Part shown: positions 1 to 64,000 of the stretch, in pieces
Layout: the number at the start of each line of letters is the position of its first letter
How positions within the stretch are numbered: position 1 is the first letter of the stretch
Origin: a virus
Lineage: Duplodnaviria; Caudoviricetes
Virus record (IMG/VR): IMGVR_UViG_3300035696_000004
Location: 96,001-160,000 of that record
Direction: 5' to 3' (one strand)
Length of the DNA stretch: 64,000 nucleotides
Program-made: the position numbers and the translations under genes
The notes under the pieces: model-generated
Databases searched by the model: none
Seen by the model: the letters and a program-made list of their open reading frames with translations, nothing else
Told to the model about the DNA's origin: nothing

Positions 1-252
1 GTTCTTCATCTGCATCTGGCGAAACTGAAGATTCTTTTGTGACCATGAAACGTATTCCGTTTGCAGCCAGTCCCATTCATCAGAACCTTTAGCAGTTCGA
101 AATACCATAGGCGTTCGAGAAATCGTCAGCTTTGTTCGATACGTCGGCGGTTTGAAACCCGGCCACATGGTCACGTATGGGACAAATGGTGTTTTTAGAA
201 GCGGCCCGCAAAGGGGTTGTACGACGAGCTCCTTCATGGCATGATTAGCCAT
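1..252 (-). CDS. hypothetical protein, partial (runs off left edge)
   Basis: My translation: ATG at 252 (MANHAMKELVVQPL...) is open for 84 codons to base 1 and abuts the stop of the upstream ORF; absent from the ORF track because it has no stop in the window. Confidence 0.6.
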   Translation of the reverse strand, partial: MANHAMKELVVQPLCGPLLKTPFVPYVTMWPGFKPPTYRTKLTISRTPMVFRTAKGSDEWDWLQTEYVSWSQKNLQFRQMQMKN

Positions 253-666
253 TTACTTCTCCATGACGTAATTTGGAGGACAGAACCGTATCCGGCGCGG
301 CACAATGGATTCGCGGTGTTTGAGCCGGGGACGCTTTTTGCAGGGTAGGCCCAACGAATCCGACCTCAGCGGCAGACGAGCTCTCTGCATATTCCACACG
401 CCTTCGACGCTCAGAACTTTCTTCCGGGGAGTTCGTGAGTGCTTTACAAAACGCAGCCAACCCCGAAAGAGCGATCTCCATGCATCTTCTTTCTCGATTT
501 CAGACAACCAATCCTCGACAGGCTTTTGAGCCGTCTTGAAGAAAATCGATTGGTCACGAACGCGTAGTGCGATTCGTTTCGACGTGTAGATCCGCAAAAA
601 CTGCTGATCCGGGCGACCCCAGTTGTACAGATAGAATCGTTCTATTACAACGGATTCATCGGACAT
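253..666 (-). CDS. hypothetical protein
   Basis: ORF 253..747; likely start at 666 (MSDESVVIERF) after GGGGG, directly after the stop of 669..1091. Confidence 0.6.
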   Translation of the reverse strand: MSDESVVIERFYLYNWGRPDQQFLRIYTSKRIALRVRDQSIFFKTAQKPVEDWLSEIEKEDAWRSLFRGWLRFVKHSRTPRKKVLSVEGVWNMQRARLPLRSDSLGLPCKKRPRLKHRESIVPRRIRFCPPNYVMEK

Positions 667-668
667 TT

Positions 669-1091
669 CTAGACCCCCGGTTTTACCATTCGCGCTTCCC
701 ACACTGCCATCATTGCTTTCAATTGCTGTGGGACGTCGAGAGCCCATTGAGTTTTCTTGGCTTCCTGATAGGCGATCAGGACTTCTGCCGCGGCGTTATT
801 CCAACGAATCTTGTCGTTGTTAAACGCGCTCATTAGGCAGTCGATTTTGAGATCGAGCGCCATCAGCGCTTCTTGTGGCGTAGCTGCCTTCGCCGCCGGA
901 TAGAGTCCCGACAAGAAGAAAGCATCCATGCTCAGCGCGCGATCATCACCAGCTGTGTAGTCGTCTACGATCTCGCCGGCACTCTCTTCAGGGCTAAAGA
1001 GAGCGATGTACCCCGAACCGTAACGTTCTTTGAAAACCGTCAGAATTGCGCACATTTCCACGGCAGCAGAAAATTTGTTGATGTTGTTCAT
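669..1091 (-). CDS. hypothetical protein
   Basis: 140-aa ORF, GAGGAG SD upstream, tightly packed in the operon. Confidence 0.7.
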   Translation of the reverse strand: MNNINKFSAAVEMCAILTVFKERYGSGYIALFSPEESAGEIVDDYTAGDDRALSMDAFFLSGLYPAAKAATPQEALMALDLKIDCLMSAFNNDKIRWNNAAAEVLIAYQEAKKTQWALDVPQQLKAMMAVWEARMVKPGV

Positions 1092-1112
1092 TCTTACTCC
1101 TCAATTCGATGA

Positions 1113-2423
1113 TTAAATGATGCGTTCTATCGATTCGATCTGCTCGCGTAAAACAAAGATAGCCGGGAAGGTCATCTCGAAACACGGCTCAAACCACATA
1201 CGGCCGACCTTCTCATTTGTTCCCTTGTACTTATAGACCCCCTCGGTGGCAGTAGGGCGTCCGGTCTTGACGAACGTCAACTTGTAGCGAGCGTCGACTT
1301 GGAGTTCGTCTTTCAGATTCTCTTCGCTAGGGTTCTGCATTTGGTATTCCTCGATGCCTTGTTGGAGAACTTTTTGGAGAGCTTTTTCGTTGTTTCTGAT
1401 CATCTCGGCTAGTAAATTTTCTCCCGCAAGAAAAGTTTTAACAGGATCCACAACGATTTTTGCCGACCACATGGATCCTACCGCCTCTGCTTTGACGATC
1501 TCTTTATAATCAATGACGATTATCGTTGCATCGGTCTCGCGACAGAAAATAAGCGCATCGCTATTTCCGCCTCGATAGGTATACTCGCCATCTTTGGTCG
1601 AATCCTTGAATTTCAGATCATACTTTTGACAAGGGACGTACAAGTACGGCGGTTTAGTGTCTCCATCATTCGGCGGTGTATCGATGACGTTCTGGATCCT
1701 GATCGTCACGGGAGGACTCCAACCCTGTACAACCTCTTCGGGAGTAAGTCCTTTGGGATCTGGGGTCACCGACACAAATTGGTCGATCCCCACGACCGCT
1801 TCGCCTTCGACTTCTTTTTCATCAGCTTCGCGAAGTGTCGAGAAGAGCTCTTTCCAGCACTCTTCATCATCGTTTAGACCGAGACCGTACCTGTCGCGAG
1901 GGAAGCGTTCGCTATCTTCAGGGGCGATGATTGTTTCTTGATGCTGGAAGATGCCGTGCGGGTCGGCGTCGTCATCAAGTTTGATCGGAACTCTGAGATA
2001 GTTGACCGGGCACGTCCCTTCGTCGATATAGTAGTAGGAACCCCAGCGAGGATGCGACTCCTCGACATCAAAGGTGTCTCCGACGGCGACAGTAGCGTTG
2101 CCTTTCACGACGATATGAACCGTCTGACCGTTGTCAAGGGGTCGGAAAAGACGCAACAGATGCCAGAGCTCGATCCTGTTGGATATGTGGCACGTCTTGA
2201 CCGTATGGTCCGTTTGCACCTGGATAATGAATCCTGCGCCGCAAGAAGCACAAAACCGAGGGGCGACCTCATACGGCTTCTTGCTTTTATCGACATTCTC
2301 CAGAAGGTGGTCAAAACTGCCGGGTCCTTTACTGCCCTCAGCCTGACAAATAGGGCAGGTGATGTAATGGTGCTCCGTCTTCACCACGGAAACAGCCGTT
2401 TCTTTATACTCGCGATTTTTCAT
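1113..2423 (-). CDS. hypothetical protein with N-terminal CxxC...CxxC putative zinc ribbon
   Basis: 436-aa ORF; CPIC and CASC motifs; AAGGA SD. Confidence 0.7.
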   Translation of the reverse strand: MKNREYKETAVSVVKTEHHYITCPICQAEGSKGPGSFDHLLENVDKSKKPYEVAPRFCASCGAGFIIQVQTDHTVKTCHISNRIELWHLLRLFRPLDNGQTVHIVVKGNATVAVGDTFDVEESHPRWGSYYYIDEGTCPVNYLRVPIKLDDDADPHGIFQHQETIIAPEDSERFPRDRYGLGLNDDEECWKELFSTLREADEKEVEGEAVVGIDQFVSVTPDPKGLTPEEVVQGWSPPVTIRIQNVIDTPPNDGDTKPPYLYVPCQKYDLKFKDSTKDGEYTYRGGNSDALIFCRETDATIIVIDYKEIVKAEAVGSMWSAKIVVDPVKTFLAGENLLAEMIRNNEKALQKVLQQGIEEYQMQNPSEENLKDELQVDARYKLTFVKTGRPTATEGVYKYKGTNEKVGRMWFEPCFEMTFPAIFVLREQIESIERII

Positions 2424-2458
2424 GCGTCGTTTTCCTTTATCGGACTATCCGGGGGCGG

Positions 2459-3424
2459 CTAGATGAGCTTTTCGTCATCAGAGCCCGACTTGACCGTAAA
2501 CCCACACGCCTTCGGATGGCCACCGCCACCATACCGTTGGGCGATAGGAATCAGATTGAGGTTCTGATGCTCACGCGCTCGGATGGAATACTTCCGATCA
2601 CCTGTGTACAGATCATCTTGATACGCGGCGGCAAACGGCGCATCAGGATAGAGTTCCAATAGGACATCGCACGCCTGTGTCACGAGGTAGTACGGGATCG
2701 GAATAGCCGGCACCCAATTACCACCAATTCGAATGTTCCGGGCCGAAATCTTAATGATTTGCAGGATGAAGGACCTTTCGGCGGAACGAATGTGTCGTCC
2801 ATTAATTGCGAACGAATACAACATCATTCCTGCTTCTGCACGAGACTCTGGCGAGGTATCGAGCAATTGTCCAAAGTAGTCGCTAAAACCGTCGATGTCT
2901 TTCCTGACGAAAGATTCTTGGTTTGTGGCGAATGCGTGGAAATCTAAAGCCATTGGGCCCTCGTGATGAAGATCACGATCTTGCACCAATGTAAGCATCA
3001 ATGGAATCGACTCTTCCGGATGGAAAAACTCCCACGTCATCGTGGCGCCACATTTGTCGGTATCGATCATAATAGTTTTCGAGATCGGACATTCCTCAGA
3101 GCCCGCTAGAGCGAGGTCAGCCTCATCCCAGGTGTGATGATCGAGAACGATCACCTGGGACGCTTTTTCAACGGCTGCAAAGACATCCGGTAGATGGGGA
3201 GCAAAATCCAGAAAGAAAATGCTGGCGCCTGGTTTAATGTCCTTGATCAACGGCTTCAGGTCTGTTTTGTACGTGACTGCCTGAAGAAGAAGCGGGAGAC
3301 CTTTTTCTTCCAGAAAGCGTTTGGCGATGATTGCCGACATCATCCCGTCTACGCAGTCGTCGTGATAAAAAACGACTGCGTGTTGAACAGGTTCCGGAAG
3401 TGTTTCGTAAATGGGCTTTACCAT
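2459..3424 (-). CDS. DHH/DHHA1-family phosphoesterase
   Basis: Motifs YHDDCVDG, FLDF, LDHH and GGGGHPKACGF. Confidence 0.88.
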   Translation of the reverse strand: MVKPIYETLPEPVQHAVVFYHDDCVDGMMSAIIAKRFLEEKGLPLLLQAVTYKTDLKPLIKDIKPGASIFFLDFAPHLPDVFAAVEKASQVIVLDHHTWDEADLALAGSEECPISKTIMIDTDKCGATMTWEFFHPEESIPLMLTLVQDRDLHHEGPMALDFHAFATNQESFVRKDIDGFSDYFGQLLDTSPESRAEAGMMLYSFAINGRHIRSAERSFILQIIKISARNIRIGGNWVPAIPIPYYLVTQACDVLLELYPDAPFAAAYQDDLYTGDRKYSIRAREHQNLNLIPIAQRYGGGGHPKACGFTVKSGSDDEKLI

Positions 3425-3448
3425 GAATTTCCCCTTTGCTATTCAGCG

Positions 3449-3910
3449 TTACTTCTTCAACTTACCCTTGAGTTTCATGACACGATGCTTGAGCTCTTCG
3501 ATGCGGGTTTGTTGTTCGCGGATAACGATTGCCGTGCGGTGCCGTTGGGTGTTTAGGGTGGTGAGCGTTGCTTTGATGTTTTCAAGCTCTTTGCTGAAAT
3601 ACATCATCTGGCGTTCCGGCAACGTGAGACGCGTGACGACGAGACTCCTCGGATCTGATACAGACAGGATCGGAGGAACAACACCTTGATACGTGGCATT
3701 CAGTGCGCCACGCAGGACCGTGTCCTGATCGGCATCGAAAGGGGACACACAGAGGTATTGTTGTTCGTGTCCTCTGCCATCTCGGTCGGTGATTTTAAAA
3801 CTGGCCACGCCTTTCCTGTCGAGCTCGCGGTGACCTTGGATACACTCAAGATAGAGTGTCTCGCGGTTGAGAGGGAACGAATCCGAGACGGTGATATCAG
3901 GTTCTTGCAT
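3449..3910 (-). CDS. hypothetical protein with C-terminal coiled coil
   Basis: 153-aa ORF; AAAGGG SD; heptad-rich C-terminus. Confidence 0.7.
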   Translation of the reverse strand: MQEPDITVSDSFPLNRETLYLECIQGHRELDRKGVASFKITDRDGRGHEQQYLCVSPFDADQDTVLRGALNATYQGVVPPILSVSDPRSLVVTRLTLPERQMMYFSKELENIKATLTTLNTQRHRTAIVIREQQTRIEELKHRVMKLKGKLKK

Positions 3911-3924
3911 GATGTGCCCTTTTT

Positions 3925-4221
3925 TTAGTTTTTGTAGAAGTGTTCGTGAAGAGAACCACCGATATCACAATCTTCGGGGAACCAGTTTTCACCGTTGGAA
4001 ATGCGATATTCTTTATCCTCCTCTCCCACATTTGGGAAAACTTGGAATCCGGGGAGATCGACATCTTCGCCATCCAGGATCACGGGGAGCGAGAAGATCG
4101 CTCCTTCCGTCCTTTCCAGCGGACTTTGATTGGGCTGTTCCGCCCAATACTTGGCGATGCTCCGGGCCTTTTCCAGGAACATTTCTTTGACTTCTTCTTG
4201 GGTGTATTCACGAGATTGCAT
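3925..4221 (-). CDS. hypothetical phage protein
   Basis: Likely start 4221 (MQSREYTQEEV) after AAGGA. Confidence 0.7.
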   Translation of the reverse strand: MQSREYTQEEVKEMFLEKARSIAKYWAEQPNQSPLERTEGAIFSLPVILDGEDVDLPGFQVFPNVGEEDKEYRISNGENWFPEDCDIGGSLHEHFYKN

Positions 4222-4238
4222 GGCTGTATTCCTTGTTG

Positions 4239-4616
4239 TTAATGTCCGTTGAGAACTTCGTACTCGTGTGGAGACATACGGGCATTGTAATTGAAATAGT
4301 ACTCCGGCGCAGCACGAAACTCTGTGTGGCGACACCTGAGCGCTTCATCCAGATAAATCACCGTAGCCGCAGGAAGCTCTCGTTTGACTTCGCGTGCCAG
4401 ATCGAGACCCTTTTCTGCGTAAGCGATGACCTCTTGCTTATCGGAGAGATCGATCCCTCGATACTTCAATGACCACGCTGCCAACCGACGGCGCAGACCC
4501 GACGTGATCGGGTAGTCATCAGGATCAAAGTTGATCCCATTTCCCTTGCAAATACCAGGATGGTTGTAGTCCGCCATTACTTTGACGATCTTCGTGTATT
4601 GTTCAGGTTCCCGCAT
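4239..4616 (-). CDS. hypothetical protein
   Basis: 125-aa ORF in operon, GGAG SD. Confidence 0.7.
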   Translation of the reverse strand: MREPEQYTKIVKVMADYNHPGICKGNGINFDPDDYPITSGLRRRLAAWSLKYRGIDLSDKQEVIAYAEKGLDLAREVKRELPAATVIYLDEALRCRHTEFRAAPEYYFNYNARMSPHEYEVLNGH

Positions 4617-4622
4617 TTTTTA

Positions 4623-5300
4623 TCACTCCATTACCAGGATTGCGTAGAGCTTTATCAAATTGTCTAAAGCGAGTTTTACTTCTTCATCATCCACATCGCA
4701 ATGATCTAGAAGGATTTGTTTGGTGTCCTCCATCCATTTAGTCGCTGCTTTTTTACTGCAATAGTGGATTTTCTTGATCTTTAAGAACCGGTTTCGTTGT
4801 GCTCCCTCCATCTGTGTCAGATAAAAGACATACTCACGTCCTTTATTGATGAAGTATTCGGACAGATCAGGAAGGGATTCACCCGATTCCAAAGTCGGTT
4901 GGGCCTCGGCGCCCGTATCGTAATACCGGACAAGATGAAGATCTGTACGGGCATACAGACCACAATCCTCAAACCCGAGCTTCTTATAAAAGCCCACGAC
5001 ATCTGCGTAGCAATAGGCTTCGATAAAGAACGGACCATTGTCGAGTTCGTGGAGTAGCAGGATCGCTTTCTCGATGAGCATGCGACCATACCCCTTCCCG
5101 CGATAATCCGCATCGATGTAGAGCTCATTGAGCTCGTACAGCCCGCCCAGACAAAACGATTCATGCACATCGACACCCCCGACGACGTGGTCGTCACAAA
5201 CGTCCCCCAAATGCAACGCGATGTGTTGATGCATCGACTTCGAATCTTCAAACCCGTATCCAGGAGCATACGGGAACGCCGTTGCTTTCTTTGCCATCAC
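4623..5300 (-). CDS. GNAT acetyltransferase fused to a C-terminal helical domain
   Basis: LYIDADYRGKGYGRMLI (acetyl-CoA-binding R/Q-x-x-G-x-G motif) and VVGFYKKLGF. Confidence 0.8.
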   Translation of the reverse strand: MMAKKATAFPYAPGYGFEDSKSMHQHIALHLGDVCDDHVVGGVDVHESFCLGGLYELNELYIDADYRGKGYGRMLIEKAILLLHELDNGPFFIEAYCYADVVGFYKKLGFEDCGLYARTDLHLVRYYDTGAEAQPTLESGESLPDLSEYFINKGREYVFYLTQMEGAQRNRFLKIKKIHYCSKKAATKWMEDTKQILLDHCDVDDEEVKLALDNLIKLYAILVME

Positions 5301-5500
5301 TCTACCTCGATTGTTAAGGGCGCACCGGCTTCAGACCAGATCCTTTCGACCTCTTGATCATACGCCTCGCTACTGAGCGTCCGATAGTTCACTTTTCGTT
5401 TGGCAATCAGGAGATCCGCTTGCACCTGAGTATACAGCTTCCCTGCGTATTCCAAGAGCCACATCATGCGTTCGACTCCCGTGGTGCGTCTGATAGCCAT
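5297..5500 (-). CDS. small hypothetical early protein
   Basis: 67 aa, AAGGA SD, immediately downstream of a TATATTAC element. Confidence 0.7.
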   Translation of the reverse strand: MAIRRTTGVERMMWLLEYAGKLYTQVQADLLIAKRKVNYRTLSSEAYDQEVERIWSEAGAPLTIEVE

Positions 5501-5515
5501 TGTGGATTCCTTTAA

Positions 5516-5547
5516 GTAATATATGTTTCAGAATGTCTAGAGTGTCG
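5516..5547 (-). promoter_or_regulatory. putative phiKZ-type early promoter (TATATTAC) with a partial upstream element
   Basis: GTAATATA at 5516-5523 is TATATTAC on the minus strand, the phiKZ virion-RNAP early consensus; TCTAGA core upstream as in the other copies. Confidence 0.65.
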
Positions 5548-5560
5548 AAAAAAATAATAC

Positions 5561-5601
5561 CTGTCATAAAAGACTCTCTCAGGTAAAAACCTGAGAGAGT
5601 C
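5561..5601 (-). terminator. hairpin terminator followed by TTTTATGACAG
   Basis: 12-bp stem GACTCTCTCAGG/CCTGAGAGAGTC after the 5618 stop. Confidence 0.75.
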
Positions 5602-5617
5602 CCTTGAAACGAATCGG

Positions 5618-5839
5618 TTATAAACGAAAGCCACCTGTCATCAACGCCCAGAGTATCCCAAACAGCAGGAGTGTACCGATCAGACCAAACTGCTTCATAG
5701 GTCGGATACGAAGTGCTCGTAGGACCAACCATGTAACAGCTATCCATACGAGCTTTGCTCCAAGCCCGAGAGGACTAATCGATTTACCGAGGAGCTTGTA
5801 GACAGCGTAGATGATCAGTAACGCTACGAGCAGGTTCAT
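5618..5839 (-). CDS. small membrane protein (about 3 TM)
   Basis: 73 aa, three hydrophobic segments, GGGGAG SD. Confidence 0.7.
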   Translation of the reverse strand: MNLLVALLIIYAVYKLLGKSISPLGLGAKLVWIAVTWLVLRALRIRPMKQFGLIGTLLLFGILWALMTGGFRL

Positions 5840-5841
5840 GA

Positions 5842-6315
5842 TTACTCCCCGAAGGCGAGGGCGATCTCGTCGACGATCTTGAAGCGATCGAGTGCCATCG
5901 GAACATCCATGTCCCAGTCTTGGCTGACCCAGTCATCCTCGAAACGACGATTCGGGTCCTGCACCAAGATGGTGGCATTTTCGGGTTCGACGAGATCGAT
6001 GAGGAGGCGAATGTTGTATTCGCCACCGAGTCGGATATAAGCGTAGGCACGTTCCGGTGCGGATGCGAAGACGTAGACACCCGAATGCATGCGGTCATCC
6101 TTCATGAACCCGACGTCCTTGACGATGGTGCTCATGTTCGGCATCACTCGAGTGGCCACCGAACTGGGCATGTGGGCCGGATGCACGTAACGCGCGAGCA
6201 GTCGCACGACTTCGCGGAGACGCATTTTGTCCATCTTGACTTCCGGCATCGATTCCGGGATGAACGGTTGGGTCATTTTCACGGAAAGGGTCGCACCAAT
6301 CTTGATAGAGGACAT
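5842..6315 (-). CDS. hypothetical protein
   Basis: 157 aa, strong GC3 codon bias, AAGGAG SD. Confidence 0.75.
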   Translation of the reverse strand: MSSIKIGATLSVKMTQPFIPESMPEVKMDKMRLREVVRLLARYVHPAHMPSSVATRVMPNMSTIVKDVGFMKDDRMHSGVYVFASAPERAYAYIRLGGEYNIRLLIDLVEPENATILVQDPNRRFEDDWVSQDWDMDVPMALDRFKIVDEIALAFGE

Positions 6316-6349
6316 TCTTATACTCCTTGTTAATTAAATCAACTACACA

Positions 6350-6985
6350 TTAAAGGCTGTCGTTCAACTTCTGGCAGCGTATCGCATTACGGACCGTCAT
6401 GTAGATCTGCTCGGCGATGATGTCAGGGTCTTGATGACCATTGATGGTGAGCATCGAGCTCGAGGAATTGTAGTAATCGATGACGGCCTGTTTATATCGA
6501 TCGCCTTCCAGATCTTTTCGATCCAGTTCACTTCCGTTCGCACGCGCCTTTCGGGCGAGGCATTCTTCCAGACTGATCTTGAGATAGAAGGTCAGGTCCG
6601 GTTTGCAGCCTCCCACAACCATCTTTTCAAGATAGTCGATGTCTTCTTCACGACACTTGCCCGCAGCCATTTGATACGCTCGCGTACTTTGCGTGAAGCG
6701 ATCGCAAAGGACGATAAAGCCATGGTCCAGCGACTCCTTAATGTCGTGCGCATGCTGACGCCGAGCCGCGTTGTAAAGAAGAAGTTCGGTGACGGGATCG
6801 ACGGCTTCGTCCCGCTTCGCGAGGATAGTCTTTCGGATCTCGCCAGCCATCGGCGTACCGCCGGGTTCACGAGTGACATGGACGAAGTTCCCGGGTTCTC
6901 GATACAGTCGTTCAGCCAACAGCCGAAGTTGTGTGGTCTTCCCGGAAAAGTCGACGCCTTCGAAAACAATGAACAATCCTGCCAT
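6350..6985 (-). CDS. tmk: thymidylate kinase
   Basis: FIVFEGVDFSGKTTQ P-loop, TREPGGT, VLCDRF. Confidence 0.95.
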   Translation of the reverse strand: MAGLFIVFEGVDFSGKTTQLRLLAERLYREPGNFVHVTREPGGTPMAGEIRKTILAKRDEAVDPVTELLLYNAARRQHAHDIKESLDHGFIVLCDRFTQSTRAYQMAAGKCREEDIDYLEKMVVGGCKPDLTFYLKISLEECLARKARANGSELDRKDLEGDRYKQAVIDYYNSSSSMLTINGHQDPDIIAEQIYMTVRNAIRCQKLNDSL

Positions 6986-6986
6986 C

Positions 6987-7769
6987 CTAATTCCTTTTTT
7001 GAAGTTGGGACATTTTGATATCGAGGTAATTCGCAGCGTAGCCCTCGTCCCGCATATACGTCTTCGGGATAGGGATACCCGAGAGCGCCGAGAACACCAT
7101 CACCGCACCTGCCACACGAGCTGGGTCATGAGCGAGTCTGGCAAAGCTCCGATAAAAAGCTTCGAATGTCGGGAATTCTCGGTTACCGATCTGCCCGATA
7201 ATGGCATCGCCGGTGGCGTCCACAAGAACATAATCGCCCGGTGCCATATAGATCTTTTTGATTGGAAGCGCCCTCAGCGATGCGAGATCAACCACTTCAC
7301 GATCCCGATGTCGTACGAGGTACTTCCAGATCTCATAGGTTCGATCATCGAATAGCGCCAACGCTTCTGGGAAACGCCTACGTGCCAGCAACGAGAAGGC
7401 TGAGTAAACACGCAGACGATCGGGATAGTTCGTTCGCCAGTCTTCCAGCCTCGCGTCCACCAGATATCGCGCCGGCGTCACGCTAGATTCACCGTACCCC
7501 AATGCATCAAAATCCAGATGCAAGAAATCGGAGACGGCCTGAGTTTTTGGTGAACCCAGGAGTTTGAGTACCTCATCGCGATCGACGTAAACCATTCCGT
7601 CACGAGTGGTCCAGCAATCCTCAAACCGGACGTTAACCAAATCCCGCATTTTGGTGGTTACTTCTTTCCGTTTCTCCCGGGATGATCTCCGATTCAAAAA
7701 ATCCACCACGCCAGAATAGACTAAGATCCCCAGCGACAGTATCGACAAATCGATAAGGAAGTGTGGCAT
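6987..7769 (-). CDS. hypothetical protein with N-terminal TM anchor
   Basis: 260-aa ORF; hydrophobic first 25 aa. Confidence 0.65.
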   Translation of the reverse strand: MPHFLIDLSILSLGILVYSGVVDFLNRRSSREKRKEVTTKMRDLVNVRFEDCWTTRDGMVYVDRDEVLKLLGSPKTQAVSDFLHLDFDALGYGESSVTPARYLVDARLEDWRTNYPDRLRVYSAFSLLARRRFPEALALFDDRTYEIWKYLVRHRDREVVDLASLRALPIKKIYMAPGDYVLVDATGDAIIGQIGNREFPTFEAFYRSFARLAHDPARVAGAVMVFSALSGIPIPKTYMRDEGYAANYLDIKMSQLQKRN

Positions 7770-7778
7770 AGAAGAACC

Positions 7779-8168
7779 TTACGCTGTCATCGACGATTGG
7801 CGGAAATGCGCCACAGCCGGCATATCGCCCATATCTTCGATGGTGGTCTGCGGTAGTGCGACCGTCGGTTTGGCTTGGGAGCCGTAATGGACAATCTCGG
7901 ACGGCGTGTAGCCTTGTTCAGCCGCCGAATCCCAGATGTAGCGCATCAGATGCAGGTCCAGCTTCGGTGCGTCTACAGCGCCGGCAAAGACGAAAGAGAC
8001 CGTGATGTTTCGCAGCTTGTTCTTGGGAGAGGTCACGATGATCTTACCGTGCTCACCGAACGCCGCAGCGTCCTTGTAGAACTTGATCGGGGGAAGGCCT
8101 TCGTAACGGTACTCGGTGCCAGTCAGGCATTCGAAAAAGGTAGCGGCCATACGGGTGATGATATTCAT
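7779..8168 (-). CDS. hypothetical protein
   Basis: Likely start 8168 (MNIITRMAA); the longer track start overlaps the next gene. Confidence 0.65.
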   Translation of the reverse strand: MNIITRMAATFFECLTGTEYRYEGLPPIKFYKDAAAFGEHGKIIVTSPKNKLRNITVSFVFAGAVDAPKLDLHLMRYIWDSAAEQGYTPSEIVHYGSQAKPTVALPQTTIEDMGDMPAVAHFRQSSMTA

Positions 8169-8202
8169 GATAAGGACTTTCTTATAGAGTGGATGAAGGA
8201 TG

Positions 8203-8445
8203 TTACTGATTGATGCGTTGTGCTTCGAGCGCAAAGGCGTACAGATCGCGCGTTTGTTTCCAGAGCAGGTCAACCTGAGCATCCGGCATCGAGAGATCCT
8301 TGATGATGACATTGGCAGCGCGTAAGCGCTGGATGTTTTGTTCGTGCGCCAGGACGTTCAGGAAACCATTGTGGTATTGCACCTTGTCGACCGAGATGGC
8401 GTGGAGCGTATTTTCCATATCGGCTTTGAGTTCACGCAAGTTCAT
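8203..8445 (-). CDS. hypothetical protein
   Basis: 80 aa, ATGA overlap with the lipoprotein gene. Confidence 0.7.
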   Translation of the reverse strand: MNLRELKADMENTLHAISVDKVQYHNGFLNVLAHEQNIQRLRAANVIIKDLSMPDAQVDLLWKQTRDLYAFALEAQRINQ

Positions 8446-8786
8446 TTTGCCTTTCCTTTCACCATCTTCAACAAGATTTTCTGATCAGGCGATAATCCGA
8501 CGATACGACCTTTACTGTCCTTGCATACGAACCGGCATTGATAGCCGTTTTTGTCTTTGTCACTTTCGTTAATGAAGGGGAGACGGGTCACGAGATCCAT
8601 CGGAGAAAAGACGATGTCTTTACTCGTGATGTAGTTCAGGTCCTCCAGGTTCCCTTGGAGATCATACACGTTGTACTTCCCGTCATCTGTCAGGCCGATG
8701 ACCTGAATCTGATCTTTCTTGTGGCAGGCTGCGACTCCAACTGCAATGAGCAAACCTACCATCAACAGCTTCAGACGTTTAACCAT
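8442..8786 (-). CDS. putative lipoprotein
   Basis: MVKRLKLLMVGLLIAVGVAA-C: basic n-region, h-region and lipobox-like Cys. Confidence 0.75.
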   Translation of the reverse strand: MVKRLKLLMVGLLIAVGVAACHKKDQIQVIGLTDDGKYNVYDLQGNLEDLNYITSKDIVFSPMDLVTRLPFINESDKDKNGYQCRFVCKDSKGRIVGLSPDQKILLKMVKGKAK

Positions 8787-8806
8787 GGTGGAGCTCCGAT
8801 AAAGGT

Positions 8807-8857
8807 TTACTACTGAATGTCATTTCCGTAATATAGTCATGAAATATTCTAGAATCG
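8807..8857 (-). promoter_or_regulatory. extended early promoter element, copy 1
   Basis: CGATTCTAGAATATTTCA-N4-TATATTAC-N5-TGACATTCAGTAGTAA on the minus strand; ungapped match to copies at 52730 and 63945. Confidence 0.8.
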
Positions 8858-8866
8858 TTTAAAAAA

Positions 8867-8908
8867 TGACAGCATAAAAGGAGAGCCCGAAGGCTCTCCC
8901 CGTATGAC
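8867..8908 (-). terminator. cUUCGg hairpin terminator followed by TTTTATGCTGTCA
   Basis: GGAGAGCC-TTCG-GGCTCTCC; nearly identical to 30728-30773. Confidence 0.85.
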
Positions 8909-8913
8909 CTCAC

Positions 8914-9420
8914 TCAAGCAGCGAGGACTTCTTTCGATTCATTGAGCATGAAGGCTCGAAGTTCATCGACAGCCGGGCGATCGTAATCCTTGATGGACTT
9001 GATCATCCAGATATCTTGCGGTCTGACACGCCAGGATGAACCTAGACGGAAGAGATCGCATCCTGCGTAGGCAGCACATGCCGCTACCAACTCAGAGCAG
9101 AACCATTCGTTGTCTTCGGTCCAGTCACGATGCACCAGGAAACCAAAGAGCGCACGAACGTCGTAGCTCTTTCCGACCTGCTCCAGAGCGTACGCTTCGA
9201 TATCCGCATTCTCAGCTTCGGTACATTCGTATTCCGAGATGTAGTAGTCGGTGTGTGCCGACAGCATCGTCTCGAGCGAAACATGTCGCACCTTCGGCCA
9301 GGTCGCTTCCACAACCGTGCCATCGGAAAGCAAGATTCCCACATGCGACCACTTCGACCAGGTCGCTGCACGAATCATCACGGCACCAGGGGCATTCGAG
9401 GTGCAGAAAATGACTTTCAT
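8914..9420 (-). CDS. permuted papain-like amidase (YaeF/YiiX, NlpC/P60 superfamily)
   Basis: WSHVGI (His) N-terminal to WFCSELVA (Cys); QVGKSYD. Confidence 0.85.
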   Translation of the reverse strand: MKVIFCTSNAPGAVMIRAATWSKWSHVGILLSDGTVVEATWPKVRHVSLETMLSAHTDYYISEYECTEAENADIEAYALEQVGKSYDVRALFGFLVHRDWTEDNEWFCSELVAACAAYAGCDLFRLGSSWRVRPQDIWMIKSIKDYDRPAVDELRAFMLNESKEVLAA

Positions 9421-10040
9421 TTCACCATTCCTTTATATTTCGATGAGCGGGTGTACCAGATGTTTTTGACGTACTCCCGGTTGATCTGATAGGCACTGAC
9501 AGAATAGGTACCACGAGGCTTTTTAGACTTCGTGGAGACCTGTTCTACGTTCCCAAACCAAACGGTAGGGTCGCAGCCCTTTGTGTTGCCACAGAGCCGC
9601 CTATCCGCCTGGAAACCCCCAAAACCGCCATTGTAACTCGAGAGCATGCAAGCCACCGAATCACGACCCGGTTTCATCAAACGAGAACACGATTGATAAA
9701 AGCCTCTGTCCATCACGACCCCGGCAATAACTTGATTCTGAAGATTGAAGCGATCAGACCATTGCCAGTTTCTGAGAGCAGGGACTTGGCGCTTCATCAT
9801 TTCAAAATTGTTGTATTGTCGGGTATTGGTCAGCTGAAAGACACCGAAACCGTATTCTTGGTTGGGTCCTCCTGCTTTGTTTTCGGTGTGAGGATTCAGG
9901 CAACGTGGACTCTTGAGCGACATGCAGGTTTCTTGCTCGGATTGTCCCATCAGAATTTCTTTTGCTGGCATCGTCGACCAAAAGCTCGGCAGGACGAGCG
10001 CAAGGACGGCGGCCAGCTTTGCAGCGGCCGCAGGAATCAT
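9417..10040 (-). CDS. lytic transglycosylase (SLT-like), candidate endolysin
   Basis: Likely start 10040 (ATGA overlap with upstream gene); EQET catalytic Glu, GFGVFQLT, SSYNGG motifs; hydrophobic N-terminus. Confidence 0.8.
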   Translation of the reverse strand: MIPAAAAKLAAVLALVLPSFWSTMPAKEILMGQSEQETCMSLKSPRCLNPHTENKAGGPNQEYGFGVFQLTNTRQYNNFEMMKRQVPALRNWQWSDRFNLQNQVIAGVVMDRGFYQSCSRLMKPGRDSVACMLSSYNGGFGGFQADRRLCGNTKGCDPTVWFGNVEQVSTKSKKPRGTYSVSAYQINREYVKNIWYTRSSKYKGMVK

Positions 10041-10498
10041 CGCCCGTTTACTCCTGCACCGTAACTCAGCGCCAGCCAGATAGCGAAGCCGATGATCACG
10101 AGCCCCGAGAATATCTTGAGTCCAGCCAATTCGATCCCCGCCGCAACATTGCCTTTGGATACGGCGTCTTTCAAATCTTTGATCGACGTACCCGACCAGA
10201 AGAGACGCGTCACCACCAGAGCAAACCCAGCAATCAACAGAATACCGCCGCACAACGTAATGGTCGTGATGAATTGCGGAAGATTGACAGGGCCGTCCGG
10301 TGAGACAGGGATCCTCAGCGTGAGCAGAATCCCCCCGACAACGATGAGCACCCATGCACTCGGGTCGAAGAAGGCTTTCATCCGATCATCCTTGGCGATC
10401 GTACGGAATGCCGCACCGGATTTCAGTCCGATGAAAGACAGGATGATCGCGAATAGCCAGATGGCTTTGGTGTACAACTTGGATAGCAACGATTTCAT
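10037..10498 (-). CDS. multi-TM membrane protein, holin-like (DUF350-like C-terminus)
   Basis: 3-4 TM segments; KGNVAAGIELAG motif; directly upstream of the transglycosylase; start may be 10381. Confidence 0.6.
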   Translation of the reverse strand: MKSLLSKLYTKAIWLFAIILSFIGLKSGAAFRTIAKDDRMKAFFDPSAWVLIVVGGILLTLRIPVSPDGPVNLPQFITTITLCGGILLIAGFALVVTRLFWSGTSIKDLKDAVSKGNVAAGIELAGLKIFSGLVIIGFAIWLALSYGAGVNGR

Positions 10499-10507
10499 TT
10501 CAGGCCC

Positions 10508-11110
10508 CTAATGGTCTTTGTAGGTGGGTGGCCACCCGGTGGTGTAATCGTATCCCAGGACAGACACCGCTGTTGCGCCATCCGCAGCAGCGAGAGCTTG
10601 CATGTTTGCCTTGTGGACATTAGCTGCTTTCGAGATGGCAGCGGACTGTTCAATCCCCGCCGTAAAAGCAGCGGTCGCAAATGCTTGATTGACAGGAATG
10701 ACGGTTTCATCCATACATGTCCAATCAATCCCGGACGGAATGTTTGCGCCCATTCCCGAAAACACGATGACCCGTGTCTTGTTGACTTCATCCGATTGAA
10801 TCCAGTACGTCGTTTCCGAAAGAACCACAGGATACCCACCGTTGAGATCCAGTGCGCGACTGTAGGCTTCAACACCGGCTAATTGAAACGCCAATGCACG
10901 GGCAACACTCGCGGGCGCCGTCAGGTGCGCTGTAATCACAGTTGTGATCGCATCTTCATTCCCGGATGCCGTTTGATCGAACTCCAGCGTATAGCCAAAC
11001 GTCGACATCGAAAAGGAGGATCCACATGCCGCTACCAATTCATCAGCCAGTGCAGCTGGGGAGAAATCAGGGTAGCTTCCATCGGCATTGGGCTGAATGA
11101 TGTATTGCAT
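10508..11110 (-). CDS. DUF4376-like tail-fibre-associated protein
   Basis: Start 11110 (MQYIIQP); WIQSDE..., WTCMDE, C-terminal YDYTTGWP typical of fibre-assembly proteins. Confidence 0.65.
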   Translation of the reverse strand: MQYIIQPNADGSYPDFSPAALADELVAACGSSFSMSTFGYTLEFDQTASGNEDAITTVITAHLTAPASVARALAFQLAGVEAYSRALDLNGGYPVVLSETTYWIQSDEVNKTRVIVFSGMGANIPSGIDWTCMDETVIPVNQAFATAAFTAGIEQSAAISKAANVHKANMQALAAADGATAVSVLGYDYTTGWPPTYKDH

Positions 11111-11124
11111 GTTTTTTCCTTTGA

Positions 11125-11709
11125 TTAGACGAGTCCGATGAATCCGGGTAAGAATTTGGCTTCGATAGTGCCCGCCAGTTGCACAGCGTGCTTCACTGTG
11201 CCTTCCCAATCCTGTTTGTCGATGATTATCCTGTCCCGGAAAAATGAGGCCCACTGGAACTCACTGTAGGGCGTATGGACTTTCGTAAAGCCACCAGCGT
11301 CACGACACACCCCAGCGAGAGATCGGTACGGATCATCGACCAAATCTTCCACACGTTTCGGGATTTGTGTCACGGACATCAGTTTTCCATCTGGACCTCC
11401 GAGATACAGAAGCTCCATGACGGACATGACTCGGAAGAACTTGTCCGGAGGGATGGTGTGGAATTCATGCACGGCATTGTAATAGCAGTGCTTGTGTTTT
11501 CTCCTGACCAGCGCCAGACCGAGATGGTGGTGATCAATCATGAACTTTCTGTTGCGGGGACCGGTGACGACCGGGAAAGGATGTTCCTGCAAATACAGAT
11601 CCAGTTCCTTCTCGGTCATCCCCTCGAGTCGAGCCTCTTTCAATTCCACTTCTTTATACCCTACCACAATTTGGGTAGGGTGAAGCTCGACGACTTCACC
11701 CTTATGCAT
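11125..11709 (-). CDS. stand-alone ParB-like (ParBc_2/sulfiredoxin-fold) protein
   Basis: LHPTQIVVG, IDHHHL, DDPYRSLAG, PYSEFQWA, C-terminal LPGF. Confidence 0.8.
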   Translation of the reverse strand: MHKGEVVELHPTQIVVGYKEVELKEARLEGMTEKELDLYLQEHPFPVVTGPRNRKFMIDHHHLGLALVRRKHKHCYYNAVHEFHTIPPDKFFRVMSVMELLYLGGPDGKLMSVTQIPKRVEDLVDDPYRSLAGVCRDAGGFTKVHTPYSEFQWASFFRDRIIIDKQDWEGTVKHAVQLAGTIEAKFLPGFIGLV

Positions 11710-11723
11710 TTTCGTTCCTTCCC

Positions 11724-14066
11724 TTAGCGCGCGAGCGCTGTCTTGTTGGGCATCTCAGCAAACGCCATGTAGATATAGCTATCGCCACTCTTGTTTGTAC
11801 CGGCATTGGCGTCACCGAGTAGGAAACCGTTGGACAGGAAATAATCCGTTCCATAGGCTGTCTGCTCAACTGCCGCTGAATCCGCATACAGTGAGTTGGT
11901 TACCGGGTTGACCGGATTCCTAACCGCATCCAACATGACCCAATCGGTGGTGCCGGTGGTGATGTCTTTGATCATGACGAACTTGGGACGGAAACCGCAG
12001 TAGACGAAATTACCCGTCGTCAACCCATTCCCGGTGTACGTACCAAACTTCGAGAAGTTTGGAATCTCTGAAAAGAGATACGCTACATATGTTGCGCCAG
12101 ACGCATTGACGTTGCTGGCACCCGACGTCCCTGTCGTGAACCCAAAGGTCGTTGACGTAGGAGAGGTGCTGATAGCGCCGTTTGCTGTGGCGGCAATCGG
12201 CAATTGTGCAGCCGGCTGATCCAGCTGGATGTAATATCCAGAGGTCAATCCCTTGTGGTAGACAAACCAATCGGTCGTCCCCGCAGAGCGACACTTCACG
12301 ATAATCATTGCCGGAACAACACCCAACGAATGCGCAATCGTTCGAGTCGTCGTTCCGTCACCCGTGTAAGTCTGGATGTCGATACCGGCCTTCGGGTCTT
12401 TCTTCCAGAACCAATCCACGTACGTCCGACCGCTGACGCCCAGATTGACATCCATCGTCACGCCATCCGAATTGAATGACGTGACCGAGTTGGCAGTGGA
12501 TTCTACAGTTTGGGTGTCGCTGTGCAACGTAGCGTTGACACCTCGGATGATGTCCATCAGGTTGTTACTATCCGAGGTATTCCGACACTTAGACCACACC
12601 ATGCCCGGAGCAAACAACATCCCCGAGATTGTCGTCGATGCACCCGTACCTGATCGAGCATCGATATCGAAATACTGCTTGGGGTTTTGAATAACGGGGG
12701 CGTTGAGATTCGAAGAGCACAGCGTCGTTGCACCCGACGGTTTGGTACGAATAAACGCGCGCTGGCCAAAGTTGATTGACACTTTATCGGTCGTCGCGTA
12801 GCATTCAACAAACGCACCCCATTGACGACCGTCGACAGCGAGTGTCGCAATCGTCACCCATGTCGTCCCGTCAACAGTATAACTCAGTTGATTCAACGTC
12901 CCATCAAACATGAATCCGATCGTGGTCCCGGTCGTATACGTCAAATGACCCGATGCGCCTGTGGTACTTTCGACGTACCAGTAGCCTGTCTGACTGACGG
13001 CGACAACACCGGCTCCCAGACTGGATGAGAACGACCCTGAGAGCGCAGCGATACCCAAGTTGATTTGAGTACCGAGGTTAGCAATCGTCACTTCCCAGTA
13101 GTACTTGCCTGCCCCAAACGCCATGTTTGCAGGTGCCATCCCGTACGCTCCGTTGCCGACAGCGTAGGTGTTGCCGACCGACAACGTGAGGGCGGTACCG
13201 AGTTGACCTTGCGGGTTCAGTGTCGGGAAGTTGTTTGTCGGGGTATCCAGCTGAGGATCGTACGTCGGGTCAGTGACCACACTAAACCCGGATGCGGTCC
13301 ACGTGTTTCCGAGACCGCTCGAATCTGTACCAAGCGCGGCTAAAGAACCTACCGAGCTGAAGTTCAGATACGCACCATTTGTTCCATACGTGCCCGTGTA
13401 CTTCTTCGGTAGCCACGCTCCCGATACAGGATCCGTATAGCCAAACGAAGAAGGTGTCAACGCTTGGCCGTCGACTTTGACGACTTCGGCGAAGAGCATA
13501 TTGGAATACTGGAGGTACGTCCCCGTCTGACCACTTCGGCCTATGAATTCAGGATACGTCGTAGTGTTGACGCTGGTTGTTGCATTTTGGGCATATGTTG
13601 CGGTAAACGTCATTGAGACAGCTTGACCATTCACCCACGCGAGCACACGGTTGGCGGCTGTGGCGTTGGTCGTATCGACAGCGAGCAAGACATGATACCA
13701 CGACGCTGTGTCGATATACACCCCTGCTGAAGTCCCTAAACAAGGGTTGCTACCAGGGATACCATCAAGGTAGTAGAGCTTCCCAGCGCTATTGATACGG
13801 AAACCTGTGTAGTTGTTGCCCGCCGTGTCGCCAGCTTCAAATAAAACTTCTCCTGTGGCGCCAATAGGATCGCTACGCTTGATCCAGGCGGACCAGGTCC
13901 AGGTCTTCGAATTCGAAGCGGAGGAATTGGTGCGCGTCAGATAGCTGGATTGTGCCGCCCGAGCACGCAAGGAGTTGGCGATCTGATACCCGACGCTTCC
14001 GCCGCCCGCACCACCATTGATAAAGAACGGAGCGAGGCGACGTTTTCGTTTTGTTGCATTGAGCAT
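11724..14066 (-). CDS. receptor-binding/tail-fibre protein with LamG/ConA-like, SPRY-like and two C-terminal beta modules
   Basis: KTWTWSAWIKR, WYHVLLAVDTT, GKYYWEV, YTGDG/YTGNG...PKFVMIK repeats; start 14066 after AAGGGG. Confidence 0.75.
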   Translation of the reverse strand: MLNATKRKRRLAPFFINGGAGGGSVGYQIANSLRARAAQSSYLTRTNSSASNSKTWTWSAWIKRSDPIGATGEVLFEAGDTAGNNYTGFRINSAGKLYYLDGIPGSNPCLGTSAGVYIDTASWYHVLLAVDTTNATAANRVLAWVNGQAVSMTFTATYAQNATTSVNTTTYPEFIGRSGQTGTYLQYSNMLFAEVVKVDGQALTPSSFGYTDPVSGAWLPKKYTGTYGTNGAYLNFSSVGSLAALGTDSSGLGNTWTASGFSVVTDPTYDPQLDTPTNNFPTLNPQGQLGTALTLSVGNTYAVGNGAYGMAPANMAFGAGKYYWEVTIANLGTQINLGIAALSGSFSSSLGAGVVAVSQTGYWYVESTTGASGHLTYTTGTTIGFMFDGTLNQLSYTVDGTTWVTIATLAVDGRQWGAFVECYATTDKVSINFGQRAFIRTKPSGATTLCSSNLNAPVIQNPKQYFDIDARSGTGASTTISGMLFAPGMVWSKCRNTSDSNNLMDIIRGVNATLHSDTQTVESTANSVTSFNSDGVTMDVNLGVSGRTYVDWFWKKDPKAGIDIQTYTGDGTTTRTIAHSLGVVPAMIIVKCRSAGTTDWFVYHKGLTSGYYIQLDQPAAQLPIAATANGAISTSPTSTTFGFTTGTSGASNVNASGATYVAYLFSEIPNFSKFGTYTGNGLTTGNFVYCGFRPKFVMIKDITTGTTDWVMLDAVRNPVNPVTNSLYADSAAVEQTAYGTDYFLSNGFLLGDANAGTNKSGDSYIYMAFAEMPNKTALAR

Positions 14067-14083
14067 TTCTGTCCCCTTGCTGA

Positions 14084-14473
14084 TTACGAAATGTTGTTGG
14101 TGTAACCTTCGCAATACAGAATGTTGCTCGCACCGCCGACGAAGTTAAATACGCAGACTCCCGACAAATTCGTGGGTACCGTCCCATTCGGGAACTTGAA
14201 GCCAGCCGATGCCCAGCTAGGCGTGAAGCCTGCTGTCGTGAGGATGAGCTTGTACATCGCGCCAGCCAAGATATTGGTCGGTGCGGCAAACGCTCTGGCA
14301 GCGGTCAACGTGCAGCTGACGACCTGTCCATTTGCCGTTCCGTCCCAGGCAATGGACGCTGCATCGGTGAGGGTCCCGGACAACGGGACTTGTTGTGCAG
14401 TGAACGTTTCTTGGGTTCCCAAGTTAGCATTCGTTGCATCTTTTTTTGCCAGGGCAAGTGTGGCAGAAGTCAT
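14084..14473 (-). CDS. small tail-fibre connector protein
   Basis: 129 aa; LTDAASIAWD...FKFPNGTVP module seen in fibre proteins; MTSATLALAK leader. Confidence 0.65.
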   Translation of the reverse strand: MTSATLALAKKDATNANLGTQETFTAQQVPLSGTLTDAASIAWDGTANGQVVSCTLTAARAFAAPTNILAGAMYKLILTTAGFTPSWASAGFKFPNGTVPTNLSGVCVFNFVGGASNILYCEGYTNNIS

Positions 14474-14492
14474 GGTGAAGATCCTTTAGATG

Positions 14493-14951
14493 TTACTTGG
14501 TGCGTTTGCCAGAGAAATACGTGTACTGTTGCGCGTTGGTGAGGCCGTCAGCGACAGCGCTGTAATACATGAGTTGGGCGTAATCACCCGCAGCGAGTTT
14601 TACAGGACCCGACGTTCCGCAAAGATTAAAGTTCGCAGAGCCGGAAGCCTCGATGGTTTCTTGCATTCGGAGTCGAAATACCCCGTTGACATACAGGTCG
14701 ATTGCTCGGTTACCTGGGCTAGCTGTCGAACCATGTACCCCGGCAGCAAATTCATACGTCCCGGCCTGTTGAGCTGTGAACCGCATGGTGCTCGTGCTGA
14801 ATTCAGTCAGATCATCAAACAAGACGGATTGAAAGTTGACGGCGGTGTACGTGGCCGCTGAGATAGATTGTGAAACAGATTGGTACACTGAAAAGTTACT
14901 CATCGCAGACATCTTTGCAATGAGGTTTGCCATGGTGGCGGCTTGAGTCAT
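14493..14951 (-). CDS. free-standing C1q/TNF-like tip domain, paralog 1
   Basis: FTAQQAGTYEF, LYVNG, VKLAAGDYAQL, YFSG: C1q-like beta sandwich; paralogous to the long-fibre C-terminus. Confidence 0.75.
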   Translation of the reverse strand: MTQAATMANLIAKMSAMSNFSVYQSVSQSISAATYTAVNFQSVLFDDLTEFSTSTMRFTAQQAGTYEFAAGVHGSTASPGNRAIDLYVNGVFRLRMQETIEASGSANFNLCGTSGPVKLAAGDYAQLMYYSAVADGLTNAQQYTYFSGKRTK

Positions 14952-14962
14952 TTCGAGCGTCC

Positions 14963-15418
14963 TTATTTTGTTCGTTGGCCAGAAAAATAGGTTATTGTGG
15001 AACCGGCTGTACTGGTGTCCGCTATGCCAGAAAAATAATACAGCTGTACATAGTCACCGGCATTCAGCTTCACAGGACCAGAGGAACCAGCAAAGGTAGC
15101 GCCACCAGCGGTGCTGCCAGTTTCTTGCATCCGGACGCGTTCTACACCATTGACGAACAGATACAAAATCTTTGCAGGACCACTCGTCGTCGTTCCGTGC
15201 ACTCCACCGAAGAATACGTACGTACCAGCTTGTTGGGCAGTAAACTTCGCCGCTGTACCAAGGGTACATTCACCCAGATCGTCGAATAAGGCTGCTTGGC
15301 AATTTAACGCCGCAGCTGTCGTGGCGGCGAACGACTGACTCGCATTCTGGTATAGATAGAAGTTCGACATTGTCGCCTTTGCTGCTAGCGAATACGCCAT
15401 TTGTGCAGCTTGCGTCAT
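14963..15418 (-). CDS. free-standing C1q/TNF-like tip domain, paralog 2
   Basis: Start 15418 (MTQAAQM) after AAGGA; FTAQQAGTYVF, LFVNG, VKLNAGDYVQL. Confidence 0.75.
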   Translation of the reverse strand: MTQAAQMAYSLAAKATMSNFYLYQNASQSFAATTAAALNCQAALFDDLGECTLGTAAKFTAQQAGTYVFFGGVHGTTTSGPAKILYLFVNGVERVRMQETGSTAGGATFAGSSGPVKLNAGDYVQLYYFSGIADTSTAGSTITYFSGQRTK

Positions 15419-15429
15419 TATTGTATCCT

Positions 15430-15891
15430 TTAATTTCCAATCGCCCACCAGTTAAAGCCCTGGACATTTGTCGATGCAATCGACATGATGGCCGCTATTT
15501 TCATTCCTGTTTTTGACTGTGATTCAGTATCAAAAACAAAAGGGTACGCGAGGATACTTACCCCGTTCAAAGATACGCCAGACCAAACGCATGCCGTTGG
15601 GAAAGCGAGTGGGAAGGTTATCACGGAATACGAAAACGTATTGGCCGTAAAGCTGGAGATCGATGTGTATCCCCACTGCAAAATCAACCCGCCTAGGCAC
15701 GAAGGCAGTTTGATGTACCCGTTGGCTCCGATACTGATCGAGAACCCTAAAGCCGTCATGATCACGGCCATTGCATTCCGAATCCAACTCGTGCTGGCAG
15801 GGTTTGCACTGTTATCAGCAAAAGAGGAATCATTGGTAGCGGTTTTGGTGGATTCGCTCCCATGTTGACCGTTTTGTGTTGCTTGTGTCAT
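15430..15891 (-). CDS. free-standing tail-fibre C-terminal (gp53-like/lectin-like) domain protein
   Basis: NGYIKLPSCLGGLILQWG, ITFPLAFPTAC, WWAIGN end. Confidence 0.75.
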   Translation of the reverse strand: MTQATQNGQHGSESTKTATNDSSFADNSANPASTSWIRNAMAVIMTALGFSISIGANGYIKLPSCLGGLILQWGYTSISSFTANTFSYSVITFPLAFPTACVWSGVSLNGVSILAYPFVFDTESQSKTGMKIAAIMSIASTNVQGFNWWAIGN

Positions 15892-15912
15892 GACGTAATA
15901 TCCTGTTGTGGG

Positions 15913-15941
15913 ACGGGGGAGGGATTTTTACCCTCCCCCGT
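15913..15941. other. GC-rich hairpin without a U-tract between the long fibre and the tip genes
   Basis: CGGGGGAGGG/CCCTCCCCCG 10-bp stem. Confidence 0.55.
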
Positions 15942-15950
15942 TGTTACATT

Positions 15951-18900
15951 TTACTTGACGCGATACCCACCAAAGAACGTATAGATACTCGACGCAATCA
16001 AGGTGTCAGCGACAGCCGGGTTGTAATACAACTGGACGTAGTCACCTGCGTTCAGCTTGATCGGACCCGACGTGGTTCCGAGCGGCAAGTTACCGTTGCT
16101 GTTGGAGGACGCCAAATACACTTTCAACACGCCATTGACATAGATCGCCAATGCGCGGGTGCCGGCCGTGGTGGACGAACCCAACACAGCGCCAGTGAAC
16201 ACATACGTACCTGCATTCACCGCGGTGAACTTGCCAGCCGTGCCCAAGGTGAACTCACCCAGATCATCAAACGTCGCTGTCTGGAAGTTCAGTGCATTCC
16301 AAGCACCCGCCGTAATCGTCTGGGCACTCGATTGATATACCGAGAAGTTCGACATCGCCACTTTCGTGACCATACTCCCTTCGGCAATATACCACGCACT
16401 CACGCCATCACTCTTAAGAATAGCCGTGTCGCTGTTCCCAAAGGTGAGCACCGAATACTTCGTGGCACCCGAATAGATACCGTCCGTACCCGCCGGAACA
16501 ACTGTCGCCCCAGCAATCATGCTCACAAATTGAATGGCGTAACCAGCCGGGAACGTCGATGCTGACGGCAACGTCGATTGCGTAGCCGTCTTCAGCAACA
16601 GCATCTGACCCATGACACTCGTCGTCAACACAGCCACAGCACTGACAGATGTGATGCCATTAGCACCCATTTGGCTTTGCTGCATCTGCACCAGTGTCGG
16701 GCAGTTGGCGATGTTGTACGGCAGGTACGCTACGACTTGAACCAGCGCCCCAGCAGGGATCAGGCTCGGCGTCGTCATGGTGACAGTCAAACCGTCCGTT
16801 GCCGTAAAGTCCGGTAAACCGTACTTAACACCGTTGACGAACACGTCCACCAGACCCGGGATATAACTGAACCCGGATTGCGAGAACGAAGCCTGCGAAG
16901 CCGTTGCCGTGAACTCAGTCGTAACACGCAGCAGCGTAGCATTCGTACTGGAGTAGCCGTACCACGCCACAAAGCTGACGTTTTCACCACCTGCAAACGT
17001 ACCGGACGGGAAGACGACCGTGCTACCGTTCGTTGCCGTAAAGTCCGATGCTGGCAACTTACGGCCTTGAACAAACGCTTGGAGCAAGTTCGGTGCGTAG
17101 TTCAGGTTGAACGTCGTTTGGTTTGCCGTTGCGGTAAACTCGTACGGCACGTAGCAGGCCGATTGACCCACGACACCATTGATGTTCGTTCCGTCACCAT
17201 ATACCACCATGCTACCGTTGTTCGGCAGGGCAATGCCCGTACCCGTAGCGCCTTGGGCCGTAACAGCGTAGCCACCCGTCGTTTGGTTCTCAACGATCCA
17301 GTTCCCTACCAGCGGGAACACAATCGTCGTAGCAGCCGTTGTGACACCCGTCAACTTGATCGTTGCGTTGGCTAGTTGTGCAGCCGACAGTGCCAAACTC
17401 GTGTAGCCCGTCACCGATACCGATACGACACCGTTGAACAACTGCGTCACGGCGTTGGCAATTTGCGTCAACGCACTGTTTGCAGAAGTCTGCGCGGCCG
17501 CCGCATTCGTGATACCGGTTTGGGCATCCGTCTCTGCGGTGTTGGCTTTGGTTTGAGCCGTGGCAGCATTGGTAATCGCCGTCTGAGCATCGGATTCAGC
17601 TTGAGAAGCCGCGGCAGCTGTTGCAGGAGTGAATCCCAGAGCAGTCGTCACATCCGAACTGGTCAACGTAACCGCACCGATACGACCATTGAACGAACCC
17701 ACTTCCGTAGATTGTCCATCGATCTTATCCCACGTCGTGCCATCGAAGGTCACGAAGTCGTTGACACTCCAGGACGAGACGCCATCCAGAGTCGTCGTAC
17801 CTGCTACGCTCACCTTGTAGAAATACCCCTTCGTACCCGTGCCGCTCGCAAGAGTCGGAGTGTTGGTAGAAGCATTCCACGTACCTTGGTAGTTCTCCGC
17901 ACCCAAGACCGAAGCAGGCAGTTGAGACGTCGGGATCTTGCCATTACTGTCGAGCGTAGCCACACCACCTGCCACCCCCTCCAGCGCAGTACTGATAGGA
18001 GTAAAGCCCAGCGCCGCGGTAACATCAGCAGACGCGAGTGCACGACCTGCCGTAGCGCGACCTTTAGCATCCACCGTCACGACGCCATACGTACCTGCCG
18101 CAATACCAGATGCCGCCAACGTGGCGGTCAGACTTCCTGCGGCGACGGTCACGTCCCCCGTCAAACCAGGGAATTCAGCCGGCAACAGATAGCCGTTCGA
18201 ATCCAGTTCTGCAACACCCGACTTCGCACCCAGGAGTGCTGCATTGATCGGCGTGAAACCCAGGGCCGACTCAATAGCCGCAGCCGTCGCTGCTACAGGG
18301 TTATATCCCAATGCAACAACAATGGCACCGACCGTCGCTTGGAGCGGCGTATAGCCGAGCGCACCACTGACATCGGTCGAACTCAATGCAGTACCCGCCG
18401 ACACACGACCCTTGGCATCAACCGTTACCTTGGTGTAGGTTCCGGCCGCGACACCCGTGTTGGACAACGTCAGGGCAAGTGCAGTCGAACCCGAACCCGT
18501 CACATCACCGGTTACCGTGATGGTTTGGTTTCCGGAAATATAACCATTCGGGTTTGTTGCATTATAAGGTGTGAAGCCAAGAGCGGCTTCCAGAGCAGCA
18601 GCGGTATTGGCAACCGGGGTGTAACCCAGAACAGCCGCAATCGCTGCCGACGTGTTAGCCAGAGGGGTGAAGCCCAACGCTGACACAACATCCGCCGAAG
18701 TCAGGCTGATCGCACCCGTGCGTCCATTGAACGAAAGCAACTCGTTAGCAATACCGTCGATCTTGTCGTAGGTCGTGCCGTTGAAGATGATCGTGTCGCC
18801 TACATTCCAGGTCGAAATTCCATCGACAGTGGTCGAACCAGCGGTGCTGACTTTGTAATAGTAGCCTTTCGTACCGACACCGCTAGCCAAAGCTGGCGTA

Positions 18901-20183
18901 TTGGTAGAGGCATTCCAGACACCTTGATAGACAACAGCACCCAGCAAGGACGACGGGATCTGGGACGACAACAGGCGGCCATCCGTACCCAGTTGAGCAA
19001 TGCCGTTAGCAGCACCAACGATAGCCGAATTCACCGGAACAAACCCGAGGGCTGTTTCGATGCTGCTTTGCGTCATCGCTGCAATAACGGATGCCGAAAT
19101 CGTCGACAGTTTGGAGTCGATTTGTTCCGTGCTGTAGACATCCAGATTGGCACGGGCCGTAACAAAGTTGGCCAGATCCGACAGGTTGCTGGCTTTAGCC
19201 AACGCAGCGGAGGCCGCATTTGCCAAGGCTTCATTGGCGGTGGTCTGCGCAGCAGCGGCAGCGGCGATAGCCGCCTGTGCATCAGACTCTGCCTGATTGG
19301 CAGTCGTTTGCGCGGAAGACGCACTGGTTTGGGCAGCCGTTGCCAACGAGTTGGCCGTAGCGGCATTCCGAATACCCGTTTGAGCATCCGTTTCCGCTTG
19401 GTTAGCAGTTGATTGTGCAGCCGTTGCAGCGGACTGAGCAGTCGTCGCGGTCGTTTGTGCCTGGTTGGCTGTCGATTGTGCTGCCAGAGCAGCACCATCT
19501 GCCGTAGCTGCATTCGCCAGTGCTTGTTGCGCATCGCTTTCAGCGGTGTTGGCTTTGGTCTGGGCAGCTGCTGCTGCCGTAATGGCAGTTTGAGCGTCTT
19601 GCTCTGCCTGATTGGCTACGCCCGTTGTGGCACTCAGCGTCGTACTCAGCGACTGGAGATCCGTTTCCTTCGCATAAACAGGGAACGGATTGACTTCTGC
19701 TTGCAGTTCAGCGATCTGATCCCCCACATACGCTTGGGTCGCATACAGAGAGGCGCTGCCATCGACCACAGTCACGCTGGTCGAGTTGCTTTCAGCGACG
19801 ATCATCTGGATCGGCAGCGGGTTCGGGGCGCCGTTCGTTGCCACTTCTTTCAGAGTCGCCGGGACGTTGGCAATGACCAAGAGCGTACCAGACGAATCCA
19901 CAATCCCTGCTTCGCGAATCGTCCAGCCCCCGATCGTATTCGGGATGACGATATTGGCCAGCAGCTGATTGGTATTTTTGGGGTCTTTGTAGACCGACCC
20001 GTATTGAGAGAACGGGAAGGCGTGGACCTGGTTGACGAGTGCGGTGTCGGATTCTTCAGGTGTGGTGGCAGCGCCGTTACCGTCCCCAACCACCATCGCG
20101 TGAAAGTCGAGCGCAGCACCACCAGCATCGGCTGCTGCTTTAGCAGCAAGACCGGCGGTCGTCCAGATTGTACCGTAAGTCAT
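15951..20183 (-). CDS. long tail fibre (P2 gpH-type N-terminal anchor, coiled coil, repeats, C1q-like tip)
   Basis: Start probably 20183; TTAGLAAKAAA...VGDGNG...GGWTIREAGI N-terminus; ALGFTP repeats; C1q-like C-terminus. Confidence 0.88.
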   Translation of the reverse strand: MTYGTIWTTAGLAAKAAADAGGAALDFHAMVVGDGNGAATTPEESDTALVNQVHAFPFSQYGSVYKDPKNTNQLLANIVIPNTIGGWTIREAGIVDSSGTLLVIANVPATLKEVATNGAPNPLPIQMIVAESNSTSVTVVDGSASLYATQAYVGDQIAELQAEVNPFPVYAKETDLQSLSTTLSATTGVANQAEQDAQTAITAAAAAQTKANTAESDAQQALANAATADGAALAAQSTANQAQTTATTAQSAATAAQSTANQAETDAQTGIRNAATANSLATAAQTSASSAQTTANQAESDAQAAIAAAAAAQTTANEALANAASAALAKASNLSDLANFVTARANLDVYSTEQIDSKLSTISASVIAAMTQSSIETALGFVPVNSAIVGAANGIAQLGTDGRLLSSQIPSSLLGAVVYQGVWNASTNTPALASGVGTKGYYYKVSTAGSTTVDGISTWNVGDTIIFNGTTYDKIDGIANELLSFNGRTGAISLTSADVVSALGFTPLANTSAAIAAVLGYTPVANTAAALEAALGFTPYNATNPNGYISGNQTITVTGDVTGSGSTALALTLSNTGVAAGTYTKVTVDAKGRVSAGTALSSTDVSGALGYTPLQATVGAIVVALGYNPVAATAAAIESALGFTPINAALLGAKSGVAELDSNGYLLPAEFPGLTGDVTVAAGSLTATLAASGIAAGTYGVVTVDAKGRATAGRALASADVTAALGFTPISTALEGVAGGVATLDSNGKIPTSQLPASVLGAENYQGTWNASTNTPTLASGTGTKGYFYKVSVAGTTTLDGVSSWSVNDFVTFDGTTWDKIDGQSTEVGSFNGRIGAVTLTSSDVTTALGFTPATAAAASQAESDAQTAITNAATAQTKANTAETDAQTGITNAAAAQTSANSALTQIANAVTQLFNGVVSVSVTGYTSLALSAAQLANATIKLTGVTTAATTIVFPLVGNWIVENQTTGGYAVTAQGATGTGIALPNNGSMVVYGDGTNINGVVGQSACYVPYEFTATANQTTFNLNYAPNLLQAFVQGRKLPASDFTATNGSTVVFPSGTFAGGENVSFVAWYGYSSTNATLLRVTTEFTATASQASFSQSGFSYIPGLVDVFVNGVKYGLPDFTATDGLTVTMTTPSLIPAGALVQVVAYLPYNIANCPTLVQMQQSQMGANGITSVSAVAVLTTSVMGQMLLLKTATQSTLPSASTFPAGYAIQFVSMIAGATVVPAGTDGIYSGATKYSVLTFGNSDTAILKSDGVSAWYIAEGSMVTKVAMSNFSVYQSSAQTITAGAWNALNFQTATFDDLGEFTLGTAGKFTAVNAGTYVFTGAVLGSSTTAGTRALAIYVNGVLKVYLASSNSNGNLPLGTTSGPIKLNAGDYVQLYYNPAVADTLIASSIYTFFGGYRVK

Positions 20184-20284
20184 GAGGGGATTCCAATCGT
20201 ATCGATTAAGGTTAATACACTTCACTTCTGCGCAAAATGAATTGCTATTGTGAATCTATGTATCACAGTATTTTGCGACCATTT

Positions 20285-20336
20285 CAGCCATAAAGGAGTA
20301 CCCTCACCCGGGCGGTGAGGGTACTCCGACTATGTC
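20285..20336 (-). terminator. hairpin terminator followed by TTTATGGCTG
   Basis: 14-bp stem GGAGTACCCTCACC/GGTGAGGGTACTCC. Confidence 0.75.
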
Positions 20337-23242
20337 CTAGTCTCAATGTTCATGTTACCGGCTGTTGCCAGCCGAGTCATGGTTCCTGCGGATACATACC
20401 ACAGTTTTGCGACTTTGTGAAGACCGAAAAATGTCTTCTTGCTCAGGACCGACGTGACCTGTCCGTGGTTTGCTGCTGCTTGCAATGCCATGTACGACGG
20501 GGTTTGTTCAAGCGAACCATCCACCGAGAATACACTGAAGTTGTCCGTACCCGCTGTGCTGTTCGAGAAGGACAGGGAACCGGATCCGTTGAACTCAGTA
20601 CCGATTCCGTACATCTCCATCTCGGCTTCAACAGCAGGTGCAGCAACCAGAGCCGCTGTGGTAGCAGCACTCGTAATCCCTTTACGGAACTCACGAGTCA
20701 GTCCTGCCTCACGACCATCCAGATAGTTCCGCTCACCTCCACAGAACGACTTCACGCTGTAGCGTGTTCCGCTGTTATACAGCAGCGGGAAGAGATAGGC
20801 CTGATTACCGGACCACGTGGCAAACTCAGACAACAATGCAGCATTCGCATATTTCCTGAGCTGCACAGCAGCTGTCGTGTATTTCACATACGCCCAGACG
20901 ACATCAGCATTGTATCCCGATACCGCCGACAGGTCGCCAAACGACAAGCTGTTGGTCGATGTGGTCGTGGTCAATTTACCCGTACCGTCAATCACCAGTT
21001 TGTTGTTGATGTAAACGAAGTAGTCCGATCCTTTCCCCGTCACGTAAATGACGTTCTCGGCTGATCTGAGGTCCACCTGATAGATTGCATCCGGTGTTCC
21101 TGCCAGTGCTCCGCCTGTTGCAATGAACCCTTCCTGCATCGAAATGATCAATGCTTTCGTGCCATCCAAAATCTGAATAGCGGCTTCACCGGACAACGTA
21201 GACGCACCCGAACTCGATTCAATCCGGGCTTTGGCAACCACGGACCATCCATTCGCATTGCTGAACCCAGCAGACGCTTTGGTGTAATACCCGGTATCGG
21301 TCGTAGCGTATGCGCCCGCAGACTGGAACAACCGGCTATTGAGAATCGACATGACATTCGATTCACCTGCCGTCCCTGTAAACGTATACCCGAGCGTAGA
21401 AGGCAACGCCGTAAAGAGCGACGACACCGTCCAGGCAATGGATTCCGGAAGACCGCAACCTAGCGTTGCTTGAGCGAGGTCTCTCCAACCCTCCGACATC
21501 GTGAACGTCTGCGCCGTCAACGACTTCGTTGTCGTTCCACCCGTGTTGGAACTGGTCAGAGTGATGAAGTCTGCACCGTCGCCCACAACCCGATACGTCA
21601 CGCCCACGTCTGTCGCGAGGCCGGCGATTGCTGTTCCGGACAAGCTGTACAACGTACCATCTCCACGATAGAGATAGAGCGTCAATACACCAGTCGCAGA
21701 TACAAAGCCCACGAGCCGGTCGTGATCGACACCGTATGCGATATCGAACAAGATCTCGCTAGCGGATGCTGTCGGTACAGTCCCACGCCAAATGATCGAG
21801 CCCTGCTTCCCGTCAAAGAAGTTCTTGGCGGGTTGTTGGAGACCTTTAGATTGGTTGATCGGAGACCCTGTCAGGAATTTCAACTGTTGGTCAAACAAAC
21901 CACTCGACTGAAGGAACGTGTTTGCCGAAGGGGACTCAACCATGAAACAGGTCGAGTAACCCGGGGTCGAAGTCCACGTCGGGCTCGACGTCCCCAAGAT
22001 GTAATTCCCAAGGGGATACTTCGAACGCGTTGTTCCTTTAAGAACAGGATAGTTCGTCGAATTGGTCGTGCCGGTCGTCGCCACGACGTAGTATTGCGTA
22101 CCCGCTGTCAATGCTGCTGGCGTTGTCAACGGAAGTCTATACCACGCACCGTAAGCCTTACTCGTGATGCGCAGCAGATTCATGGTCGCCGTAGCACCAC
22201 TGATCGCAGCACTCGGAAGACCCGAACCATTGTCGGTATAGATAGAGAAGGTAACCGTTTGGTTAGCCGAACCCACCTTTGCCAGTTTGACCCAGACGTA
22301 GCCGTAGGTTCCCGTCTCACCAACTTTGAAACCCGATGCGACATTGACATTCGACGCTGCTGAACCAATCGGAAACGAAGTATCATCCTGAATCTGGAGC
22401 GTAGCCGGTTCAAAACGAATCAGGTTGTCAGTCTGATTATCGACCATCTCGTGACCCAGATAGGCGCCGCCCCATTGATGATTGAACGTATCCGGAATCC
22501 ACCCAGCACGAACAATATCTCGCCACTTTCCATCAACGGATGGATAGAGCAAGTTCGTCAGGAAAGCCGACGACCCAAAAGGCAGCCCAGCACCTGTTTG
22601 CAGGGACGCTACGGCCGCCTGAGCGGCTTTCGCCTGTGTGATGCCAGATTGTGCATCTGATTCAGCTTGGTTCGCTGTAGACTGCGCTGCGGCTGCGGCA
22701 GCGATACCCGTTTGAGCATCGCTTTCAGCGGTGTTGGCTTTGGTCTGCGCAGCACTCGCTGTATTGCTGATCGAAGCGAGCTGATCCTGGACGTACGCTT
22801 GGCTTGCCATGACATCGGTTTGATCGCTGATGATCGATACGGCAGATGTCGACGTTACAGCAATGGCAGCACGCACTACAAAGGTCCCTACAGATCCATC
22901 CGCCGAGACTGTCTTGGTTTGGGCAGGGTAGTTACCCACCGCCAAGATGTCTCCCGATCCATCCAGGATAGCAAATTCACGAATGGTGAATCCGCCTACC
23001 GATGCTGGGAGATCCAGCTCCACCAGAATCTGTCCGGCTGTATTGGGATCAGGATAGCAGTTGGTAACCGCTGCACTGTAAACTTTATTTTTCAGACCAT
23101 TGACAATGGTCGTTGGATTGACAAAGGCACCACTACCATCGCCGAGTTGAAATGTGACGAAATCAACCGCTGTTTTGTTGGCAATAGCAGTGGCGAGGAT
23201 AGAAGCCCCCGCGGGCGTCAGCAGAGTGTAATACGTGCTCAT
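20330..23242 (-). CDS. second tail fibre (P2 gpH-type N-terminal anchor, LamG-like domains)
   Basis: YYTLLTPAG...GDGSG...GGFTIREFAI N-terminus; shared AESDAQ coiled coil; beta-rich distal part. Confidence 0.85.
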   Translation of the reverse strand: MSTYYTLLTPAGASILATAIANKTAVDFVTFQLGDGSGAFVNPTTIVNGLKNKVYSAAVTNCYPDPNTAGQILVELDLPASVGGFTIREFAILDGSGDILAVGNYPAQTKTVSADGSVGTFVVRAAIAVTSTSAVSIISDQTDVMASQAYVQDQLASISNTASAAQTKANTAESDAQTGIAAAAAAQSTANQAESDAQSGITQAKAAQAAVASLQTGAGLPFGSSAFLTNLLYPSVDGKWRDIVRAGWIPDTFNHQWGGAYLGHEMVDNQTDNLIRFEPATLQIQDDTSFPIGSAASNVNVASGFKVGETGTYGYVWVKLAKVGSANQTVTFSIYTDNGSGLPSAAISGATATMNLLRITSKAYGAWYRLPLTTPAALTAGTQYYVVATTGTTNSTNYPVLKGTTRSKYPLGNYILGTSSPTWTSTPGYSTCFMVESPSANTFLQSSGLFDQQLKFLTGSPINQSKGLQQPAKNFFDGKQGSIIWRGTVPTASASEILFDIAYGVDHDRLVGFVSATGVLTLYLYRGDGTLYSLSGTAIAGLATDVGVTYRVVGDGADFITLTSSNTGGTTTKSLTAQTFTMSEGWRDLAQATLGCGLPESIAWTVSSLFTALPSTLGYTFTGTAGESNVMSILNSRLFQSAGAYATTDTGYYTKASAGFSNANGWSVVAKARIESSSGASTLSGEAAIQILDGTKALIISMQEGFIATGGALAGTPDAIYQVDLRSAENVIYVTGKGSDYFVYINNKLVIDGTGKLTTTTSTNSLSFGDLSAVSGYNADVVWAYVKYTTAAVQLRKYANAALLSEFATWSGNQAYLFPLLYNSGTRYSVKSFCGGERNYLDGREAGLTREFRKGITSAATTAALVAAPAVEAEMEMYGIGTEFNGSGSLSFSNSTAGTDNFSVFSVDGSLEQTPSYMALQAAANHGQVTSVLSKKTFFGLHKVAKLWYVSAGTMTRLATAGNMNIETRT

Positions 23243-23272
23243 GACGTTGACCTTATTATTAGACGTTTGACA

Positions 23273-23857
23273 TTACGTGCTCGACGAAGGATAAACCGTG
23301 ATGCTACTATTGACCGTGACAGACGAACCAATATAGACAGACCCGCCAATAGACAGGCTGGTTCCTGGTACCGCGTTGACCCAACGAACGGTTAGAGGTC
23401 CTTGGAAGAGCAAACTGGTGCTCGCCATCTGTACCGTCAATGAGCTACTGAAAATACCGGCGATGTAATTATCCGATACTGTTGGAAAGACGCCATCAAC
23501 GAAATCATCCGCTGTCAAGTTCAAGCCATACTGGCTATTGAACTGAGCGACCACATCCGAGAATGACACGCTGCTAGCTGTTGTCTCGAAATAGATCTCT
23601 GGGATATCCGTATCGATGTCCAGGATATCGTGCAGATTGATCCGCGAATATTTGACCGAAATACTCCCCGAATACCCGCTACCTGCTTTGGCAGATAACG
23701 TAATCGCCGTGTTTTCACCTCCGTTCGTACTCGGATCTATCGCTACAGGAATCCCCGGCGTCACCAGATCCGCCGAGATGAAGACGGGTTCGGTATTCGC
23801 CGACGCAATCAAGTCCATCAGGTTTTCAAGACCTGTTTTGTTGGCTTCGAGTTTCAT
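23273..23857 (-). CDS. phiKZ-type virion tail/baseplate paralog 1 with C-terminal extension
   Basis: LMDLIASAN, ENTAITLSAKAGSGYSGSISVKYSRI, YGLNLTADD shared with three neighbours. Confidence 0.75.
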   Translation of the reverse strand: MKLEANKTGLENLMDLIASANTEPVFISADLVTPGIPVAIDPSTNGGENTAITLSAKAGSGYSGSISVKYSRINLHDILDIDTDIPEIYFETTASSVSFSDVVAQFNSQYGLNLTADDFVDGVFPTVSDNYIAGIFSSSLTVQMASTSLLFQGPLTVRWVNAVPGTSLSIGGSVYIGSSVTVNSSITVYPSSST

Positions 23858-23886
23858 TTTAGTCTCGTGTCAAGTTAATGGGTCAT

Positions 23887-24507
23887 TTAGCTAGCCGGCC
23901 CCACAGTGATGGATTGACTGATTGTCGTTGCAGCACCTTGGTAGGTCTCTGCATCCAACTCTATAGAAGTCGGTGTTGTCAAACCACCCAAGTTCACTGT
24001 CAGCACCACCTGATCCAGAGGAACGAGGTCATTCTGAATCGTGATCGGGAGTTGACCTAGCCAGACGAGTGCCGTCGACGATGCTGTCAAACCCATGGAC
24101 TCGGTCCCATTCGGGAGGAGTGGGTTTAGATTAATCGTGGCATCGACAATATCGTCCTGCGTAATCTGAAGACCATATCGAGTGTTAATCTCTGTCAAGA
24201 GACCACTCAAGGTGGTCGATCCATTCCGGCTAAACACTGTCGAGAGTGCGCCAGGAATGGAGGACATTTCAATTCTGTTGTACTTCACGGTGACGCTATC
24301 GCTGTAACCAGAACCTGCAATAGCGGTCAGTGAAACGGACGTGTTACCAGCATCGTCACCAACTAAAACAACAGGGCCGCCGATATCAACCTGTTCTGTT
24401 GTCAATGGTGACAGGAGTGAGCCATTTTGAGTATTGGTGTCATTGACCAAGTCTAGCAAAATCTGCTGGCTGGGCTGATTATAATTGCTCACAAAAGAAG
24501 ACGCCAT
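23887..24507 (-). CDS. phiKZ-type virion tail/baseplate paralog 2 with C-terminal extension
   Basis: LLDLVNDTN, GNTSVSLTAIAGSGYSDSVTVKYNRI, INTRYGLQIT. Confidence 0.75.
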   Translation of the reverse strand: MASSFVSNYNQPSQQILLDLVNDTNTQNGSLLSPLTTEQVDIGGPVVLVGDDAGNTSVSLTAIAGSGYSDSVTVKYNRIEMSSIPGALSTVFSRNGSTTLSGLLTEINTRYGLQITQDDIVDATINLNPLLPNGTESMGLTASSTALVWLGQLPITIQNDLVPLDQVVLTVNLGGLTTPTSIELDAETYQGAATTISQSITVGPAS

Positions 24508-24571
24508 GGGGAGATCTCAGGGTGGAATAATCTAAAGAACTGACCATAGGATTCGTTGTAAAAACCACCGT

Positions 24572-24610
24572 GGCGGCATAAAAAACCACAGGACCGAAGT
24601 CCCGTGGTTT
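24572..24610 (-). terminator. cUUCGg hairpin terminator followed by TTTTATGCCGCC
   Basis: Stem-loop immediately after the 24628 stop. Confidence 0.8.
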
Positions 24611-24627
24611 CGGAGCTGAGGCCGCGA

Positions 24628-25167
24628 TTAGGCGGTCGGAGCGGTGTACACCAGGCCCGGCAGGTTCAGCGTGGTGATCACGCTGGTCAGCGGTACGTCG
24701 TTGTTGTCGAGGGTCAGGGTCAGCGAACCTTCCCAGACGAGCGACGTGGACTTGGCGGTGATGGTGAACGGCAGCGAGTCGTGCGGCTGGTTCGGGAACA
24801 CCGGCAGGGCGGCGTCTTCGTAGTCGTCGGCGGTCAGGTTGATGCCGTAGGTCGCGTTGATTTCCGGGATGAGGTCGGAGATCTTGGTCGCGGAACCTTG
24901 GGTGTAGACGGTCGACTTGGCGCCGGGGATGGAGCTCATCGGCACGCGGTTGTAGTTCAGGCTGACGTTGCCACTGTAGCCCGAGCCAGCGGCCGCGGTC
25001 ATGGTGATGTTGGTGTCGCCATTGGCGTTGCCGGCTTGGGCAACCGGTGCGCCGAAGGTAACGAGTTCCGGCGTCAGCGCGGTGACCAGCGAGGCCGAGT
25101 TGGCCGAGTTGATCAGGTCGATGAGGATCTGTGCCGGTGCCTTGGTGAAATCGGGAGTGTATGCCAT
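24628..25167 (-). CDS. phiKZ-type virion tail/baseplate paralog 3 (highly expressed codon usage)
   Basis: LIDLINSAN, GDTNITMTAAAGSGYSGNVSLNYNRV, INATYGINLT. Confidence 0.8.
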   Translation of the reverse strand: MAYTPDFTKAPAQILIDLINSANSASLVTALTPELVTFGAPVAQAGNANGDTNITMTAAAGSGYSGNVSLNYNRVPMSSIPGAKSTVYTQGSATKISDLIPEINATYGINLTADDYEDAALPVFPNQPHDSLPFTITAKSTSLVWEGSLTLTLDNNDVPLTSVITTLNLPGLVYTAPTA

Positions 25168-25246
25168 TGCTTTGGTTTCCTGATAGAGGATGATGGGACA
25201 AAAATGCGGTGTGGACCAGAGGATTACTCCCCCCGCATACTATTAC

Positions 25247-25792
25247 TCAATCCCCGGAAGCAGTTCCAGGGAAGGTCAATCCTAACAACACCAGATTCCT
25301 CGTCAACACGACTTCTTTGAGAGGAATCGGATCACCTGGCCACCGTGGGTATAGGGTTATGCTACCCAGCCACCCCAGCGAGGTGGCTTCGTTGATGGTC
25401 AGGGTGTAGGAATCTTCAACTGTCGTAATCGTCTTATCGACGATTTCATCAGTGGTCAGATTCAGCCCTAAGGCTGTATTGATTCGATCAATGACACTGG
25501 ACAACGTGAACGGAACAACAGGGAGAACCACTTCCTTAATGATGCCGTCAGGTAAGTTATTCAGAATACTGATGTTCAGTCGTTCATAATACACCGTCTC
25601 CGGGAAGGCGACTGCATCACCCTCTAGCGGCTGGACGGTGACGGCAGTGTTTCGCCCCTCGGCATCGGAATACGACTGAGGTGAGCCAAATGCAAAATCA
25701 ACTCCGACAACAAACTGTTTCTGATTGTCTGTGTTGATCATTGAGACCAGTCGTTCGGCACTGGTTCCACTGTACGGGGTTAAATTAGGCAT
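25247..25792 (-). CDS. phiKZ-type virion tail/baseplate paralog 4
   Basis: LVSMINTDN, GRNTAVTV, YYERL, INTALGLNLT. Confidence 0.75.
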   Translation of the reverse strand: MPNLTPYSGTSAERLVSMINTDNQKQFVVGVDFAFGSPQSYSDAEGRNTAVTVQPLEGDAVAFPETVYYERLNISILNNLPDGIIKEVVLPVVPFTLSSVIDRINTALGLNLTTDEIVDKTITTVEDSYTLTINEATSLGWLGSITLYPRWPGDPIPLKEVVLTRNLVLLGLTFPGTASGD

Positions 25793-25828
25793 TGGAGGGA
25801 CGTCCGTAGGTTTTCTTGGGGGATTCTC

Positions 25829-27190
25829 TTAGCTCGATGTTGATACGGGTTTAACAAAGACGGACAGACCGGTGTTGGTGCTATGTCGACCACCCATGAT
25901 GCCATCACCTAACTGGTGGACATAAGTGTGGGCTTTCAACAACACGCCATCCAACTGATTAATCTGATCATTTTCCAAATAGAGAATTCGAACCATCATT
26001 CCGGGAGTCAGGAGATCAGGATTCGAGTTCTGCCATTCAATGGCCATCACACCGCCCATTCTCTTCGCGAGTTTCGACATTTCTTCAAATGGATTCGCGT
26101 TGATCGTTGAGCCGCTGACAGGGGCGTAATTCGCACCATCAGAGCGTGTTTGCGCCGTGTATTCGCTGTTGAACGCGCCACGACTAATCAGTGCTTTGTT
26201 GTTCTTCACCGTTACAGCGGACGTGAGCATGGCCGCTGCATCCGTGTATCGAGCACCATTGCCCAAATTCATCTGAGCAATTGACGATTTGTCTTGGTGT
26301 TGAATTTTACCCGTCGCCAAGATTACCAGATTGTTCGCGTCCTTTCGATACGTACGTTCAATGTGAGGAAATCTATTTTCAGGCAAGTTAATGATAACTG
26401 CTGTGCGAGTGGTAGAATTGAAGCGTGTCACATCATAACACGGATAGAGATACCAGATCCCGTCCATGTAATAATGACCCATTCCCGCGTTGTAAACCCC
26501 TCCACATTCCTTTTGAAAATAGGCAGGTAGGTGCACAATCGGGATGCCATGTTTGATGACAATCGAGGTCCGTTGAGTGGCATTTGATGCTTTCACCATA
26601 TCAACACCGAGTACAACTGTTTTTTTATCGACAGTGACGGATTGGGACATCGATGTCATCATCCCTTTCAGTGCATCTTCGACTGTCGTATACCTCAGCG
26701 TACCCCCTGCATCGACGTAGCGGAGTTTCTCGAGTGCCTTGTCGAGCAGTTGAAAATGGATCTCGACGATGTTGGCGATGTCCATGGATTGCTCATCAGC
26801 CTGTCCTGATCCATTCTTCGTCATGGTAGGGGACCCCGTATCAATCAGGATCCCCCTGTAACGTTTGACTGTCATCGGGGACGACGCGTCCACCTGATCG
26901 CCGACTTCAGTCAAGGGTGTCTTAATGATGACAACATCGATGTTGTCTTTGTACGGATAAATGTGGTACGCATATTTACCCGCACCAATCAATGCCTTTA
27001 GCAAGAGTTCATCACCATACTTTCCTTCGAAGTCTTGATTGATGTCCAACGCCACCACCTTGATGACACTGTACGATCCACCGTCATCCACAGGGTACAA
27101 GACAGCATCGTATCGATAGTGCACGGGGAGACTCGTGTTCGTCGTGACTTTGACGACTTCGCTATAAAGCGCTGTGTTTTCGATTTCCAT
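25829..27190 (-). CDS. conserved phiKZ-like virion protein, baseplate hub-like
   Basis: 453 aa; GGVYNAGMGHYY...WYLYP and WQNSNPDLLTPGM motifs recalled from phiKZ-like structural genes. Confidence 0.65.
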   Translation of the reverse strand: MEIENTALYSEVVKVTTNTSLPVHYRYDAVLYPVDDGGSYSVIKVVALDINQDFEGKYGDELLLKALIGAGKYAYHIYPYKDNIDVVIIKTPLTEVGDQVDASSPMTVKRYRGILIDTGSPTMTKNGSGQADEQSMDIANIVEIHFQLLDKALEKLRYVDAGGTLRYTTVEDALKGMMTSMSQSVTVDKKTVVLGVDMVKASNATQRTSIVIKHGIPIVHLPAYFQKECGGVYNAGMGHYYMDGIWYLYPCYDVTRFNSTTRTAVIINLPENRFPHIERTYRKDANNLVILATGKIQHQDKSSIAQMNLGNGARYTDAAAMLTSAVTVKNNKALISRGAFNSEYTAQTRSDGANYAPVSGSTINANPFEEMSKLAKRMGGVMAIEWQNSNPDLLTPGMMVRILYLENDQINQLDGVLLKAHTYVHQLGDGIMGGRHSTNTGLSVFVKPVSTSS

Positions 27191-27195
27191 ACGAG

Positions 27196-27819
27196 TTAGC
27201 CCTTAGTATCCCACCGATACGCCCCGTTCTGCCGGTGGCTGGCAAACAGGTCCGCCATGCTTTCACGATCTGTGGATTTCTCTGGCACTGGAGCACCAGC
27301 GGTGTCTTGCGTCTCTTGGTCAGGGGATGGACCCAATATGTTGGCAAAGTCCACACGAGACAAACCACCCAAATGCCGTTTGAAGACGGAGGCGTGCTCT
27401 TCTTTGGTAAAGAACTTCTTGGCGTATGGGTGGATAGCTTGTGCAAAGTTATCCAGATCAATCAGATCTTGCAGAGGCGCTACATTCGGATTGACCGTCC
27501 TGTCCAAATAGTTGCGCCACGCTAGCAGATGGTCTTGCACACGTTGGTAGATCTTGGCGGTATCCGCTTGACGAGGGATGATGATGGTAGCGCCTTTCTT
27601 AAAGAACTCCACCATCTCATTGATCGTCTTTACGTAGGAACGCACTTCATTCGGAGTCTGCCGATCATAATAGGCATCACCCGAATAGGGCATCCCATAT
27701 TCACGAATCTGCTCTACCGACAGGGTTTCAATGAATTTCATCTGGCAGTAAAACTGTTCATTGAAAATGTAGTATTGCGTATCGCGGTCTTCAGGTGGTA
27801 CCCAGATCGGCATGTTCAA
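27196..27819 (-). CDS. conserved phiKZ-like hypothetical/virion protein
   Basis: 207 aa in the core structural operon. Confidence 0.6.
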   Translation of the reverse strand: MNMPIWVPPEDRDTQYYIFNEQFYCQMKFIETLSVEQIREYGMPYSGDAYYDRQTPNEVRSYVKTINEMVEFFKKGATIIIPRQADTAKIYQRVQDHLLAWRNYLDRTVNPNVAPLQDLIDLDNFAQAIHPYAKKFFTKEEHASVFKRHLGGLSRVDFANILGPSPDQETQDTAGAPVPEKSTDRESMADLFASHRQNGAYRWDTKG

Positions 27820-29141
27820 TCACTCCCAATGCAAGCCTTTATCAAAATGAGGATAAAGGGGATGAAATAAAAACGCTCCATCTCGCCCCAGTTGTCCACA
27901 TCGTTGGCGAGTGCCACGAGCTTGTGCGTCTCAATCGCTTTATGACTGAGATAATCCCACACACAAAGTTCGAGTACGGACTGACCTGGCGAGGTCTGCG
28001 TATAAAATGCTTCGGAGAAGATGTAGTACGTATCCGTCAGCACCGGCGTAATGAGCGCTACGCCATCCAGTGTCCCGATAATGCTGGGTATCTTGGAAGG
28101 CTTCAGCACATTGGGTCGAACTTGCTTACGGGTCATGTAGGTCGGTTTGTCGATTCCGTATACCGGGTCAGTCGGGTATACAACATAAGAAAACCCACTG
28201 TAATAAATTCCCTCGAAGACAGGGTCCCATGGGAAGGTCGATACAGGGACGACACCGACCTGTTTCGCCATCCGACGAGTGACGCGTGCATCCCGCTTCA
28301 CCATCGCGTCCCAGATTGTGGGTGAAAGTGTACCTTCGTCGCCATCACAATTCAGGATACGATTCATCCGAATCTTGAATGAATCTTTATTGGAGAAGAA
28401 CTTGGTGATATTCTTCATCAAGAACGGATCGTACGTCGGATGTGTTTGGTCCGGCAGCATCAGCGTTTTGTATTCCGTGCTACTGAAGTGATCAAAGTAC
28501 TCATTCGTCAGGAGAGTTCGGATCTCTCCCAGCGCTGTCATGTTGATCCATTCCTCTTTCGTGACCAGAGGATTGCGGCCATACATGAGGTAGCTGTTGA
28601 CGTAGAAATATTCCTTGACCACCTTGGAGAGCAAGTCTCCTTTTCGAAGATCAGTAGCATAATCAATCAACATGTACTCGATGGAGTAGCACGTATTCTT
28701 GAAGATGGTCTTTCGCTCGGAGTTGGTGATCTGGAAGACAGCCTCACGACCGTCCCCGATATCCGCCAAGAACATATCCCCTGCATTAGGGATCAGGAAG
28801 GGATAGACGTTAGCCGCACCGGTCACGACCATCGCCTTGGTTTCATCGTCTTGCGTTTGGGCGAGAGGTGTGGTCACCTTCAGGATCATCGAATTGATCT
28901 TGGCGTACTGCTGGTAGATCGCTTCGCGATTCACACTTTGGCCAGAGAGTGCGCTATCGGAATTCAGCACCTGACTGAAGTAATCTACCGTCCAGGGTGA
29001 ACCCTCGATATTGACGAGGATCGTGCTGTCCGGATCATACGTCGTATCGACGATGATATCTTGCCATTCCGGCTTGGCAATCTCGGTGATCGTTTCAATC
29101 GGTTCTTCGGGTGCGCCCGGGAGATCAGTTACCAGTGGCAT
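27816..29141 (-). CDS. conserved phiKZ-like virion structural protein
   Basis: IEGSPWTVDYFSQVL, YPFLIPNAGDMFLADIGDG. Confidence 0.7.
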   Translation of the reverse strand: MPLVTDLPGAPEEPIETITEIAKPEWQDIIVDTTYDPDSTILVNIEGSPWTVDYFSQVLNSDSALSGQSVNREAIYQQYAKINSMILKVTTPLAQTQDDETKAMVVTGAANVYPFLIPNAGDMFLADIGDGREAVFQITNSERKTIFKNTCYSIEYMLIDYATDLRKGDLLSKVVKEYFYVNSYLMYGRNPLVTKEEWINMTALGEIRTLLTNEYFDHFSSTEYKTLMLPDQTHPTYDPFLMKNITKFFSNKDSFKIRMNRILNCDGDEGTLSPTIWDAMVKRDARVTRRMAKQVGVVPVSTFPWDPVFEGIYYSGFSYVVYPTDPVYGIDKPTYMTRKQVRPNVLKPSKIPSIIGTLDGVALITPVLTDTYYIFSEAFYTQTSPGQSVLELCVWDYLSHKAIETHKLVALANDVDNWGEMERFYFIPFILILIKACIGSD

Positions 29142-30687
29142 GTCGGTCTACCTTGATAGTGAGGGTCTGTACAGTTTTCATGGCGTACATTTGTCCGCTC
29201 GACTGTACTTTCGATGTGGTTCCATTGATCTCGAGTGTCGCCTTCTGGAGATCCGTTTTTGTCAGATAGGTTCCATTAATGAGTGTCGGCAAGAGACCTC
29301 TTTCCCCTAGACGAGGATTGATTGCATTGATGATCTTGATCGCTGCTGCACCATTCTGCCGTAAACGGTCTTGGGCCGCTGTCGTGAGCAACGATAGGTC
29401 ACGAACAATGGCGAAACGAGCATGGTACGTCTGCCGCATTGATGGATCAGACGCTAGCGTCACATTCAGATCGCTGTCGACAGTAAACGTGGTTGTATCC
29501 ATCGAATAGACGCTTTCATACAGCGTCAAGACGAATACCGAGTTGTACGGAGTCGTGATATACGCGGCTTCCTTTTTCAGGAAAGTCGCGACGTCTGGAT
29601 CCAAGACATGTGACCCAAGCTCCAGCATGTTGAAGAGGGCTTTTGGGTTTGTTGTGTCCAACTGAATCGCTGCGCCATACACACGCTGAGTAGACTTCGG
29701 AACCTGGAAAGGAACAAACTCATCCCATATCGGGAGTTGGATACCTTGTTCAGCGAGACGCCGACTCTTGACTTGACTACCAGCTTCAAAGTACGCCAAG
29801 CACTGGCTAGACAAGCTGTAATAGCTCGCATAGTCGAATTGGTTGCGCGCAGGCTGCTCTGTCTCCGCGGGGCGATACTTGATGAACTGGTTGTGGATCA
29901 TCAATGGCCAGAACATCACACACCCGACAGGCTTCTCATACCGCACCTTATAGGAGAACGAAATGACCCAGGTGCTGGAGTCGTCTTCTTTGCTCCCTTG
30001 CTCAGGCTCCCCAGTGAAGTCGTACGTGCCTAAGACACGCCCTTGGGTCTCGGCTACACCCCAATGTCCTTGGGTGCCTCCCATGGTTTCAAGGAAGTGC
30101 AGACGAGGCGTTGAGTTATTGAGGACGTAAGCCTCCCACGTATCTCCGTATCCATCGATATTTTCACGGAGACGATAAATCTCCTTGAGCACCACCATGA
30201 ATTCAAGGGGGATCAAATAGTGGTACTTTACGCTGAAGACCCGTTGATCCAGATACATCGAAATCTTGGTTCGAATCTCATCGCGCCACCGGATGGCTTC
30301 GACTTTATCGACGGTCTTGTACGAGAAGTTTATCGTCAGATCCTTCGTGCTGTACACGGGGCGGATACTGGTAGCCAGATTATCATCCCGGAAGAGAAAG
30401 GCGTTCTCAGGGCGTGTTACGGCCTCGGAAAGCACATTCTCGAGCACCGTTTCCTCACTGATATCAATCTTGACTTGATTGATATTCGCAAACCGCACAG
30501 TATCGTCACCTTTCACCTTGGTGATGGACGAACCCTGCTGCATCATCTTTCCAGTATCGCCTGGAAAGTAAATTCGAGTATCGCTCGAGATACCGGTTTG
30601 TTCGAAGAGAGTTCGCGTCACGTCAAAGATCAAAGGACGGAGGACGTTCTCTTGTGTTTCCGGATTACTCAGATAAACTTTAGGCAT
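29125..30687 (-). CDS. conserved phiKZ-like virion structural protein
   Basis: 520 aa; SIRPVYS, YEKPVGC, PLMIHNQ; core operon. Confidence 0.7.
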   Translation of the reverse strand: MPKVYLSNPETQENVLRPLIFDVTRTLFEQTGISSDTRIYFPGDTGKMMQQGSSITKVKGDDTVRFANINQVKIDISEETVLENVLSEAVTRPENAFLFRDDNLATSIRPVYSTKDLTINFSYKTVDKVEAIRWRDEIRTKISMYLDQRVFSVKYHYLIPLEFMVVLKEIYRLRENIDGYGDTWEAYVLNNSTPRLHFLETMGGTQGHWGVAETQGRVLGTYDFTGEPEQGSKEDDSSTWVISFSYKVRYEKPVGCVMFWPLMIHNQFIKYRPAETEQPARNQFDYASYYSLSSQCLAYFEAGSQVKSRRLAEQGIQLPIWDEFVPFQVPKSTQRVYGAAIQLDTTNPKALFNMLELGSHVLDPDVATFLKKEAAYITTPYNSVFVLTLYESVYSMDTTTFTVDSDLNVTLASDPSMRQTYHARFAIVRDLSLLTTAAQDRLRQNGAAAIKIINAINPRLGERGLLPTLINGTYLTKTDLQKATLEINGTTSKVQSSGQMYAMKTVQTLTIKVDRHATGN

Positions 30688-30727
30688 GGTGGAAATCTCT
30701 GTTTGACAGAATCATAGAATCCGCACC

Positions 30728-30773
30728 TGACAGCATAAAAGGAGAGAGCCCGAAGGCTCTCTCCTCTATGACA
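30728..30773 (-). terminator. cUUCGg hairpin terminator followed by TTTTATGCTGTCA
   Basis: GGAGAGAGCC-TTCG-GGCTCTCTCC. Confidence 0.85.
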
Positions 30774-30782
30774 GCTCAGCGC

Positions 30783-32126
30783 TTACTTGTAGCAAGCGAT
30801 GGAGCGTTCGACCATCACGATGGCGGACTTGCCCGAACGGAGCAGGTGACCCATCAGTTGACCAGCCGGATCCTTAGTCCAGGACGCGAAGGCGGTGTTG
30901 AAGGACAGAATGGCCTTGAATTCGCGACCCTTCAGCTTCTCGTCGTCCTTCTCGCTGTTTTGCAGCTTGTCGCACTCGGAAGCAGCCTTGCCCGAAGCGG
31001 TCTTCAGGGTTTCGGACGCCTTCTTCAGATCACCGAACTTCTTGCCGCGACCGAAGTCTTCGACCAGACGCAGGATCTTCTCGATGTTGCCCAGGACAGC
31101 TTCCATTTCCGACGGGGACATGGCGGCGAACTTGTGTTCACCGGTCACTTCACCGCCGGTACGCTTGGTCGGAACGAGTTCCAGACCGGCCTTGCGCCAG
31201 CGTTCCAGGCTACCCAGATGACCTTGTTCGGAAACCGAGTCCGAGAACTGCTTGGTCAGCAGACTCACACCGCCGAGCAGCGGGTGACCGATCTGGCAAT
31301 TGTAGCCAGAGTAGCGGGTATCAGCCGAGGCGCCCGGTACCTTGAGGGCACTGAACTTGCTCTTCAGGAGGTCCTTGACTTCCACGCACTTCGCAGCGGT
31401 GTTGTCGGGCTTCACTTCGCCGATGATCTTGGCGAGGCCTTCGCCGACGGATACGACAGCCGGAGCGTAGGTCGTGAACGCGAACGAAGCGGCGCCTTCC
31501 AGGGTGCTCAGGGCGGCCTTCAGTTCGGTGGCGTTCTTGACGACCTTGCCATCTTCAGCCAGGCCAGCCGGCGAAGCGATCTTGAAGTCCGACTTTTCTT
31601 TGTTCAGCTCCATCTTACGGCAGGCTTCGGCCTTGGTCTTCAGACCTTCGATCTGACGACGCATCACCGGCACGTTGCCGACGACCTTGTAGAAGAAGTC
31701 GGAGATGTACTTCCAAATCTTCTTCAGGTATTCCAGGATGGTGTTCCAGATCCGGCGAGCGGTGTCGGTCGCAGCTTCCATGGCGATACGGCTGCCACGA
31801 GCGGATTCGGTAGCGACTTCCTGGACCGGGATGGTGGATTCCGGTTCCACTTCGGTACCGGCCACGGCCATTTGGGTGGCCACGCCGATCAGTTCGGCTT
31901 CACGCGGGGTGACTTCGTCCGAACCATTGCCCATGACTTCGGCCAGGTCTTCGAAAGCTTCACCGATTTCCAGGGCCTGGCCCGCTTCTTTGGCAGCCGC
32001 GTCAGCCGCAGCCAGATCCACCGGAGCTTCCATCACCAGGAGTTCTTCTTCTTCCATCGACAGGGTGTACATACCACCGACGGGAAGATGTGCGGATTCA
32101 ACCGCGAGATTCAGAATCGAACGCAT
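30783..32126 (-). CDS. internal head (inner-body) protein with acidic propeptide
   Basis: Acidic N-terminus, AME-A cleavage-like site followed by IWNTILEYLKKIW helix; phiKZ gp93-97-like paralog family; strong codon bias. Confidence 0.8.
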   Translation of the reverse strand: MRSILNLAVESAHLPVGGMYTLSMEEEELLVMEAPVDLAAADAAAKEAGQALEIGEAFEDLAEVMGNGSDEVTPREAELIGVATQMAVAGTEVEPESTIPVQEVATESARGSRIAMEAATDTARRIWNTILEYLKKIWKYISDFFYKVVGNVPVMRRQIEGLKTKAEACRKMELNKEKSDFKIASPAGLAEDGKVVKNATELKAALSTLEGAASFAFTTYAPAVVSVGEGLAKIIGEVKPDNTAAKCVEVKDLLKSKFSALKVPGASADTRYSGYNCQIGHPLLGGVSLLTKQFSDSVSEQGHLGSLERWRKAGLELVPTKRTGGEVTGEHKFAAMSPSEMEAVLGNIEKILRLVEDFGRGKKFGDLKKASETLKTASGKAASECDKLQNSEKDDEKLKGREFKAILSFNTAFASWTKDPAGQLMGHLLRSGKSAIVMVERSIACYK

Positions 32127-32199
32127 GTTTCGTTTACCTTGTATCGAGAGAGTGATTGGGAGAGACTCATCGAGTCTCTCCCTCTGAAGAGGTGCTGGC

Positions 32200-33504
32200 T
32201 TACTTCTTGCCGTATTGCTTCAGCGACTGTTCGCCGTAGGCCAGGAACGCCTTGGTGGCGCTCAGGGTGTACAGGGCAAACTTGACGTACGGCTGATCCA
32301 CGATGTTCGGGAAAGCCGAAGCGATCTTCTGAGCCTTTTGGATGTTGGCCTTCTTGGCTTCGTCGGCTTCCTTGCCGGCGGCGCCGTCCAGCTTTTCAGC
32401 AGCGGAGATGGCCTTCTTCTTCAAGTTGCTGGCGGCTTCCTTCGAGGAACGATAGTTCTTCAGGATGCCGGCGATGGCTTTCGCTTCCTTGGCCAGCGCG
32501 ATGACTTCTTGCGAGGTCAGGGTCTTCAGTTCGAGTTCCGGTGCCTTGGAGCCCTTCTTGAACTCGGTCACCGTACCGCCTTGACCGGCCAGGCCGTCGA
32601 TGTTTTCGGCTTGGAAGAACAGGACCGCTTTCCCGCCCGGGAGTTCGGGGGTGGACAGGAGCTTGGTGTTCGGACGCGCTTCACCGTGACCTTGGTCGGT
32701 GCTGGCGGCGGTCAGACCGGCCGGGGCATGGGACGAGAAGCTTTCGGTCGGAGCAGCGCCACTGGTCGCGATGGCTTCCAGAGCGGTGACAGCGGCTTCA
32801 CCCGCGGTACCGGCCATCGCCTTCCAACCGTTGAAGATTTCTTCAGCGGTCTTCTTCAGGACAGCCATGCCGGCTTGTCCGGCGGCGGAGCCGATGTAGA
32901 TTTCCTTGACGATGCCGGGGCTGGCGAAGTTTTCCTTCTTGTCGCCGGTGGTCTTGGCGGCAGCAGCCAGCAGCGCATCAGCACGCTTGTCGAGGGTTTC
33001 GTAGGCACCGAACAGTTTGTTCCAGTGGTCTTCGATGAACTTCCAGGCCTTTTTCAGAGCCTCGATGATCTTCTTCCAGATGTCTTTGATCTGGTCGCCG
33101 ACGGCTTCCAGGGCGAACTGCGTCGCACGCGTCCGACTGGAGGCTGCACCGAAGTCTTCCAGAGCCGGCATCGGCTTCACGGACAGACCCAGGCGACCGA
33201 CTTCACGTTGTACTGCCACTTGGAAGATGCGGGCGCCGTACTTGTCGAAGCCACCATTTTGCAGGGCTTCTTGAGCGACTTCTTCCAGTTCACCCAGGGC
33301 GTCGACGGTTTCGCCGGCTTCTTCGGTGTTGGCTTGGTCGGTTTCGACTTCGACGTCGGAATCGTTCACTTCCAGGACGTCGTCGGACAGTTCAGCGCCG
33401 GTCTCGGCGACTTCAACGGCTTCAGGGGTGGAACCGCCTTCGAGTTCACGACGACGTTGTTCTTCTTCCAGGGCAACACCAAAACTTCTGCGAATGGAAC
33501 GCAT
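32200..33504 (-). CDS. internal head (inner-body) protein with acidic propeptide
   Basis: ALE-E, ALE-D and ALE-A motifs, then IKDIWKKIIEALKKAW; strong codon bias. Confidence 0.8.
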   Translation of the reverse strand: MRSIRRSFGVALEEEQRRRELEGGSTPEAVEVAETGAELSDDVLEVNDSDVEVETDQANTEEAGETVDALGELEEVAQEALQNGGFDKYGARIFQVAVQREVGRLGLSVKPMPALEDFGAASSRTRATQFALEAVGDQIKDIWKKIIEALKKAWKFIEDHWNKLFGAYETLDKRADALLAAAAKTTGDKKENFASPGIVKEIYIGSAAGQAGMAVLKKTAEEIFNGWKAMAGTAGEAAVTALEAIATSGAAPTESFSSHAPAGLTAASTDQGHGEARPNTKLLSTPELPGGKAVLFFQAENIDGLAGQGGTVTEFKKGSKAPELELKTLTSQEVIALAKEAKAIAGILKNYRSSKEAASNLKKKAISAAEKLDGAAGKEADEAKKANIQKAQKIASAFPNIVDQPYVKFALYTLSATKAFLAYGEQSLKQYGKK

Positions 33505-33613
33505 TTGAATCTCCTATTGCAATAGGTACAGCATTTGATTAATCAAGGGTAAAGGAACGACAGTACGCGCGCGGTACTTACAACAAGCGATGGTTCTAAA
33601 ACCGCTATAGTAT

Positions 33614-34219
33614 TTAGTCACGCACCCCGAAGAGGATGTGCAACGACAACAGCATGTCTTCAAAACCACCACATTGGGTCATCCACACCTGAATCAGGTG
33701 AAGGATGGAAAGACCTTCGGACTCGCTAGCCACAAGCCTGAACACGTCTTTAGCGATTTGGGTGCGCTGCATGTCTTCTCCGGATTCGGAAGCGATCGTC
33801 AAGAGCGCCATCCAGGTCTGGAGGTCCATGGAGCGGTGTCCGGTCATAATAAACCGAAAGGTATCGTCCAGAAAGTCACGATGCAGTTCGGAGCAGGTCG
33901 GTGATGCCATCTGGATATCGTACCAGATCGGGACCAGGCGCTGACCAAAAGCCTTGAGCGCGACCTTAAATACGCATTCACGGAACTCGAACATATCCGT
34001 GATCAGACGGTTTTTCAAATACCGCTGATACAGCTGATCGAGCTCCGCGTTTGATTGGATTTGTTCCGGGTTCGTATCTTGGAACAACCGCAGTGTGGGT
34101 TCCACACGCCGGAGACGAGCCTGTGCAGGAGAAATGGGCTTGGGCACCTCACACGGAAGTGCCCTCCCAACAAACCCCCGCGGATAGATCTGTAGATCCA
34201 GAGCGCCAGGGTTAGGCAT
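33614..34219 (-). CDS. conserved phiKZ-like head-associated protein
   Basis: Likely start 34219 (MPNPG); helical; between head-protein genes. Confidence 0.6.
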   Translation of the reverse strand: MPNPGALDLQIYPRGFVGRALPCEVPKPISPAQARLRRVEPTLRLFQDTNPEQIQSNAELDQLYQRYLKNRLITDMFEFRECVFKVALKAFGQRLVPIWYDIQMASPTCSELHRDFLDDTFRFIMTGHRSMDLQTWMALLTIASESGEDMQRTQIAKDVFRLVASESEGLSILHLIQVWMTQCGGFEDMLLSLHILFGVRD

Positions 34220-35120
34220 ACTTTTGCTCCATGCGGGTGATGTCAGCATTCAAACGCTTGATGCGCTCTTCTGCGTACATGATTTGTTTTTGGACCGATG
34301 CGTCCGGCTTGCCCTGGGAGATCTTTTCCAGATTCAGCTTTTGCAGCTGGACCAGCTTCAGTTCTTCCCGAGCCGCGTTGTAGCGTCGAACTTGCATTTC
34401 GGCAATGCGCATCCCGAAGTGGAAGAACGGGTTCAGGACCACCGAGACGAAACCCATTTTCAACGGATCCACTCGGTTCATCCCGACCGTTTCCGGTACG
34501 GTGTGAACGTTGTCTTCCGTGATCTGGATATCCGGAATGGCTTCCATCTTCTTCTTGACGTCGCCATCCGTCCCTGCGCACACATTCAGCGCCGTCACGA
34601 AGTTCACGAAGTTCTGATCGATCCAGTCGTAATCTGCCGGCGCCATGGCATCCGCAACATTCAGTTCGGCATCATCTTGAGCCGATGCGGTTTCCATGAC
34701 GAACGTATAGATCAAGAAGCGACGCGCGTAACGCGCCACGAAACCCGAGAACTCGACGTATTGAAGGAGCTGTGCCTTCATGAACGTCAAGCCACTAGCC
34801 GCGGTAGTCGGGGTGAAGACCTGTTCAGCCAGATGCTCCACATCGATCAGGTTCCGCAGCACTTCGGGTAGCAGCGAATCGATCGTATTGATGATGTTGC
34901 CGCTCTTCTTGTTGATCAGGGAGTTGAACGAGCCGATCTTTATTTCCATCTGCTCGGACTTGAACTTCCAGGACTTGAGCAGCGGTAGCGCGACCCGGCT
35001 GTAAGCGGGAATCGTTTCCTTCTCGAGTTCTGCTTTGATCTTGATGATCTCGCCGAGGATCTCATCCTTTTCGAGCATCGGAACCAAAGACTTCACGAAT
35101 TTATCGATTTTCATTTGCAC
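34212..35120 (-). CDS. phiKZ-like major inner-body/head protein
   Basis: 302 aa; NPFFHFGMRIAEMQVRRY, LQLQKLNLE. Confidence 0.7.
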   Translation of the reverse strand: MQMKIDKFVKSLVPMLEKDEILGEIIKIKAELEKETIPAYSRVALPLLKSWKFKSEQMEIKIGSFNSLINKKSGNIINTIDSLLPEVLRNLIDVEHLAEQVFTPTTAASGLTFMKAQLLQYVEFSGFVARYARRFLIYTFVMETASAQDDAELNVADAMAPADYDWIDQNFVNFVTALNVCAGTDGDVKKKMEAIPDIQITEDNVHTVPETVGMNRVDPLKMGFVSVVLNPFFHFGMRIAEMQVRRYNAAREELKLVQLQKLNLEKISQGKPDASVQKQIMYAEERIKRLNADITRMEQKYA

Positions 35121-35130
35121 TTACCTTGTA

Positions 35131-36459
35131 TCACAGGGCCGGACTGTGACCCAGACTGTAGGCCTTCAGAATGTCCGATACATCCGGACCCGAGGATTTC
35201 GCGCTCATCTTGAGTTCACGGGACGACACTTCGGTCTTCTCGTTGATACCGCGAGAATAGAACGTGATGCGGTCCAGGCTCTTGTCGATGACGACGATGA
35301 ACATGAGCGACGTCGGTTCGAATAGCTTTTCACGAACCTTGAAGTCCTTGATCTGACCGTTGATTTCCAGTTCGATCTTGGCCTTGGTCGTTTCGGACAT
35401 GATGACCATATTCGAAGCCGTCGCGACGGACGGGTTGCCAGAGACCAGGGTAGCGAGTTGGTTGGCACGCTTACGCATCAGGATGTTGGTGTACGCACCA
35501 TCCTTGTCAGCCATCAAATGGCGACGGTGTGCTTCGATCACGTCCAAGCAGAGCACGATGTCACGGATGAAGGCCAGGCGGCCCGACTTCCAACCATGGT
35601 AACGTTCATGCGCGCTCGTATCCTTGCTGGAACTGGATAAATTATGAACCAACGATTCAGAAGGAAGCGAACTCGTGACCAGACGAACCGAAACAGGGAT
35701 CGTGGTACTCTGATTCCCGTCCTTCAATTCGACAGCCAGCATCTTGCCGACGGCGAGGTTGGAGAGTTCCTTGAGGGATGCCAGCGTATCGCGACCAAAC
35801 GAGACACCTTGGTCGTGACCGTACATCGCTTCGAGGAATGTCTCTTTCTCGGTCTTGTTCCCGCTGTTGGCGTTTCCGGTGGAGCCTTTACCTCCGCCAC
35901 CATTACCGTTGCCATTGCCCTTACCGCCACCGAACATGCCGTTCGGAGGACCGCCAGCGGCTGTCGTGGCGTTGTTGACCTTCTCGGCTTCGTCCTGCGC
36001 TTTTTTCTTGGCATCGGCACCCGAAAAACGACCGGCATATTTTGCCGCTTGCGCGGCGCTCAACGCTTCAGCAGCGTAGGTGTCACCAGGTGTGGGAAGA
36101 CCGAACTTGTAGCTTTCTTCGGCAAGCATGTAGCCTGCCAGACTCGTCCCCGAGCTCATCAACGCATCGCCAGGATTGCGGTGCGGATTCAGCTTGTCGA
36201 GCTGTTTGATCACGTCGATACGACCGACCTGTTGCGAAATCGCAACCCCTTGCAGGTAGAAGCCTGCAAACCGCGAGAGCAACGTCTGCAACAGATCGTG
36301 CAGGCATTCTTCGTTCATGCAATCGGTGTCGATCAGAACGATAGGTTCAACACGCGTCGGTCTCGTGTAGTCGATGAGCGAATCCGATTTACCGCTCCGC
36401 CACAGATCGCCTATGCGACGCAGAGCACTGATGCCGATGGTGGCAAGGTCGAAGGACAT
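35131..36459 (-). CDS. phiKZ-like inner-body/head protein
   Basis: DSLIDYTRPTRVEPIVLID, NLAVGKML, KSGRLAFIRD; Gly/Asn linker. Confidence 0.75.
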   Translation of the reverse strand: MSFDLATIGISALRRIGDLWRSGKSDSLIDYTRPTRVEPIVLIDTDCMNEECLHDLLQTLLSRFAGFYLQGVAISQQVGRIDVIKQLDKLNPHRNPGDALMSSGTSLAGYMLAEESYKFGLPTPGDTYAAEALSAAQAAKYAGRFSGADAKKKAQDEAEKVNNATTAAGGPPNGMFGGGKGNGNGNGGGGKGSTGNANSGNKTEKETFLEAMYGHDQGVSFGRDTLASLKELSNLAVGKMLAVELKDGNQSTTIPVSVRLVTSSLPSESLVHNLSSSSKDTSAHERYHGWKSGRLAFIRDIVLCLDVIEAHRRHLMADKDGAYTNILMRKRANQLATLVSGNPSVATASNMVIMSETTKAKIELEINGQIKDFKVREKLFEPTSLMFIVVIDKSLDRITFYSRGINEKTEVSSRELKMSAKSSGPDVSDILKAYSLGHSPAL

Positions 36460-36495
36460 AATGGCTTTCCTTACATTTCAAGATTGGAGATTTAA

Positions 36496-37590
36496 ATGAG
36501 TACGACGCCTATCGCTCTTCCGAATGTTTCTACAATACTGGGGTCGTCGACAAGCAGTGATTTGAGTAATCTCTTTCAAACACTGCCCTCTGGCCGGATG
36601 GCGACTCCAATCGGTGACAGTTTCTGGGGGATTAACCAACTCAGTCAACCCCCAGCAATCACCATCAACCGGGACATGCATGGTCTGGTGTTTTTCACAC
36701 GTCCACGACTCAACCTGACCAATGACAACATGAGTAACGTCCGTATCTTCACGCCGCTCATGAGCACCAACCAAGACAGTATTCAATGTGCGCTGCGTTC
36801 GTATCTGGATCCGACGCTGGCACTTTCGTCATCGAACGCGATTGCGTCTTCTGTCGTTGACCCGCATCAGGCCTTCATACCTATTCTCTCAAACCACATC
36901 TTGTCGGCAAACGGATGGCCTGATCTTGATGCAGGGACATTCGTTGCACACGAGGGGGTTTATAAAGAAACATGGAGTTTTATCGATAGCATCGTTCGGA
37001 ATTATTCGACATACGATATCACGGCCAATTTCCGCAATATCCCCGGCGATCCGATCACTATGTTGATCTTTTATTGGTTGCATTATGCTGAGAATGTGTA
37101 TCTCGGAGATATGTCTCCGTATACGGATGCGCTCTTGCAAAATGAAATCGATTATACGACCCGGATTTATCGACTCGTCTTGGACGCAACCAAGACCAAA
37201 GTCCAGAAGATCGGTGCCACAGGTGCAGCGTTTCCGATCTCGTGTCCCGTGGGAGCATCGTTTAACTTCGAGTCGTCTCATCCGGTCAATGCAAGTAATG
37301 ATCAAATCCCCATTACGTTCCGTTGTATTGGTGCCATGTATCATGATGACATGTTAGTGCATGAATTCAATCTGACGGTACAAGCATTCAATGCCGGGAT
37401 GAAAGACGCCAATCGAACCAATTTGTATACGCAGATCCCGATGGCGTATCTGAGTCTGTTCAGGAACCGCGGGTATCCTCGTATCAATCCGGACAATTAC
37501 AATCTCGAATGGTGGGTCAGTACCTCGGCTTACAACACGGTAGTTGCCAGTCTGAATTCATCTACCATTGCTTCCAGTGAAAACTACTAA
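36496..37590 (+). CDS. phiKZ-like baseplate/tail-tube initiator protein
   Basis: GLVFFTRPRLNL, GWPD, EIDYTTRIYRLVLD, AFPISCPVGA. Confidence 0.7.
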   Translation: MSTTPIALPNVSTILGSSTSSDLSNLFQTLPSGRMATPIGDSFWGINQLSQPPAITINRDMHGLVFFTRPRLNLTNDNMSNVRIFTPLMSTNQDSIQCALRSYLDPTLALSSSNAIASSVVDPHQAFIPILSNHILSANGWPDLDAGTFVAHEGVYKETWSFIDSIVRNYSTYDITANFRNIPGDPITMLIFYWLHYAENVYLGDMSPYTDALLQNEIDYTTRIYRLVLDATKTKVQKIGATGAAFPISCPVGASFNFESSHPVNASNDQIPITFRCIGAMYHDDMLVHEFNLTVQAFNAGMKDANRTNLYTQIPMAYLSLFRNRGYPRINPDNYNLEWWVSTSAYNTVVASLNSSTIASSENY

Positions 37591-37607
37591 TCTCAATAGG
37601 TGGTAAA

Positions 37608-40562
37608 ATGGCTACGGAAACCATTAGTGCGTTGTTGAGCAATATGGACAATTACAAGTTCAACCCTGCGCTGATCCAGCAAGACATGTTCAGTCATTTG
37701 AACTATGTGACGAACGGCGATGTCACCATCGTTGATCCGAGTAACCCATTTGTATTTGCCATGGAGGCAGCGTGTGTTCTGACCGCAGGTTTCATGGCGC
37801 AGGACGAAGTCTTGACGCGACGGCAGTACCCGTCACTTGCGCAGACGGTCGATGATCTCTATTACCACATGTCGGACAAGGACTACATCAATCGCTTTGC
37901 CAGTCCGTCCAAAGTAGCGGTACAGTTCATCTTCAGTGAAACGGAACTGGCTGCCCTCCTGGTGGAAGATACCAGTACGGGGATTTACAAGATCGTTATT
38001 CCTCGCAATACGTACGTCACCGTGGGAGGCGCGACGTTCAGTCTCCAGTATCCGATCGAGATTCGTCAAATGCCTCACGGCGGCTGGCAGGTGGTCTACG
38101 ATACGACCACGGTATCACCCCTCCAGACGCTCTCGACCAACGTCATTGACTGGAAGCTCGTCAACAACAATGACGTCACCTGGATGTGGTTTGAAGTCGA
38201 TATGTACCAATTCGACATCATCACCCAGACGGAAAGTGTGACAGCAGCGAGTGCGGTGAATGTCAATGTATCGTTGACATCGGGTATGCAATATTACTAT
38301 TGCCGTGTCTGGTATCAAGATACGACGACATCCGAGTGGGTGGAAATGGCGACGACCCATAACCCACGCGTCTACGACCCGCTCACGCTGACGGCTGTCT
38401 TGCAGTTGGATTCAGGGACACTGAATGTCACCATTCCGGAAATCTACATCACGCAGTCTCTGCTGAGCTCGCATATCCGGATCGACGTCTACGAGACACA
38501 AGGCAATATCACACTGGATCTGAGCGTGTACGACCAGTCGAGCTTTGTGACGACGTTCTACTGGGTCGATACCAATGACTCTACGATTTACGTAGCGCCA
38601 TTGACGAAACTCAAAACGTACAACGCCTTCTCGGACGGGATCACTAATGGCGGGACAGACGCTTTGTCATTCAGTGATCTTCGAACACAGGTCATCACGA
38701 ATGCGATTGGTTCCCCGTCGCTACCGATCACCAACGTCCAGCTGGCAACCGCTGCGCAAGAGAATGGCTTCAATATCGTAGCGAATGTCGACAACATCAC
38801 GAATCGTCGATTCCTAGCAACGCGACTCTTGCCAGCACCAACAGAAGACACGCTCATCACTGCGGCGAATGCCAGTATCGAAACACTCGTAACAACGATG
38901 GCAGCCGCAACGAAACTCGCCAGCGTCGTCGATAACGACACGAGTATCACGATTACACCGGATACGCTATTCCTTGACAAGAATGGCTCCATCTCCCTGG
39001 TGCAAACCGCCGTCGTGAAAGCACTGTTGGCCATGACGCCTGAGAACAGAGCAATCGCTGTGACGGGTGCAGGCTATTACTACACGCCGTGGCACTATGT
39101 GGTGGATATGTCTGGGAGCGAACTGGATGTCCGTCCTTACTATCTGGATGGTCCGACCGCAGGACCCAAGGTATTTGTCGGTGAGAACGACACGACGTTG
39201 TTGACGGTGAGTGCAGATACCTACGGGATCTCCAGAACGGATACGGGTTACAAACTGACAGTGACGACGACGTCGAATACAGCGTTCCAAGCACTGAAGG
39301 ACGATACGATCTATGTCCAACTAGCCTACATCCCGTATGGCGAAACGACGTATGCTTATCTGAACGGTGTCTTCCAAGGTGCTACAGGGACCACAGGTGC
39401 TAGCGAGCGGATCTACACGTTTGACCTTTTGACCAACTTCAATGTGACGTCGGATGACAATCTCCAGTTGTCCAAGTTCACGATGACGGACACCACCGTC
39501 CGTACGACGGATTGCCCGCTGACTCAGACGTTTGAGTTGCTTTGGGCGACCTCGGCGACGTTATCGAGCACGTACACGAGTGACACCATTGACAACTACC
39601 TCGGTAAGTATCTGCTGCCGACGAACATCAAGGGCGTGACGCATGAGCAATTGACGATTGTCTTTGGTCAATCGCTTGATGCATTGTGGAGTACCTCTCG
39701 GACGACGGCTTCGTCAGTGACGTATGAAACGTATTCGGTGAATGTTCCGAATTACTGGAAGGAGGATGTTTACAAGGTTCAGGACACGGCCACGGGTAGC
39801 ATCATTGGATTCAACTCAGATGGTTCGATCCTGATGGAAAAGCTTCACTCTATCGGGGATCCGGTGCTGGACAGCAATGGAAATCAGACCTATCTGCATT
39901 TGGCTGGAGACACAGTGCTGGATGCTTCGACAGGACTCCCTGTTGCGGCGTCTGTAAGGGGGCTAGAACAACAGATTGATCTCATGTTGATCGATGCTGT
40001 CTACTGGTTCGCTACGGACTCCACAGCGGTCTCCTATCGGTCCGAACTGATCAAGACGTATCTCAGCTGGATCGTTACGGACTTGCCTGAAATCCAGAGC
40101 TATTGCTTGGAAGAGACGGAAATCTACTTCCACCCGCAAGCGACCCAGGGTCAGATCGCTGTATTGCCAGCAGGTGGTGTTCAGCAAGAGATCGATGCGG
40201 CTCAAAGTTTTGTGGCGAACTTGTATGTTTCCAAGTCTGTCTACAACAACTCGAGTCTGACATCGAAGTTGTCGTCTACGACGATCTCGACACTCGCAAC
40301 CGCACTACAGAGTGAGACGGTATCGATGAGTTCGATCATCGACACGTTGTCGGGTCTCTACGGGTCGGATGTTATCAGCTTCTCGATCTCTGGTCTCGGG
40401 GGTTCGAGCAACGACTTCAACGCTGTCACGGTGGTCAATGGGGAAACCCGTTTGAGTCTGGCGAAACGCCTGACAGCTCAAGCGGACAACACGTTGATTG
40501 TGGAAGAAGCGGTGACGGTCAACTTCATTATTTACAAACCGTCAACGACGTCGGTTAGCTAA
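37608..40562 (+). CDS. phiKZ-like baseplate wedge protein
   Basis: 984 aa; DPSNPFVFAME, LYYHMSDKDY, IVIPRNT..TVGG baseplate J/gp6-like N-terminus. Confidence 0.75.
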   Translation: MATETISALLSNMDNYKFNPALIQQDMFSHLNYVTNGDVTIVDPSNPFVFAMEAACVLTAGFMAQDEVLTRRQYPSLAQTVDDLYYHMSDKDYINRFASPSKVAVQFIFSETELAALLVEDTSTGIYKIVIPRNTYVTVGGATFSLQYPIEIRQMPHGGWQVVYDTTTVSPLQTLSTNVIDWKLVNNNDVTWMWFEVDMYQFDIITQTESVTAASAVNVNVSLTSGMQYYYCRVWYQDTTTSEWVEMATTHNPRVYDPLTLTAVLQLDSGTLNVTIPEIYITQSLLSSHIRIDVYETQGNITLDLSVYDQSSFVTTFYWVDTNDSTIYVAPLTKLKTYNAFSDGITNGGTDALSFSDLRTQVITNAIGSPSLPITNVQLATAAQENGFNIVANVDNITNRRFLATRLLPAPTEDTLITAANASIETLVTTMAAATKLASVVDNDTSITITPDTLFLDKNGSISLVQTAVVKALLAMTPENRAIAVTGAGYYYTPWHYVVDMSGSELDVRPYYLDGPTAGPKVFVGENDTTLLTVSADTYGISRTDTGYKLTVTTTSNTAFQALKDDTIYVQLAYIPYGETTYAYLNGVFQGATGTTGASERIYTFDLLTNFNVTSDDNLQLSKFTMTDTTVRTTDCPLTQTFELLWATSATLSSTYTSDTIDNYLGKYLLPTNIKGVTHEQLTIVFGQSLDALWSTSRTTASSVTYETYSVNVPNYWKEDVYKVQDTATGSIIGFNSDGSILMEKLHSIGDPVLDSNGNQTYLHLAGDTVLDASTGLPVAASVRGLEQQIDLMLIDAVYWFATDSTAVSYRSELIKTYLSWIVTDLPEIQSYCLEETEIYFHPQATQGQIAVLPAGGVQQEIDAAQSFVANLYVSKSVYNNSSLTSKLSSTTISTLATALQSETVSMSSIIDTLSGLYGSDVISFSISGLGGSSNDFNAVTVVNGETRLSLAKRLTAQADNTLIVEEAVTVNFIIYKPSTTSVS

Positions 40563-40605
40563 CGGCATAAACGCCCAGAGGCCTAGGCCTCTGGGCACTA
40601 TGTCA
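40563..40605. terminator. bidirectional hairpin terminator between convergent genes
   Basis: 24-bp perfect palindrome GCCCAGAGGCCTAGGCCTCTGGGC with TATG on both exits. Confidence 0.8.
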
Positions 40606-42108
40606 CTTCTTGAAGAAGTTCCTGAGTTTCATGCTGAAATTCTTGCGCTTCGAGTCCGTTTCTTTCAGGCTTGCTTGGAAGTCGTGCATGGCCTTTTCAG
40701 CCGCAATATTCCCATTGCCTTTAATCTCCGAATACATCTTTGCGCAGAATCGCGACCCGAATGCAATCACTTCGCTCATGTAGTACATGTAGCTCAGCCG
40801 ATATCGATTGACTTGGTCATAGACCACGTGCAAGTCAATCAGGTCACCGTGGATCGCGTAGAGAGCGGCTCTCAACGGACGAGCATGCTCTGCTGGCATT
40901 CCCACGGCAGTCGGATCGGCAGCGGCGTTGCCAATGAAGATTTCAAGGTCTTCGATCGTCTTTGTCAGGAGTTCGACTTGACCAACCGACTTCGGAACCC
41001 AATCCATCAGTTTGATAAAGGCGCTATTACGATCCGAAGCACGAGCGGCTTGATTCAGGATGCCTTCTAGGGTCAGTTTCTTCGTGACGACCTTGCCTTT
41101 CAACGAATTGGCCTTGGTCACCAAACGTTGATTGACTTCTTGCAGGGTCAGATCTCCTCCATCGAACGATACCGTAATCTTCCCGGTGATCGAAGCGAGT
41201 TGCTTGTTCGCCACAGCGAAGTTGGCTTGCTTCTCATCATCCGGTTGGTTCTTCATGGATTGCTTGAAGATTGCCAGGATCGCTTTGACGCGAGAATCCA
41301 TTTGGACCAGCATCGACTTCGAGGCGTCAGCAAGTCGTTTGACTTCTTGGGTGTATTCACCTTCATCCAAGATATCATGCATCATGGCGTCGCCACTACG
41401 CAGCAGGTCACGGAAAGCGGTTCCCATGGAACCATCCGAGATCAACTTGTCGACGATAGCATCGATCGAGTTGACGTCTTCCGTAGCGCCTTTGCTATCG
41501 GCGATGGTCACACCGCGACGAACTTGGAACTCGACCTCACGCGCCGCATCTGCCGCCTTCTTGAGATCGACGCCCATGTCCTTGGCATCACTGGCATCGG
41601 TCTGACATTCCTCTGCGAGCTCTTGAGCATCCTTTCGGATCTCTTGAGCCATTGCAGCGACACCTTTGTCTTTGGTGGCACCATCAGCCTTCTTCCCGAG
41701 CATCCAACGGATGAGGCGGTAGAGAAGATACATAAGAGCTGCGGACGCTGCCACAATAGCAGCCCAGATCCCCCCGGTAATCGCTTCCAGAGAAACAGTG
41801 TAGCGTGTCGCGGTCGGTTCCTTGGTATAGAATCCAATCGGAGACCCGTGATCGAAGTCAGGGATCAGACGTTGGGCCTCCATCGCGAAGGATTGCGACA
41901 TACCGCCAGCTTTCAGGATATCGTCCAGCAGATATCCCAAATCCTCCAGGGCGTGACCGGCATCAGTGAAATCCCCCATGTCACCCAGATCGAGTGGTGC
42001 CAACGGAATACCGCCAGAACTCACCATGGAGCCGGATTCTTCAGGAATGAGGGTCTCTTCATGCTGGGTGATATCGTCCACCCAGGAATTCAAGTTCCCA
42101 TCAGTCAT
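40603..42108 (-). CDS. phiKZ-like virion head/ejection protein
   Basis: GGMSQSFAMEAQ and VSLEA propeptide-type motifs followed by a hydrophobic helix. Confidence 0.7.
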   Translation of the reverse strand: MTDGNLNSWVDDITQHEETLIPEESGSMVSSGGIPLAPLDLGDMGDFTDAGHALEDLGYLLDDILKAGGMSQSFAMEAQRLIPDFDHGSPIGFYTKEPTATRYTVSLEAITGGIWAAIVAASAALMYLLYRLIRWMLGKKADGATKDKGVAAMAQEIRKDAQELAEECQTDASDAKDMGVDLKKAADAAREVEFQVRRGVTIADSKGATEDVNSIDAIVDKLISDGSMGTAFRDLLRSGDAMMHDILDEGEYTQEVKRLADASKSMLVQMDSRVKAILAIFKQSMKNQPDDEKQANFAVANKQLASITGKITVSFDGGDLTLQEVNQRLVTKANSLKGKVVTKKLTLEGILNQAARASDRNSAFIKLMDWVPKSVGQVELLTKTIEDLEIFIGNAAADPTAVGMPAEHARPLRAALYAIHGDLIDLHVVYDQVNRYRLSYMYYMSEVIAFGSRFCAKMYSEIKGNGNIAAEKAMHDFQASLKETDSKRKNFSMKLRNFFKK

Positions 42109-42556
42109 TCTCGCGCTCCTTCAGGAGAAATTCCAGCTCGTTGGCCAGACTGAAGATTTCATCGTTCCATTTGTTCAGGAACTCGATCTCTTCCGGCGAT
42201 ACGACCGAAGCCACACCGATCAAGCTCGAGAAGAAGCAGCTGTTAGCCTTCTGGGTGATCAAGAAAGGCTTCGGGAAGGCAGCGTTGTAACGCACCTGCC
42301 AGAAACGCTTGGTGAGCTCTACCGCCCACTTGGTGTTGAAGACAGAGCCTTCATTGACGTAGTCGATCAGGTCGTAGCTCTTCGACATCCCGTTATCCAT
42401 GAAGTACCCGTGGATATCCGTCGTTTCAGCAGAAGGCAGACCCACTCGCTTGGCCGCGACCGTGGCGACAGCAGCCGCCAGCACCTTCTGGCGCTGCGAA
42501 GCATCTTGGACGAGCGTATTCAGGCGCTGGTTGAATTTGATCATAATCGGGTTCAT
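42101..42556 (-). CDS. conserved phiKZ-like hypothetical protein
   Basis: 151 aa; FWQVRY motif; in the structural operon. Confidence 0.6.
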   Translation of the reverse strand: MNPIMIKFNQRLNTLVQDASQRQKVLAAAVATVAAKRVGLPSAETTDIHGYFMDNGMSKSYDLIDYVNEGSVFNTKWAVELTKRFWQVRYNAAFPKPFLITQKANSCFFSSLIGVASVVSPEEIEFLNKWNDEIFSLANELEFLLKEREND

Positions 42557-42568
42557 TCTTGTCTTCCT

Positions 42569-43867
42569 TTATGCCAGAATGGTGAGTTCTTTTGCTTTGA
42601 CGAAGAGGTCGTTGGCGACCAAGCTTTCGAGTTCTTGTTGGAGGGTTTCGGCGGAGAGACGCTTCTTCTGACTGGACGAGAAGAAACCCCATACCACATC
42701 GAACCACTGACGGCGGTCATTGACAGCCTTCAGGTATTCATCCACGATAGCGATGTCCTCGAGGATCTTTTCGATGGCCTTTTTGTCCAGACCCTTGACC
42801 TTGAGGTTTTCGACCATCTCGTTGCGAATACGTTTTGCTCGCACGCCAGGGCGATCATAGATCGTCGAGCCCAGACCATCCACTGCCGTAAAGATCATCC
42901 AGCCAAACGCCGTGTACATACTCAGGAGTGTCGCTACGCCACCCGATACAGCCAGAGCGATCGTCAAGATGAGCAGGATCGTCTTGAGCGCTTCCATCGC
43001 AATGTACTTGCCTGTCGTACGGAACGAGATGTGACCCGCTTCCCGGCTCAACTTGTCCAGGAACGTCAGGAGATGGCGACCTGCACCGTAACGACCAGCG
43101 TACTGGTCAGCGAGTTGCTCCCAGTTGTTGGCGTCATAAATGTTGGTGCCGAGTGCGGAGATGGATTCTTTCACCGCTGCATTGACGATGACCGTTTCCA
43201 CGACCGTCTTGTTGTTCGACTTGGTGAGCTCTTGGACATCCAGGTCGGAGAGCTTCATGGCTTTGCGTGCAGCGATCAGGAGCGTTTCTTTTTCCGGTAC
43301 GCTATACGAACCATCCAGACCGCGTGATACCCCTGCCAAGACTTGGTTGTTCGTCATGGAACGACTGATGTACTCGAGGTACGTCATCAAGTGACCGACT
43401 TCATGCAACGTTGCTGCTGCAAATTCTTCGGACGTGTACTTCTTGTTGAGGAGCAAAGCGGACGATACGTAGATACGGGACTTCATTTCCGAGAACACAC
43501 CCGTCACCCGACCCGTCTGGATGTTGACCGATCCCCGAGCCATTTGTTCGGCATTCTTCACCATGGCCAGACCTTCACGGTCATGGAAGTAATGACGAAT
43601 GTAGCTATTGATCAGAGGGTTGTTGCGGTTGATATCCGGGATATCCACTTCAAAACCACCGTAGCCCAGTACGAGCTCGACATTCAAGCCGCCTTCTTTA
43701 CCGCCGGTGTGGTTCTTGATAATCGCTTGGACCATCGCGAGTTCATCAGAACCTTCCAGTTGATCAGCCGTCAGCGCCCGGATCTCATCATACGCCAGGA
43801 CGAGTTCCTTAAAAAACAAATCGCTCTGAAACGCTACCGCTTCAAAGCCCATTCCAAATTTTCTCAT
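42569..43867 (-). CDS. phiKZ-like virion protein with HExxH zinc-metalloprotease (M48-like) motifs
   Basis: AATLHEVGH, downstream EQLADQYAGRYG..L...LDKL, two hydrophobic helices. Confidence 0.7.
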   Translation of the reverse strand: MRKFGMGFEAVAFQSDLFFKELVLAYDEIRALTADQLEGSDELAMVQAIIKNHTGGKEGGLNVELVLGYGGFEVDIPDINRNNPLINSYIRHYFHDREGLAMVKNAEQMARGSVNIQTGRVTGVFSEMKSRIYVSSALLLNKKYTSEEFAAATLHEVGHLMTYLEYISRSMTNNQVLAGVSRGLDGSYSVPEKETLLIAARKAMKLSDLDVQELTKSNNKTVVETVIVNAAVKESISALGTNIYDANNWEQLADQYAGRYGAGRHLLTFLDKLSREAGHISFRTTGKYIAMEALKTILLILTIALAVSGGVATLLSMYTAFGWMIFTAVDGLGSTIYDRPGVRAKRIRNEMVENLKVKGLDKKAIEKILEDIAIVDEYLKAVNDRRQWFDVVWGFFSSSQKKRLSAETLQQELESLVANDLFVKAKELTILA

Positions 43868-43950
43868 GATGAAATCCTGGGGGACTATTTAAAAATTATC
43901 AAACGGTCTTATCGTTTGACTGAGAATTATCACAGAATTAAAGGGCGGCT

Positions 43951-45681
43951 ATGGCTAAAATCCCAAAAGATGAGATTGCAGGTTACGAGTGCCGATTCGC
44001 TGTACACATCCCTCCACCTCCGGGGGAACACAACGACTACCACTTGATCAAAGAAGTCATTCACCTCAAGGATGGCTCTCGCGTCCCAAATATCCGCATC
44101 AAAGAGAATTTCAAACGTTCCTTCTACGTCACCAAGAAAGGGTTTCAAAACCACAAGAGCAAGAAGGAATGGGAAGACATCGATAAGCTCAACAAGTTCG
44201 AGTGCACGCAAAGTGAACTCCAATTTGCTGTCGCTAAAGCCCTGGGTGCAACAGGCAAGATGGACAAATGGGTACCGACCCCGATGCAAGTCGGTAAGAA
44301 AGGATCACGTAGCCCATATCTCTACGGTAGTGACATTCTCTCCACGGCGATCATCAAACGACAATACGCGGAAGCCTTCCCGACACTCAACACACCCTAT
44401 TCGGTAGCCTGTTTCGATACGGAAACCGATATGGAGAATGGCACCGGCGAAATTATCATGGCGACGCTCTCTTTTGGGAGTAAAGTCGTTACGGCTGTTC
44501 GGCGTGACTTTCTCAATGGTGTCGCGAATGCAGAAGAACGTGCTCGCGAGATGTTTCAACGTTATCTCGGCAATATCACGGATAGCGATGGCAATGTTAC
44601 AAACCTCGTCGAGAGTCGAAAGATCGATTGGGAACTCAAGATCGTCGACACAGAGATCGAGATCATCACGACGTGCTTTAAACGAGCACACGAGTGGAAG
44701 CCGGACTTTGTAGCTATCTTCAATATCGACTTCGATGTCCCGAAGATGCTCGATGCCTGCAAACGTGCCGGTGTAGATCCCAAAGATATCTTCTGCGATC
44801 CTTGTATACCGAAGGCCTATCGGTTCTTCAATTACGTTCAGGGACCGCGCCAAAAGAAGACAGCCAAAGGGGACATCACTCCGCTCAAACCCCATGAGCA
44901 GTGGCATACGGTCTTTTGTCCGGCGAGTTTCTACTTTATTGACGCGATGTGCGTCTATAAAAAGATCCGGAACGCTGAGCAGGAAGAGCCCTCGTACAGT
45001 TTGGATGCGTTGCTCAACAAGCATCTTGGGTTGCGTAAGCTGAACTTTACGGTGGCAGATGGTTTTGTTAAGGCCGACTGGCATATCTTCATGCAGACGC
45101 AATATAAGCTCGAATACGTCATTTACAACGTGTTCGACTGCGTCTCGATGGAGTTGCTCGATGAGAAGACAAAGGACTTGTCGATCGCGATGCCGATGCA
45201 GTCGGGAAGTTCTGACTTCTGCAACTTCAAGTCACAGCCTCGCCGTACGGTTGACAACTTGCATTTCGTCTGCCTGATGCGAGACAAGGTCATTGGGTCG
45301 ACGTCTGATGAGATGTCGGACGGATTCGATGGGTTGACTTTGGGCCTTGACGATTGGATCGTTACCCTGCCGGCACACTTGGTGATGGATAATGGTCTTT
45401 GTATCATCGAGGAATATCCGGCGATGCGCACCAATTGCCGGGCGCACATAGGTGATTTGGACGTTTCGGCAAGTTATCCAAATGGCGAGTGTGTCTTCAA
45501 TGTTTCGAAAGAGACGACCCATACAGAACTCTGTTCTATTGAGGGTGTGGACGAGGAACTCCAGCGATTGGAAGGTGTCAATCTCAGTGCAGGGCCAACG
45601 AATGCACTTGAAATTTGTCACCATCTAATGGGGATGCCCACGTTGGATGAGCTCCTCGAATCATTTGAAGATGCTGCCTAA
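43951..45681 (+). CDS. DNA polymerase family B, split subunit (3'-5' exonuclease plus motif A; phiKZ gp82-like)
   Basis: ExoI FDTET, ExoII FNIDFD, ExoIII YNVFD, Pol motif A DLDVSASYP near the C-terminus. Confidence 0.85.
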   Translation: MAKIPKDEIAGYECRFAVHIPPPPGEHNDYHLIKEVIHLKDGSRVPNIRIKENFKRSFYVTKKGFQNHKSKKEWEDIDKLNKFECTQSELQFAVAKALGATGKMDKWVPTPMQVGKKGSRSPYLYGSDILSTAIIKRQYAEAFPTLNTPYSVACFDTETDMENGTGEIIMATLSFGSKVVTAVRRDFLNGVANAEERAREMFQRYLGNITDSDGNVTNLVESRKIDWELKIVDTEIEIITTCFKRAHEWKPDFVAIFNIDFDVPKMLDACKRAGVDPKDIFCDPCIPKAYRFFNYVQGPRQKKTAKGDITPLKPHEQWHTVFCPASFYFIDAMCVYKKIRNAEQEEPSYSLDALLNKHLGLRKLNFTVADGFVKADWHIFMQTQYKLEYVIYNVFDCVSMELLDEKTKDLSIAMPMQSGSSDFCNFKSQPRRTVDNLHFVCLMRDKVIGSTSDEMSDGFDGLTLGLDDWIVTLPAHLVMDNGLCIIEEYPAMRTNCRAHIGDLDVSASYPNGECVFNVSKETTHTELCSIEGVDEELQRLEGVNLSAGPTNALEICHHLMGMPTLDELLESFEDAA

Positions 45682-46069
45682 GGTGACATATATGGAAGAC
45701 CCTTACAGACTTTGGACAATTCAAATGGGTAGTTGGCGGGTAGCGAGGGATAGAGGGATCAAGTTTCTCGATATCACGGCAAAATCCGGCATTGCGCTGT
45801 TTGCTCCTGATTTCTCATTAGTCATGGGGTACAAGAACGGTTCTGTTAGTGAGGAGGAATACACTCGGCACTATCTAGACAAGATGATGAGGAGTCAGAG
45901 AAGCGCTCCTAATTACTGGAATAACCTGCAACGTTATCACGACATTGCGTTCGCGTGTTACTGTCCACCTGATGTCTTTTGTCATCGGCATTTGTTTAGA
46001 GATTTAGCAAGTGAACATTTGATCAAATTAGGTCACTCTGTTGAATTGATGGGTGAGTTACAAAAATAA
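45671..46069 (+). CDS. DUF488-like protein
   Basis: FAP...YKNG and ACYC...FCHRHL motifs. Confidence 0.55.
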   Translation: MLPKVTYMEDPYRLWTIQMGSWRVARDRGIKFLDITAKSGIALFAPDFSLVMGYKNGSVSEEEYTRHYLDKMMRSQRSAPNYWNNLQRYHDIAFACYCPPDVFCHRHLFRDLASEHLIKLGHSVELMGELQK

Positions 46070-46098
46070 ACAAAGAAAAAAAAGAATGGTGGTGATTG

Positions 46099-46134
46099 CC
46101 CCCTGAGAGCCTAGGCTCTCAGGGGGTGTATGAC
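46099..46134. terminator. bidirectional hairpin between convergent units
   Basis: 28-bp perfect palindrome CCCCCTGAGAGCCTAGGCTCTCAGGGGG followed by TGTATGAC. Confidence 0.8.
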
Positions 46135-46135
46135 G

Positions 46136-46306
46136 TCAGTGCAGCTTTTGTAGCGCGCATCGGCGCGCATTGTTGATCAGGAGGGTACGTTCCAGACCCG
46201 GCAGGGTAGGTAGGAGCGTTTGTTCGTAGGCACGGAGATAGTCGGCTAGGGCTTCACCGACACGGCGGTCACGGAACTTTACGGAGGTACGATCAGTAGG
46301 TCTCAT
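46136..46306 (-). CDS. 56-aa small protein absent from the ORF track
   Basis: MRPTDRTSVKFRDRRVGEALADYLRAYEQTLLPTLPGLERTLLINNARRCALQKLH; AAGGAG SD; ends at a terminator. Confidence 0.7.
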   Translation of the reverse strand: MRPTDRTSVKFRDRRVGEALADYLRAYEQTLLPTLPGLERTLLINNARRCALQKLH

Positions 46307-46371
46307 GATGACTCCTTGACGATGAAATGACCGCGATCAGATATAGTCACGGTCGATCTAGCAGAATGATT

Positions 46372-47079
46372 TCAGAACCCCATTGACATCATGAGGTCTA
46401 TGATTGTCCGAGTACCCGTGCGACCCAGATTCGGGAGCTTGAGCAGCGCTTCTTCTTTCACCACCATCAAGTCCAGCAGGTTGTTGATTCCTGCTGCGAT
46501 GAGGGTATTTTTCACCCGTTGTTGCAACGGCAGCCGTTCGACAGGTACATGGGCCAGCAAGCCGACAGGGATCGCACGACCCTGCACTTGACGCAAGGTG
46601 CGTTTCGTTTCATCGTACTCGATGAAACCGGACGAGTAATACGGGGCTTCGATCGTAGACGAACCCGTCAGGGTGTCCAAAACACGTTCCAAAGCCTCTT
46701 GAGTCGGGTAGAAGTACCGGACCCGTTTATCTTCGGCAGGCCCCAAAACCATGGCGGCATTTGTGTCGTCCTTGGCCGACGGGTCGATCTGACCTGCGTT
46801 TACGACCTTGCTCAGGTCCGACGCACTGATGATGCGTTTCAGATCTTCGAGGGGGATGTGGGTTTCGCTGGCCGCGATCCCATCCACATCGGACTGGGAG
46901 AGGACGTACAAGAACGGGAACACGCTCTCGTCCATATAGGTCAGCAGATGCATACCGCATTGCTTTTCGAGCTCTTCAATACCCGCTGCGTTTTTCACGT
47001 AGTAGGTGTTTTCGAAGACCTTGACACACGCGTCACCTGCCAAGATTTTGAGCAGGGGGGAATTGTTAGTTTTAGCCAT
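46372..47079 (-). CDS. protein with C-terminal RNA polymerase alpha-CTD-like domain
   Basis: PVERLPLQQRVKNTLIAAGINNLLDL...LLKLPNLGR aligns by eye with E. coli [26 protein letters not shown]...LLKTPNLGK. Confidence 0.8.
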   Translation of the reverse strand: MAKTNNSPLLKILAGDACVKVFENTYYVKNAAGIEELEKQCGMHLLTYMDESVFPFLYVLSQSDVDGIAASETHIPLEDLKRIISASDLSKVVNAGQIDPSAKDDTNAAMVLGPAEDKRVRYFYPTQEALERVLDTLTGSSTIEAPYYSSGFIEYDETKRTLRQVQGRAIPVGLLAHVPVERLPLQQRVKNTLIAAGINNLLDLMVVKEEALLKLPNLGRTGTRTIIDLMMSMGF

Positions 47080-47092
47080 GGTGTTTCCTTTG

Positions 47093-47545
47093 TTAGATGA
47101 TGGAGGTGAGATGGTGAACATACGGGAAGCGCTTGCACTTCATGCCAAAACGCCCGTGGTCGGCCGGTAAAGGTTCGAGCGTGGCCGGATTAAAGCCGAG
47201 CCAAGCGATAATGCTTTCCCGGGTGAAGAAGTGGACAGTACCTTTGTACTCGTCGTAATTCATCGGGGTGACTGCTGCGCAGACCAGTGACACGATATCG
47301 ATAGGTCCATCGACTTCGAAGCTGTACATGCCGCGAGCCACCCCGTAGATGTTCTGGTCTACCACTTTATACAGGAAGGTGTAACTGGTGTCGCAGAGCG
47401 CCAAGACTTCAACAAGTCGCCGCTCCGGGGCGGCGAAGAGCTCCTGGAGATCATCACCGGGAAGAACCTTGTAAGAACACTGTACCGACCGGACATTGTA
47501 AATGCAATCGATGCGGTCCCCGACAGAAATCAGTTTGGTCATCAT
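47093..47545 (-). CDS. hypothetical protein
   Basis: 150-aa ORF in the early operon. Confidence 0.65.
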   Translation of the reverse strand: MMTKLISVGDRIDCIYNVRSVQCSYKVLPGDDLQELFAAPERRLVEVLALCDTSYTFLYKVVDQNIYGVARGMYSFEVDGPIDIVSLVCAAVTPMNYDEYKGTVHFFTRESIIAWLGFNPATLEPLPADHGRFGMKCKRFPYVHHLTSII

Positions 47546-47575
47546 TTTTTAGATCTCTCTTATTAGACAGAATAG

Positions 47576-47601
47576 CACCCGGGGACCGAAGTCCCCGGGT
47601 G
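47576..47601 (-). terminator. cUUCGg hairpin, putative terminator
   Basis: CACCCGGGGAC/GTCCCCGGGTG 11-bp stem. Confidence 0.7.
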
Positions 47602-47612
47602 TCGTGATGTGA

Positions 47613-47801
47613 TTATTTCTTGGCGGCGATGCTCGACAGGAACGCCTTGACGTAATCGTCAAGAAACTCGTTTTCACGAATATCCCTGAACTTGAGAACG
47701 AACCGCTTCAGGGTATCTTCCCGTAGCCCGGGGTGCACTTTAATCGCGGCTTCGAGTAGCGACTTGAGTGCGAGGGCTTGCGTTGTTGTCGATCTGCTCA
47801 T
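47613..47801 (-). CDS. small hypothetical protein
   Basis: 62 aa, ATGA overlap. Confidence 0.65.
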   Translation of the reverse strand: MSRSTTTQALALKSLLEAAIKVHPGLREDTLKRFVLKFRDIRENEFLDDYVKAFLSSIAAKK

Positions 47802-48016
47802 GGTGCGGTTTCGGCCTGCTGTTCTTTCTCCAGCAGATCCGCGTACTCCGTGAACATTTTTGCATCGCGAGAAAACTTCGAGTACGCGATATCACCCGGA
47901 CCGCAGGCCTCTGCCATTTCTTTCGACATGTTAGCCAGATCGCGCGCTTCGGCGAGGGTGAGACCGGGAACCTTGGATTTGTAAAGGACGAGACAACCGA
48001 GTTCGGCTGGAGTCAT
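47798..48016 (-). CDS. small hypothetical protein
   Basis: 72 aa, AGGAG SD. Confidence 0.7.
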   Translation of the reverse strand: MTPAELGCLVLYKSKVPGLTLAEARDLANMSKEMAEACGPGDIAYSKFSRDAKMFTEYADLLEKEQQAETAP

Positions 48017-48042
48017 TTTGTTCTCCTGGTGTTAGATAGGGT

Positions 48043-48531
48043 TCAGTTGAAATGGTCGTGGGCTTCTTTCAGACCACATCCCATGGTCGCGCGGTAAAAT
48101 TTCACCGCTTCGATCTTTTTACCTTGTGCGATGAGCTCTTTGCACTGGCGGTCGAGGTCGTCGACACTGATGGTGCTCGCAGGTAGCATCTGCTTACGCA
48201 GTTCATCAAGCTCACGGCGATAGCTGTTGATCACCGTGCTGAGGAGGCTCTCGTATGCCATCTTTTCTTCCATGGTCGGAGGATTCGATGCGAAGGGGAG
48301 TTGTTCGACCTCCTTTACCGTTTCTTGAAGAATCTTGACCAGAGAGTTCGGACTGTCGGTCAGATCGTACGGTCCCGGGCTCACGTGCTTCTTGACGAGG
48401 GCGCCTAGGACGATCAGAGGTTTGGCTACCTCGAGCTTCTCCTCGAGCTCCATGGTTTTGGCAGCTTGCTTGGCCAACTGCTCCCGGACTTCAGCGAGGG
48501 TGAGGCAGGTTGAAACAAAAGATTCGGACAT
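48043..48531 (-). CDS. coiled-coil protein with C-terminal ribosomal bL12-CTD-like motif
   Basis: GKKIEAVKFYRATMGCGLKEAHD vs E. coli L7/L12 [22 protein letters not shown]. Confidence 0.7.
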   Translation of the reverse strand: MSESFVSTCLTLAEVREQLAKQAAKTMELEEKLEVAKPLIVLGALVKKHVSPGPYDLTDSPNSLVKILQETVKEVEQLPFASNPPTMEEKMAYESLLSTVINSYRRELDELRKQMLPASTISVDDLDRQCKELIAQGKKIEAVKFYRATMGCGLKEAHDHFN

Positions 48532-48563
48532 TGGGTACTCCTTGTTAGTAGAGAGTGGTGCCG

Positions 48564-49010
48564 TCAGTGGTCGAGTGACCGGGTAATGACAGCACCGACC
48601 AGGCCGGCGAGCGACAGAAGCTCACCTTCCAGTGCCCGCAAACGACGCATGTCGTCGTCGGTGTATTTGGAGGGATCCGAGGGGAGATCATCCACGACCC
48701 CGTGGACGATTTCTTTGAGCGGGAAGCGGACCTCGAGGACGACCTCTTGACCTGCGTCTTGGCTCGTATCGGCGTACGCCATGACGGTCCGGTGCAGCAA
48801 TCCGTCGAGGGCGTTGCTGTCGGTGAGTAGGCAGTCGTAACCGGGTTTGTTCTTGTTCTTGACGTAATCGACGATGTCGATCGTTGCCACGAAACGAGCA
48901 CGACCGCTATCATCAACCGGAAGGATCCTTTTCGAAATGGCGTCATCGCCAGAGGCGCTGTCTTGATCCGAATTCTGAATCGGGGGTTTCTTCATGAAAC
49001 GTTTGAACAT
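48564..49010 (-). CDS. hypothetical protein
   Basis: Likely start 49010 (MFKRFMKK) after AAGGA. Confidence 0.65.
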   Translation of the reverse strand: MFKRFMKKPPIQNSDQDSASGDDAISKRILPVDDSGRARFVATIDIVDYVKNKNKPGYDCLLTDSNALDGLLHRTVMAYADTSQDAGQEVVLEVRFPLKEIVHGVVDDLPSDPSKYTDDDMRRLRALEGELLSLAGLVGAVITRSLDH

Positions 49011-49020
49011 GGTTTTCCTT

Positions 49021-49572
49021 TCACCACTTCGTGTTTTCAGACCAGGTCGATCCTTCAAGAACTTCCATCGACCATGGCTTGTTACCAGCATAGTGCCACC
49101 CGAGGTCCTTAATGTATCGAGCCGGAAGGGTGCTGCCTTGTTTGGTTCGGATCACGACACCGCGGTCTGTGTCGGGATAGGTAGTTTTGCACGGCAAAAA
49201 CCCGGCCCGCAATGCGCTTCGCACGGAGACCGGAGTGAGTTGGTCACCCACAACCGCGAAGAACATGTGGGGCGGACTCGACAGTGCCAGTGTGACTTCT
49301 TCAACCTCCTTCTCTTCCGGGGACGACAAGTTGGTCATGAGCGCAGAGAGATTGCCGAGACCCAGTGCGTTGGCTAGGAGCTCGAAAGGGTGTTGGTTAT
49401 CCCAACCACGACCCGTTCGGATCTCGGACGACTCGACCCGATCAATCGATTGCATGAAGTCTGCGAATGCGGTACGGAATTCGGATTCCGTTTCACCTTC
49501 ATGCGGCTGACGGAAGTTGCGCAGCTCGGCGCGATCTTTGAGGGATTCAAAATCCGGGAAAGACATCGGCAT
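49021..49572 (-). CDS. hypothetical phage protein
   Basis: 183 aa; MSFPDFESL...FRQP.EGETE N-terminal module. Confidence 0.7.
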   Translation of the reverse strand: MPMSFPDFESLKDRAELRNFRQPHEGETESEFRTAFADFMQSIDRVESSEIRTGRGWDNQHPFELLANALGLGNLSALMTNLSSPEEKEVEEVTLALSSPPHMFFAVVGDQLTPVSVRSALRAGFLPCKTTYPDTDRGVVIRTKQGSTLPARYIKDLGWHYAGNKPWSMEVLEGSTWSENTKW

Positions 49573-49586
49573 GGTGAATTCTTTCT

Positions 49587-49895
49587 TTATTTGAGTTGGT
49601 CGGCCAGGGCTTCCGAAGGATCACGGATGAATTCGTAAATGGCTTGGTTAGCCGCGGCATCGAAGGCAAAACCAGCGGCTATTTTATCCATGAGGTCCAT
49701 CTTGTTGCACAAGGTTTCGAAACGCTCCATGTATGCCGAGCGGTGTGCAGTCAGCAGGGTTTTTAAAGCCCGTGCGAATTCGACATAATCCTCCAAATAG
49801 AGGAGTGTGGCGATCGCATCAGAGGCGATATGGGTCTTGTACAGCTCGACGAGTTTCTCGAGTACTGTACGTTGTTCGGGGGTCAGCATGACCAT
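49587..49895 (-). CDS. hypothetical protein
   Basis: Likely start 49895 or 49889; AAGGA SD. Confidence 0.65.
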   Translation of the reverse strand: MVMLTPEQRTVLEKLVELYKTHIASDAIATLLYLEDYVEFARALKTLLTAHRSAYMERFETLCNKMDLMDKIAAGFAFDAAANQAIYEFIRDPSEALADQLK

Positions 49896-49899
49896 TCCT

Positions 49900-50295
49900 T
49901 TAGTAGACGGGTTTGCTGAGCCGTGCAAGAAGATCCGTCACCATAACAGCAACGTCAGAAGGGTTCTCGGTATTGTGTTCGATCCAGGTTTCCAGCTGTT
50001 GGGCAATCGCTAAGGAAGCGATCGCTGTCAATTTCGAAATGACGATTACTCTTTCCAGAGCAAAACCCTTTCCAATACCGTCGAAAAAGGACGGGTACTT
50101 CAATTGAGTTCTGTCGCAGCACAATTGTGCGATTATCTCGAGTTTCCCGGAGACTTCGCTTGCCAGCACACGCTGGTCGGCGGCGGTCTTGACGAAGTCG
50201 TAGTCCGTTTTCTTGAGAAATTCTTCGAGAGCATACACGAGGGACTTTGCATGGTCTTTTTGGATATGCTCGAACAGCTCTTTGTCAAACGACAT
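49900..50295 (-). CDS. hypothetical protein
   Basis: 131 aa, GAGGA SD. Confidence 0.7.
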   Translation of the reverse strand: MSFDKELFEHIQKDHAKSLVYALEEFLKKTDYDFVKTAADQRVLASEVSGKLEIIAQLCCDRTQLKYPSFFDGIGKGFALERVIVISKLTAIASLAIAQQLETWIEHNTENPSDVAVMVTDLLARLSKPVY

Positions 50296-50307
50296 GAGAT
50301 CCTCTTT

Positions 50308-50694
50308 TCAGTGATTGCTGGACACTCGGCCGAGCAGTTCTTTCATGGTGGCGTCCGCAGCGGCGATGTTGAGATTCTCCAGTCCCTTTATTTTTTCAAG
50401 GAGCTTTTGATGCATGATCGCCATCGTCTGGGTCTGAAAGAAGACCGCCACGTAGCTGAACTCAAGACCGTTCATCTCGTCGCGATTAAGAGTACCGTTG
50501 ATAAGAAGCTGCTTTGCAACCTCTTCACCGGCACCGTAGAGCATCCCCATGATCTGGGTATTGACCATTTTTTTGTGTTCTTTCGAAACGAGCATTTCGG
50601 GATCGAAAGAACCCAACAGTTGATCGATGGTGGGGATGAGCGCTTTCGCCCCCATTGCGCAGATTTCATCCAGTTTAGTAAAATCGATGTTCAT
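50308..50694 (-). CDS. hypothetical protein
   Basis: 128 aa, AAGGAG SD. Confidence 0.7.
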   Translation of the reverse strand: MNIDFTKLDEICAMGAKALIPTIDQLLGSFDPEMLVSKEHKKMVNTQIMGMLYGAGEEVAKQLLINGTLNRDEMNGLEFSYVAVFFQTQTMAIMHQKLLEKIKGLENLNIAAADATMKELLGRVSSNH

Positions 50695-50737
50695 GTTCGT
50701 TACTCCTTATTAAAGTGGCAGAGACAGGTCAGGTGAT

Positions 50738-50923
50738 CTAGCGCCAGTCAGACGGGCGATGTACGACGCCGCCTTCGGGTACGTAATGGACACTACCGGG
50801 TTCGCAGTAGGCGCAGGTGCGATATCCCGGTCCGAGGTATACTTGGCGCGCCGGAACAACAACGCAGCCTGTGAAGAGGCTGCAAAGCAGCCCAATGAGC
50901 ATGATCTTAAGTGCGGTTTTCAT
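50738..50923 (-). CDS. small putative lipoprotein
   Basis: MKTALKIMLIGLLCSLFTG-CVVVPAR lipobox-like signal; GGAG SD. Confidence 0.7.
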   Translation of the reverse strand: MKTALKIMLIGLLCSLFTGCVVVPARQVYLGPGYRTCAYCEPGSVHYVPEGGVVHRPSDWR

Positions 50924-50927
50924 GGCA

Positions 50928-51218
50928 TTACTCCAATCTGTTTTTGGTGTTGTGCACGTGGCGTTTTACACACCACGGTGCTTTATCTTCGTTCGATTTC
51001 AACTGAACGCCCTGGATAGTCTTGAACGCTTCGATGGCGTCAGCGAGTTGTTTCCGAGCAGCGTCGATGAGCTCGGCGTACTCTTCATCACTTTTATCGC
51101 TCGCGTCATCAAAGTTCGTATTCGTAACGACCCAGCGCTTCAACTGATCGTCGTACTTGAACTTTACGTTGTAAAGCTCGTCCTTGTGCTGGACCTGTAC
51201 TTGGATTCCAAGCGACAT
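50928..51218 (-). CDS. hypothetical protein
   Basis: 96 aa, AAGGAG SD. Confidence 0.7.
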   Translation of the reverse strand: MSLGIQVQVQHKDELYNVKFKYDDQLKRWVVTNTNFDDASDKSDEEYAELIDAARKQLADAIEAFKTIQGVQLKSNEDKAPWCVKRHVHNTKNRLE

Positions 51219-51227
51219 GATAGCTCC

Positions 51228-51650
51228 TTAGCGATGAAATCGACCGTCTTGAAGAAGGGCGTTTTCTACCGCTTCTTTCGTGAGACCCGAGATCTTCACG
51301 AAGTGGTAGGCTTTGTACTTAGCCCAGAAAACTCCCAGCGTCCCAAGGCAAACCATGGCTTGAAGCTCACTGTGTCCGTTGGAGATATACAGATACAAGA
51401 AGGAGGCAAGGGTGATAATGATCGGGTTCCCCGATACATACATCACGTTACCGACGAACTTGCTGCGCTGTGTGCGTTTGTTCAGCTCCGGCCACCGATA
51501 CATCACGGAGGCCATCACGACGAATGCAGACCAGTCGGCGCCCTTTTGGGTGAAGTATTTGTAGTTCGAAATAATAATCCCCGAACCAATGGCGGTCAAG
51601 GTAGAAAGGGTCCAACCAGACAGTAAAAACACCATGATGAACTTAGACAT
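51228..51650 (-). CDS. membrane protein (3-4 TM)
   Basis: Likely start 51650 (MSKFIMVF); hydrophobic segments. Confidence 0.65.
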   Translation of the reverse strand: MSKFIMVFLLSGWTLSTLTAIGSGIIISNYKYFTQKGADWSAFVVMASVMYRWPELNKRTQRSKFVGNVMYVSGNPIIITLASFLYLYISNGHSELQAMVCLGTLGVFWAKYKAYHFVKISGLTKEAVENALLQDGRFHR

Positions 51651-51736
51651 GATTCGATACTCCGTATTAAGGTTAACAACGAAAAGAAGGTCTCTATGGA
51701 AAACCACCGGGGCTCGATGGTCTTCGGTCGAGAGCC

Positions 51737-52159
51737 TCATGCGGCTACCGCGACAGTCTCCAAATCGCGACTACCGATGAATCCGTAATCATCGAAGTCC
51801 AATTCGGAATAGGTGACTTGTTTGGCGTATAGCCAATGCAGTTCGCTCAGCAGGTGCTGGGCCTTTTCGGGCAGGGCGATACGCTGTGCCTCGAAAACGT
51901 AGTAGTAGGTATCGTGGTCGACACAAATGTCGCCATGGACGATACCCATACGGGTTGCTCTCGGGTACAGGCAACTCTCGATCTTGCCGCCGCGAGCAAC
52001 TTCACGTGCCAGGTTCATGAAGAAGAGCGGTAGCCTGGCCGCCCACCCCCCTGTTTTGTAAAAGTGCACCTTGACGGACTTTCCGTCATCGACGTAGGTG
52101 ACTTTCTTTACGTCTTGGAGACGAATCTCCAGATCGCGTATGACATCACTGGCATCCAT
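51737..52159 (-). CDS. hypothetical protein
   Basis: Likely start 52159 (MDASDV) after GGAGG. Confidence 0.65.
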   Translation of the reverse strand: MDASDVIRDLEIRLQDVKKVTYVDDGKSVKVHFYKTGGWAARLPLFFMNLAREVARGGKIESCLYPRATRMGIVHGDICVDHDTYYYVFEAQRIALPEKAQHLLSELHWLYAKQVTYSELDFDDYGFIGSRDLETVAVAA

Positions 52160-52160
52160 G

Positions 52161-52670
52161 TTACCCTCCGGAATTCTCAGGTTTGTTGAAAGCAGCGTTT
52201 TTGGCTTCCGTGAACGCTTGTTGAAACTCCATACCACCGTTGAGTGCTTCGATGCGAAGTTGCTCTTCGCGATCCCGGCCCGTACGGTAGATCTCGGGGT
52301 CGAGCGAGAAATCGTAGTACCAGTCGTGATTCTCGAGCTTCTCCTTGAACAGATCCAGCGGCGTCATGAAGCGCCGAAGGTCCTTGAACTTGGCTTCGTA
52401 GTACTGCCGGAGCCGGTTCAGTTTGTTGACGTAGCGATCTTCCATGAGTCGACACGCCGATTGAGCACGTTCATCCATGGCGAGATCCTGGTGCTCGATG
52501 TATTCGAGGATCCCTTGCAGACCGTGGTGCCGGGCCGCTTTGAACAGGTTGGCTTCTTCCTGGGCGCTCTGGAACAGATCGTAGAGCGTATCCGTTTCGA
52601 AGACCCAGCGATGCTTTTTGAGCGCTTCGATCAAAGCTTCGAGCGTATCGATTTGTTGAGGGGCAGGCAT
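52161..52670 (-). CDS. hypothetical protein with a tandem H-x-W module
   Basis: LKKHRWVFE and LENHDWYYD repeats; first gene after the early promoter. Confidence 0.7.
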   Translation of the reverse strand: MPAPQQIDTLEALIEALKKHRWVFETDTLYDLFQSAQEEANLFKAARHHGLQGILEYIEHQDLAMDERAQSACRLMEDRYVNKLNRLRQYYEAKFKDLRRFMTPLDLFKEKLENHDWYYDFSLDPEIYRTGRDREEQLRIEALNGGMEFQQAFTEAKNAAFNKPENSGG

Positions 52671-52729
52671 GATTGTTACTCCTTACTATCGTGGTAAAAG
52701 ATCGACATTAGTTGTACGTTCTTGCATGA

Positions 52730-52780
52730 TTACTACCTAAAGTCATGCGAGTAATATGTCAGTGAAATAATCTGGAATCG
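52730..52780 (-). promoter_or_regulatory. extended early promoter element, copy 2
   Basis: CGATTCCAGATTATTTCA-N4-CATATTAC-N5-TGACTTTAGGTAGTAA. Confidence 0.8.
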
Positions 52781-52790
52781 TCCTTTTTGA

Positions 52791-52826
52791 GGGCATAGAG
52801 GGAGGCCTCGCGGCCTCCCTCTTTTA
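52791..52826 (-). terminator. hairpin terminator followed by CTATGCCC
   Basis: AGAGGGAGGCC/GGCCTCCCTCT 11-bp stem. Confidence 0.75.
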
Positions 52827-53282
52827 CTCGTAAATCTCGATTTCCATCGGCAAATCATCCAGCCACTTCACCATCAACTCCTTCACACCACCCCATCCGA
52901 GTTTCCCCTTACCGCAGCCAAGTCTAGGAAATGCAATTCGTTCCACTCCCCAGAATCGCCAGAGTCGACAAAACTCCTGAAGACCTTCATCAATGTATTC
53001 CATCTTGGATGGATTTCTCCAATCCACCTTTGTTGGAAAGAGCAAGATACGTTTACCGTTCCACGTTGCCTGACTGGTCACCATGATACAGCGTAACGTT
53101 TCATCGCCATTGCGAAAGTTGTTGATGTTGCAGAAGCCTTTATAGATCGCCTCCAGTCCATCGTACCGCTGTTTAAAAGCGAGGGCGAGTCCGTTACCCA
53201 TAGTCCCGACAATGTTGACAGGTACGACCAATACATCCATGTTGGATTGGAAGATGTCTCCATTGGGGACAAAGGTAATCAT
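52824..53282 (-). CDS. macrodomain (Poa1p/DarG-N-like) ADP-ribose-processing protein
   Basis: GDIF, VVPVNIVGTMGNGLA..FK, FPTK.DWR, IAFPRLGCGKG.L.W. Confidence 0.85.
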   Translation of the reverse strand: MITFVPNGDIFQSNMDVLVVPVNIVGTMGNGLALAFKQRYDGLEAIYKGFCNINNFRNGDETLRCIMVTSQATWNGKRILLFPTKVDWRNPSKMEYIDEGLQEFCRLWRFWGVERIAFPRLGCGKGKLGWGGVKELMVKWLDDLPMEIEIYE

Positions 53283-53668
53283 CTCTGCTGCTCCAGTTTC
53301 TTCTGTAGGGCTGCAAAGGCCGAGGCCTCCTTATCGATCTTCTCTTGCTTGACCAAACTGATGCGCATGATCTCCTCCACGATATACGTGGGTTGAGCAA
53401 GGAGTTCGAAAATAGAGCACCCGAACTTCTCCGCGACTTTCCGTTCTTCGAACTGTGCTATTCTGTCGAACAGAGGGGATATCTTGACAGTGTCCTCGCA
53501 GTCATGATGCGCGACCACTTTCATGGTGTGCGGATCCCTGTCGTTGATGTGGTCGTAGATCCCGTAATCGGTATCGTACTTCTCAGCCATGTACAATCTG
53601 GCATCCGTAGACACGAGATTCACATTGCTGATATCGAAGGCACGAGATAGCTCGGCTTGATGATTCAC
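53279..53668 (-). CDS. conserved phiKZ-like protein (tail/baseplate assembly chaperone-like)
   Basis: 129 aa, directly downstream of the hub-assembly-like gene. Confidence 0.55.
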   Translation of the reverse strand: MNHQAELSRAFDISNVNLVSTDARLYMAEKYDTDYGIYDHINDRDPHTMKVVAHHDCEDTVKISPLFDRIAQFEERKVAEKFGCSIFELLAQPTYIVEEIMRISLVKQEKIDKEASAFAALQKKLEQQR

Positions 53669-53712
53669 CTTGCTTCCGAATAAAGGATCTATTGCGTGCT
53701 GACCACCCCCTT

Positions 53713-55329
53713 TTAGCGTAGGTAGATTCTCTCCGCCGCCTGTTCGACCAGGATAAAAAAAACGCTCACAGCATCGATCGGGACCAGGTGCGGATGGCGC
53801 GGAAGCTTGTTCTCTTCCCGTTCATCTACCGACGGAACAGCGATGACGGAGTAGCAGGTGTCGTCGATGAAATCCCGTACACCATCGAAGAACTTTTCAC
53901 GAGCCTCGTCGTTCGAACTGAGTTCCGACAGGACATTGTTGATGTCTTCGCGGGACTCAATCACCCCGTTGCCAACTTCGATCGACGCAACAAAGTGCGC
54001 GTAATCGCGCATGATTGTCGCTTGACCTTGGCGCCAGATGTATCGGTTGCGTTCGTCGGGGTCTTGTTGCAGACCGAAGGCACGATCGACCATCGTAACG
54101 ATGCCGTCCACCCACTGCTGACCGCTGTCGAGGTGTTCGCGAATGGACGGGCTCTTCAAGTTAATGGAGAGCACTTCGTTCAGTTCGAGCTTACGACCCT
54201 TGTCGAGGGCAAACTCGTCGCGATACTTCTGGATCGATGCCAGAGTCATGGAGCCGGACGTACGCTGGCTCATGTGTTGCTTCTGCCATTTCGTCAGCGA
54301 ATTGCTGTCGGTCCATTGGAGACGACCCAGTGCTACCATTTCTTTGACGGTATAGTCCACCTTCCCGCCTTCACCCAGGATGGAGCGGCTGTATTGGAAG
54401 CCGTTCGGGTAGATAGCGAGTGCAAAGCCCCACGCCAGATGCTGGAGATCCTGAGCCGTGATCAAGTCCAGAACCGCAGCACCTTGCTTTTCTTTGATCG
54501 TCGTATCGAAGATATGTTCGATCACCGTCTGGACGAGGATGTTAGCGATGAACACACCCATGTTCGAGAACACGGCACCGTTGGTCATGCGACCGAGACG
54601 GATCTTCTCATCCGCGATGCGGCGCTCCATCTCGAGTACGGTACTGTCACTCGGGGTCTTGAGGGTCAGCCAGAAACCCGAATGCCACAACGGGATCTGT
54701 ACGACGCCCCCAAGACCGATGGATTGACGAACACGCATGACGGCGGCTTCACCGGTGAGCTTGTTGTCGTCACCGACGAAGTTGACCTTGGGAGGCGCTG
54801 CCCGCATGCGGCCGGCTTCACCTTCGACGTATTGGAGCCATCTCGAATCTTCACGATCGACGGAAGCCGTAAAGCTTTCCTTGTCCGGAAGCCCCGGAGA
54901 GATTCGGAAACCTTCCTGGAGAGTCTGCATCCACTCTTGGCCGGGCTCAACGTTGGGGCGTTGTTCGGCTTTTCGTTGGACATCGACACGTCGACCACTC
55001 GGCAGCACCAGCGTAATGGCGTCTTCGTTCCACTTCTTGCCTTCGGCGAGAGGGATCAAACACGCGTAATCTTCTTGCGTGGTTTTGGAGTCCGTTTGTT
55101 CGATCACCGGTGCGGTGATATCGATGGATTCCTCGTCATCCTGGGGACTGGGAATGACAGGCATTTCGGCTTCTGGGAGTTCCGACACCAGTCGACCACG
55201 ACCATGGTGTCCGTGGTGTGCAGGGGTCTCGGGGCCTGGGTCTTCAGCCTTGCTGGGTTCTTGCGCACTCGATACGAGCGTGATCTCGGGGGCTTCGCCG
55301 AATTCATCCTGGCGATCGGTCTCTTCCAT
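53713..55329 (-). CDS. phiKZ-like baseplate hub assembly protein (T4 gp26-like)
   Basis: QIPLWHSGFWLTLKTP, IYPNGFQY, PIDAVSVFF; acidic disordered N-terminus. Confidence 0.65.
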   Translation of the reverse strand: MEETDRQDEFGEAPEITLVSSAQEPSKAEDPGPETPAHHGHHGRGRLVSELPEAEMPVIPSPQDDEESIDITAPVIEQTDSKTTQEDYACLIPLAEGKKWNEDAITLVLPSGRRVDVQRKAEQRPNVEPGQEWMQTLQEGFRISPGLPDKESFTASVDREDSRWLQYVEGEAGRMRAAPPKVNFVGDDNKLTGEAAVMRVRQSIGLGGVVQIPLWHSGFWLTLKTPSDSTVLEMERRIADEKIRLGRMTNGAVFSNMGVFIANILVQTVIEHIFDTTIKEKQGAAVLDLITAQDLQHLAWGFALAIYPNGFQYSRSILGEGGKVDYTVKEMVALGRLQWTDSNSLTKWQKQHMSQRTSGSMTLASIQKYRDEFALDKGRKLELNEVLSINLKSPSIREHLDSGQQWVDGIVTMVDRAFGLQQDPDERNRYIWRQGQATIMRDYAHFVASIEVGNGVIESREDINNVLSELSSNDEAREKFFDGVRDFIDDTCYSVIAVPSVDEREENKLPRHPHLVPIDAVSVFFILVEQAAERIYLR

Positions 55330-55335
55330 GTTTTG

Positions 55336-55911
55336 TTACTCCTTGTTTTCAGCAGCCGGCACGTCTTGTGCGGATTCGGTTTCGGGTTTTGCTTCTTCGG
55401 CAGGTTCCGTGAAGCGCTTGACCGGGTCGATGCCGGCTTCGACGTCTTCGACGATCTGGGTAAGCGCTTTGAGACGCAGCTCCGCCGCATTCGTTTGTTC
55501 GAGGATGTGATTGACCGTCGGGGTCAGGACGGATTCCGCCTTCAGGGCGAAGGCGCTGTAGAGTTCCAGAATCTGGAAGGGCACGGTGGAGAAGACTTCT
55601 TCCATCGTCGTGTCACGGCGACCGTATTCTTTGTGTTGGTCGTAGATTTGGTTGAGCTCAAGCGCCATGGATTCGATGTCACGACGCAGGGTGCGGACGT
55701 TGATCAGGAACGTGGCCCCGTCGGCGATTTGTGCGATCAACTCTTTGCGATTCAGCACGATGCCGAGGGCGCTTTGGGACGCCAGACCCAGCGAACATTT
55801 CTTGTACATGTCGTCCAGGTCGCGCCACAGATCACGGCTTTGCGATTCAGCGAGGTCCGCTTTTTTCTTCTGTTCGTCACGCTCCATGCGGTTCAGCGAT
55901 TTCTTGGTCAT
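55336..55911 (-). CDS. conserved phiKZ-like helical protein
   Basis: 191 aa, AGGAG SD. Confidence 0.65.
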   Translation of the reverse strand: MTKKSLNRMERDEQKKKADLAESQSRDLWRDLDDMYKKCSLGLASQSALGIVLNRKELIAQIADGATFLINVRTLRRDIESMALELNQIYDQHKEYGRRDTTMEEVFSTVPFQILELYSAFALKAESVLTPTVNHILEQTNAAELRLKALTQIVEDVEAGIDPVKRFTEPAEEAKPETESAQDVPAAENKE

Positions 55912-56042
55912 TCTTCTCTCCAGGCGATGTGAAATAGGTATCTTAAATGAGAATACTTTGATTGAGTTTAAAGAGCAGTGACACTCGGGCTATACCATGC
56001 CCGCGCTCTGTATTTTTTAACGATTACTGGGAACTTACTTCC

Positions 56043-56879
56043 ATGCAAGCGGATATCAGAGAATATTTAACAGCGACGGTGACACCCGAACTCTTAACGG
56101 TGATCGAAGAAGCCCTCGATATGTTCGAACGGGTCGGTCTCAACGATTGCGACAGTCAGTTGCAGGAAATCCTGTTGTCTGCGAGTGCGATGGATATGCA
56201 CGAGCCTAACGATGCAATTATCGATCTGATCAATTCCAGTCAGGTGTTCATCCTGAAGCAACATAGTATCGTTTTAAATGATGGGGCACCGATTACGGTG
56301 AGGACCCAGATTATCAATGGTCTCCTGGATCTCGAGGATTATGAAAGTCCTGAGATGGTCGTCCTGGCCGCCCGGATTGATGGTGATCCGGTCGAGCGTT
56401 TGGCTGAAGTTCTGAGCCTGACTACGCTCTTTACAGCAGACGAACTCGCCCCGTATTTTGAGGATGTCTCTGTCAGTCTCCTCAATCTCATCATCGATCA
56501 AGCGACTCTCAAAATCAACGTCCAACTCGATGAAGAACCTGCTGCTTCGTTTGATGACAAACCTGCCGCAAAATACTTCCTGGATCTCGGTGCACCTGAT
56601 CTCATCATCATGCGATACATCCGCGACGGGATGCATATCGGATATCCGCTCAAAGTGTATCTCGACCAATTTGGTCATGAGCTCGAAGACCTACCGGTAC
56701 AATCGATCGCACAAAATCTGATCATGACGTGTCTCGTTTCGTCCGATGCCAAAGACACGATCAAAGCTTCGATTGACTTGTGTATCGACATGTACATCAC
56801 GGACATCAATGTCATCACTCGCGTCGGGCAAGAAATCAATACGCAACTCGCCAGGATGGTGAACCATGAAAAAGTTTGA
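56043..56879 (+). CDS. conserved phiKZ-like acidic helical protein
   Basis: Likely start 56043 (MQADIREYL); overlaps the RNAP subunit start. Confidence 0.65.
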   Translation: MQADIREYLTATVTPELLTVIEEALDMFERVGLNDCDSQLQEILLSASAMDMHEPNDAIIDLINSSQVFILKQHSIVLNDGAPITVRTQIINGLLDLEDYESPEMVVLAARIDGDPVERLAEVLSLTTLFTADELAPYFEDVSVSLLNLIIDQATLKINVQLDEEPAASFDDKPAAKYFLDLGAPDLIIMRYIRDGMHIGYPLKVYLDQFGHELEDLPVQSIAQNLIMTCLVSSDAKDTIKASIDLCIDMYITDINVITRVGQEINTQLARMVNHEKV

Positions 56880-58173
56880 CTATTTCATTGCAGCCTGCCG
56901 ATCTGAACTCTATCGCCGTAGAGCCTGGGTAATCTCGGCGTTTGCAAAAACATTCGAAGGTCCGGATGCTTGGAAGAAAGACCCGTATCCGTATCGGATT
57001 GTTCAGACCCCGGCGGGTCATTTCTTTATCGACCCTGACAAAGACATGACATTGACCAAACTCGAGGATGCTGATCCAAACAAACCCCCCTTCTATATAA
57101 AGGATAGAATCAAGATTGATGGCCGGATTGTTCCGAACGTCACGAAAGAGATCGAAACCAACTACGGCAATCTGTTGGCGAATGCGATCTTGCTGATCTA
57201 TCCTTTCGGAAAAAAGATCAGTTATCTGGAAGGTCGATTCTCAGCGTCGGATATCGAAAACATCATTCTTCCTCGTTTGAAAGACTCGCCAAAAGAAGGT
57301 GCTCCTCGAAACAACGATGACATTTACGTGGACGAGTATTTGAAGTATACCAATGCTGCTATGTACATTCAGGCGTTCATGCAGCTCTGGTGTCCTGCTG
57401 CCAGTCCAAAGACCATGACACCTCCTCCGGGTGTAGCTGAGTTGAAAGCACGACTCCTAGCGGAAAATAAAGATCACCTGAATGAACCCGCCACGATCGC
57501 CAAGATCATGAAGGAGTTGATCAAGTACGATTCCGAATGGCTGAAGGGTGATATCGCTGAGCGCTTTCTGGCAGACAGCGGCAAGCTTCGCAAGAATGTT
57601 CGGGCGAAGTTGTTCTTGATGCAAGGTGCTGTGGATGGTTTCGAAGATGGTGTTGATGTTTCCTTGATTCGCAACTCTCTGGTGGAAGGTTGGGATGTTG
57701 ACCAGTTTGCGGAACTCAACAATGCTTCCCGGGTCGGTTCGTTTAACCGTGGTGCCGAGACCATGCTCGGTGGCGAAGCTGTTAAGTGGTTGCTTCGTTC
57801 TTCGTCAAACATGGCGGTGACCAAGGATGATTGCGGATCTCGTCTGGGGATGCCTGTTTTCCTCGATGAATCCAAAAAGAAAAAGTACACGGGTTTCAGT
57901 GTCGTGACGCCGACGGGTCACGAGGTATTGAGCGAAGAGAACTTTGCAAAGTATCTCGGCAAAAATGTGCTGATTCGAAGTCCCCAATTTTGTAATCTCG
58001 GAAAGACCGACTATTGCGCGTGTTGTGTCGGTCCGCGATTAGCGGCAAGTCCGACAGCAATCTCGTCGGCTGTGTCGGAATATGGGAGTACTTTTTTGAA
58101 TTTGTTCATGAAGAAGATGCACGGGACTTCTCTTGAATTGGCCCATATGGACTATAAAACGTCCATTACGTGA
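56866..58173 (+). CDS. virion RNA polymerase beta'-like subunit, C-terminal part (phiKZ gp80-like)
   Basis: Bridge-helix-like GGEAVKWLLRSS, DDCGS, RSPQFC, CACCVG zinc site, trigger-loop-like GSTFLNLFMKKMHG. Confidence 0.88.
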   Translation: MKKFDYFIAACRSELYRRRAWVISAFAKTFEGPDAWKKDPYPYRIVQTPAGHFFIDPDKDMTLTKLEDADPNKPPFYIKDRIKIDGRIVPNVTKEIETNYGNLLANAILLIYPFGKKISYLEGRFSASDIENIILPRLKDSPKEGAPRNNDDIYVDEYLKYTNAAMYIQAFMQLWCPAASPKTMTPPPGVAELKARLLAENKDHLNEPATIAKIMKELIKYDSEWLKGDIAERFLADSGKLRKNVRAKLFLMQGAVDGFEDGVDVSLIRNSLVEGWDVDQFAELNNASRVGSFNRGAETMLGGEAVKWLLRSSSNMAVTKDDCGSRLGMPVFLDESKKKKYTGFSVVTPTGHEVLSEENFAKYLGKNVLIRSPQFCNLGKTDYCACCVGPRLAASPTAISSAVSEYGSTFLNLFMKKMHGTSLELAHMDYKTSIT

Positions 58174-58265
58174 GTGGCTGTATTTTACAGCCCTCCCTCT
58201 ATCTTGTAGGTGATGAAGCGCGCGCAAGTACTTGTCACCTACTGTTAACTACTCTGGAGTGCAAT

Positions 58266-59990
58266 ATGACCGATCCCGTTGTTCAAACGAATAGCGAAGT
58301 GTTCGCTGTTCAAGGTGCGACCGATACGTCGACAGTGCAGGTAGCGGCCGCTACCCCTGCTGCGGCTGCCTCTGTTGCGACTGACACCACCCAAACCCCT
58401 GCTGCTGCCGATGCCTCGACTGTCGCAGCTACTCCTGCTACTGATTCGGCAAGCACCACCGATCAAGTTGCTACCACCGCGGCCGCTGCCGCCAGCACGG
58501 ATTCCAGTGCAACGACTGCGGCTACGCCCGCATCGAATCCGGATGCAACGGCGACCGTAGATGCGACCGCGGCGGCTACTCCGGTGGCTTCGCCGGACCC
58601 TACGAGTGCCGCCGATGCGACCACTACCGCATCGGGAGACACTGCCTCCTCGACGGATGCCAGTACTGCTGCGTCGGTAGCAACGGCTACCGATACTCCG
58701 GCTACCGACACCACCCAAGCGGCGGCAGCATCGACTACCGCTGCGCAAACGACGACCGACGCGTCGTCCAGTTCGACGCAAACCGCAGCCGCTACTGATA
58801 CCAGCGGCTCTACGGATGCCTCGGCATCGGAAGCTGACCAAGGGGTATCGACCAGTCCGACACCCAGTAGCGTGCCGGATGTGGAAGGTGTTCCGGATGA
58901 AGCCGAACCGGATACCGATGAAAGCCAAAGCACGACCAGCGCCGCGGACACTGCCGCGGATTCCTCCAACGAACCGGCTGTACCCCAAATACAACCCGGT
59001 TCCGTGGTTGAAACCAGCAGTGATAACGCTTCTTCTGGGGCAAGCAGCGACGCTCCTGATTCTCTTTCTGCAACAGGTGAACAAGTGACTGATGCAAACA
59101 CGACCTCCTCGGCTGATGCTGTGGCTACCAGCCAAACCGATCAAACCGCTGTGGCTGGTGCCACGAGCACGAGCACTGACCAAAGCGCAACGACGGCCAC
59201 CGAACCCGCCGCTGTTTCCGATACCGGGGATACCGCTACCCAAACGAGCGGAACTGATGCTTCGGCTGACGCAAGCGGGGACGCCTCGACCCAAGCCAGC
59301 GCTGATACCAGTACCGATGCCAGTACGGGTCAAGCTGCAACGGGTGATTCCGGATCCGTACAAGATCAATCGGTCGCGGCTGCACCGAGCAACGATGATG
59401 CTGCTGTGCCGACTGCTGCCTCCGGGGCAACCGTGGTAGGTGTCGCCGACGACAGCGAACCCCTACTGCCGGATACGGGTTCGAGCGGTGTCGAAGTCGA
59501 CCAAGGCGATGCAGTGGACGAATCGGAATATCTGTCCGCTGATCAGCTGAGCGATATCAAGGAACAGTTGTCTGCTCCGGCCGCCAACGACCTGATCGTC
59601 ATCCAGGACTACATCGCCACGATGGCACCGGGCATTCCGATGGAAATGCTCGAAGGCTCGCGCCGTCAAGTGCGGTTCTTCCGTGCACTGCTGCACGCGA
59701 TCAACAACACCGATGTGGACTTCCAACTGCTGTTCACGACGATCCTGGGTCTGTTCAAGAAGCATGAAGATACGGTCTTCCAAGCCGGGTACGTGTTCCG
59801 TTTCTACGCGGACATGCCGATGTCGAAGTCCGAACTGATCGCATTCAAGAACATCATCAGCCTGCTGACGAAGACCGCTGATCCGCTCAGCCGTCGTCTG
59901 GTTCTGAAGCAAGTCGACATCGAAAAGGCTCTGTCTCACGGTATCACCGAGCAAGGCCGCAAGAACCTGTTGACGTTCTACAAGCTGTAA
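58266..59990 (+). CDS. protein with long Ala/Thr/Ser/Asp-rich disordered region and a conserved helical C-terminal domain (phiKZ gp81-like)
   Basis: Start 58266 after GGAG; about 420 aa low complexity, then DYIATMAPG...FRFY...NLLTFYKL. Confidence 0.75.
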   Translation: MTDPVVQTNSEVFAVQGATDTSTVQVAAATPAAAASVATDTTQTPAAADASTVAATPATDSASTTDQVATTAAAAASTDSSATTAATPASNPDATATVDATAAATPVASPDPTSAADATTTASGDTASSTDASTAASVATATDTPATDTTQAAAASTTAAQTTTDASSSSTQTAAATDTSGSTDASASEADQGVSTSPTPSSVPDVEGVPDEAEPDTDESQSTTSAADTAADSSNEPAVPQIQPGSVVETSSDNASSGASSDAPDSLSATGEQVTDANTTSSADAVATSQTDQTAVAGATSTSTDQSATTATEPAAVSDTGDTATQTSGTDASADASGDASTQASADTSTDASTGQAATGDSGSVQDQSVAAAPSNDDAAVPTAASGATVVGVADDSEPLLPDTGSSGVEVDQGDAVDESEYLSADQLSDIKEQLSAPAANDLIVIQDYIATMAPGIPMEMLEGSRRQVRFFRALLHAINNTDVDFQLLFTTILGLFKKHEDTVFQAGYVFRFYADMPMSKSELIAFKNIISLLTKTADPLSRRLVLKQVDIEKALSHGITEQGRKNLLTFYKL

Positions 59991-60010
59991 ACCTCGAAAC
60001 ATGTTATGAT

Positions 60011-60066
60011 AGCCCGGTCCCTGCCCTAGGTGCGAGTCACCTAGGGTGGTGATTGGGTTTTTTATT
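60011..60066 (+). terminator. hairpin followed by a T-tract
   Basis: CCCTAGGTG/CACCTAGGG stem and a downstream GGGTTTTTT. Confidence 0.55.
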
Positions 60067-60093
60067 ACTCTATGTAAAAAAAGGGGTTTGACA

Positions 60094-60945
60094 ATGGATC
60101 TTTATAAAACGGTGGCTGGGTTTTTTGTGCGTGGATCCGATGAAAAAGACACGGTACCTACAATGGCAGGTGTTCCGACTGTTGACCCCAACAAGACACT
60201 CGTGGTTGAAAAACCCGCTACCTATATCAAAGCGCCCAAAGCGCCTGATAAGCGGGACAGGATCATCAAACGACTGGATGTGTTTCAGCTGATGCAATGT
60301 TTGCCGATGCCGGAAGAACGTGCCAAAAAGTACTTGAGCAGTCTTAATGTTGCTATTGAAAAATACAGCATCAATACCGCAAAGCGCCTTGCGGCTTTTC
60401 TGGCTGTCATTGGGGATGAATCGCAGAACCTCGAATGCATGACGGACCCAATGAACTATTCGGCTCAAGCTCTAGCTGAGCGATGGCCACAGATGTATGC
60501 GGATCGATTCTCCAAGGCGAATAACAACGCCATCACACCGAATGGTTTGGCCAAGAGCATTTCTGGAACGGCACAACCCATTGCCAATGTGACGTACGCC
60601 GATAAGCTCGGGAACGGCGGACCGAGTTCGAATGATGGTTGGAAGTTCCGACCTCGTGGCCCGATGAAAGTGGTAGGTCGTGCGTTTTACACACACTTTG
60701 CTCAACATCTCGGGGTCGATGTCGTAACTAACCCGGACCTGTTGACTGAACCTAGCTACGGGATGTTGGCTGCTGGGGCGTTCTGGGCTTCGTACGGAAT
60801 GAACTTCTACCTGGCTCACGACCAATTCGAACAACTCTGCTTGGCGATTGAAGACATCAAGGGAGCAGGAGCGGTAAAAGATGTGATCGGGTTAGAGATC
60901 AAACTCGAGTCGTATCAACGTTGCTTGGAAATCCTCACCAAATAG
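60094..60945 (+). CDS. glycoside hydrolase family 19-like protein with degenerate motifs
   Basis: RLAAFLA...DES, NYSA, LGNG...DGWKFRPRG, NPDLL, AAGAFW; start 60094 after AGGGG. Confidence 0.8.
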   Translation: MDLYKTVAGFFVRGSDEKDTVPTMAGVPTVDPNKTLVVEKPATYIKAPKAPDKRDRIIKRLDVFQLMQCLPMPEERAKKYLSSLNVAIEKYSINTAKRLAAFLAVIGDESQNLECMTDPMNYSAQALAERWPQMYADRFSKANNNAITPNGLAKSISGTAQPIANVTYADKLGNGGPSSNDGWKFRPRGPMKVVGRAFYTHFAQHLGVDVVTNPDLLTEPSYGMLAAGAFWASYGMNFYLAHDQFEQLCLAIEDIKGAGAVKDVIGLEIKLESYQRCLEILTK

Positions 60946-60946
60946 C

Positions 60947-60990
60947 GTCATAGGCCTCAGGAGCGTACGCTCCTGAGGTTTTATGCTGCC
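60947..60990. terminator. bidirectional hairpin terminator followed by TTTTATGCTGCC
   Basis: 24-bp palindrome CCTCAGGAGCGTACGCTCCTGAGG flanked by GTCATA and TTTTATG. Confidence 0.8.
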
Positions 60991-60992
60991 AG

Positions 60993-61463
60993 TTAAGGCC
61001 AATACTCGTTTAAGAGTTTGATGCGCACAGCGGGGTCTACAGCCGTATTTCTGGAGAGGAGCTCAATGGCTTTCTCTCTGTCGTAAAACTCATACTTGGA
61101 TGAATCTCCAGCTCTCCCCAAGAGACCTTTGTTTCTTGCCGTCGCTTGTGCTGTATAGAAACGCGTCAGACTTCCGTTGTACCAACGACCATCATCATCG
61201 ACTGCCATCTCTCGTCCTGTGTGATTCTGAATCAATGAGGTTTCGGAGATGCTATCCAGATCAAGCATAATGGCGACTTCTTCGAGACATTCCTTTATAC
61301 AGGCGACTTCGCCTTTGTCTCCATCACGACCACCTCCTGGAAATCCATACCAACCACCGCCATCAACAATCAAAACCCGATCCCCGTAGAAGACAGCGAC
61401 CTCAACACGTTCTCGGATCGCCGTATTTTCCTCTTCTAATGCTGCACGCAATAATGATGTCAT
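60993..61463 (-). CDS. Nudix hydrolase
   Basis: GFPGGG...KECLEEV Nudix-box variant; start 61463-61487 uncertain. Confidence 0.75.
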   Translation of the reverse strand: MTSLLRAALEEENTAIRERVEVAVFYGDRVLIVDGGGWYGFPGGGRDGDKGEVACIKECLEEVAIMLDLDSISETSLIQNHTGREMAVDDDGRWYNGSLTRFYTAQATARNKGLLGRAGDSSKYEFYDREKAIELLSRNTAVDPAVRIKLLNEYWP

Positions 61464-61505
61464 TTCAAACCCCATGAGTTCTATCATAATAGTCTAAACA
61501 GAAAC

Positions 61506-61556
61506 AAAAAAAAAAGGAGCCCTAAGGCTCCCGGACCACAAGACCCTGAGGGGTCC
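61506..61556 (-). terminator. tandem short hairpins followed by a long T-tract
   Basis: GACCC/GGGTC and GGAGCC/GGCTCC stems then T10. Confidence 0.7.
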
Positions 61557-61561
61557 TGTAG

Positions 61562-62209
61562 TCAATTGGGGACGTCAACTTCAACCGGGTCGGTGGCATC
61601 CGGGTCCTCGGAAGTGACGAGAGCCTTATGGGTGCCGCTGACCGCGGGGTTGGTCTGAGCAACACTACCCTGTTGGGGATCCTGTACCGGCCCTTGAAAG
61701 ACAGGCGCCTGCGGAACCATTTGAGCAGGTTGCACCAAATGCGGTTGCTGATATTGTTGTTGTTGGTACATCGCCAGCCGTTGGCGTTGGAGCTCACGGG
61801 TATGGGTCAAGTACTGTGCTTCCTGTACATACCGACCCACACTCGGATCGTAATAGATCCGGGGTTGTTCGGGAGCGTAGTGCACGACCCGTTGCGGAAC
61901 AACCGCCGGGTAGTTCACCGACGTTACGGGCGCCACGTATTGCGGCACCACGTTGTTATACGACGGCGCAGCCACGTTGTTGGGTTGGCTGTTGTTGTTG
62001 ATGATCGGGGTCGGGGTCGTGATGTTGTTGTTCACGACCACGTTCGGCTGTTGGGGTTGTTGGTACTGCTGTTGCTGCTGGCGCTCCATCATGGCGCGCT
62101 GGTAGCCTTCTTGATATCCGGGCTGTTGCCACGCTTGTTGGGGTTGGGAAGCGCAGCCAGTCAGACCAGCGACGAGGGAAAGAACAGCAACAATGAAGAG
62201 GGTTTTCAT
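61562..62209 (-). CDS. Gln/Pro-rich putative lipoprotein
   Basis: Start 62209: MKTLFIVAVLSLVAGLTG-C; low-complexity mature part. Confidence 0.75.
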   Translation of the reverse strand: MKTLFIVAVLSLVAGLTGCASQPQQAWQQPGYQEGYQRAMMERQQQQQYQQPQQPNVVVNNNITTPTPIINNNSQPNNVAAPSYNNVVPQYVAPVTSVNYPAVVPQRVVHYAPEQPRIYYDPSVGRYVQEAQYLTHTRELQRQRLAMYQQQQYQQPHLVQPAQMVPQAPVFQGPVQDPQQGSVAQTNPAVSGTHKALVTSEDPDATDPVEVDVPN

Positions 62210-62273
62210 GATGAGAGTCCTTGGTATTAGACAGGTTACCGGACGACCGAATAGCCGCCCGGAGGATTCATGG

Positions 62274-62798
62274 TCAGTTGTTGTCTTCCAGGAGGTCCTT
62301 GATGTTGTCGACCTCGCCGGCGATGGTGTAGAGCCTGATGTATTCGGAAACGGGAATCTGGGAATCGGACAGGGACTTGAGGGCCTGACGCGCTTGACTT
62401 TCATCATCTTCACGGAAACGACTCGCGTTCGCGGTGTCTTGCGCGAAGAACATCAAGATCGCCGGCAAGCCGACGGCGCCGCTGGTCGGGATTTTCGTTT
62501 CACGCGTCAAATGCATGTAGATCGACAGCCGGCGAGCGATGTTGGTGACGTACACTTCATGCAGATGATTCGTGTAACGTTCGAGCATCACCAGGTTGCC
62601 TAGATGCGTACCGAGCATGATCCCCTTGCGACCGTAACGATCGACAAACTTCACGATCTTCAGCGGTTCCAGTTTGGCGGCGCCGATGGTCACGAGTCCG
62701 TCAAGGTATTCAGTGGCATTATAGTGCTCATCGGTCAGTTCGATGGTGTCCTCGATTTTGTCGAAGAGGGCGGTAAAGAGGGTGGTGACGGTGTTCAT
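62274..62798 (-). CDS. hypothetical protein
   Basis: 174 aa, AAGGA SD, strong codon bias. Confidence 0.7.
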   Translation of the reverse strand: MNTVTTLFTALFDKIEDTIELTDEHYNATEYLDGLVTIGAAKLEPLKIVKFVDRYGRKGIMLGTHLGNLVMLERYTNHLHEVYVTNIARRLSIYMHLTRETKIPTSGAVGLPAILMFFAQDTANASRFREDDESQARQALKSLSDSQIPVSEYIRLYTIAGEVDNIKDLLEDNN

Positions 62799-62849
62799 GG
62801 TAGTTCCTTTATACGGTGTGATAGGAGAGTTCGACTGTGGGTCAATGCA

Positions 62850-63119
62850 TTAATGCAACAGGTCGCTTACTGCAAGAGCCCGACCATTCGGATGGCTCTT
62901 TACCCAGGCAGCATGCTGCTCGAGGATATTTTTCTGGCAGTACGGGGTGTTGGCCGGGTTCCCGAGACCGTAATGGTCCACACGTTCTTTTACGCAGTCC
63001 GCGTACTTCGTTGCGTAACTGGTTTCAAACTGACTCGTGAAGGCTAATACTGCGAGAGCCACAATGGTCAGGAAGACAATGAAGGGGAGCGAAACGGCAC
63101 TACTTTGAGAATGATGCAT
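62850..63119 (-). CDS. small membrane-anchored/secreted protein with two Cys
   Basis: N-terminal hydrophobic helix; C...C pair. Confidence 0.65.
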   Translation of the reverse strand: MHHSQSSAVSLPFIVFLTIVALAVLAFTSQFETSYATKYADCVKERVDHYGLGNPANTPYCQKNILEQHAAWVKSHPNGRALAVSDLLH

Positions 63120-63191
63120 GGTGTATTTCCTTTTTAGGTTGTGTTAGACATTTCTTGAGACGCCCTCGTAAGAAGGCGTCTGGGGAAAGGT

Positions 63192-63899
63192 TTAGTTCGG
63201 TTCAACAGCCTCGGCGAAACCCAGGCTGGCGGCGGCCGTAGCAAAATCCTGACAGTCCGCGAAACCTTCCTTGCCAAATGTCCGGGCATTGCTGCAAACC
63301 AGCTTTGCGGCCGAACCCGCTTCATTGTTGGTCATCGCCAGACCGAGGAACCCGTGATCACCCGTTTTCCGGACCAGGTAAATCGAGGTCTGGAATTGGC
63401 TCGTTTTGGTAGCGATGATTTCCACCGGTGTGCAGGGCTCGTACCCCGACGTATCGGATGCGTAACCGAACTGACACGTCGTTGCTTCGACGTATTCTGC
63501 CGGGAACTTTTCGCGGTGGAGGGCCAGGAGAGCCGGTTTGACGAGGGTCTTCACGGACGACATCGTGGTTTCGAACACCGAGATGAACGCACCGATGCTG
63601 TCGATGATCGGTTGGGAAACGCTGATCACACCGGACCAGAACGACAGGTACCGGATGGTTTCTTTTTCCGGGATCTTGATCGAGATCTGGCTATTGGCAT
63701 ACTCGATTACAATCGGCTCCTGACCGGGCTTGCAGGTCGGCGTGTAGATGCCTTTGGTGAGGAGTTCATTCACGATTTCGAAGGCATCGTCAGCGATGTC
63801 AACATCGAAATCAAAACCGCGCAGGATGTCGGTCAGCTGGCAACCAATCTTGCGGGCTGCTTCAAATTCGGAGAGTTCGATAACGATTTTCATGATCAT
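63192..63899 (-). CDS. hypothetical early protein
   Basis: 235 aa, AAGGA SD, directly downstream of the early promoter. Confidence 0.7.
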   Translation of the reverse strand: MIMKIVIELSEFEAARKIGCQLTDILRGFDFDVDIADDAFEIVNELLTKGIYTPTCKPGQEPIVIEYANSQISIKIPEKETIRYLSFWSGVISVSQPIIDSIGAFISVFETTMSSVKTLVKPALLALHREKFPAEYVEATTCQFGYASDTSGYEPCTPVEIIATKTSQFQTSIYLVRKTGDHGFLGLAMTNNEAGSAAKLVCSNARTFGKEGFADCQDFATAAASLGFAEAVEPN

Positions 63900-63944
63900 T
63901 CCTTTATGCGTTTATTAGACAACAAGAAAGACAGGATAGCATGA

Positions 63945-63995
63945 TTGCTACTCAATGTCAATCCAGTTATATAGGTTTGAGATATTCTGGAATCG
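63945..63995 (-). promoter_or_regulatory. extended early promoter element, copy 3
   Basis: CGATTCCAGAATATCTCA-N4-TATATAAC-N5-TGACATTGAGTAGCAA. Confidence 0.75.
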
Positions 63996-64000
63996 CGATT

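Follow-up and report, generated by a model that had tools for sequence, protein, structure and literature searches.

A giant phiKZ-like phage, uncultivated, with a genome of 219,772 bp and without close relatives among public sequences, carries four small ORFs in tandem on the minus strand, 3' of a P2-type tail fibre of 1410 aa. They open with nearly the same few residues, which raises the question of what such small proteins are and how they might take part in receptor binding. The window analysed here is the stretch of 64,000 nucleotides spanning positions 96,001 to 160,000 of IMG/VR record IMGVR_UViG_3300035696_000004, and coordinates are those of the window unless marked otherwise. The four genes lie within the fibre operon, flanked by two virion proteins, and all are found where the first-pass annotation had placed them, downstream of the fibre on the minus strand, each with a ribosome-binding site (Shine-Dalgarno AGGA/GGGGA, 6-9 nt 5' of the start). 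In four of the five genes that carry the shared leader, its methionine is the first start codon of the frame.

11724..14066 (-): P0006, 780 aa, SPRY and DUF7483 virion protein; next gene after P0005
14084..14473 (-): tip gene D, P0005, 129 aa, start MTSATL; 15-residue leader and a DUF7483-upstream-type domain
14493..14951 (-): tip gene C, P0004, 152 aa, start MTQAAT; leader and C1q-like head
14963..15418 (-): tip gene B, P0003, 151 aa from ATG, start MTQAAQ; leader helix and C1q/TNF-like head
15371..15418 (-): P0003 leader, residues 1-16
15430..15891 (-): tip gene A, P0002, 153 aa, start MTQATQ; six-residue leader, hydrophilic linker, gp53-like C-terminal fibre knob
15912..15942 (-): GC-rich hairpin directly 3' of the fibre stop codon
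15951..16373 (-): C1q/TNF-like tip of the fibre, by BLASTP and alignment parent or sibling of P0003 and P0004
15951..20183 (-): long tail fibre P0001/P0008, 1410 aa, counted from Met15 of the ORF
20330..23242 (-): second P2-type fibre, 970 aa, upstream of the long fibre; PF12571, E 1.3e-34
G000 24565-24897 (-): fifth leader gene P0007, outside the window, 86 kb from the tip-gene array

The long fibre, whose database form is 1410 aa, matches tail-fibre PHROGs and is laid out as a P2 gpH-type N-terminal attachment domain (PF12571, E 5e-34, residues 16-157) followed by Ala/Gln-rich coiled coils, repeated modules and the C1q-like tip. The hairpin behind its stop codon has a 12-bp stem (-26.7 kcal/mol, z -3.7, none of 200 shuffles as stable), with neither a U-tract nor a TATG tail, and is possibly a partial terminator or attenuator before the tip genes. 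The second fibre ends in a hairpin followed by TTTATG (-33.4 kcal/mol, z -6.4).

Paralogues of the fibre tip

Two of the small genes had been described as copies of the fibre's last ~140 aa, and BLASTP bears this out, P0003 being 51% identical to this segment (E 3e-41) and P0004 50% identical (E 2e-39), with 56% identity between the two (E 2e-52). The copies are diverged at every codon position, as had also been claimed, because identity among them is 0.62-0.65, 0.67-0.69 and 0.30-0.39 at positions one, two and three. Synonymous sites are saturated (pS 0.71-0.90, against pN 0.31-0.35), dN/dS is ~0.2 or lower and the frames are intact; saturation together with the low dN/dS indicates that the tip genes have long been kept. 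As judged from these alignments, P0003 and P0004 are old paralogues of the fibre's C1q-like tip.

Tandem copies in the same orientation behind an expressed tip might serve as a silent or semi-silent store of cassettes from which homologous recombination could replace the end of the fibre. However, the longest DNA shared by the fibre tip and a copy is 32-41 nt at ~75% identity, not enough for exchange to be efficient; every copy is equipped with a start codon and a ribosome-binding site, and homology to the fibre tip is confined to two of the five leader genes. Such a store is hardly probable at all. Diversification of the tips by inversion, by shufflon-type switching or by a DGR finds no support: the genome has no match to RVT_1, Resolvase or Phage_integrase (reverse transcriptase, serine invertase and tyrosine recombinase, respectively), in keeping with the earlier view of an array that does without recombinase or reverse transcriptase, and the tip locus holds no significant repeats and has all its genes in one orientation.

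The C1q family PF00386 is recognised on P0004 at 28.8 bits, above the cut-off of 23.7 bits, whereas the fibre tip falls just under this value (23.0 bits, E 9.5e-5, residues 1294-1421) and P0003 below it (18.8 bits); both sub-threshold sequences are nevertheless 50-56% identical to P0004. The AF2 model of P0003 (pLDDT 95.7) consists of a helix at residues 3-15 and then a beta sandwich, shows the ten-strand jelly roll of C1q, superposable on solved heads, and matches Caprin-2, C1QL1-3, C1q heads and the phi812 spike knob at Z 16-18.6 (Foldseek, VIA), with rmsd 2.0-2.2 A over 125-135 residues. The structural alignments begin only at residue 13-17, and in the predicted model the leader helix sits outside the C1q fold, at the point of stalk attachment in trimers of C1q type.

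The fibre tip, P0003 and P0004 make exactly three paralogues with a fold that forms trimers, their core motifs conserved, and might co-assemble into heads with mixed binding surfaces, as do chains A, B and C of complement C1q. Heterotrimeric C1q heads exist, and PDB 1PK6 is among the structural matches of P0003. Yet the fibre shaft is expected to be homotrimeric, with its three identical tips held together, and co-assembly leaves unexplained the same leader on gp53-like, P0005-type and P0007-type domains, so that mixed heads are regarded as quite improbable.

Fibre-end domains on small proteins

P0002 carries a gp53-like knob (PF21882, residues 67-153, E 2.5e-12, 47.6 bits against a cut-off of 24.9), resembles PDB 4MTM (E 3.7e-5) and the R1 pyocin fibre 6CXB (E 0.003), and matches the C-terminal ends of tail-fibre PHROGs. 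P0007, which is in a separate operon and adjoins membrane and RNase H genes, has a body that matches the C-terminal 80 residues of phrog_18794/18834/26525, of which phrog_26525 is annotated tail fiber. The four tip families, namely the gp53-like one, the C1q-like one (present twice), the domain upstream of DUF7483 and the phrog_18794/18834/26525 C-terminus, are mutually unrelated (hhalign probability <1% between them). By homology, all five bodies are C-terminal end domains of longer fibre-like proteins in other phages, which supports the proposal that the small proteins are free-standing tip domains.

The P0005-type domain elsewhere ends fibre-like proteins encoded immediately 5' of DUF7483 genes and adjoins an SPRY+DUF7483 gene in at least 22 other phage loci. 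P0006 itself matches PF24299 (DUF7483) at E 2.8e-79, SPRY at E 2.4e-5 and phrog_19943, a virion structural protein, at E 6.5e-138, and has 186 relatives in IMG/VR. Instead of forming one more tip of the long fibre, as had been supposed, P0005 is, by this conserved partnership, functionally tied to P0006, and is probably an adaptor bringing in the large SPRY/DUF7483 protein. The pairing suggests a widespread two-component fibre, so far undescribed.

The place directly 3' of a P2-type fibre is the classic position of a chaperone, that of Tfa in P2-/Mu-type phages, and the genome has no Caudo_TAP gene (no match to PF02413), so the small proteins might be assembly factors, serving as chaperones or templates for folding of the fibre tip. 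None, however, resembles a known chaperone, with no chaperone family among the five in Pfam and PHROG scans; the proteins are themselves tip domains with receptor-binding-type folds, and four different ones stand behind one fibre. A role in assembly is very improbable.

The shared leader

The MT(Q/S)A leader reported for the four genes is present and goes beyond chance, and P0007 is added as a fifth carrier. In a crude gene set of the whole genome (244 genes), an MT[QS]A start is seen five times against 0.58 expected and an MTQA start four times against 0.18, with P ~0.003 for the shared start when the two paralogues are counted as one. A similarity scan of all N-termini scores the five leader genes at 50 or more and the next best at 23; it finds the leader on no further gene of the 220-kb genome, leaving exactly five carriers, and no leader-bearing relatives were found in the public sequence collections searched. 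Across the five leaders the shared stretch is no longer than 4-5 residues, the MT(Q/S)A(A/T) start extending to a helix of ~13 residues in most of them; P0002 shares only six leader residues with no hydrophobic helix after them, and helical amphipathicity is modest for the leaders of P0005 and P0007.

P0003 and P0007 match at 10 of 12 positions over residues 1-12 and show no likeness elsewhere, while homologues of P0005 have other N-termini in the leader position, among them a T7 tail-fibre N-terminal anchor (E 6e-19) and an Mtd_N anchor (E 8e-14); the homologues P0157/P0158 are 64-66% identical to P0005 and likewise lack the leader. For these reasons the leader is a module in its own right, and what is conserved is its protein sequence. 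Selection on it acts on the peptide and not on the DNA, because the P0003 and P0007 leaders differ by six synonymous against two nonsynonymous changes in 12 codons, the Thr and Ala codons vary in their third base across the five leaders, and no conservation of upstream DNA among the leader genes was found beyond the Shine-Dalgarno.

The same observations bear on whether the small genes are relics of tip replacement, that is, displaced tips left downstream whose common start was inherited as a translation-initiation cassette and plays no part at the protein level. Displaced fibre ends are common across phage genomes, and P0003 and P0004 are paralogous to the current tip and directly downstream of it. 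Against this, the leader peptide is kept while its codons drift and the DNA upstream is not conserved, frames are intact with a ribosome-binding site on every gene, synonymous saturation at dN/dS of ~0.2 or lower speaks for long retention, the fifth member is 86 kb distant, and in P0005 the leader took an anchor's place with no truncation at a fibre junction. An origin as relics is considered improbable.

A possible docking role

All five genes show one feature of the KP32-type system, an anchorless receptor-binding protein (RBP) with a short conserved N-terminal peptide, and the proposal that the leader replaces the virion anchor and docks alternative tips on the particle is given an even chance here. 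On this view each of the five, whether in the tandem array of four behind the long fibre or at the distant fifth locus, would be a receptor-binding tip protein of minimal size, its leader, fused directly to a fibre-end domain, standing in for shaft and virion anchor. In each trimeric knob the three leaders would probably come together as a basal stub of three helices, which would plug the knob into a common socket on the particle; the virion would thus show several alternative knobs, with no DNA rearrangement required.

The suggestion that the leader is a docking peptide for the long fibre stands in part. The modular leader and the known precedents favour a docking peptide, but the long fibre as its place of attachment found no support: the genome has no match at E<=1 to the T4gp10-like branching domain PF07880 (Pfam), and comparison of the leader with fibre segments gave no resemblance beyond composition. 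Sequence searches returned no PDB relatives of either fibre or of P0006, and no genome match at E<=0.1 was obtained for the BppU-type holder PF10651 (Pfam), so the BppL/BppU arrangement is not seen. The second P2-type fibre is a possible docking platform for the tips.

The lack of a docking partner in Pfam and PDB sequence searches speaks for another reading, in which the proteins are soluble knobs outside the virion, the leader being a trimerising neck or folding element, and work unattached, within the cell or once it has lysed, for example by receptor masking or glycan binding. C1q-type heads trimerise unaided, lone free-standing C1q-tip genes are present in many phages, and P0007 lies outside the fibre operon, all of which would fit. 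A self-trimerising head, however, needs no common neck across four unrelated folds; four of the genes belong to the fibre operon, with a virion protein on either side, and elsewhere these domains are covalently joined to virion anchors. No signal peptide is present on any of the five (N-termini judged by reading), and extracellular action could therefore come only after lysis. Soluble knobs are thought unlikely.

Within the docking proposal, a more specific version, drawn by analogy and decidedly unlikely, would make the leader of 12-15 residues a universal plug, with the three helices of each small trimer docking on the fibre's C1q-like trimer or on some other single socket. If this were true, one fibre end would bear as many as five unrelated knobs in a bouquet, the P0006 adaptor among them, C1q heads would naturally serve as both receptor binder and docking platform, and the plug would amount to a minimal, portable tag by which any binding domain might be loaded onto the virion of a jumbo phage.

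Comparison with known systems

Branched RBP systems are known from the Klebsiella KP32/K11/KP34, Menlow and PhiK64-1 groups and from K1E/K1-5/SP6 (PMC6872550, PMC13352976). A conserved peptide of 29 aa is needed for virion incorporation of KP32 RBP2 (PMC13352976), and such peptides are group-specific and go down to 7 residues in K1-5/SP6 (PMC6872550). The array shares with the Klebsiella and K1-5 systems a short, group-specific N-terminal peptide on anchorless RBPs, there 7-29 residues long and transferable to unrelated specificity domains, and the position of the anchorless genes directly 3' of the anchored RBP; several RBPs in one jumbo phage can share the principle. In contrast, the cargo in those systems is a large depolymerase tailspike instead of a bare knob of 90-135 residues, and the socket there is a T4gp10-like branching domain or adaptor, whereas PF07880 has no match here at E<=1. 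The present phage is moreover phiKZ-like with P2-type fibres and has one leader common to five genes of a single genome, and docking by such peptides is experimentally supported there, whereas here it is argued from genes.

The lactococcal BppL (TP901-1, Tuc2009) is likewise a very small RBP (173 aa) with a short N-terminal stem and then a head. In the BppL trimer the stem, residues 2-30, is gripped by BppU, another protein of the baseplate, and differently folded heads occur on similar stems in related phages (PMC4742702). BppL differs in that a beta-helical neck links its stem to its head and in being the sole RBP type in its particle, and the present genome has no BppU-like protein and no sequence relationship to BppL. 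Marine podophages also carry small C1q-domain genes beside the fibre, regarded as a variable receptor-binding protein, but these are single, have longer conserved N-terminal parts, and come without an array, without fibre-tip paralogy and without a leader common to unrelated tips (PMC3909814).

Outside viruses, the Bacillus exosporium (BclA, F-Anchor) has one leader on fibre proteins with different heads, including a C1q-like one, and this leader docks into inter-subunit clefts of the TNF/C1q-like ExsF trimer (PMC12357932, PDB 9H3D). The P0003 model also matches ExsF and BclA-type heads in structure (Z 14.5-15.4). The Bacillus system belongs to a spore surface, however, and its leader is extended, proline-rich and followed by a collagen stalk, whereas the phage leader is a helix; docking of phage leaders on the fibre's own C1q tip after the manner of ExsF would be an analogy only.

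Seen beside these precedents, the array most likely represents, in compact form, the docking-peptide principle that Klebsiella and lactococcal phages have already revealed. Should the leader prove to be a docking tag, a bare knob on a helix of some dozen residues would be the most stripped-down multi-RBP design so far, used five times by one genome with four unrelated knob types, and particles could be fitted with binding domains through a very small handle. A jumbo phage would then widen its host recognition by gathering the fibres of other phages at their tips alone, and the logic of anchor, branch and conserved peptide, known from podo- and myophages of Klebsiella, would extend to those of phiKZ type.

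Genome setting and gene order

The virus record is complete (219,772 bp with direct terminal repeats), the window being its bases 96001-160000. Its 441-aa conserved head-to-tail protein matches solely phiKZ-like jumbo phages, Burkholderia phage FLC9 being nearest (45% identity), followed by the Ralstonia phages RP12 and RP31 (38%). Close relatives were absent from IMG/VR in scans with this structural protein and with the small proteins P0004 and P0002, and the 10-kb region had no megablast match among phage records. The syntenic region of FLC9 holds another paralogous family, and the tip array is absent there. The hosts of these nearest cultured relatives, together with the betaproteobacterial prophage that carries the closest homologue of the small protein P0005, hint at a betaproteobacterial host.

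Genes discussed here, in operon order on the minus strand, followed by one distant gene
23273-25792, minus: three DUF7941 paralogues (194, 206 and 181 aa); this stretch before the fibres also holds a 240-aa protein without a family
minus: 970-aa fibre
15951-20183, minus: 1410-aa long fibre with a C-terminal C1q-like tip
15430-15891, minus: P0002, small protein
14963-15418, minus: P0003, small protein
14493-14951, minus: P0004, small protein
14084-14473, minus: P0005, small protein
11724-14066, minus: P0006, 780-aa SPRY+DUF7483 protein
minus: ParB-like nuclease
G000:C1:24565-24897 (L006:8569-8898), minus: P0007, 110 aa, in the same genome outside the window, 86 kb away

Both fibres carry PF12571, the P2 gpH-type N-terminal domain. 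The long fibre also contains two tandem beta-rich modules of ~78 aa (window 16725-17150, residues about 1025-1167; DNA repeat D6, spacing 234 nt) and two copies of a ~70-aa module with a conserved W-N-A-S-T-N-T-P motif (residues about 430-500 and 775-845), modules that might serve as additional domains for binding or docking along the shaft.

Small genes and copies of the fibre tip

The first-pass annotation had described four small genes behind the long fibre; all four reading frames were recovered where it placed them, with the N-terminal starts it quoted, each with an AGGA-type ribosome-binding site 6-9 nt 5' of the ATG. Its description of P0003 and P0004 as full-length paralogues of the last ~140 residues of the fibre, diverged at all codon positions, also holds, with identities of 51% and 50% (E 3e-41 and 2e-39), 56% identity between the two, a third-position identity of 0.30-0.39 and pN of 0.31-0.35. 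Synonymous sites are saturated (pS 0.71-0.90), which, set against this pN, marks the two as old duplicates maintained by purifying selection, neither recent copies nor decaying fragments.

P0004 exceeds the Pfam C1q threshold. For P0003, an alignment of 52 sequences gave an AlphaFold2 model (pLDDT 95.7) that can be superposed on the heads of C1q, C1QL, Caprin-2 and EDA and on the knob of the phi812 spike (Z 16-18.6, rmsd about 2 A). The model has a helix at residues 3-15 and all structural matches start at residue 13-17, placing the leader, the short N-terminal peptide shared by the small proteins, outside the predicted C1q fold.

An exhaustive profile search found 5,779 C1q relatives of P0003 and P0004 at E<=1e-3, most of which are C-terminal domains in longer proteins, with up to ten copies in some proteins; P0004 had no relative in a word-index protein search. 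Public metagenomes contain proteins of 1100-2100 aa (P0009-P0011 and P0017, HMMER matches) with 6-10 tandem C1q-like domains. As this fold has its N- and C-termini next to each other, such domains, taken three at a time, might form pseudo-trimers within a single chain. These proteins were considered as unsplit ancestors of the small tips and rejected, their linkers having no likeness to the leader.

A shared leader peptide

Across the 244 genes of a crude whole-genome set, five MT(Q/S)A starts were seen against 0.58 expected, an expectation inflated by the five leader genes themselves counting in the frequencies, and four MTQA starts against 0.18. When every candidate N-terminus was scanned for similarity, each of the five leader genes reached a score of at least 50, the runner-up 23. 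The common start of the five small proteins is thus beyond chance.

The fifth member, P0007, shares 10 of its first 12 residues with P0003 and has no BLAST similarity to it elsewhere. Over these 12 codons the two differ by six synonymous and two nonsynonymous changes, the third base of the Thr and Ala codons varies among all five leaders, and the DNA 5' of the ATG has only the Shine-Dalgarno sequence in common. Such synonymous drift without upstream conservation indicates that the conserved object is the peptide, not a DNA repeat, recombination site or RNA element, and the leader has been kept constant while the protein bodies behind it have diverged or been swapped. The alternative that the small genes are relics of tip replacement is contradicted by this protein-level conservation together with the long-term purifying selection on the C1q copies. 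The three paralogues may assemble into heterotrimeric C1q heads, but this would leave unexplained why three further proteins carry the leader.

A strict back-translated leader pattern had no matches in viral contigs, and a relaxed pattern gave 14 in metagenomes (rough chance estimate about 7), all unrelated (FlgK-like, primase-like, dehydrogenase, etc.). Derivation of the leaders from fibre coiled coils was also rejected, local alignments scoring no higher than composition-matched shuffles.

Bodies of the small proteins

The bodies behind the leader fall into four types, mutually unrelated by profile comparison, and all five are fibre ends. The body of P0002 is a C-terminal knob of gp53-like type (PF21882, E 2.5e-12), related to the solved tips of AP22 gp53 (4MTM) and the R1 pyocin fibre (6CXB). 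Residues 23-103 of P0007 align with the final ~80 positions of phrog_18794 (E 1.4e-9), phrog_18834 and phrog_26525 (annotated tail fiber). A word-index protein search with P0007 returned only the query, an atlas search gave unnamed viral clusters and weak fibre-repeat leads only, and its single-sequence AlphaFold2 model (pLDDT 41) is unusable for fold; a by-eye resemblance to a cryptic C1q domain was rejected (hhalign probability 0.6%). Two genes, one for a putative membrane protein and one for a lipoprotein-like protein, precede P0007, an RNase H-like gene follows it, and genes for baseplate and virion-structural proteins are about 3 kb away.

Homologues of P0005, 64-66% identical, occur in a prophage of Oryzomicrobium terrae and on a Logan contig, in both immediately upstream of a SPRY+DUF7483 gene; the closest (66%) is that of the prophage (CP022579.1, 1443681-1464139). 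In at least 22 of the 80 IMG/VR loci recovered with P0006, a tblastn search located a P0005-type domain immediately 5' of the DUF7483 gene, as the C-terminal domain of 135-810-aa proteins with conventional fibre N-termini, among them the attachment domain of the T7 tail fibre (PF03906, E 6e-19) and Mtd_N (E 8e-14). The first ~20 residues of P0005 are absent from its homologues, and P0005 is therefore a fibre end in which the phage's own leader has taken over the place of the virion anchor. The same 80 loci lack a small leader-bearing tip gene, and their three MT(Q/S)A starts belong to unrelated reading frames without a Shine-Dalgarno sequence.

The conserved adjacency suggests that P0005 holds or cooperates with P0006, and the earlier proposal of four tips for the long fibre gives way on this point, P0005 belonging with P0006 instead. 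The gene pair itself (window 11724-14473), a fibre-like protein with a P0005-type end followed by a SPRY+DUF7483 protein, recurs in many uncultivated phages and the Oryzomicrobium prophage (L008-L087, L102, L103) and appears to be a two-component system, of fibre or adaptor type, that has not been described before.

Expression and tip switching

Hairpins flanking the long fibre gene
20295-20327: between the fibre genes, at the end of the 970-aa fibre gene; perfect 14-bp stem, -33.4 kcal/mol, z -6.4, followed immediately by TTTATG
15912-15942: after the long fibre; -26.7 kcal/mol, z -3.7, without a U-tract or TATG

As the second hairpin lacks both the U-tract and TATG, the tip genes are probably reached by read-through of the fibre's transcription and may be expressed less. 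The genome has no detected reverse transcriptase or serine or tyrosine recombinase, in line with the original suggestion that host range is expanded without either; since, in addition, the genes all point the same way and DNA similarity of the copies to the fibre tip extends over 32-41 nt at most, at about 75%, programmed tip switching is excluded as far as the sequence can tell.

A proposed docking role for the leader

One leader conserved at the peptide level stands where other phages have an anchor and shaft, and in the proposed mechanism it would serve as the attachment element of the small tip proteins. Its position, the four unrelated knob types behind it and the location of the genes within the fibre operon make this the best explanation. 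We infer trimerisation, virion location and docking alike, and regard docking of the small tips by the leader as an evenly balanced proposition. Three DUF7941 paralogues precede only two fibres, which makes the third a candidate holder of the small tips. T4gp10-type and BppU-type domains were not found in the genome, sequence searches turned up no solved structure related to the fibres or to P0006, and no fibre segments resembled the leaders beyond Ala/Gln/Thr composition. The small proteins may instead be soluble, non-virion knobs; a role as chaperones is unlikely, as a Caudo_TAP gene is absent and the small proteins are themselves tips.

Comparison with known systems

Jumbo phages with multiple receptor-binding proteins (RBPs), and N-terminal docking peptides, were already known. 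Deletion of a 29-residue conserved peptide from KP32 RBP2 abolishes its incorporation into virions, and the peptide can carry a foreign enzymatic domain (PMC13352976). Docking peptides vary by phage group and may be as short as seven residues, those of the K1E, K1-5 and SP6 RBPs having 7 or 11 (PMC6872550), and the 173-aa lactococcal RBP BppL is held as a trimer by BppU via residues 2-30 (PMC4742702). In the Bacillus exosporium, a leader common to BclA, which has a C1q-like head, and F-Anchor docks in clefts of the TNF-like ExsF trimer (PMC12357932, PDB 9H3D). Free-standing C1q-tip genes stand beside fibres in marine podophages (PMC3909814). Lone genes of this kind occur within the structural modules of many phages and are ordinary; those found in other phages were single genes on short contigs, without tip arrays. 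What is new here is threefold. The proteins are reduced to the extreme of a leader and a bare knob, a single phiKZ-like genome reuses its leader in five genes that belong to four unrelated families, and two of the leader-bearing proteins are paralogues of the tip of the fibre itself.

Follow-up and report, generated by a model that had tools for sequence, protein, structure and literature searches.

Two DUF7941 paralogs with gpI-like C-terminal tails as probable adaptors for P2-type tail fibres in a Chimalliviridae-type jumbo phage

Two DUF7941 proteins of an uncultivated Chimalliviridae-type jumbo phage end in a short peptide that resembles the C-terminal fibre tether of P2 gpI, and their genes lie upstream of two P2-type tail fibre genes. 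We consider it likely that these proteins, of 206 and 194 aa, are chimeric adaptors tethering the P2-type fibres to the peripheral baseplate or to DUF7941 filaments. As a P2 end-piece is found here on the phage's own tail-anchor proteins, with P2-type fibres encoded downstream, the phage probably hangs borrowed fibres on a very different tail. The window analysed is a stretch of 64,000 nucleotides (positions 96,001 to 160,000 of the IMG/VR record IMGVR_UViG_3300035696_000004), to which all coordinates refer; the complete genome comprises 219,772 bp and encodes five DUF7941 proteins, two PF12571 fibres, and no Tail_P2_I protein.

Results

The closest relative of this phage is Burkholderia phage FLC9, with 49.5 % identity on a 984-aa virion protein, which as a query retrieved a single IMG/VR relative. 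The DUF7941 array occupies a conserved site after the head-tail-joining genes, in synteny with FLC9 and one metagenomic relative. All features described below are encoded on the minus strand, in the order adaptor-adaptor-fibre-fibre and not as two adaptor-fibre pairs. Megablast of the region against phages gave no match, a word-indexed homolog search with adaptor 1 returned nothing besides adaptor 1 itself, and a consensus scan for promoters and terminators yielded nothing exceeding chance.

Four tandem paralogs, which had been recognised earlier from the sequence alone, all match PF25613 (E 8e-20 to 3e-34) with 72-119 bits against a gathering score of 27, in agreement with a six-frame check, and cover only positions 1 to ~175 of the 276 in the profile. 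The 181-aa paralog (25247..25792, minus strand; E 8e-20) is orthologous to the first of the conserved short copies (FLC9 gp326 type), its best BLASTP matches being the 'short1' genes of relatives (39-48 % identity), and the 179-aa paralog (24628..25167, minus strand; E 2e-32) to the second (FLC9 gp325 type), with 50-55 % identity to the relatives' 'short2'. Both end with the domain and without a tail, the latter in ...LNLPGLVYTAPTA. Adaptor 2 (206 aa; 23887..24507, minus strand; E 3e-34) is an extra short2-like paralog (33-34 % identity) in which the DUF7941 domain is followed by a linker and a 25-residue gpI-like tail, and adaptor 1 (194 aa; 23273..23857, minus strand; E 2e-25) joins a DUF7941 domain to a gpI-like tail of 27 residues. 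An HMM of 95 homologs with the short form of DUF7941 stops at residue 167 of the 194-aa and at residue 181 of the 206-aa protein, leaving 27 and 25 extra residues, so that the C-terminal extensions noted before on the two fibre-proximal paralogs are borne out. Furthermore, the tail of adaptor 1 partly replaces the L-x-GL-x-Y-x-P end instead of merely extending it, and adaptor 2 keeps the ordinary linker end alongside its tail. The PF09684 body domain (gpI residues 7-143) matched none of the four paralogs nor anything else in the genome, and the paralogs are thus not members of the gpI family. For the tails themselves PF09684 is uninformative, since the model reaches no further than residue 143 of gpI and a Pfam scan left even the tail of P2 itself unmatched, as it did both adaptor tails, at thresholds up to E 10.

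P2 gpI ends in ...GGVAYDGDVITVYPG, and pyocin PA0619 aligns to this end. Throughout ~80 P2-like loci (79 IMG/VR loci, in each of which the ORF that stops where a PF12571 fibre begins was considered), the protein upstream of the fibre almost always terminates in an aromatic-x-G, nine residues, and T-V/I-Y-P, much as the earlier note had stated for gpI. Carriers of the motif comprise Tail_P2_I, Mu Gp48, DUF2612, and unannotated baseplate bodies; a tether on non-baseplate bodies in small phages was rejected, as even the carriers that Pfam leaves unassigned hit PHROG families of the baseplate or tail. Two T-V-Y-P repeats, ~25 residues apart, characterise nearly all gpI-type tails from beyond the P2 clade, whereas each adaptor here has one. 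According to a P2 preprint (10.64898/2026.09.14.750843), the gpI C-terminus from R153 connects to and tethers the gpH trimer, and AlphaFold2-multimer places it between two gpH chains.

A gpI-tail profile was made from 44 unique tails of P2-like loci, none of them from the phage studied here, and was scanned over all 186,629 22-residue windows from its six-frame ORFs. On this P2-like tail matrix, the adaptor 1 tail (residues 168-194; 23276..23356, minus strand) ranked first of 186,629 with 27.2 bits and the adaptor 2 tail (residues 182-206; 23890..23964, minus strand) second with 16.6 bits, the following window scoring 15.7; among windows at most 6 residues from a stop, the best after these two reached 9.1 bits. 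The 22-residue core of adaptor 1 (residues 169-190, ...SSITVYP) ends 4 residues before the stop and that of adaptor 2 (residues 183-204, ...SITVGP) 2 residues before it. With hmmsearch the adaptor 1 tail obtained E 0.004 among 1,943 six-frame ORFs (runner-up E 4.3), and the HMMER score of the adaptor 2 tail was weak (4.2 bits). The gpI-type tether motif is present in adaptor 1 and matched more weakly in adaptor 2, where Gly replaces Tyr, the most conserved residue. Diverged as they are from each other (8/22 identities), the two tails both keep the conserved Tyr7, Gly9, Thr19, Val20, and Pro22, and both stand at the very C-terminus. The tails are Ser/Thr/Val-rich, but composition bias was ruled out as the source of the match by composition-matched shuffles, which reached the score in 0 of 200,000 cases for adaptor 1 and in 12 of 200,000 for adaptor 2. 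An origin by internal duplication of the DUF7941 terminal hairpin was likewise rejected: neither tail is covered by the DUF7941 model, whose HMM gives them ~0-3 bits, vs 14-20 bits from the gpI-tail HMM in the case of adaptor 1. The proposal that a gpI-type fibre socket sits on phiKZ-type paralogs thus stands as far as the likeness of the tails goes, but the piece corresponds to a tether or plug and not to a socket.

The two gpH-type N-termini described before are confirmed by PF12571 (Phage_tail_fib, formerly DUF3751), which both fibres match at E ~1e-34, and these are the only matches in the complete genome. Fibre 1 (970 aa; 20330..23242, minus strand; E 1e-34), 34 % identical to the P2 gpH N-terminus, starts with a gpH-type attachment domain (residues 1-148, 22799-23242), which leads into an Ala-rich shaft of repeats; its C-terminal part matches no family. 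Fibre 2 (15951..20183, minus strand; E 5e-34), of 1410 aa if started at the ATG at 20183, has a P2 gpH-type N-terminal domain (~19755-20180) that is followed by a shaft of repeats and by a C1q-like tip, whose C1q match (E 1e-4) falls just under the Pfam cut-off; a longer GTG frame starts at 20225, but the alignment with fibre 1 begins at Met 20183. The N-termini of the two fibres are 32 % identical and, in a quick tree, branch apart from the P2 clade with its single repeat, their placement being weakly supported and long-branched. Adaptor 1 is separated from fibre 1 by 30 nt, with an AAGG ribosome-binding site ahead of the fibre start. Adaptor 2 lies one gene further upstream and adjoins no fibre gene, which counts against its reading as an adaptor. 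Between the fibre 1 stop and fibre 2, direct reading of the sequence reveals a terminator-like 13-bp GC-rich hairpin followed by TTTAT (20295..20327, minus strand), which is absent from the list of the consensus scan because its T-run is short. That exactly two fibre genes follow the array is correct for PF12571 fibres, but further genes come after them. Three small stand-alone tip-like genes (14493..15891, minus strand) follow fibre 2, assigned by Pfam and by PHROG tail-fibre C-terminal matches, and encode proteins of 153 aa (Gp53-like_C), 161 aa (weak C1q), and 152 aa (C1q); they are context outside the adaptor claim. A 796-aa fibre-related protein is also encoded downstream of both fibres.

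As to distribution, 23 other Chimalliviridae-like records contained no PF12571 fibre, and no gpI-type tail was present in ~100 DUF7941 paralogs from 10 of those loci or in the 150 best of 390 library hits. The only other positive case found was Escherichia phage Goslar, which brings the known positive genomes to two independent ones. Its DUF7941 protein gp91 ends in ...HLYAGATTVIGDIITIYPG, and the gene immediately precedes that of the fibre gp90 (PF12571, E 1e-43). The gp91 tail scores 34.3 bits on the gpI-tail profile and is identical to coliphage P2-clade tails at 14 of 22 positions, and both adaptors align end-to-end with gp91 by BLASTP, tails included, at 22-23 % identity. The expectation that the extension occurs only together with gpH-type fibres therefore agrees with the survey, the relatives without PF12571 being without tails and Goslar having both. 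In the Goslar paper, gp91 is counted among the DUF7941 proteins, with no mention of a tether.

Structure prediction bears on the tails in two ways. An AF2 model of adaptor 2 has pLDDT >90 over the domain to ~residue 170, and residues 181-206 are modelled as coil with pLDDT 67-71. For three copies of the fibre 1 N-terminus together with the adaptor 1 tail, the predicted complex scored 0.47 (runs of 0.47, 0.45, and 0.47), and the best of three controls scored 0.00. In the calibration, 58 of 80 solved complexes and 2 of 110 mismatched pairs attain the mark, yet scores up to 0.60 come from no more than 7 of those 80 and from both mismatches that passed, and the run used its own alignments and a multi-copy set-up, unlike the calibration. 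At least 50 % of the contacts were common to the runs; the partner pLDDT was at least 34, which leaves the partner's own fold uncertain. Single-sequence and profile searches with the fibre N-termini found no solved PF12571 domain in the PDB, and the score is therefore unlikely to reflect memory of a solved structure. Taken as a model, the complex weakly suggests that tail and fibre bind.

Discussion

The reading that we favour is that of chimeric adaptors. Their N-terminal DUF7941 domain, a module specific to Chimalliviridae, would dock on the peripheral baseplate, on further DUF7941 units, or on both, and the last ~22 residues (aromatic-x-G, nine residues, T-V-Y/G-P) would be a copy of the flexible C-terminal tether of a small-myovirus wedge protein. 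Tethers of this kind (P2 gpI, pyocin PA0619, Mu Gp48 type) hold the N-terminal domain of a trimeric gpH-type fibre by strand addition; the binding of the adaptor tails to the fibres, its stoichiometry, and the place of the adaptors in the virion are inferences. It would follow that two P2-type fibres are hung non-covalently on a phiKZ-type tail that lacks gpI. The tail and the 5' end of the fibre gene may have been acquired together through recombination with a P2-like phage, and duplication may have come after.

Compared with the gpI-gpH system of P2 (including pyocin R2 PA0619, PDB 6u5b, and the Mu Gp48 type), the arrangement has the same tether motif followed by 0-5 residues, a PF12571 partner at the fibre N-terminus, and a tether gene directly upstream of a fibre gene. 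It differs in that the carrier is a DUF7941 protein of a phiKZ-type tail and not a wedge or triplex protein, in a genome without PF09684, and in having two carriers and two fibres, with one tail containing Gly for the conserved Tyr. With the DUF7941 proteins of filaments and the peripheral baseplate (Goslar gp22/gp23, phiKZ gp126/gp127, the SPN3US array), the adaptors share the N-terminal domain, the tandem arrangement, and the conserved position after the head-tail-joining block. DUF7941 proteins were described in 2026, in work on Goslar and phiKZ, as filament-forming and associated with the peripheral baseplate, and it is only from this work that their head-to-tail oligomerisation and peripheral-baseplate anchoring are known. 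Known members end in a linker, in a C-terminal globular domain (...LHYN), or in covalent carbohydrate-binding domains or further DUF7941 units, and none of those examined has a gpI-type tether at its end. Judged by its genes, the putative adaptor arrangement is not unique, since Goslar gp91/gp90 has it in single-copy form, likewise in a Chimalliviridae genome. The two phages are distant and their DUF7941 domains only ~23 % identical; Goslar has one adaptor and one fibre instead of two each, and its tail and fibre N-terminus are near the coliphage P2 clade (14/22; 46 %), whereas those described here are far more diverged (9-10/22; 33-43 %). What is new here is a second, distant lineage and a duplicated form of a known docking system.

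Even with a genuine tether, the pairing might not be one to one: both adaptors could give one strand each to the same trimer, or either could hold either fibre. Two adaptors per fibre come into consideration because most gpI tails outside the P2 clade are two-stranded, and the fibre N-termini described here group outside the single-repeat clade, in keeping with the gene order. On the other hand, that tree placement is poorly supported, Goslar manages with one single-strand adaptor for one fibre and the counts here are two and two, and the divergence both between the tails and between the fibre N-termini fits specialised pairs, so we regard this alternative as unlikely. The fibres may need something more, given that the adaptors are one-stranded and most of those other tails are not.

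Second, the tails could be linkers for DUF7941 self-assembly that dock on the next filament unit, with the gpI likeness convergent and the fibres attached elsewhere. This possibility arises because the C-terminal linkers of DUF7941 have been proposed as strand donors, the Goslar paper suggesting that the next protomer receives a strand from the part that follows the N-terminal domain, and the tails are Ser/Thr/Val-rich. We give it little credence: the tail scores are hardly ever attained by composition-matched shuffles, the tail is missing from ~250 other DUF7941 proteins (150 of them the best of 390 hits) and occurs only where PF12571 fibres do, in Goslar close to the P2-clade sequence, adaptor 2 has an ordinary linker end in addition to its tail, and the genome encodes no further candidate for a dock, a gpI body for instance. 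Third, the tails would hardly be inert remnants, left from the 3' terminus of a donor's gene I that a recombination importing the fibre gene carried along and that became fused in frame to a DUF7941 gene by chance; importing gene H with little upstream DNA would carry the tail along, as gene I stop and gene H start lie 0-30 nt apart in P2-like phages and adaptor 1 is at the same distance from fibre 1, yet both diverged copies retain the conserved positions and the C-terminal place, one of them away from the fibre junction, the same fusion is maintained in Goslar, and no other dock for the fibres is known.

Going beyond the chimeric adaptors themselves, we tentatively suggest, as a possibility that is still rather doubtful, that the gpI tether of ~22 residues works by itself as a docking peptide that can be transferred, and that it was captured at least twice independently by Chimalliviridae, from coliphage P2-like donors in Goslar and from a different donor in this phage. 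Here, the adaptor-fibre unit would have been duplicated, and its copies would have drifted apart into orthogonal pairs, one with T-V-Y-P and the other with T-V-G-P, so that two P2-type fibres might be displayed on DUF7941 filaments away from the wedge, and dual receptor recognition might be uncoupled from the wedge position of gpI.

Tail fibres decide which bacteria a phage infects, and their transfer between tail architectures is poorly understood. The present case suggests that a peptide of ~22 residues seems enough to link the fibre pool of P2 and tailocins to a tail of the phiKZ type, which has no wedge protein in common with P2; the gpI tail would then be a portable docking tag. The second distant lineage and the duplicate suggest a recurrent solution and not a one-off. 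If confirmed, the adaptors would show concretely where Goslar-type phages attach their tail fibres, which are still unmodelled, and would provide a simple handle for studies of fibre attachment in laboratory phage-host pairs; they would also account for the way in which receptor-binding proteins are borrowed by jumbo phages from small temperate phages that share their hosts.

Genome and gene layout

The window covers bases 96001-160000 of a complete IMG/VR virus record (219,772 bp with direct terminal repeats). Judged by its internal-head, head-tail-joining and virion proteins, the phage belongs with the Chimalliviridae-like jumbo phages; of its named relatives, Burkholderia phage FLC9 is nearest, at only 49.5% identity (984-aa virion protein). 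On the minus strand, four DUF7941 (PF25613) paralogs of 181 aa (25247-25792), 179 aa (24628-25167), 206 aa (putative adaptor 2; 23887-24507) and 194 aa (putative adaptor 1; 23273-23857) are followed by fibre 1 (970 aa; 20330-23242) and then fibre 2 (1410 aa; 15951-20183), both with an N-terminal PF12571 (P2 gpH-type) domain. Each paralog matches the first ~175 of the 276 PF25613 model positions alone. Genome-wide, PF12571 occurs exactly twice and DUF7941 five times (the fifth copy lies elsewhere and has no tail), while Tail_P2_I (PF09684) has 0 matches.

Ala-rich shaft repeats of 63-81 nt (A-E-S-D-A-Q-T-G-I type; 17478-19616 and 22607-22750) recur in the two fibres at 60-75% DNA identity, which is consistent with a common origin of, or exchange between, the two genes. 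A 13-bp GC-rich hairpin with TTTAT directly follows the fibre 1 stop (20295-20327) and a 12-bp hairpin follows that of fibre 2 (15912-15942); each fibre gene may thus form a transcription unit with its own termination or attenuation. Downstream of the long fibre, three small stand-alone genes on the minus strand (14493-15891; 153 aa with Gp53-like_C, 161 aa with weak C1q, 152 aa with C1q) look like free receptor-binding tips, and two of the three resemble the C1q-like end of the long fibre. The host-recognition block continues through a protein of 796 aa that contains SPRY and DUF7483 domains and has PHROG tail-fibre or virion-protein matches (11724-14114, minus), and through one of 248 aa that matches DUF4376 weakly (10508-11254, minus).

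Two putative adaptors carry a gpI-type tail

A short-form DUF7941 HMM made from 95 homologs stops at residue 167 of adaptor 1 and residue 181 of adaptor 2, while the 181-aa and 179-aa paralogs terminate with the domain; thus 27 and 25 residues are extra, in agreement with the 25-30 residues that the earlier note had ascribed to two of the four paralogs. In the AlphaFold2 model of adaptor 2, a globular domain is predicted with confidence up to about residue 170 (pLDDT above 90), and residues 181-206 form an unstructured tail (pLDDT 67-71). The two tails are identical at 8 of 22 positions, five of which are the conserved columns of the family. Internal duplication of DUF7941 as their source is ruled out, since they score about 0-3 bits against the DUF7941 HMM. 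The last core hairpin of the tail-less 181-aa paralog (residues about 141-150; 25340-25370) reads W-L-G-S-I-T-L-Y-P. In gpI tails with two repeats, the first is loosely similar to this hairpin, a likeness that, given the hairpin's low tail-matrix score, is probably due to chance.

The C-terminal motif of the P2 wedge protein gpI that the earlier note described does exist: it is seen in P2 gpI itself (...GGVAYDGDVITVYPG), in pyocin R2 PA0619, whose alignment to gpI runs through to the C-terminal end, and in P2-like loci. Among 80 IMG/VR loci encoding a PF12571 fibre N-terminus, all on contigs <100 kb, we read the ORF whose end meets the fibre start (n=79); 61 of the 79 have a T-V/I-Y-P type end within the last 12 residues, preceded at fixed spacing by aromatic-x-G. 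In most gpI-type tails of these loci (L014-L093) the T-V-Y-P strand is doubled, about 25 residues apart, and it is single only in the P2 clade and in gp91, a DUF7941 protein of Escherichia phage Goslar. The bodies bearing this tether are Tail_P2_I, Mu Gp48 (PF10076), DUF2612 (PF11041) and unannotated baseplate proteins. In two 71-97 kb viral contigs (L054:2694-3968 and L056:2144-3529), the PF12571 fibre is preceded by a protein of 424-461 aa that lacks Pfam matches, falls into PHROG baseplate families and has the variant end ...GVINYPP. Comparison with PF09684, which the earlier note had proposed, cannot detect such tails, because the model stops at gpI residue 143 and leaves the tether outside; even P2's own gpI tail gave no match in a Pfam scan.

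We scored the jumbo genome with an HMM and an ungapped matrix made from 44 unique 22-residue tails of small-phage loci only, across all six-frame ORFs >=50 aa (1,943 ORFs; 186,629 windows). The adaptor 1 tail ranked first (27.2 bits, 4 residues from the stop) and the adaptor 2 tail second (16.6 bits, 2 residues from the stop), scores reached by 0 and 12 of 200,000 composition-matched shuffles, respectively; the next-best window had 15.7 bits genome-wide, and 9.1 bits among windows <=6 residues from a stop. With hmmsearch, the adaptor 1 tail was found at E 0.004 (next match, E 4.3) and that of adaptor 2 weakly, because its strongly conserved Tyr is Gly.

Comparison with related jumbo phages

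By BLASTP, the 181-aa and 179-aa genes are orthologs of the relatives' two short DUF7941 genes at the same position (39-55% identity), and both adaptors are extra paralogs of the second short type (about 34%); together with the free-standing fibres they take the place of the relatives' long-form paralogs or covalent DUF7941 fusions. PF12571 was found in 0 of 23 other Chimalliviridae-like records (including FLC9, SPN3US, phiPA3, a Phikzvirus, RP12, Eowyn, LucasX and others, plus nine IMG/VR records). None of about 100 DUF7941 paralogs from ten of these loci bears a gpI-type tail, nor do the best 150 of 390 DUF7941 matches in a 1.84-billion-protein library. In some relatives a single polypeptide of 556-901 aa contains three DUF7941 N-terminal domains (P0009 at L095:8001-10652, and the similar P0010, P0011 and P0013), so that the head-to-tail chain which has been proposed for this family is there covalently linked.

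Goslar possesses one PF12571 fibre, gp90 (E 1e-43). Directly upstream, the 175-aa gp91 ends in ...HLYAGATTVIGDIITIYPG, a tail scoring 34.3 bits and identical to P2-clade tails at 14 of 22 positions; the gp90 N-terminus has P2-like fibres of coliphages as its closest matches (46%). A quick tree, with modest support and long branches, places the Goslar fibre N-terminus within the P2 clade and pairs those of fibres 1 and 2 elsewhere, which suggests that Goslar and this phage may have made independent captures. The chimera is single-copy in Goslar, whereas here it is a duplicated, diverged pair. DUF7941 proteins are Chimalliviridae-specific, join head-to-tail as filaments and associate with the peripheral baseplate, according to the 2026 Goslar paper (PMC13742148), which lists gp91 as a DUF7941 protein but mentions neither a gpI-like tail nor the attachment of gp90.

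Proposed docking and origin

In the P2 virion, the gpI C-terminus joins the gpH trimer; from R153 onward gpI has no interpretable density, and AlphaFold2-multimer places its C-terminal region between two gpH chains via sheet formation (2026 preprint, 10.64898/2026.09.14.750843). Fibre attachment in phiKZ differs from this tether, being of the gp131 type (phiKZ atlas, PMC13250141). For one tail-fibre pair, we predicted the complex of three copies of the 165-residue fibre 1 N-terminus (31-row alignment) and the C-terminal 40 residues of adaptor 1, and obtained a score of 0.47 (runs 0.47, 0.45 and 0.47) versus 0.00 for the best of three controls. In the calibration, from which our custom alignments and multi-copy set-up depart, 58 of 80 solved complexes passed the mark, as did 2 of 110 mismatched pairs; a score <=0.60 was obtained for just 7 of the 80 and for both passing mismatches. 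The runs share at least 50% of contacts, and partner pLDDT is at least 34, so that the partner fold is uncertain. Memorisation of a solved complex is an unlikely cause of the pass, because PDB searches detected no PF12571 domain. The prediction lends weak support to a contact between the adaptor 1 tail and fibre 1, and adds little to the case as a whole.

We consider it likely that both adaptors are chimeric, joining a DUF7941 anchor to a tail predicted to thread into a P2-type fibre trimer. The DUF7941 domain would fix them to the peripheral baseplate or DUF7941 chain of the jumbo phage, and the gpI-type tail would thread into the N-terminal domain of the fibre trimer. The earlier proposal that jumbo-phage paralogs had been fused to P2-type docking tails is supported in its core; as to its one-to-one pairing, each fibre might instead engage two adaptors, as most non-P2 tails have two strands. 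The likeliest origin of the proposed chimeric adaptors is joint import of the gene I 3' end with the gene H 5' end, after which duplication would have occurred; gene I stop and gene H start are 0-30 nt apart in donors, and 30 nt separate the adaptor 1 tail stop from the fibre 1 start.

Full-text literature searches found no description of a DUF7941 and gpI-tail chimera. The tails and fibres are of the P2 type, but the scaffold is unrelated, and the probable gpI-gpH docking system on such a scaffold is undescribed in the papers searched. Beyond the single copy of Goslar, the present phage extends it to a second, distant lineage, where the pair is duplicated and has diverged.

Follow-up and report, generated by a model that had tools for sequence, protein, structure and literature searches.

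An RNA polymerase alpha-CTD-type domain on an orphan N-terminal part in an uncultured phiKZ-like jumbo phage

Background

[quoted passage not shown] To our knowledge, no multisubunit RNAPs other than those of jumbo phages lack alpha subunits. The absence of alpha from these enzymes has been described (PMC7598289), and a search of the literature for phage-encoded alpha-CTD homologues retrieved only studies in which phage factors act on the alpha-CTD of the host.

Two groups of described proteins carry comparable domains outside RpoA. Goe8_c00050 (QDP42789.1) of Bacillus phage vB_BmeM-Goe8, which was the one clear phage case when GenBank phages were queried with a consensus-like alpha-CTD, is annotated as 'RNA polymerase subunit alpha'. 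It comprises 210 aa, with an unassigned N-terminus and a single PF03118 domain at the C-terminus (residues 147-203, 78 bits), and is located among small hypothetical genes near one end of the genome. The architecture of an unassigned N-terminus followed by a C-terminal alpha-CTD is therefore already present in the cultured phage record; no functional study of Goe8_c00050 was found in the literature. The second group consists of uncharacterised bacterial proteins with two to twelve tandem alpha-CTD-like repeats (e.g. WP_075305165.1), which are annotated as 'DNA-directed RNA polymerase subunit alpha C-terminal domain-containing protein' and carry further partner domains, among them sigma-70 region 4. 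Here a 235-aa phage protein of related design is compared with these systems. Its gene is located in a window of 64,000 nucleotides, which spans bases 96001-160000 of an IMG/VR virus record; this record is 219,772 bp long and bears direct terminal repeats.

Results and discussion

The source is a phiKZ-like jumbo phage

The window stems from a jumbo phage that is uncultured and of the phiKZ-like, nucleus-forming type, and the phiKZ-like setting presumed in the earlier note is borne out by several features. A 576-aa neighbour of the gene under study matches phrog_3011, a family of phiKZ-type DNA polymerases, with 688 bits, and a gene for a tail tube protein (Phage_TTP_15) is found near it. On the basis of this DNA polymerase, the nearest cultured relatives are Burkholderia phage FLC9 (58 %) and the Ralstonia phages RP12 and RP31 (52 %), and the nearest uncultured relatives reach 57-58 % at most. 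The 219.8-kb genome encodes a beta-like RNAP fragment, and no match to the alpha N-terminal domain PF01000 was found anywhere in it, which together fit the published alpha-less RNAPs of jumbo phages (PMC7598289). The DNA polymerase gene is immediately followed by one (45647-46069, plus strand) with matches to Pfam DUF488-N3a (37.7 bits) and to phrog_2450; this gene has a low codon score (0.037), and the other pipelines give a shorter product of 114 aa.

The 235-aa gene

The coding sequence for the 235-aa protein occupies positions 46372..47079 on the minus strand, with its stop codon at 46372-46374. A Shine-Dalgarno core, AGGA (47086..47089, minus strand), is located 6 nt upstream of the ATG at 47079; another possible start further upstream, the ATG at 47121, would overlap the ORF before it and lacks a Shine-Dalgarno sequence. 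Codon usage, scored with a model trained on 73 long genes of the same genome, yields a log-odds of 0.384 bits/codon, which is among the highest in the vicinity, against 0.029 for the antisense ORF. Two independent pipelines call an identical 235-aa product, which occurs in five contigs from several samples. The gene at 46372-47079 is real, and it is a lineage-specific accessory gene. No paralogue of its product was found in its own genome. A 70-aa protein with 96 % identity (P0016) was discarded as a relative, as the 586-bp ENA contig encoding it was most probably assembled as a chimera, the right part being 100 % identical to window positions 46090-46490 and the left 225 bp unrelated.

Neighbourhood and putative early expression

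The gene is the second-to-last of a minus-strand block (52670 to 46136) of continuous coding sequence with approximately twenty small ORFans, where codon scores favour the minus strand. An ORFan of 150 aa (47093..47545, minus strand) ends 13 nt before the start of the 235-aa coding sequence, and the two are probably co-transcribed; no match to this ORFan was found in Pfam, PHROGs, NCBIfam or by tblastn against phages. The two-gene unit is preceded by a GC-rich hairpin of 11 bp with a TTCG loop (47576..47601, minus strand) and no clear T-run, which on sequence grounds may be a terminator, a pause or a processing mark. The block closes with an ORF of 56 aa (46136..46306, minus strand), which has a strong Shine-Dalgarno sequence, AAGGAG.

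A strongly conserved motif of approximately 26 nt (TCTAGAATATTTCAAAC-TATATTAC type) occurs in fifteen copies in the genome, all intergenic and on the minus strand, typically just after a GC-rich hairpin; the copies in the window are at 8855, 5543, 52778 and 63993 (minus strand). The copy at the head of the ORFan block (52745..52778, minus strand), located after a hairpin and a TATG, is weak in a PWM scan (22 of approximately 50 bits). The early promoters of RNAP-encoding jumbo phages are detectable bioinformatically, as an AT-rich conserved sequence near -10 (PMC7598289); the motif agrees with this description and is probably the early (virion RNAP) promoter of this phage. A/T tracts are found just upstream of some of these early-type promoters in the genome, and a scan for sigma-70 promoters found sites no more numerous than in shuffled sequence. 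Early expression of the 235-aa gene is plausible from this arrangement. The 'early' of the earlier note agrees with the early-promoter-like motif heading the block, the timing itself being read from position only.

Three further observations were made here. The core of the phiKZ late promoter is TATG, and GC-rich hairpins with TTCG/CGAG-type loops at 52826-52795, ~8893 and ~30756 (minus strand) are followed by TTTATGC or TATGCC, thus placing a TATG late-promoter core directly behind terminator-like stems. Within the ORFan block, a 61-aa ORF (50738-50923, minus strand) has a lipoprotein-like signal, with a hydrophobic stretch ending in Cys, and may encode a small phage lipoprotein. A 162-aa ORFan of the same block (48043-48531, minus strand) shows, at its C-terminal end, a weak match to ribosomal protein L7/L12 (TIGR00855, E 0.021, residues 137-159); if this match were true, the block would hold fragments of two host machines.

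The C-terminal domain has the alpha-CTD fold

The domain comprises residues 177-235 (46375..46551, minus strand) and was delimited with PF03118, AlphaFold2 and Foldseek. The Pfam model RNA_pol_A_CTD (PF03118), the search proposed in the earlier note, matches residues 177-228 with 32.9 bits (E 5.4e-8), above the curated gathering cut-off of 23.8. When the genome was scanned with the same model, 34.5 bits were obtained at window positions 46396-46551, and there was no second PF03118 match elsewhere in the genome. The NCBIfam matches of the protein are to rpoA models only, confined to the last 60 residues and far under the full-length cut-offs; for the rpoA equivalog TIGR02027, for example, 28.9 bits are reached against a cut-off of 227.8, the alignment covering the C-terminal 60 residues only. 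No match to the assembly domains PF01000 and PF01193 was found by Pfam in the protein, and all 31 of its sequence matches in the PDB are RNAP alpha chains.

The AlphaFold2 model places residues ~172-235 at a pLDDT of 89-98; the run used an alignment of 74 family domains, and agreement in the fold of the CTD is therefore partly expected. The best 50 Foldseek matches to this model in the PDB are all RNAP alpha subunits, with rmsd values of 0.8-1.4 Å over 56-64 residues and target TM scores of 0.75-0.93 for isolated alpha-CTD chains, and the DNA-bound alpha-CTDs 1lb2, 3n97 and 9zum superpose on it at 1.0-1.2 Å. As modelled, the last 60 residues fold into a genuine domain of the alpha-CTD type, compact and four-helical with a double helix-hairpin-helix (HhH). 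The uniformity of the best 50 matches indicates a fold that is specifically alpha-CTD, more than generic HhH, and thus, as far as the fold is concerned, the generic HhH outcome which the earlier note had named as its refutation did not arise. The domain has a net charge of +2 and a pI of about 10, which fits DNA binding; among 103 family domains the mean net charge is +0.5 (sd 2.4), and one third reach at least +2. A short linker joins it to the orphan N-terminal part.

Comparison with the E. coli alpha-CTD

The claim that the last ~60 aa align with the E. coli alpha-CTD holds, the alignment being gap-free over residues 179-234 (residue n of the phage protein corresponding to E. coli n+77). 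Identity to the E. coli alpha-CTD is ~37-41 % (~40 % for E. coli/Salmonella RpoA), and the fold agrees to ~1 Å over 56-64 residues. The phage protein differs in the absence of the alpha N-terminal assembly domain and of the C-terminal tail (G315/R317/L318), the protein ending at the equivalent of L312, as well as in a more basic domain and the substitutions K298T, S299G, C269T, D259R and E261P. The signature residues are kept (R188=R265, N191=N268, N217=N294 and G219=G296), and the contact residues shared with E. coli are V257, L262, R265, N268, E286, L289, K291, P293, N294 and G296. On the DNA face, C269 is replaced by T, K297 by R, K298 by T and S299 by G. In the 265 determinant, which in E. 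coli serves UP-element binding, R265, N268 and G296 are retained and C269T, K298T and S299G differ, with K297R providing an adjacent basic residue. The 261 determinant (D258/D259/E261) for contact with sigma-70 region 4, which is that of E. coli and may not be that of the host, reads E181, R182 and P184, and the 287 determinant (T285-L289, together with the missing tail residues) for contact with AR1 of CAP reads K-E-E-A-L (T285 to K, V287 to E and E288 to A).

A comparison set of 116 non-RpoA alpha-CTD-like domains, gathered by jackhmmer from 33 database matches, places these residues in a wider context. The same residue is found in 95/112 domains at R265, 87/114 at N268, 76/115 at N294 and 99/113 at G296. 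At position 298, T (16 domains) is second commonest after K (55) and followed by R (10), and at position 299, G ties with A for second (14 each; S in 62). The four kept residues are therefore the plain family signature, and T/G at 298/299 is an ordinary family variant. The residue readings of the earlier note, with R265, N268, N294 and G296 kept and T/G at K298/S299, are exact in the E. coli alignment. Its conclusion of an 'altered DNA-binding face' was over-read, since both T and G are common at these positions among the 116 domains.

The orphan N-terminal part

Residues 1-170 (46570..47079, minus strand) form an acidic part (pI 4.8) with a mixed alpha/beta prediction. No homologue of this part was found in Pfam, PHROGs, NCBIfam, the ESM Atlas or its own genome. 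Similarly, a HMMER scan of 1.84 billion representatives returned no N-terminal homologue, as the 33 matches (leaving out the query itself and the fragment P0016 from the chimeric contig) align to residues 158-235 only. Its description in the earlier note as an uncharacterised part of ~170 aa is thereby upheld. For the whole protein, no homologue was found in 50,697 phage records, IMG/VR, a word search of 5.8 billion clusters or the 1.84-billion HMMER scan. The pLDDT of this part is 37 in a single-sequence AlphaFold2 run and still below 65 with the family alignment, while the ESM Atlas model scores 0.47, with TM values of at most 0.33, and no fold could be assigned to residues 1-170 from these models. 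Both AlphaFold2 runs give, at low confidence, the same mixed alpha/beta pattern, with residues ~95-118 probably disordered. Kinship of the N-terminus with two other proteins (G013 and G014), suggested by eye by an N-P-x-L near the start and a P-F-L-[FY]-V, was rejected by BLAST and hhalign, in which the CTD alone aligns.

Distribution and relatives of the alpha-CTD domain

The best database matches to the domain are the bacterial tandem proteins, at 30-42 % identity. These differ from the phage protein in having several repeats and the aforementioned partner domains, and show no similarity to its N-terminal 170 aa. Over the alpha-CTD domain the best identity among the 1.84 billion representatives is at most 42 %, and the domain is thus not a recent copy of the alpha-CTD of a sequenced host. 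Judged by sequence, it is a diverged member of the alpha-CTD family and not a faithful mimic. Goe8_c00050 is similar in architecture, but its CTD is much nearer the bacterial consensus and only the CTDs align (27 % identity); moreover, Goe8 belongs to the Herelleviridae and relies on the host RNAP.

PF03118 was found in none of twelve cultured phiKZ-like genomes (FLC9, RP12, phiKZ, 201phi2-1, SPN3US, RTH11, pEa_SNUABM_54, SURPRISE13, pVa-21, pPa_SNUABM_DT01, Eowyn and RSL2). Two candidates for a syntenic counterpart in the nearest cultured relatives, gp348 of FLC9 with the genes around it and, in RP12, those that follow the DNA polymerase gene, were rejected, with no similarity and no PF03118. 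Among 31 uncultured relatives found via the DNA polymerase, PF03118 occurs in three, two of them above the cut-off. These uncultured phiKZ-like relatives encode a tandem alpha-CTD protein of 245 aa with two domains (L041:943-1680, plus strand) and alpha-CTD proteins of 241 aa (L042:1450-2175, minus strand) and 342 aa (L043:709-1737, plus strand). They belong to the same phage group, and the alpha-CTD is likewise C-terminal in the 241-342-aa proteins or, in the 245-aa protein, in tandem, where the second CTD is 39 % identical to that of the 235-aa protein. The L042 and L043 proteins have a common N-terminal domain of ~150 aa, over which they are 41 % identical to each other. Unlike the 235-aa protein, the relatives occupy other genome positions, have N-termini unrelated to its own by BLAST and hhalign, and in some cases lack the R265 equivalent which it keeps. 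The gene is accessory and patchily distributed.

The tblastn matches to the CTD in the phage collection were rejected, since most of them were rpoA genes of bacteria in records that are contaminated or wrongly assigned. Ordinary bacterial rpoA occurs, among other phage-filed records, in MT835508.1, where it is followed by an L17-like gene, OR851339.1 and CAKLQH020000003.1, and alpha-CTD matches in such records thus need to be checked before they are counted as phage genes. The 235-aa protein is an orphan-headed addition to the phage alpha-CTD proteins that are already labelled in databases.

Possible functions of the 235-aa protein

The reading tentatively preferred here, with a likelihood that we place somewhat below even, is that of a DNA-anchoring alpha-CTD module that tethers an orphan domain and interferes with or steers transcription at promoter-upstream DNA. 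By analogy with RpoA, the alpha-CTD would serve as a small DNA anchor, its R265-equivalent arginine entering the minor groove of A/T-rich DNA, and would tether the acidic orphan part of 170 residues to that DNA. Transcription at promoter-upstream DNA would consequently be interfered with or steered, for example if the module occupied UP-like sites for which it competes with the alpha-CTD of the host polymerase. That the protein binds DNA, which DNA it targets, how it influences transcription and that it is made early are what we infer from the following. A DNA anchor is suggested by the PF03118 match above the cut-off, the superposition on DNA-bound alpha-CTDs, the kept contacts, K297R and the pI of ~10, and a role in transcription by the location in a tight block of about twenty small ORFans behind an early-promoter-like motif. 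The retention of the DNA-contact core and the basic charge, together with the loss of the protein-contact patches of E. coli, favour DNA anchoring, and the constancy of the alpha-CTD alongside a variable carrier domain across related phages favours an anchor with a lineage-specific effector. Against DNA anchoring stand the replacement of K298 and S299 and the single CTD copy, with oligomerisation not indicated, where two alpha-CTDs are present in RNAP. Nucleus-forming phages keep their DNA shielded. The host RNAP is dispensable for RP12 and RP31 (PMC5468394), and with shielded phage DNA and a host RNAP that some relatives can do without, the gain from acting on host promoters is not obvious. 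The phiKZ-like phages RSL2 and RSF1 need the host RNAP (PMC5468394), which makes dealings with this enzyme conceivable in the phiKZ-like group.

The same retained fold and R265 equivalent, along with a position in a probable host-takeover block, could also be expected of a decoy, in which a free alpha-CTD titrates host partners of the RpoA alpha-CTD (for instance class I activators, sigma region 4, NusA or Spx-like regulators) or, in a variant of this explanation, soaks up an R265-modifying enzyme. A protein decoy is considered unlikely: with E-R-P in the 261 determinant, K-E-E-A-L in the 287 determinant and no C-terminal tail, the sigma- and CAP-contact patches of E. coli are not kept, and a decoy for sigma or for activators, the latter put forward in the earlier note, is without sequence support. 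Furthermore, the ceiling of 42 % identity among 1.84 billion representatives speaks against a faithful copy of the alpha-CTD of a sequenced host. For NusA in particular, the acidic repeats, including AR2, are limited to gamma-proteobacteria (PMC7171158), and the nearest phages infect Burkholderia and Ralstonia. An adaptor, the orphan N-terminus of which docks on the alpha-less phage RNAP while the alpha-CTD reads upstream DNA or recruits host factors, would suit a genome without the alpha N-terminal domain, the absence of alpha from jumbo-phage RNAPs (PMC7598289) and the A/T tracts just upstream of some early promoters. An accessory subunit of the polymerase would be expected to be conserved, and the gene is missing from 12/12 cultured phiKZ-like phages and 28/31 uncultured relatives, with the alpha-CTDs of the relatives carried on different N-termini at different loci; such an adaptor is accordingly regarded as very improbable. 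Finally, HhH modules have roles in many DNA transactions, and the alpha-CTD may be used as a generic HhH clamp by a DNA-binding accessory protein outside transcription, for instance one with a part in replication or recombination, in the organisation of DNA or in counter-defence. The DNA polymerase gene 0.7 kb away and the numerous bacterial proteins with two to twelve tandem alpha-CTD-like domains, to which no role is assigned, are consistent with this use. The gene is nevertheless opposite in strand to the DNA polymerase gene and part of the ORFan block, not of the replication genes, and its N-terminal part has no recognisable enzyme domain, for which reasons a function outside transcription is also thought rather unlikely.

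Conclusions

For this gene, the alpha-CTD domain and its fold, the kept contacts, the positive charge and the patchy accessory distribution are established. As no cultured phiKZ-like phage among the twelve scanned has PF03118, there is no direct experimental system. The point of interest is the setting, in phages whose own polymerases lack alpha: a few jumbo phages with alpha-less RNAPs yet carry free alpha-CTD copies on unrelated carriers. It is conceivable, though improbable, that the alpha-CTD is a detachable promoter-upstream reader or recruiter of host factors, with the N-terminus docking on the phage polymerase or on the machinery of the nuclear shell, and that lineages have repeatedly solved the same problem with different docking domains. 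Should the alpha-CTD copies bind UP-like DNA, or the partners of alpha-CTDs, phages would have in them a simple route for competing with host transcription or diverting it or, as an alternative use of such binding, for equipping their own polymerases.
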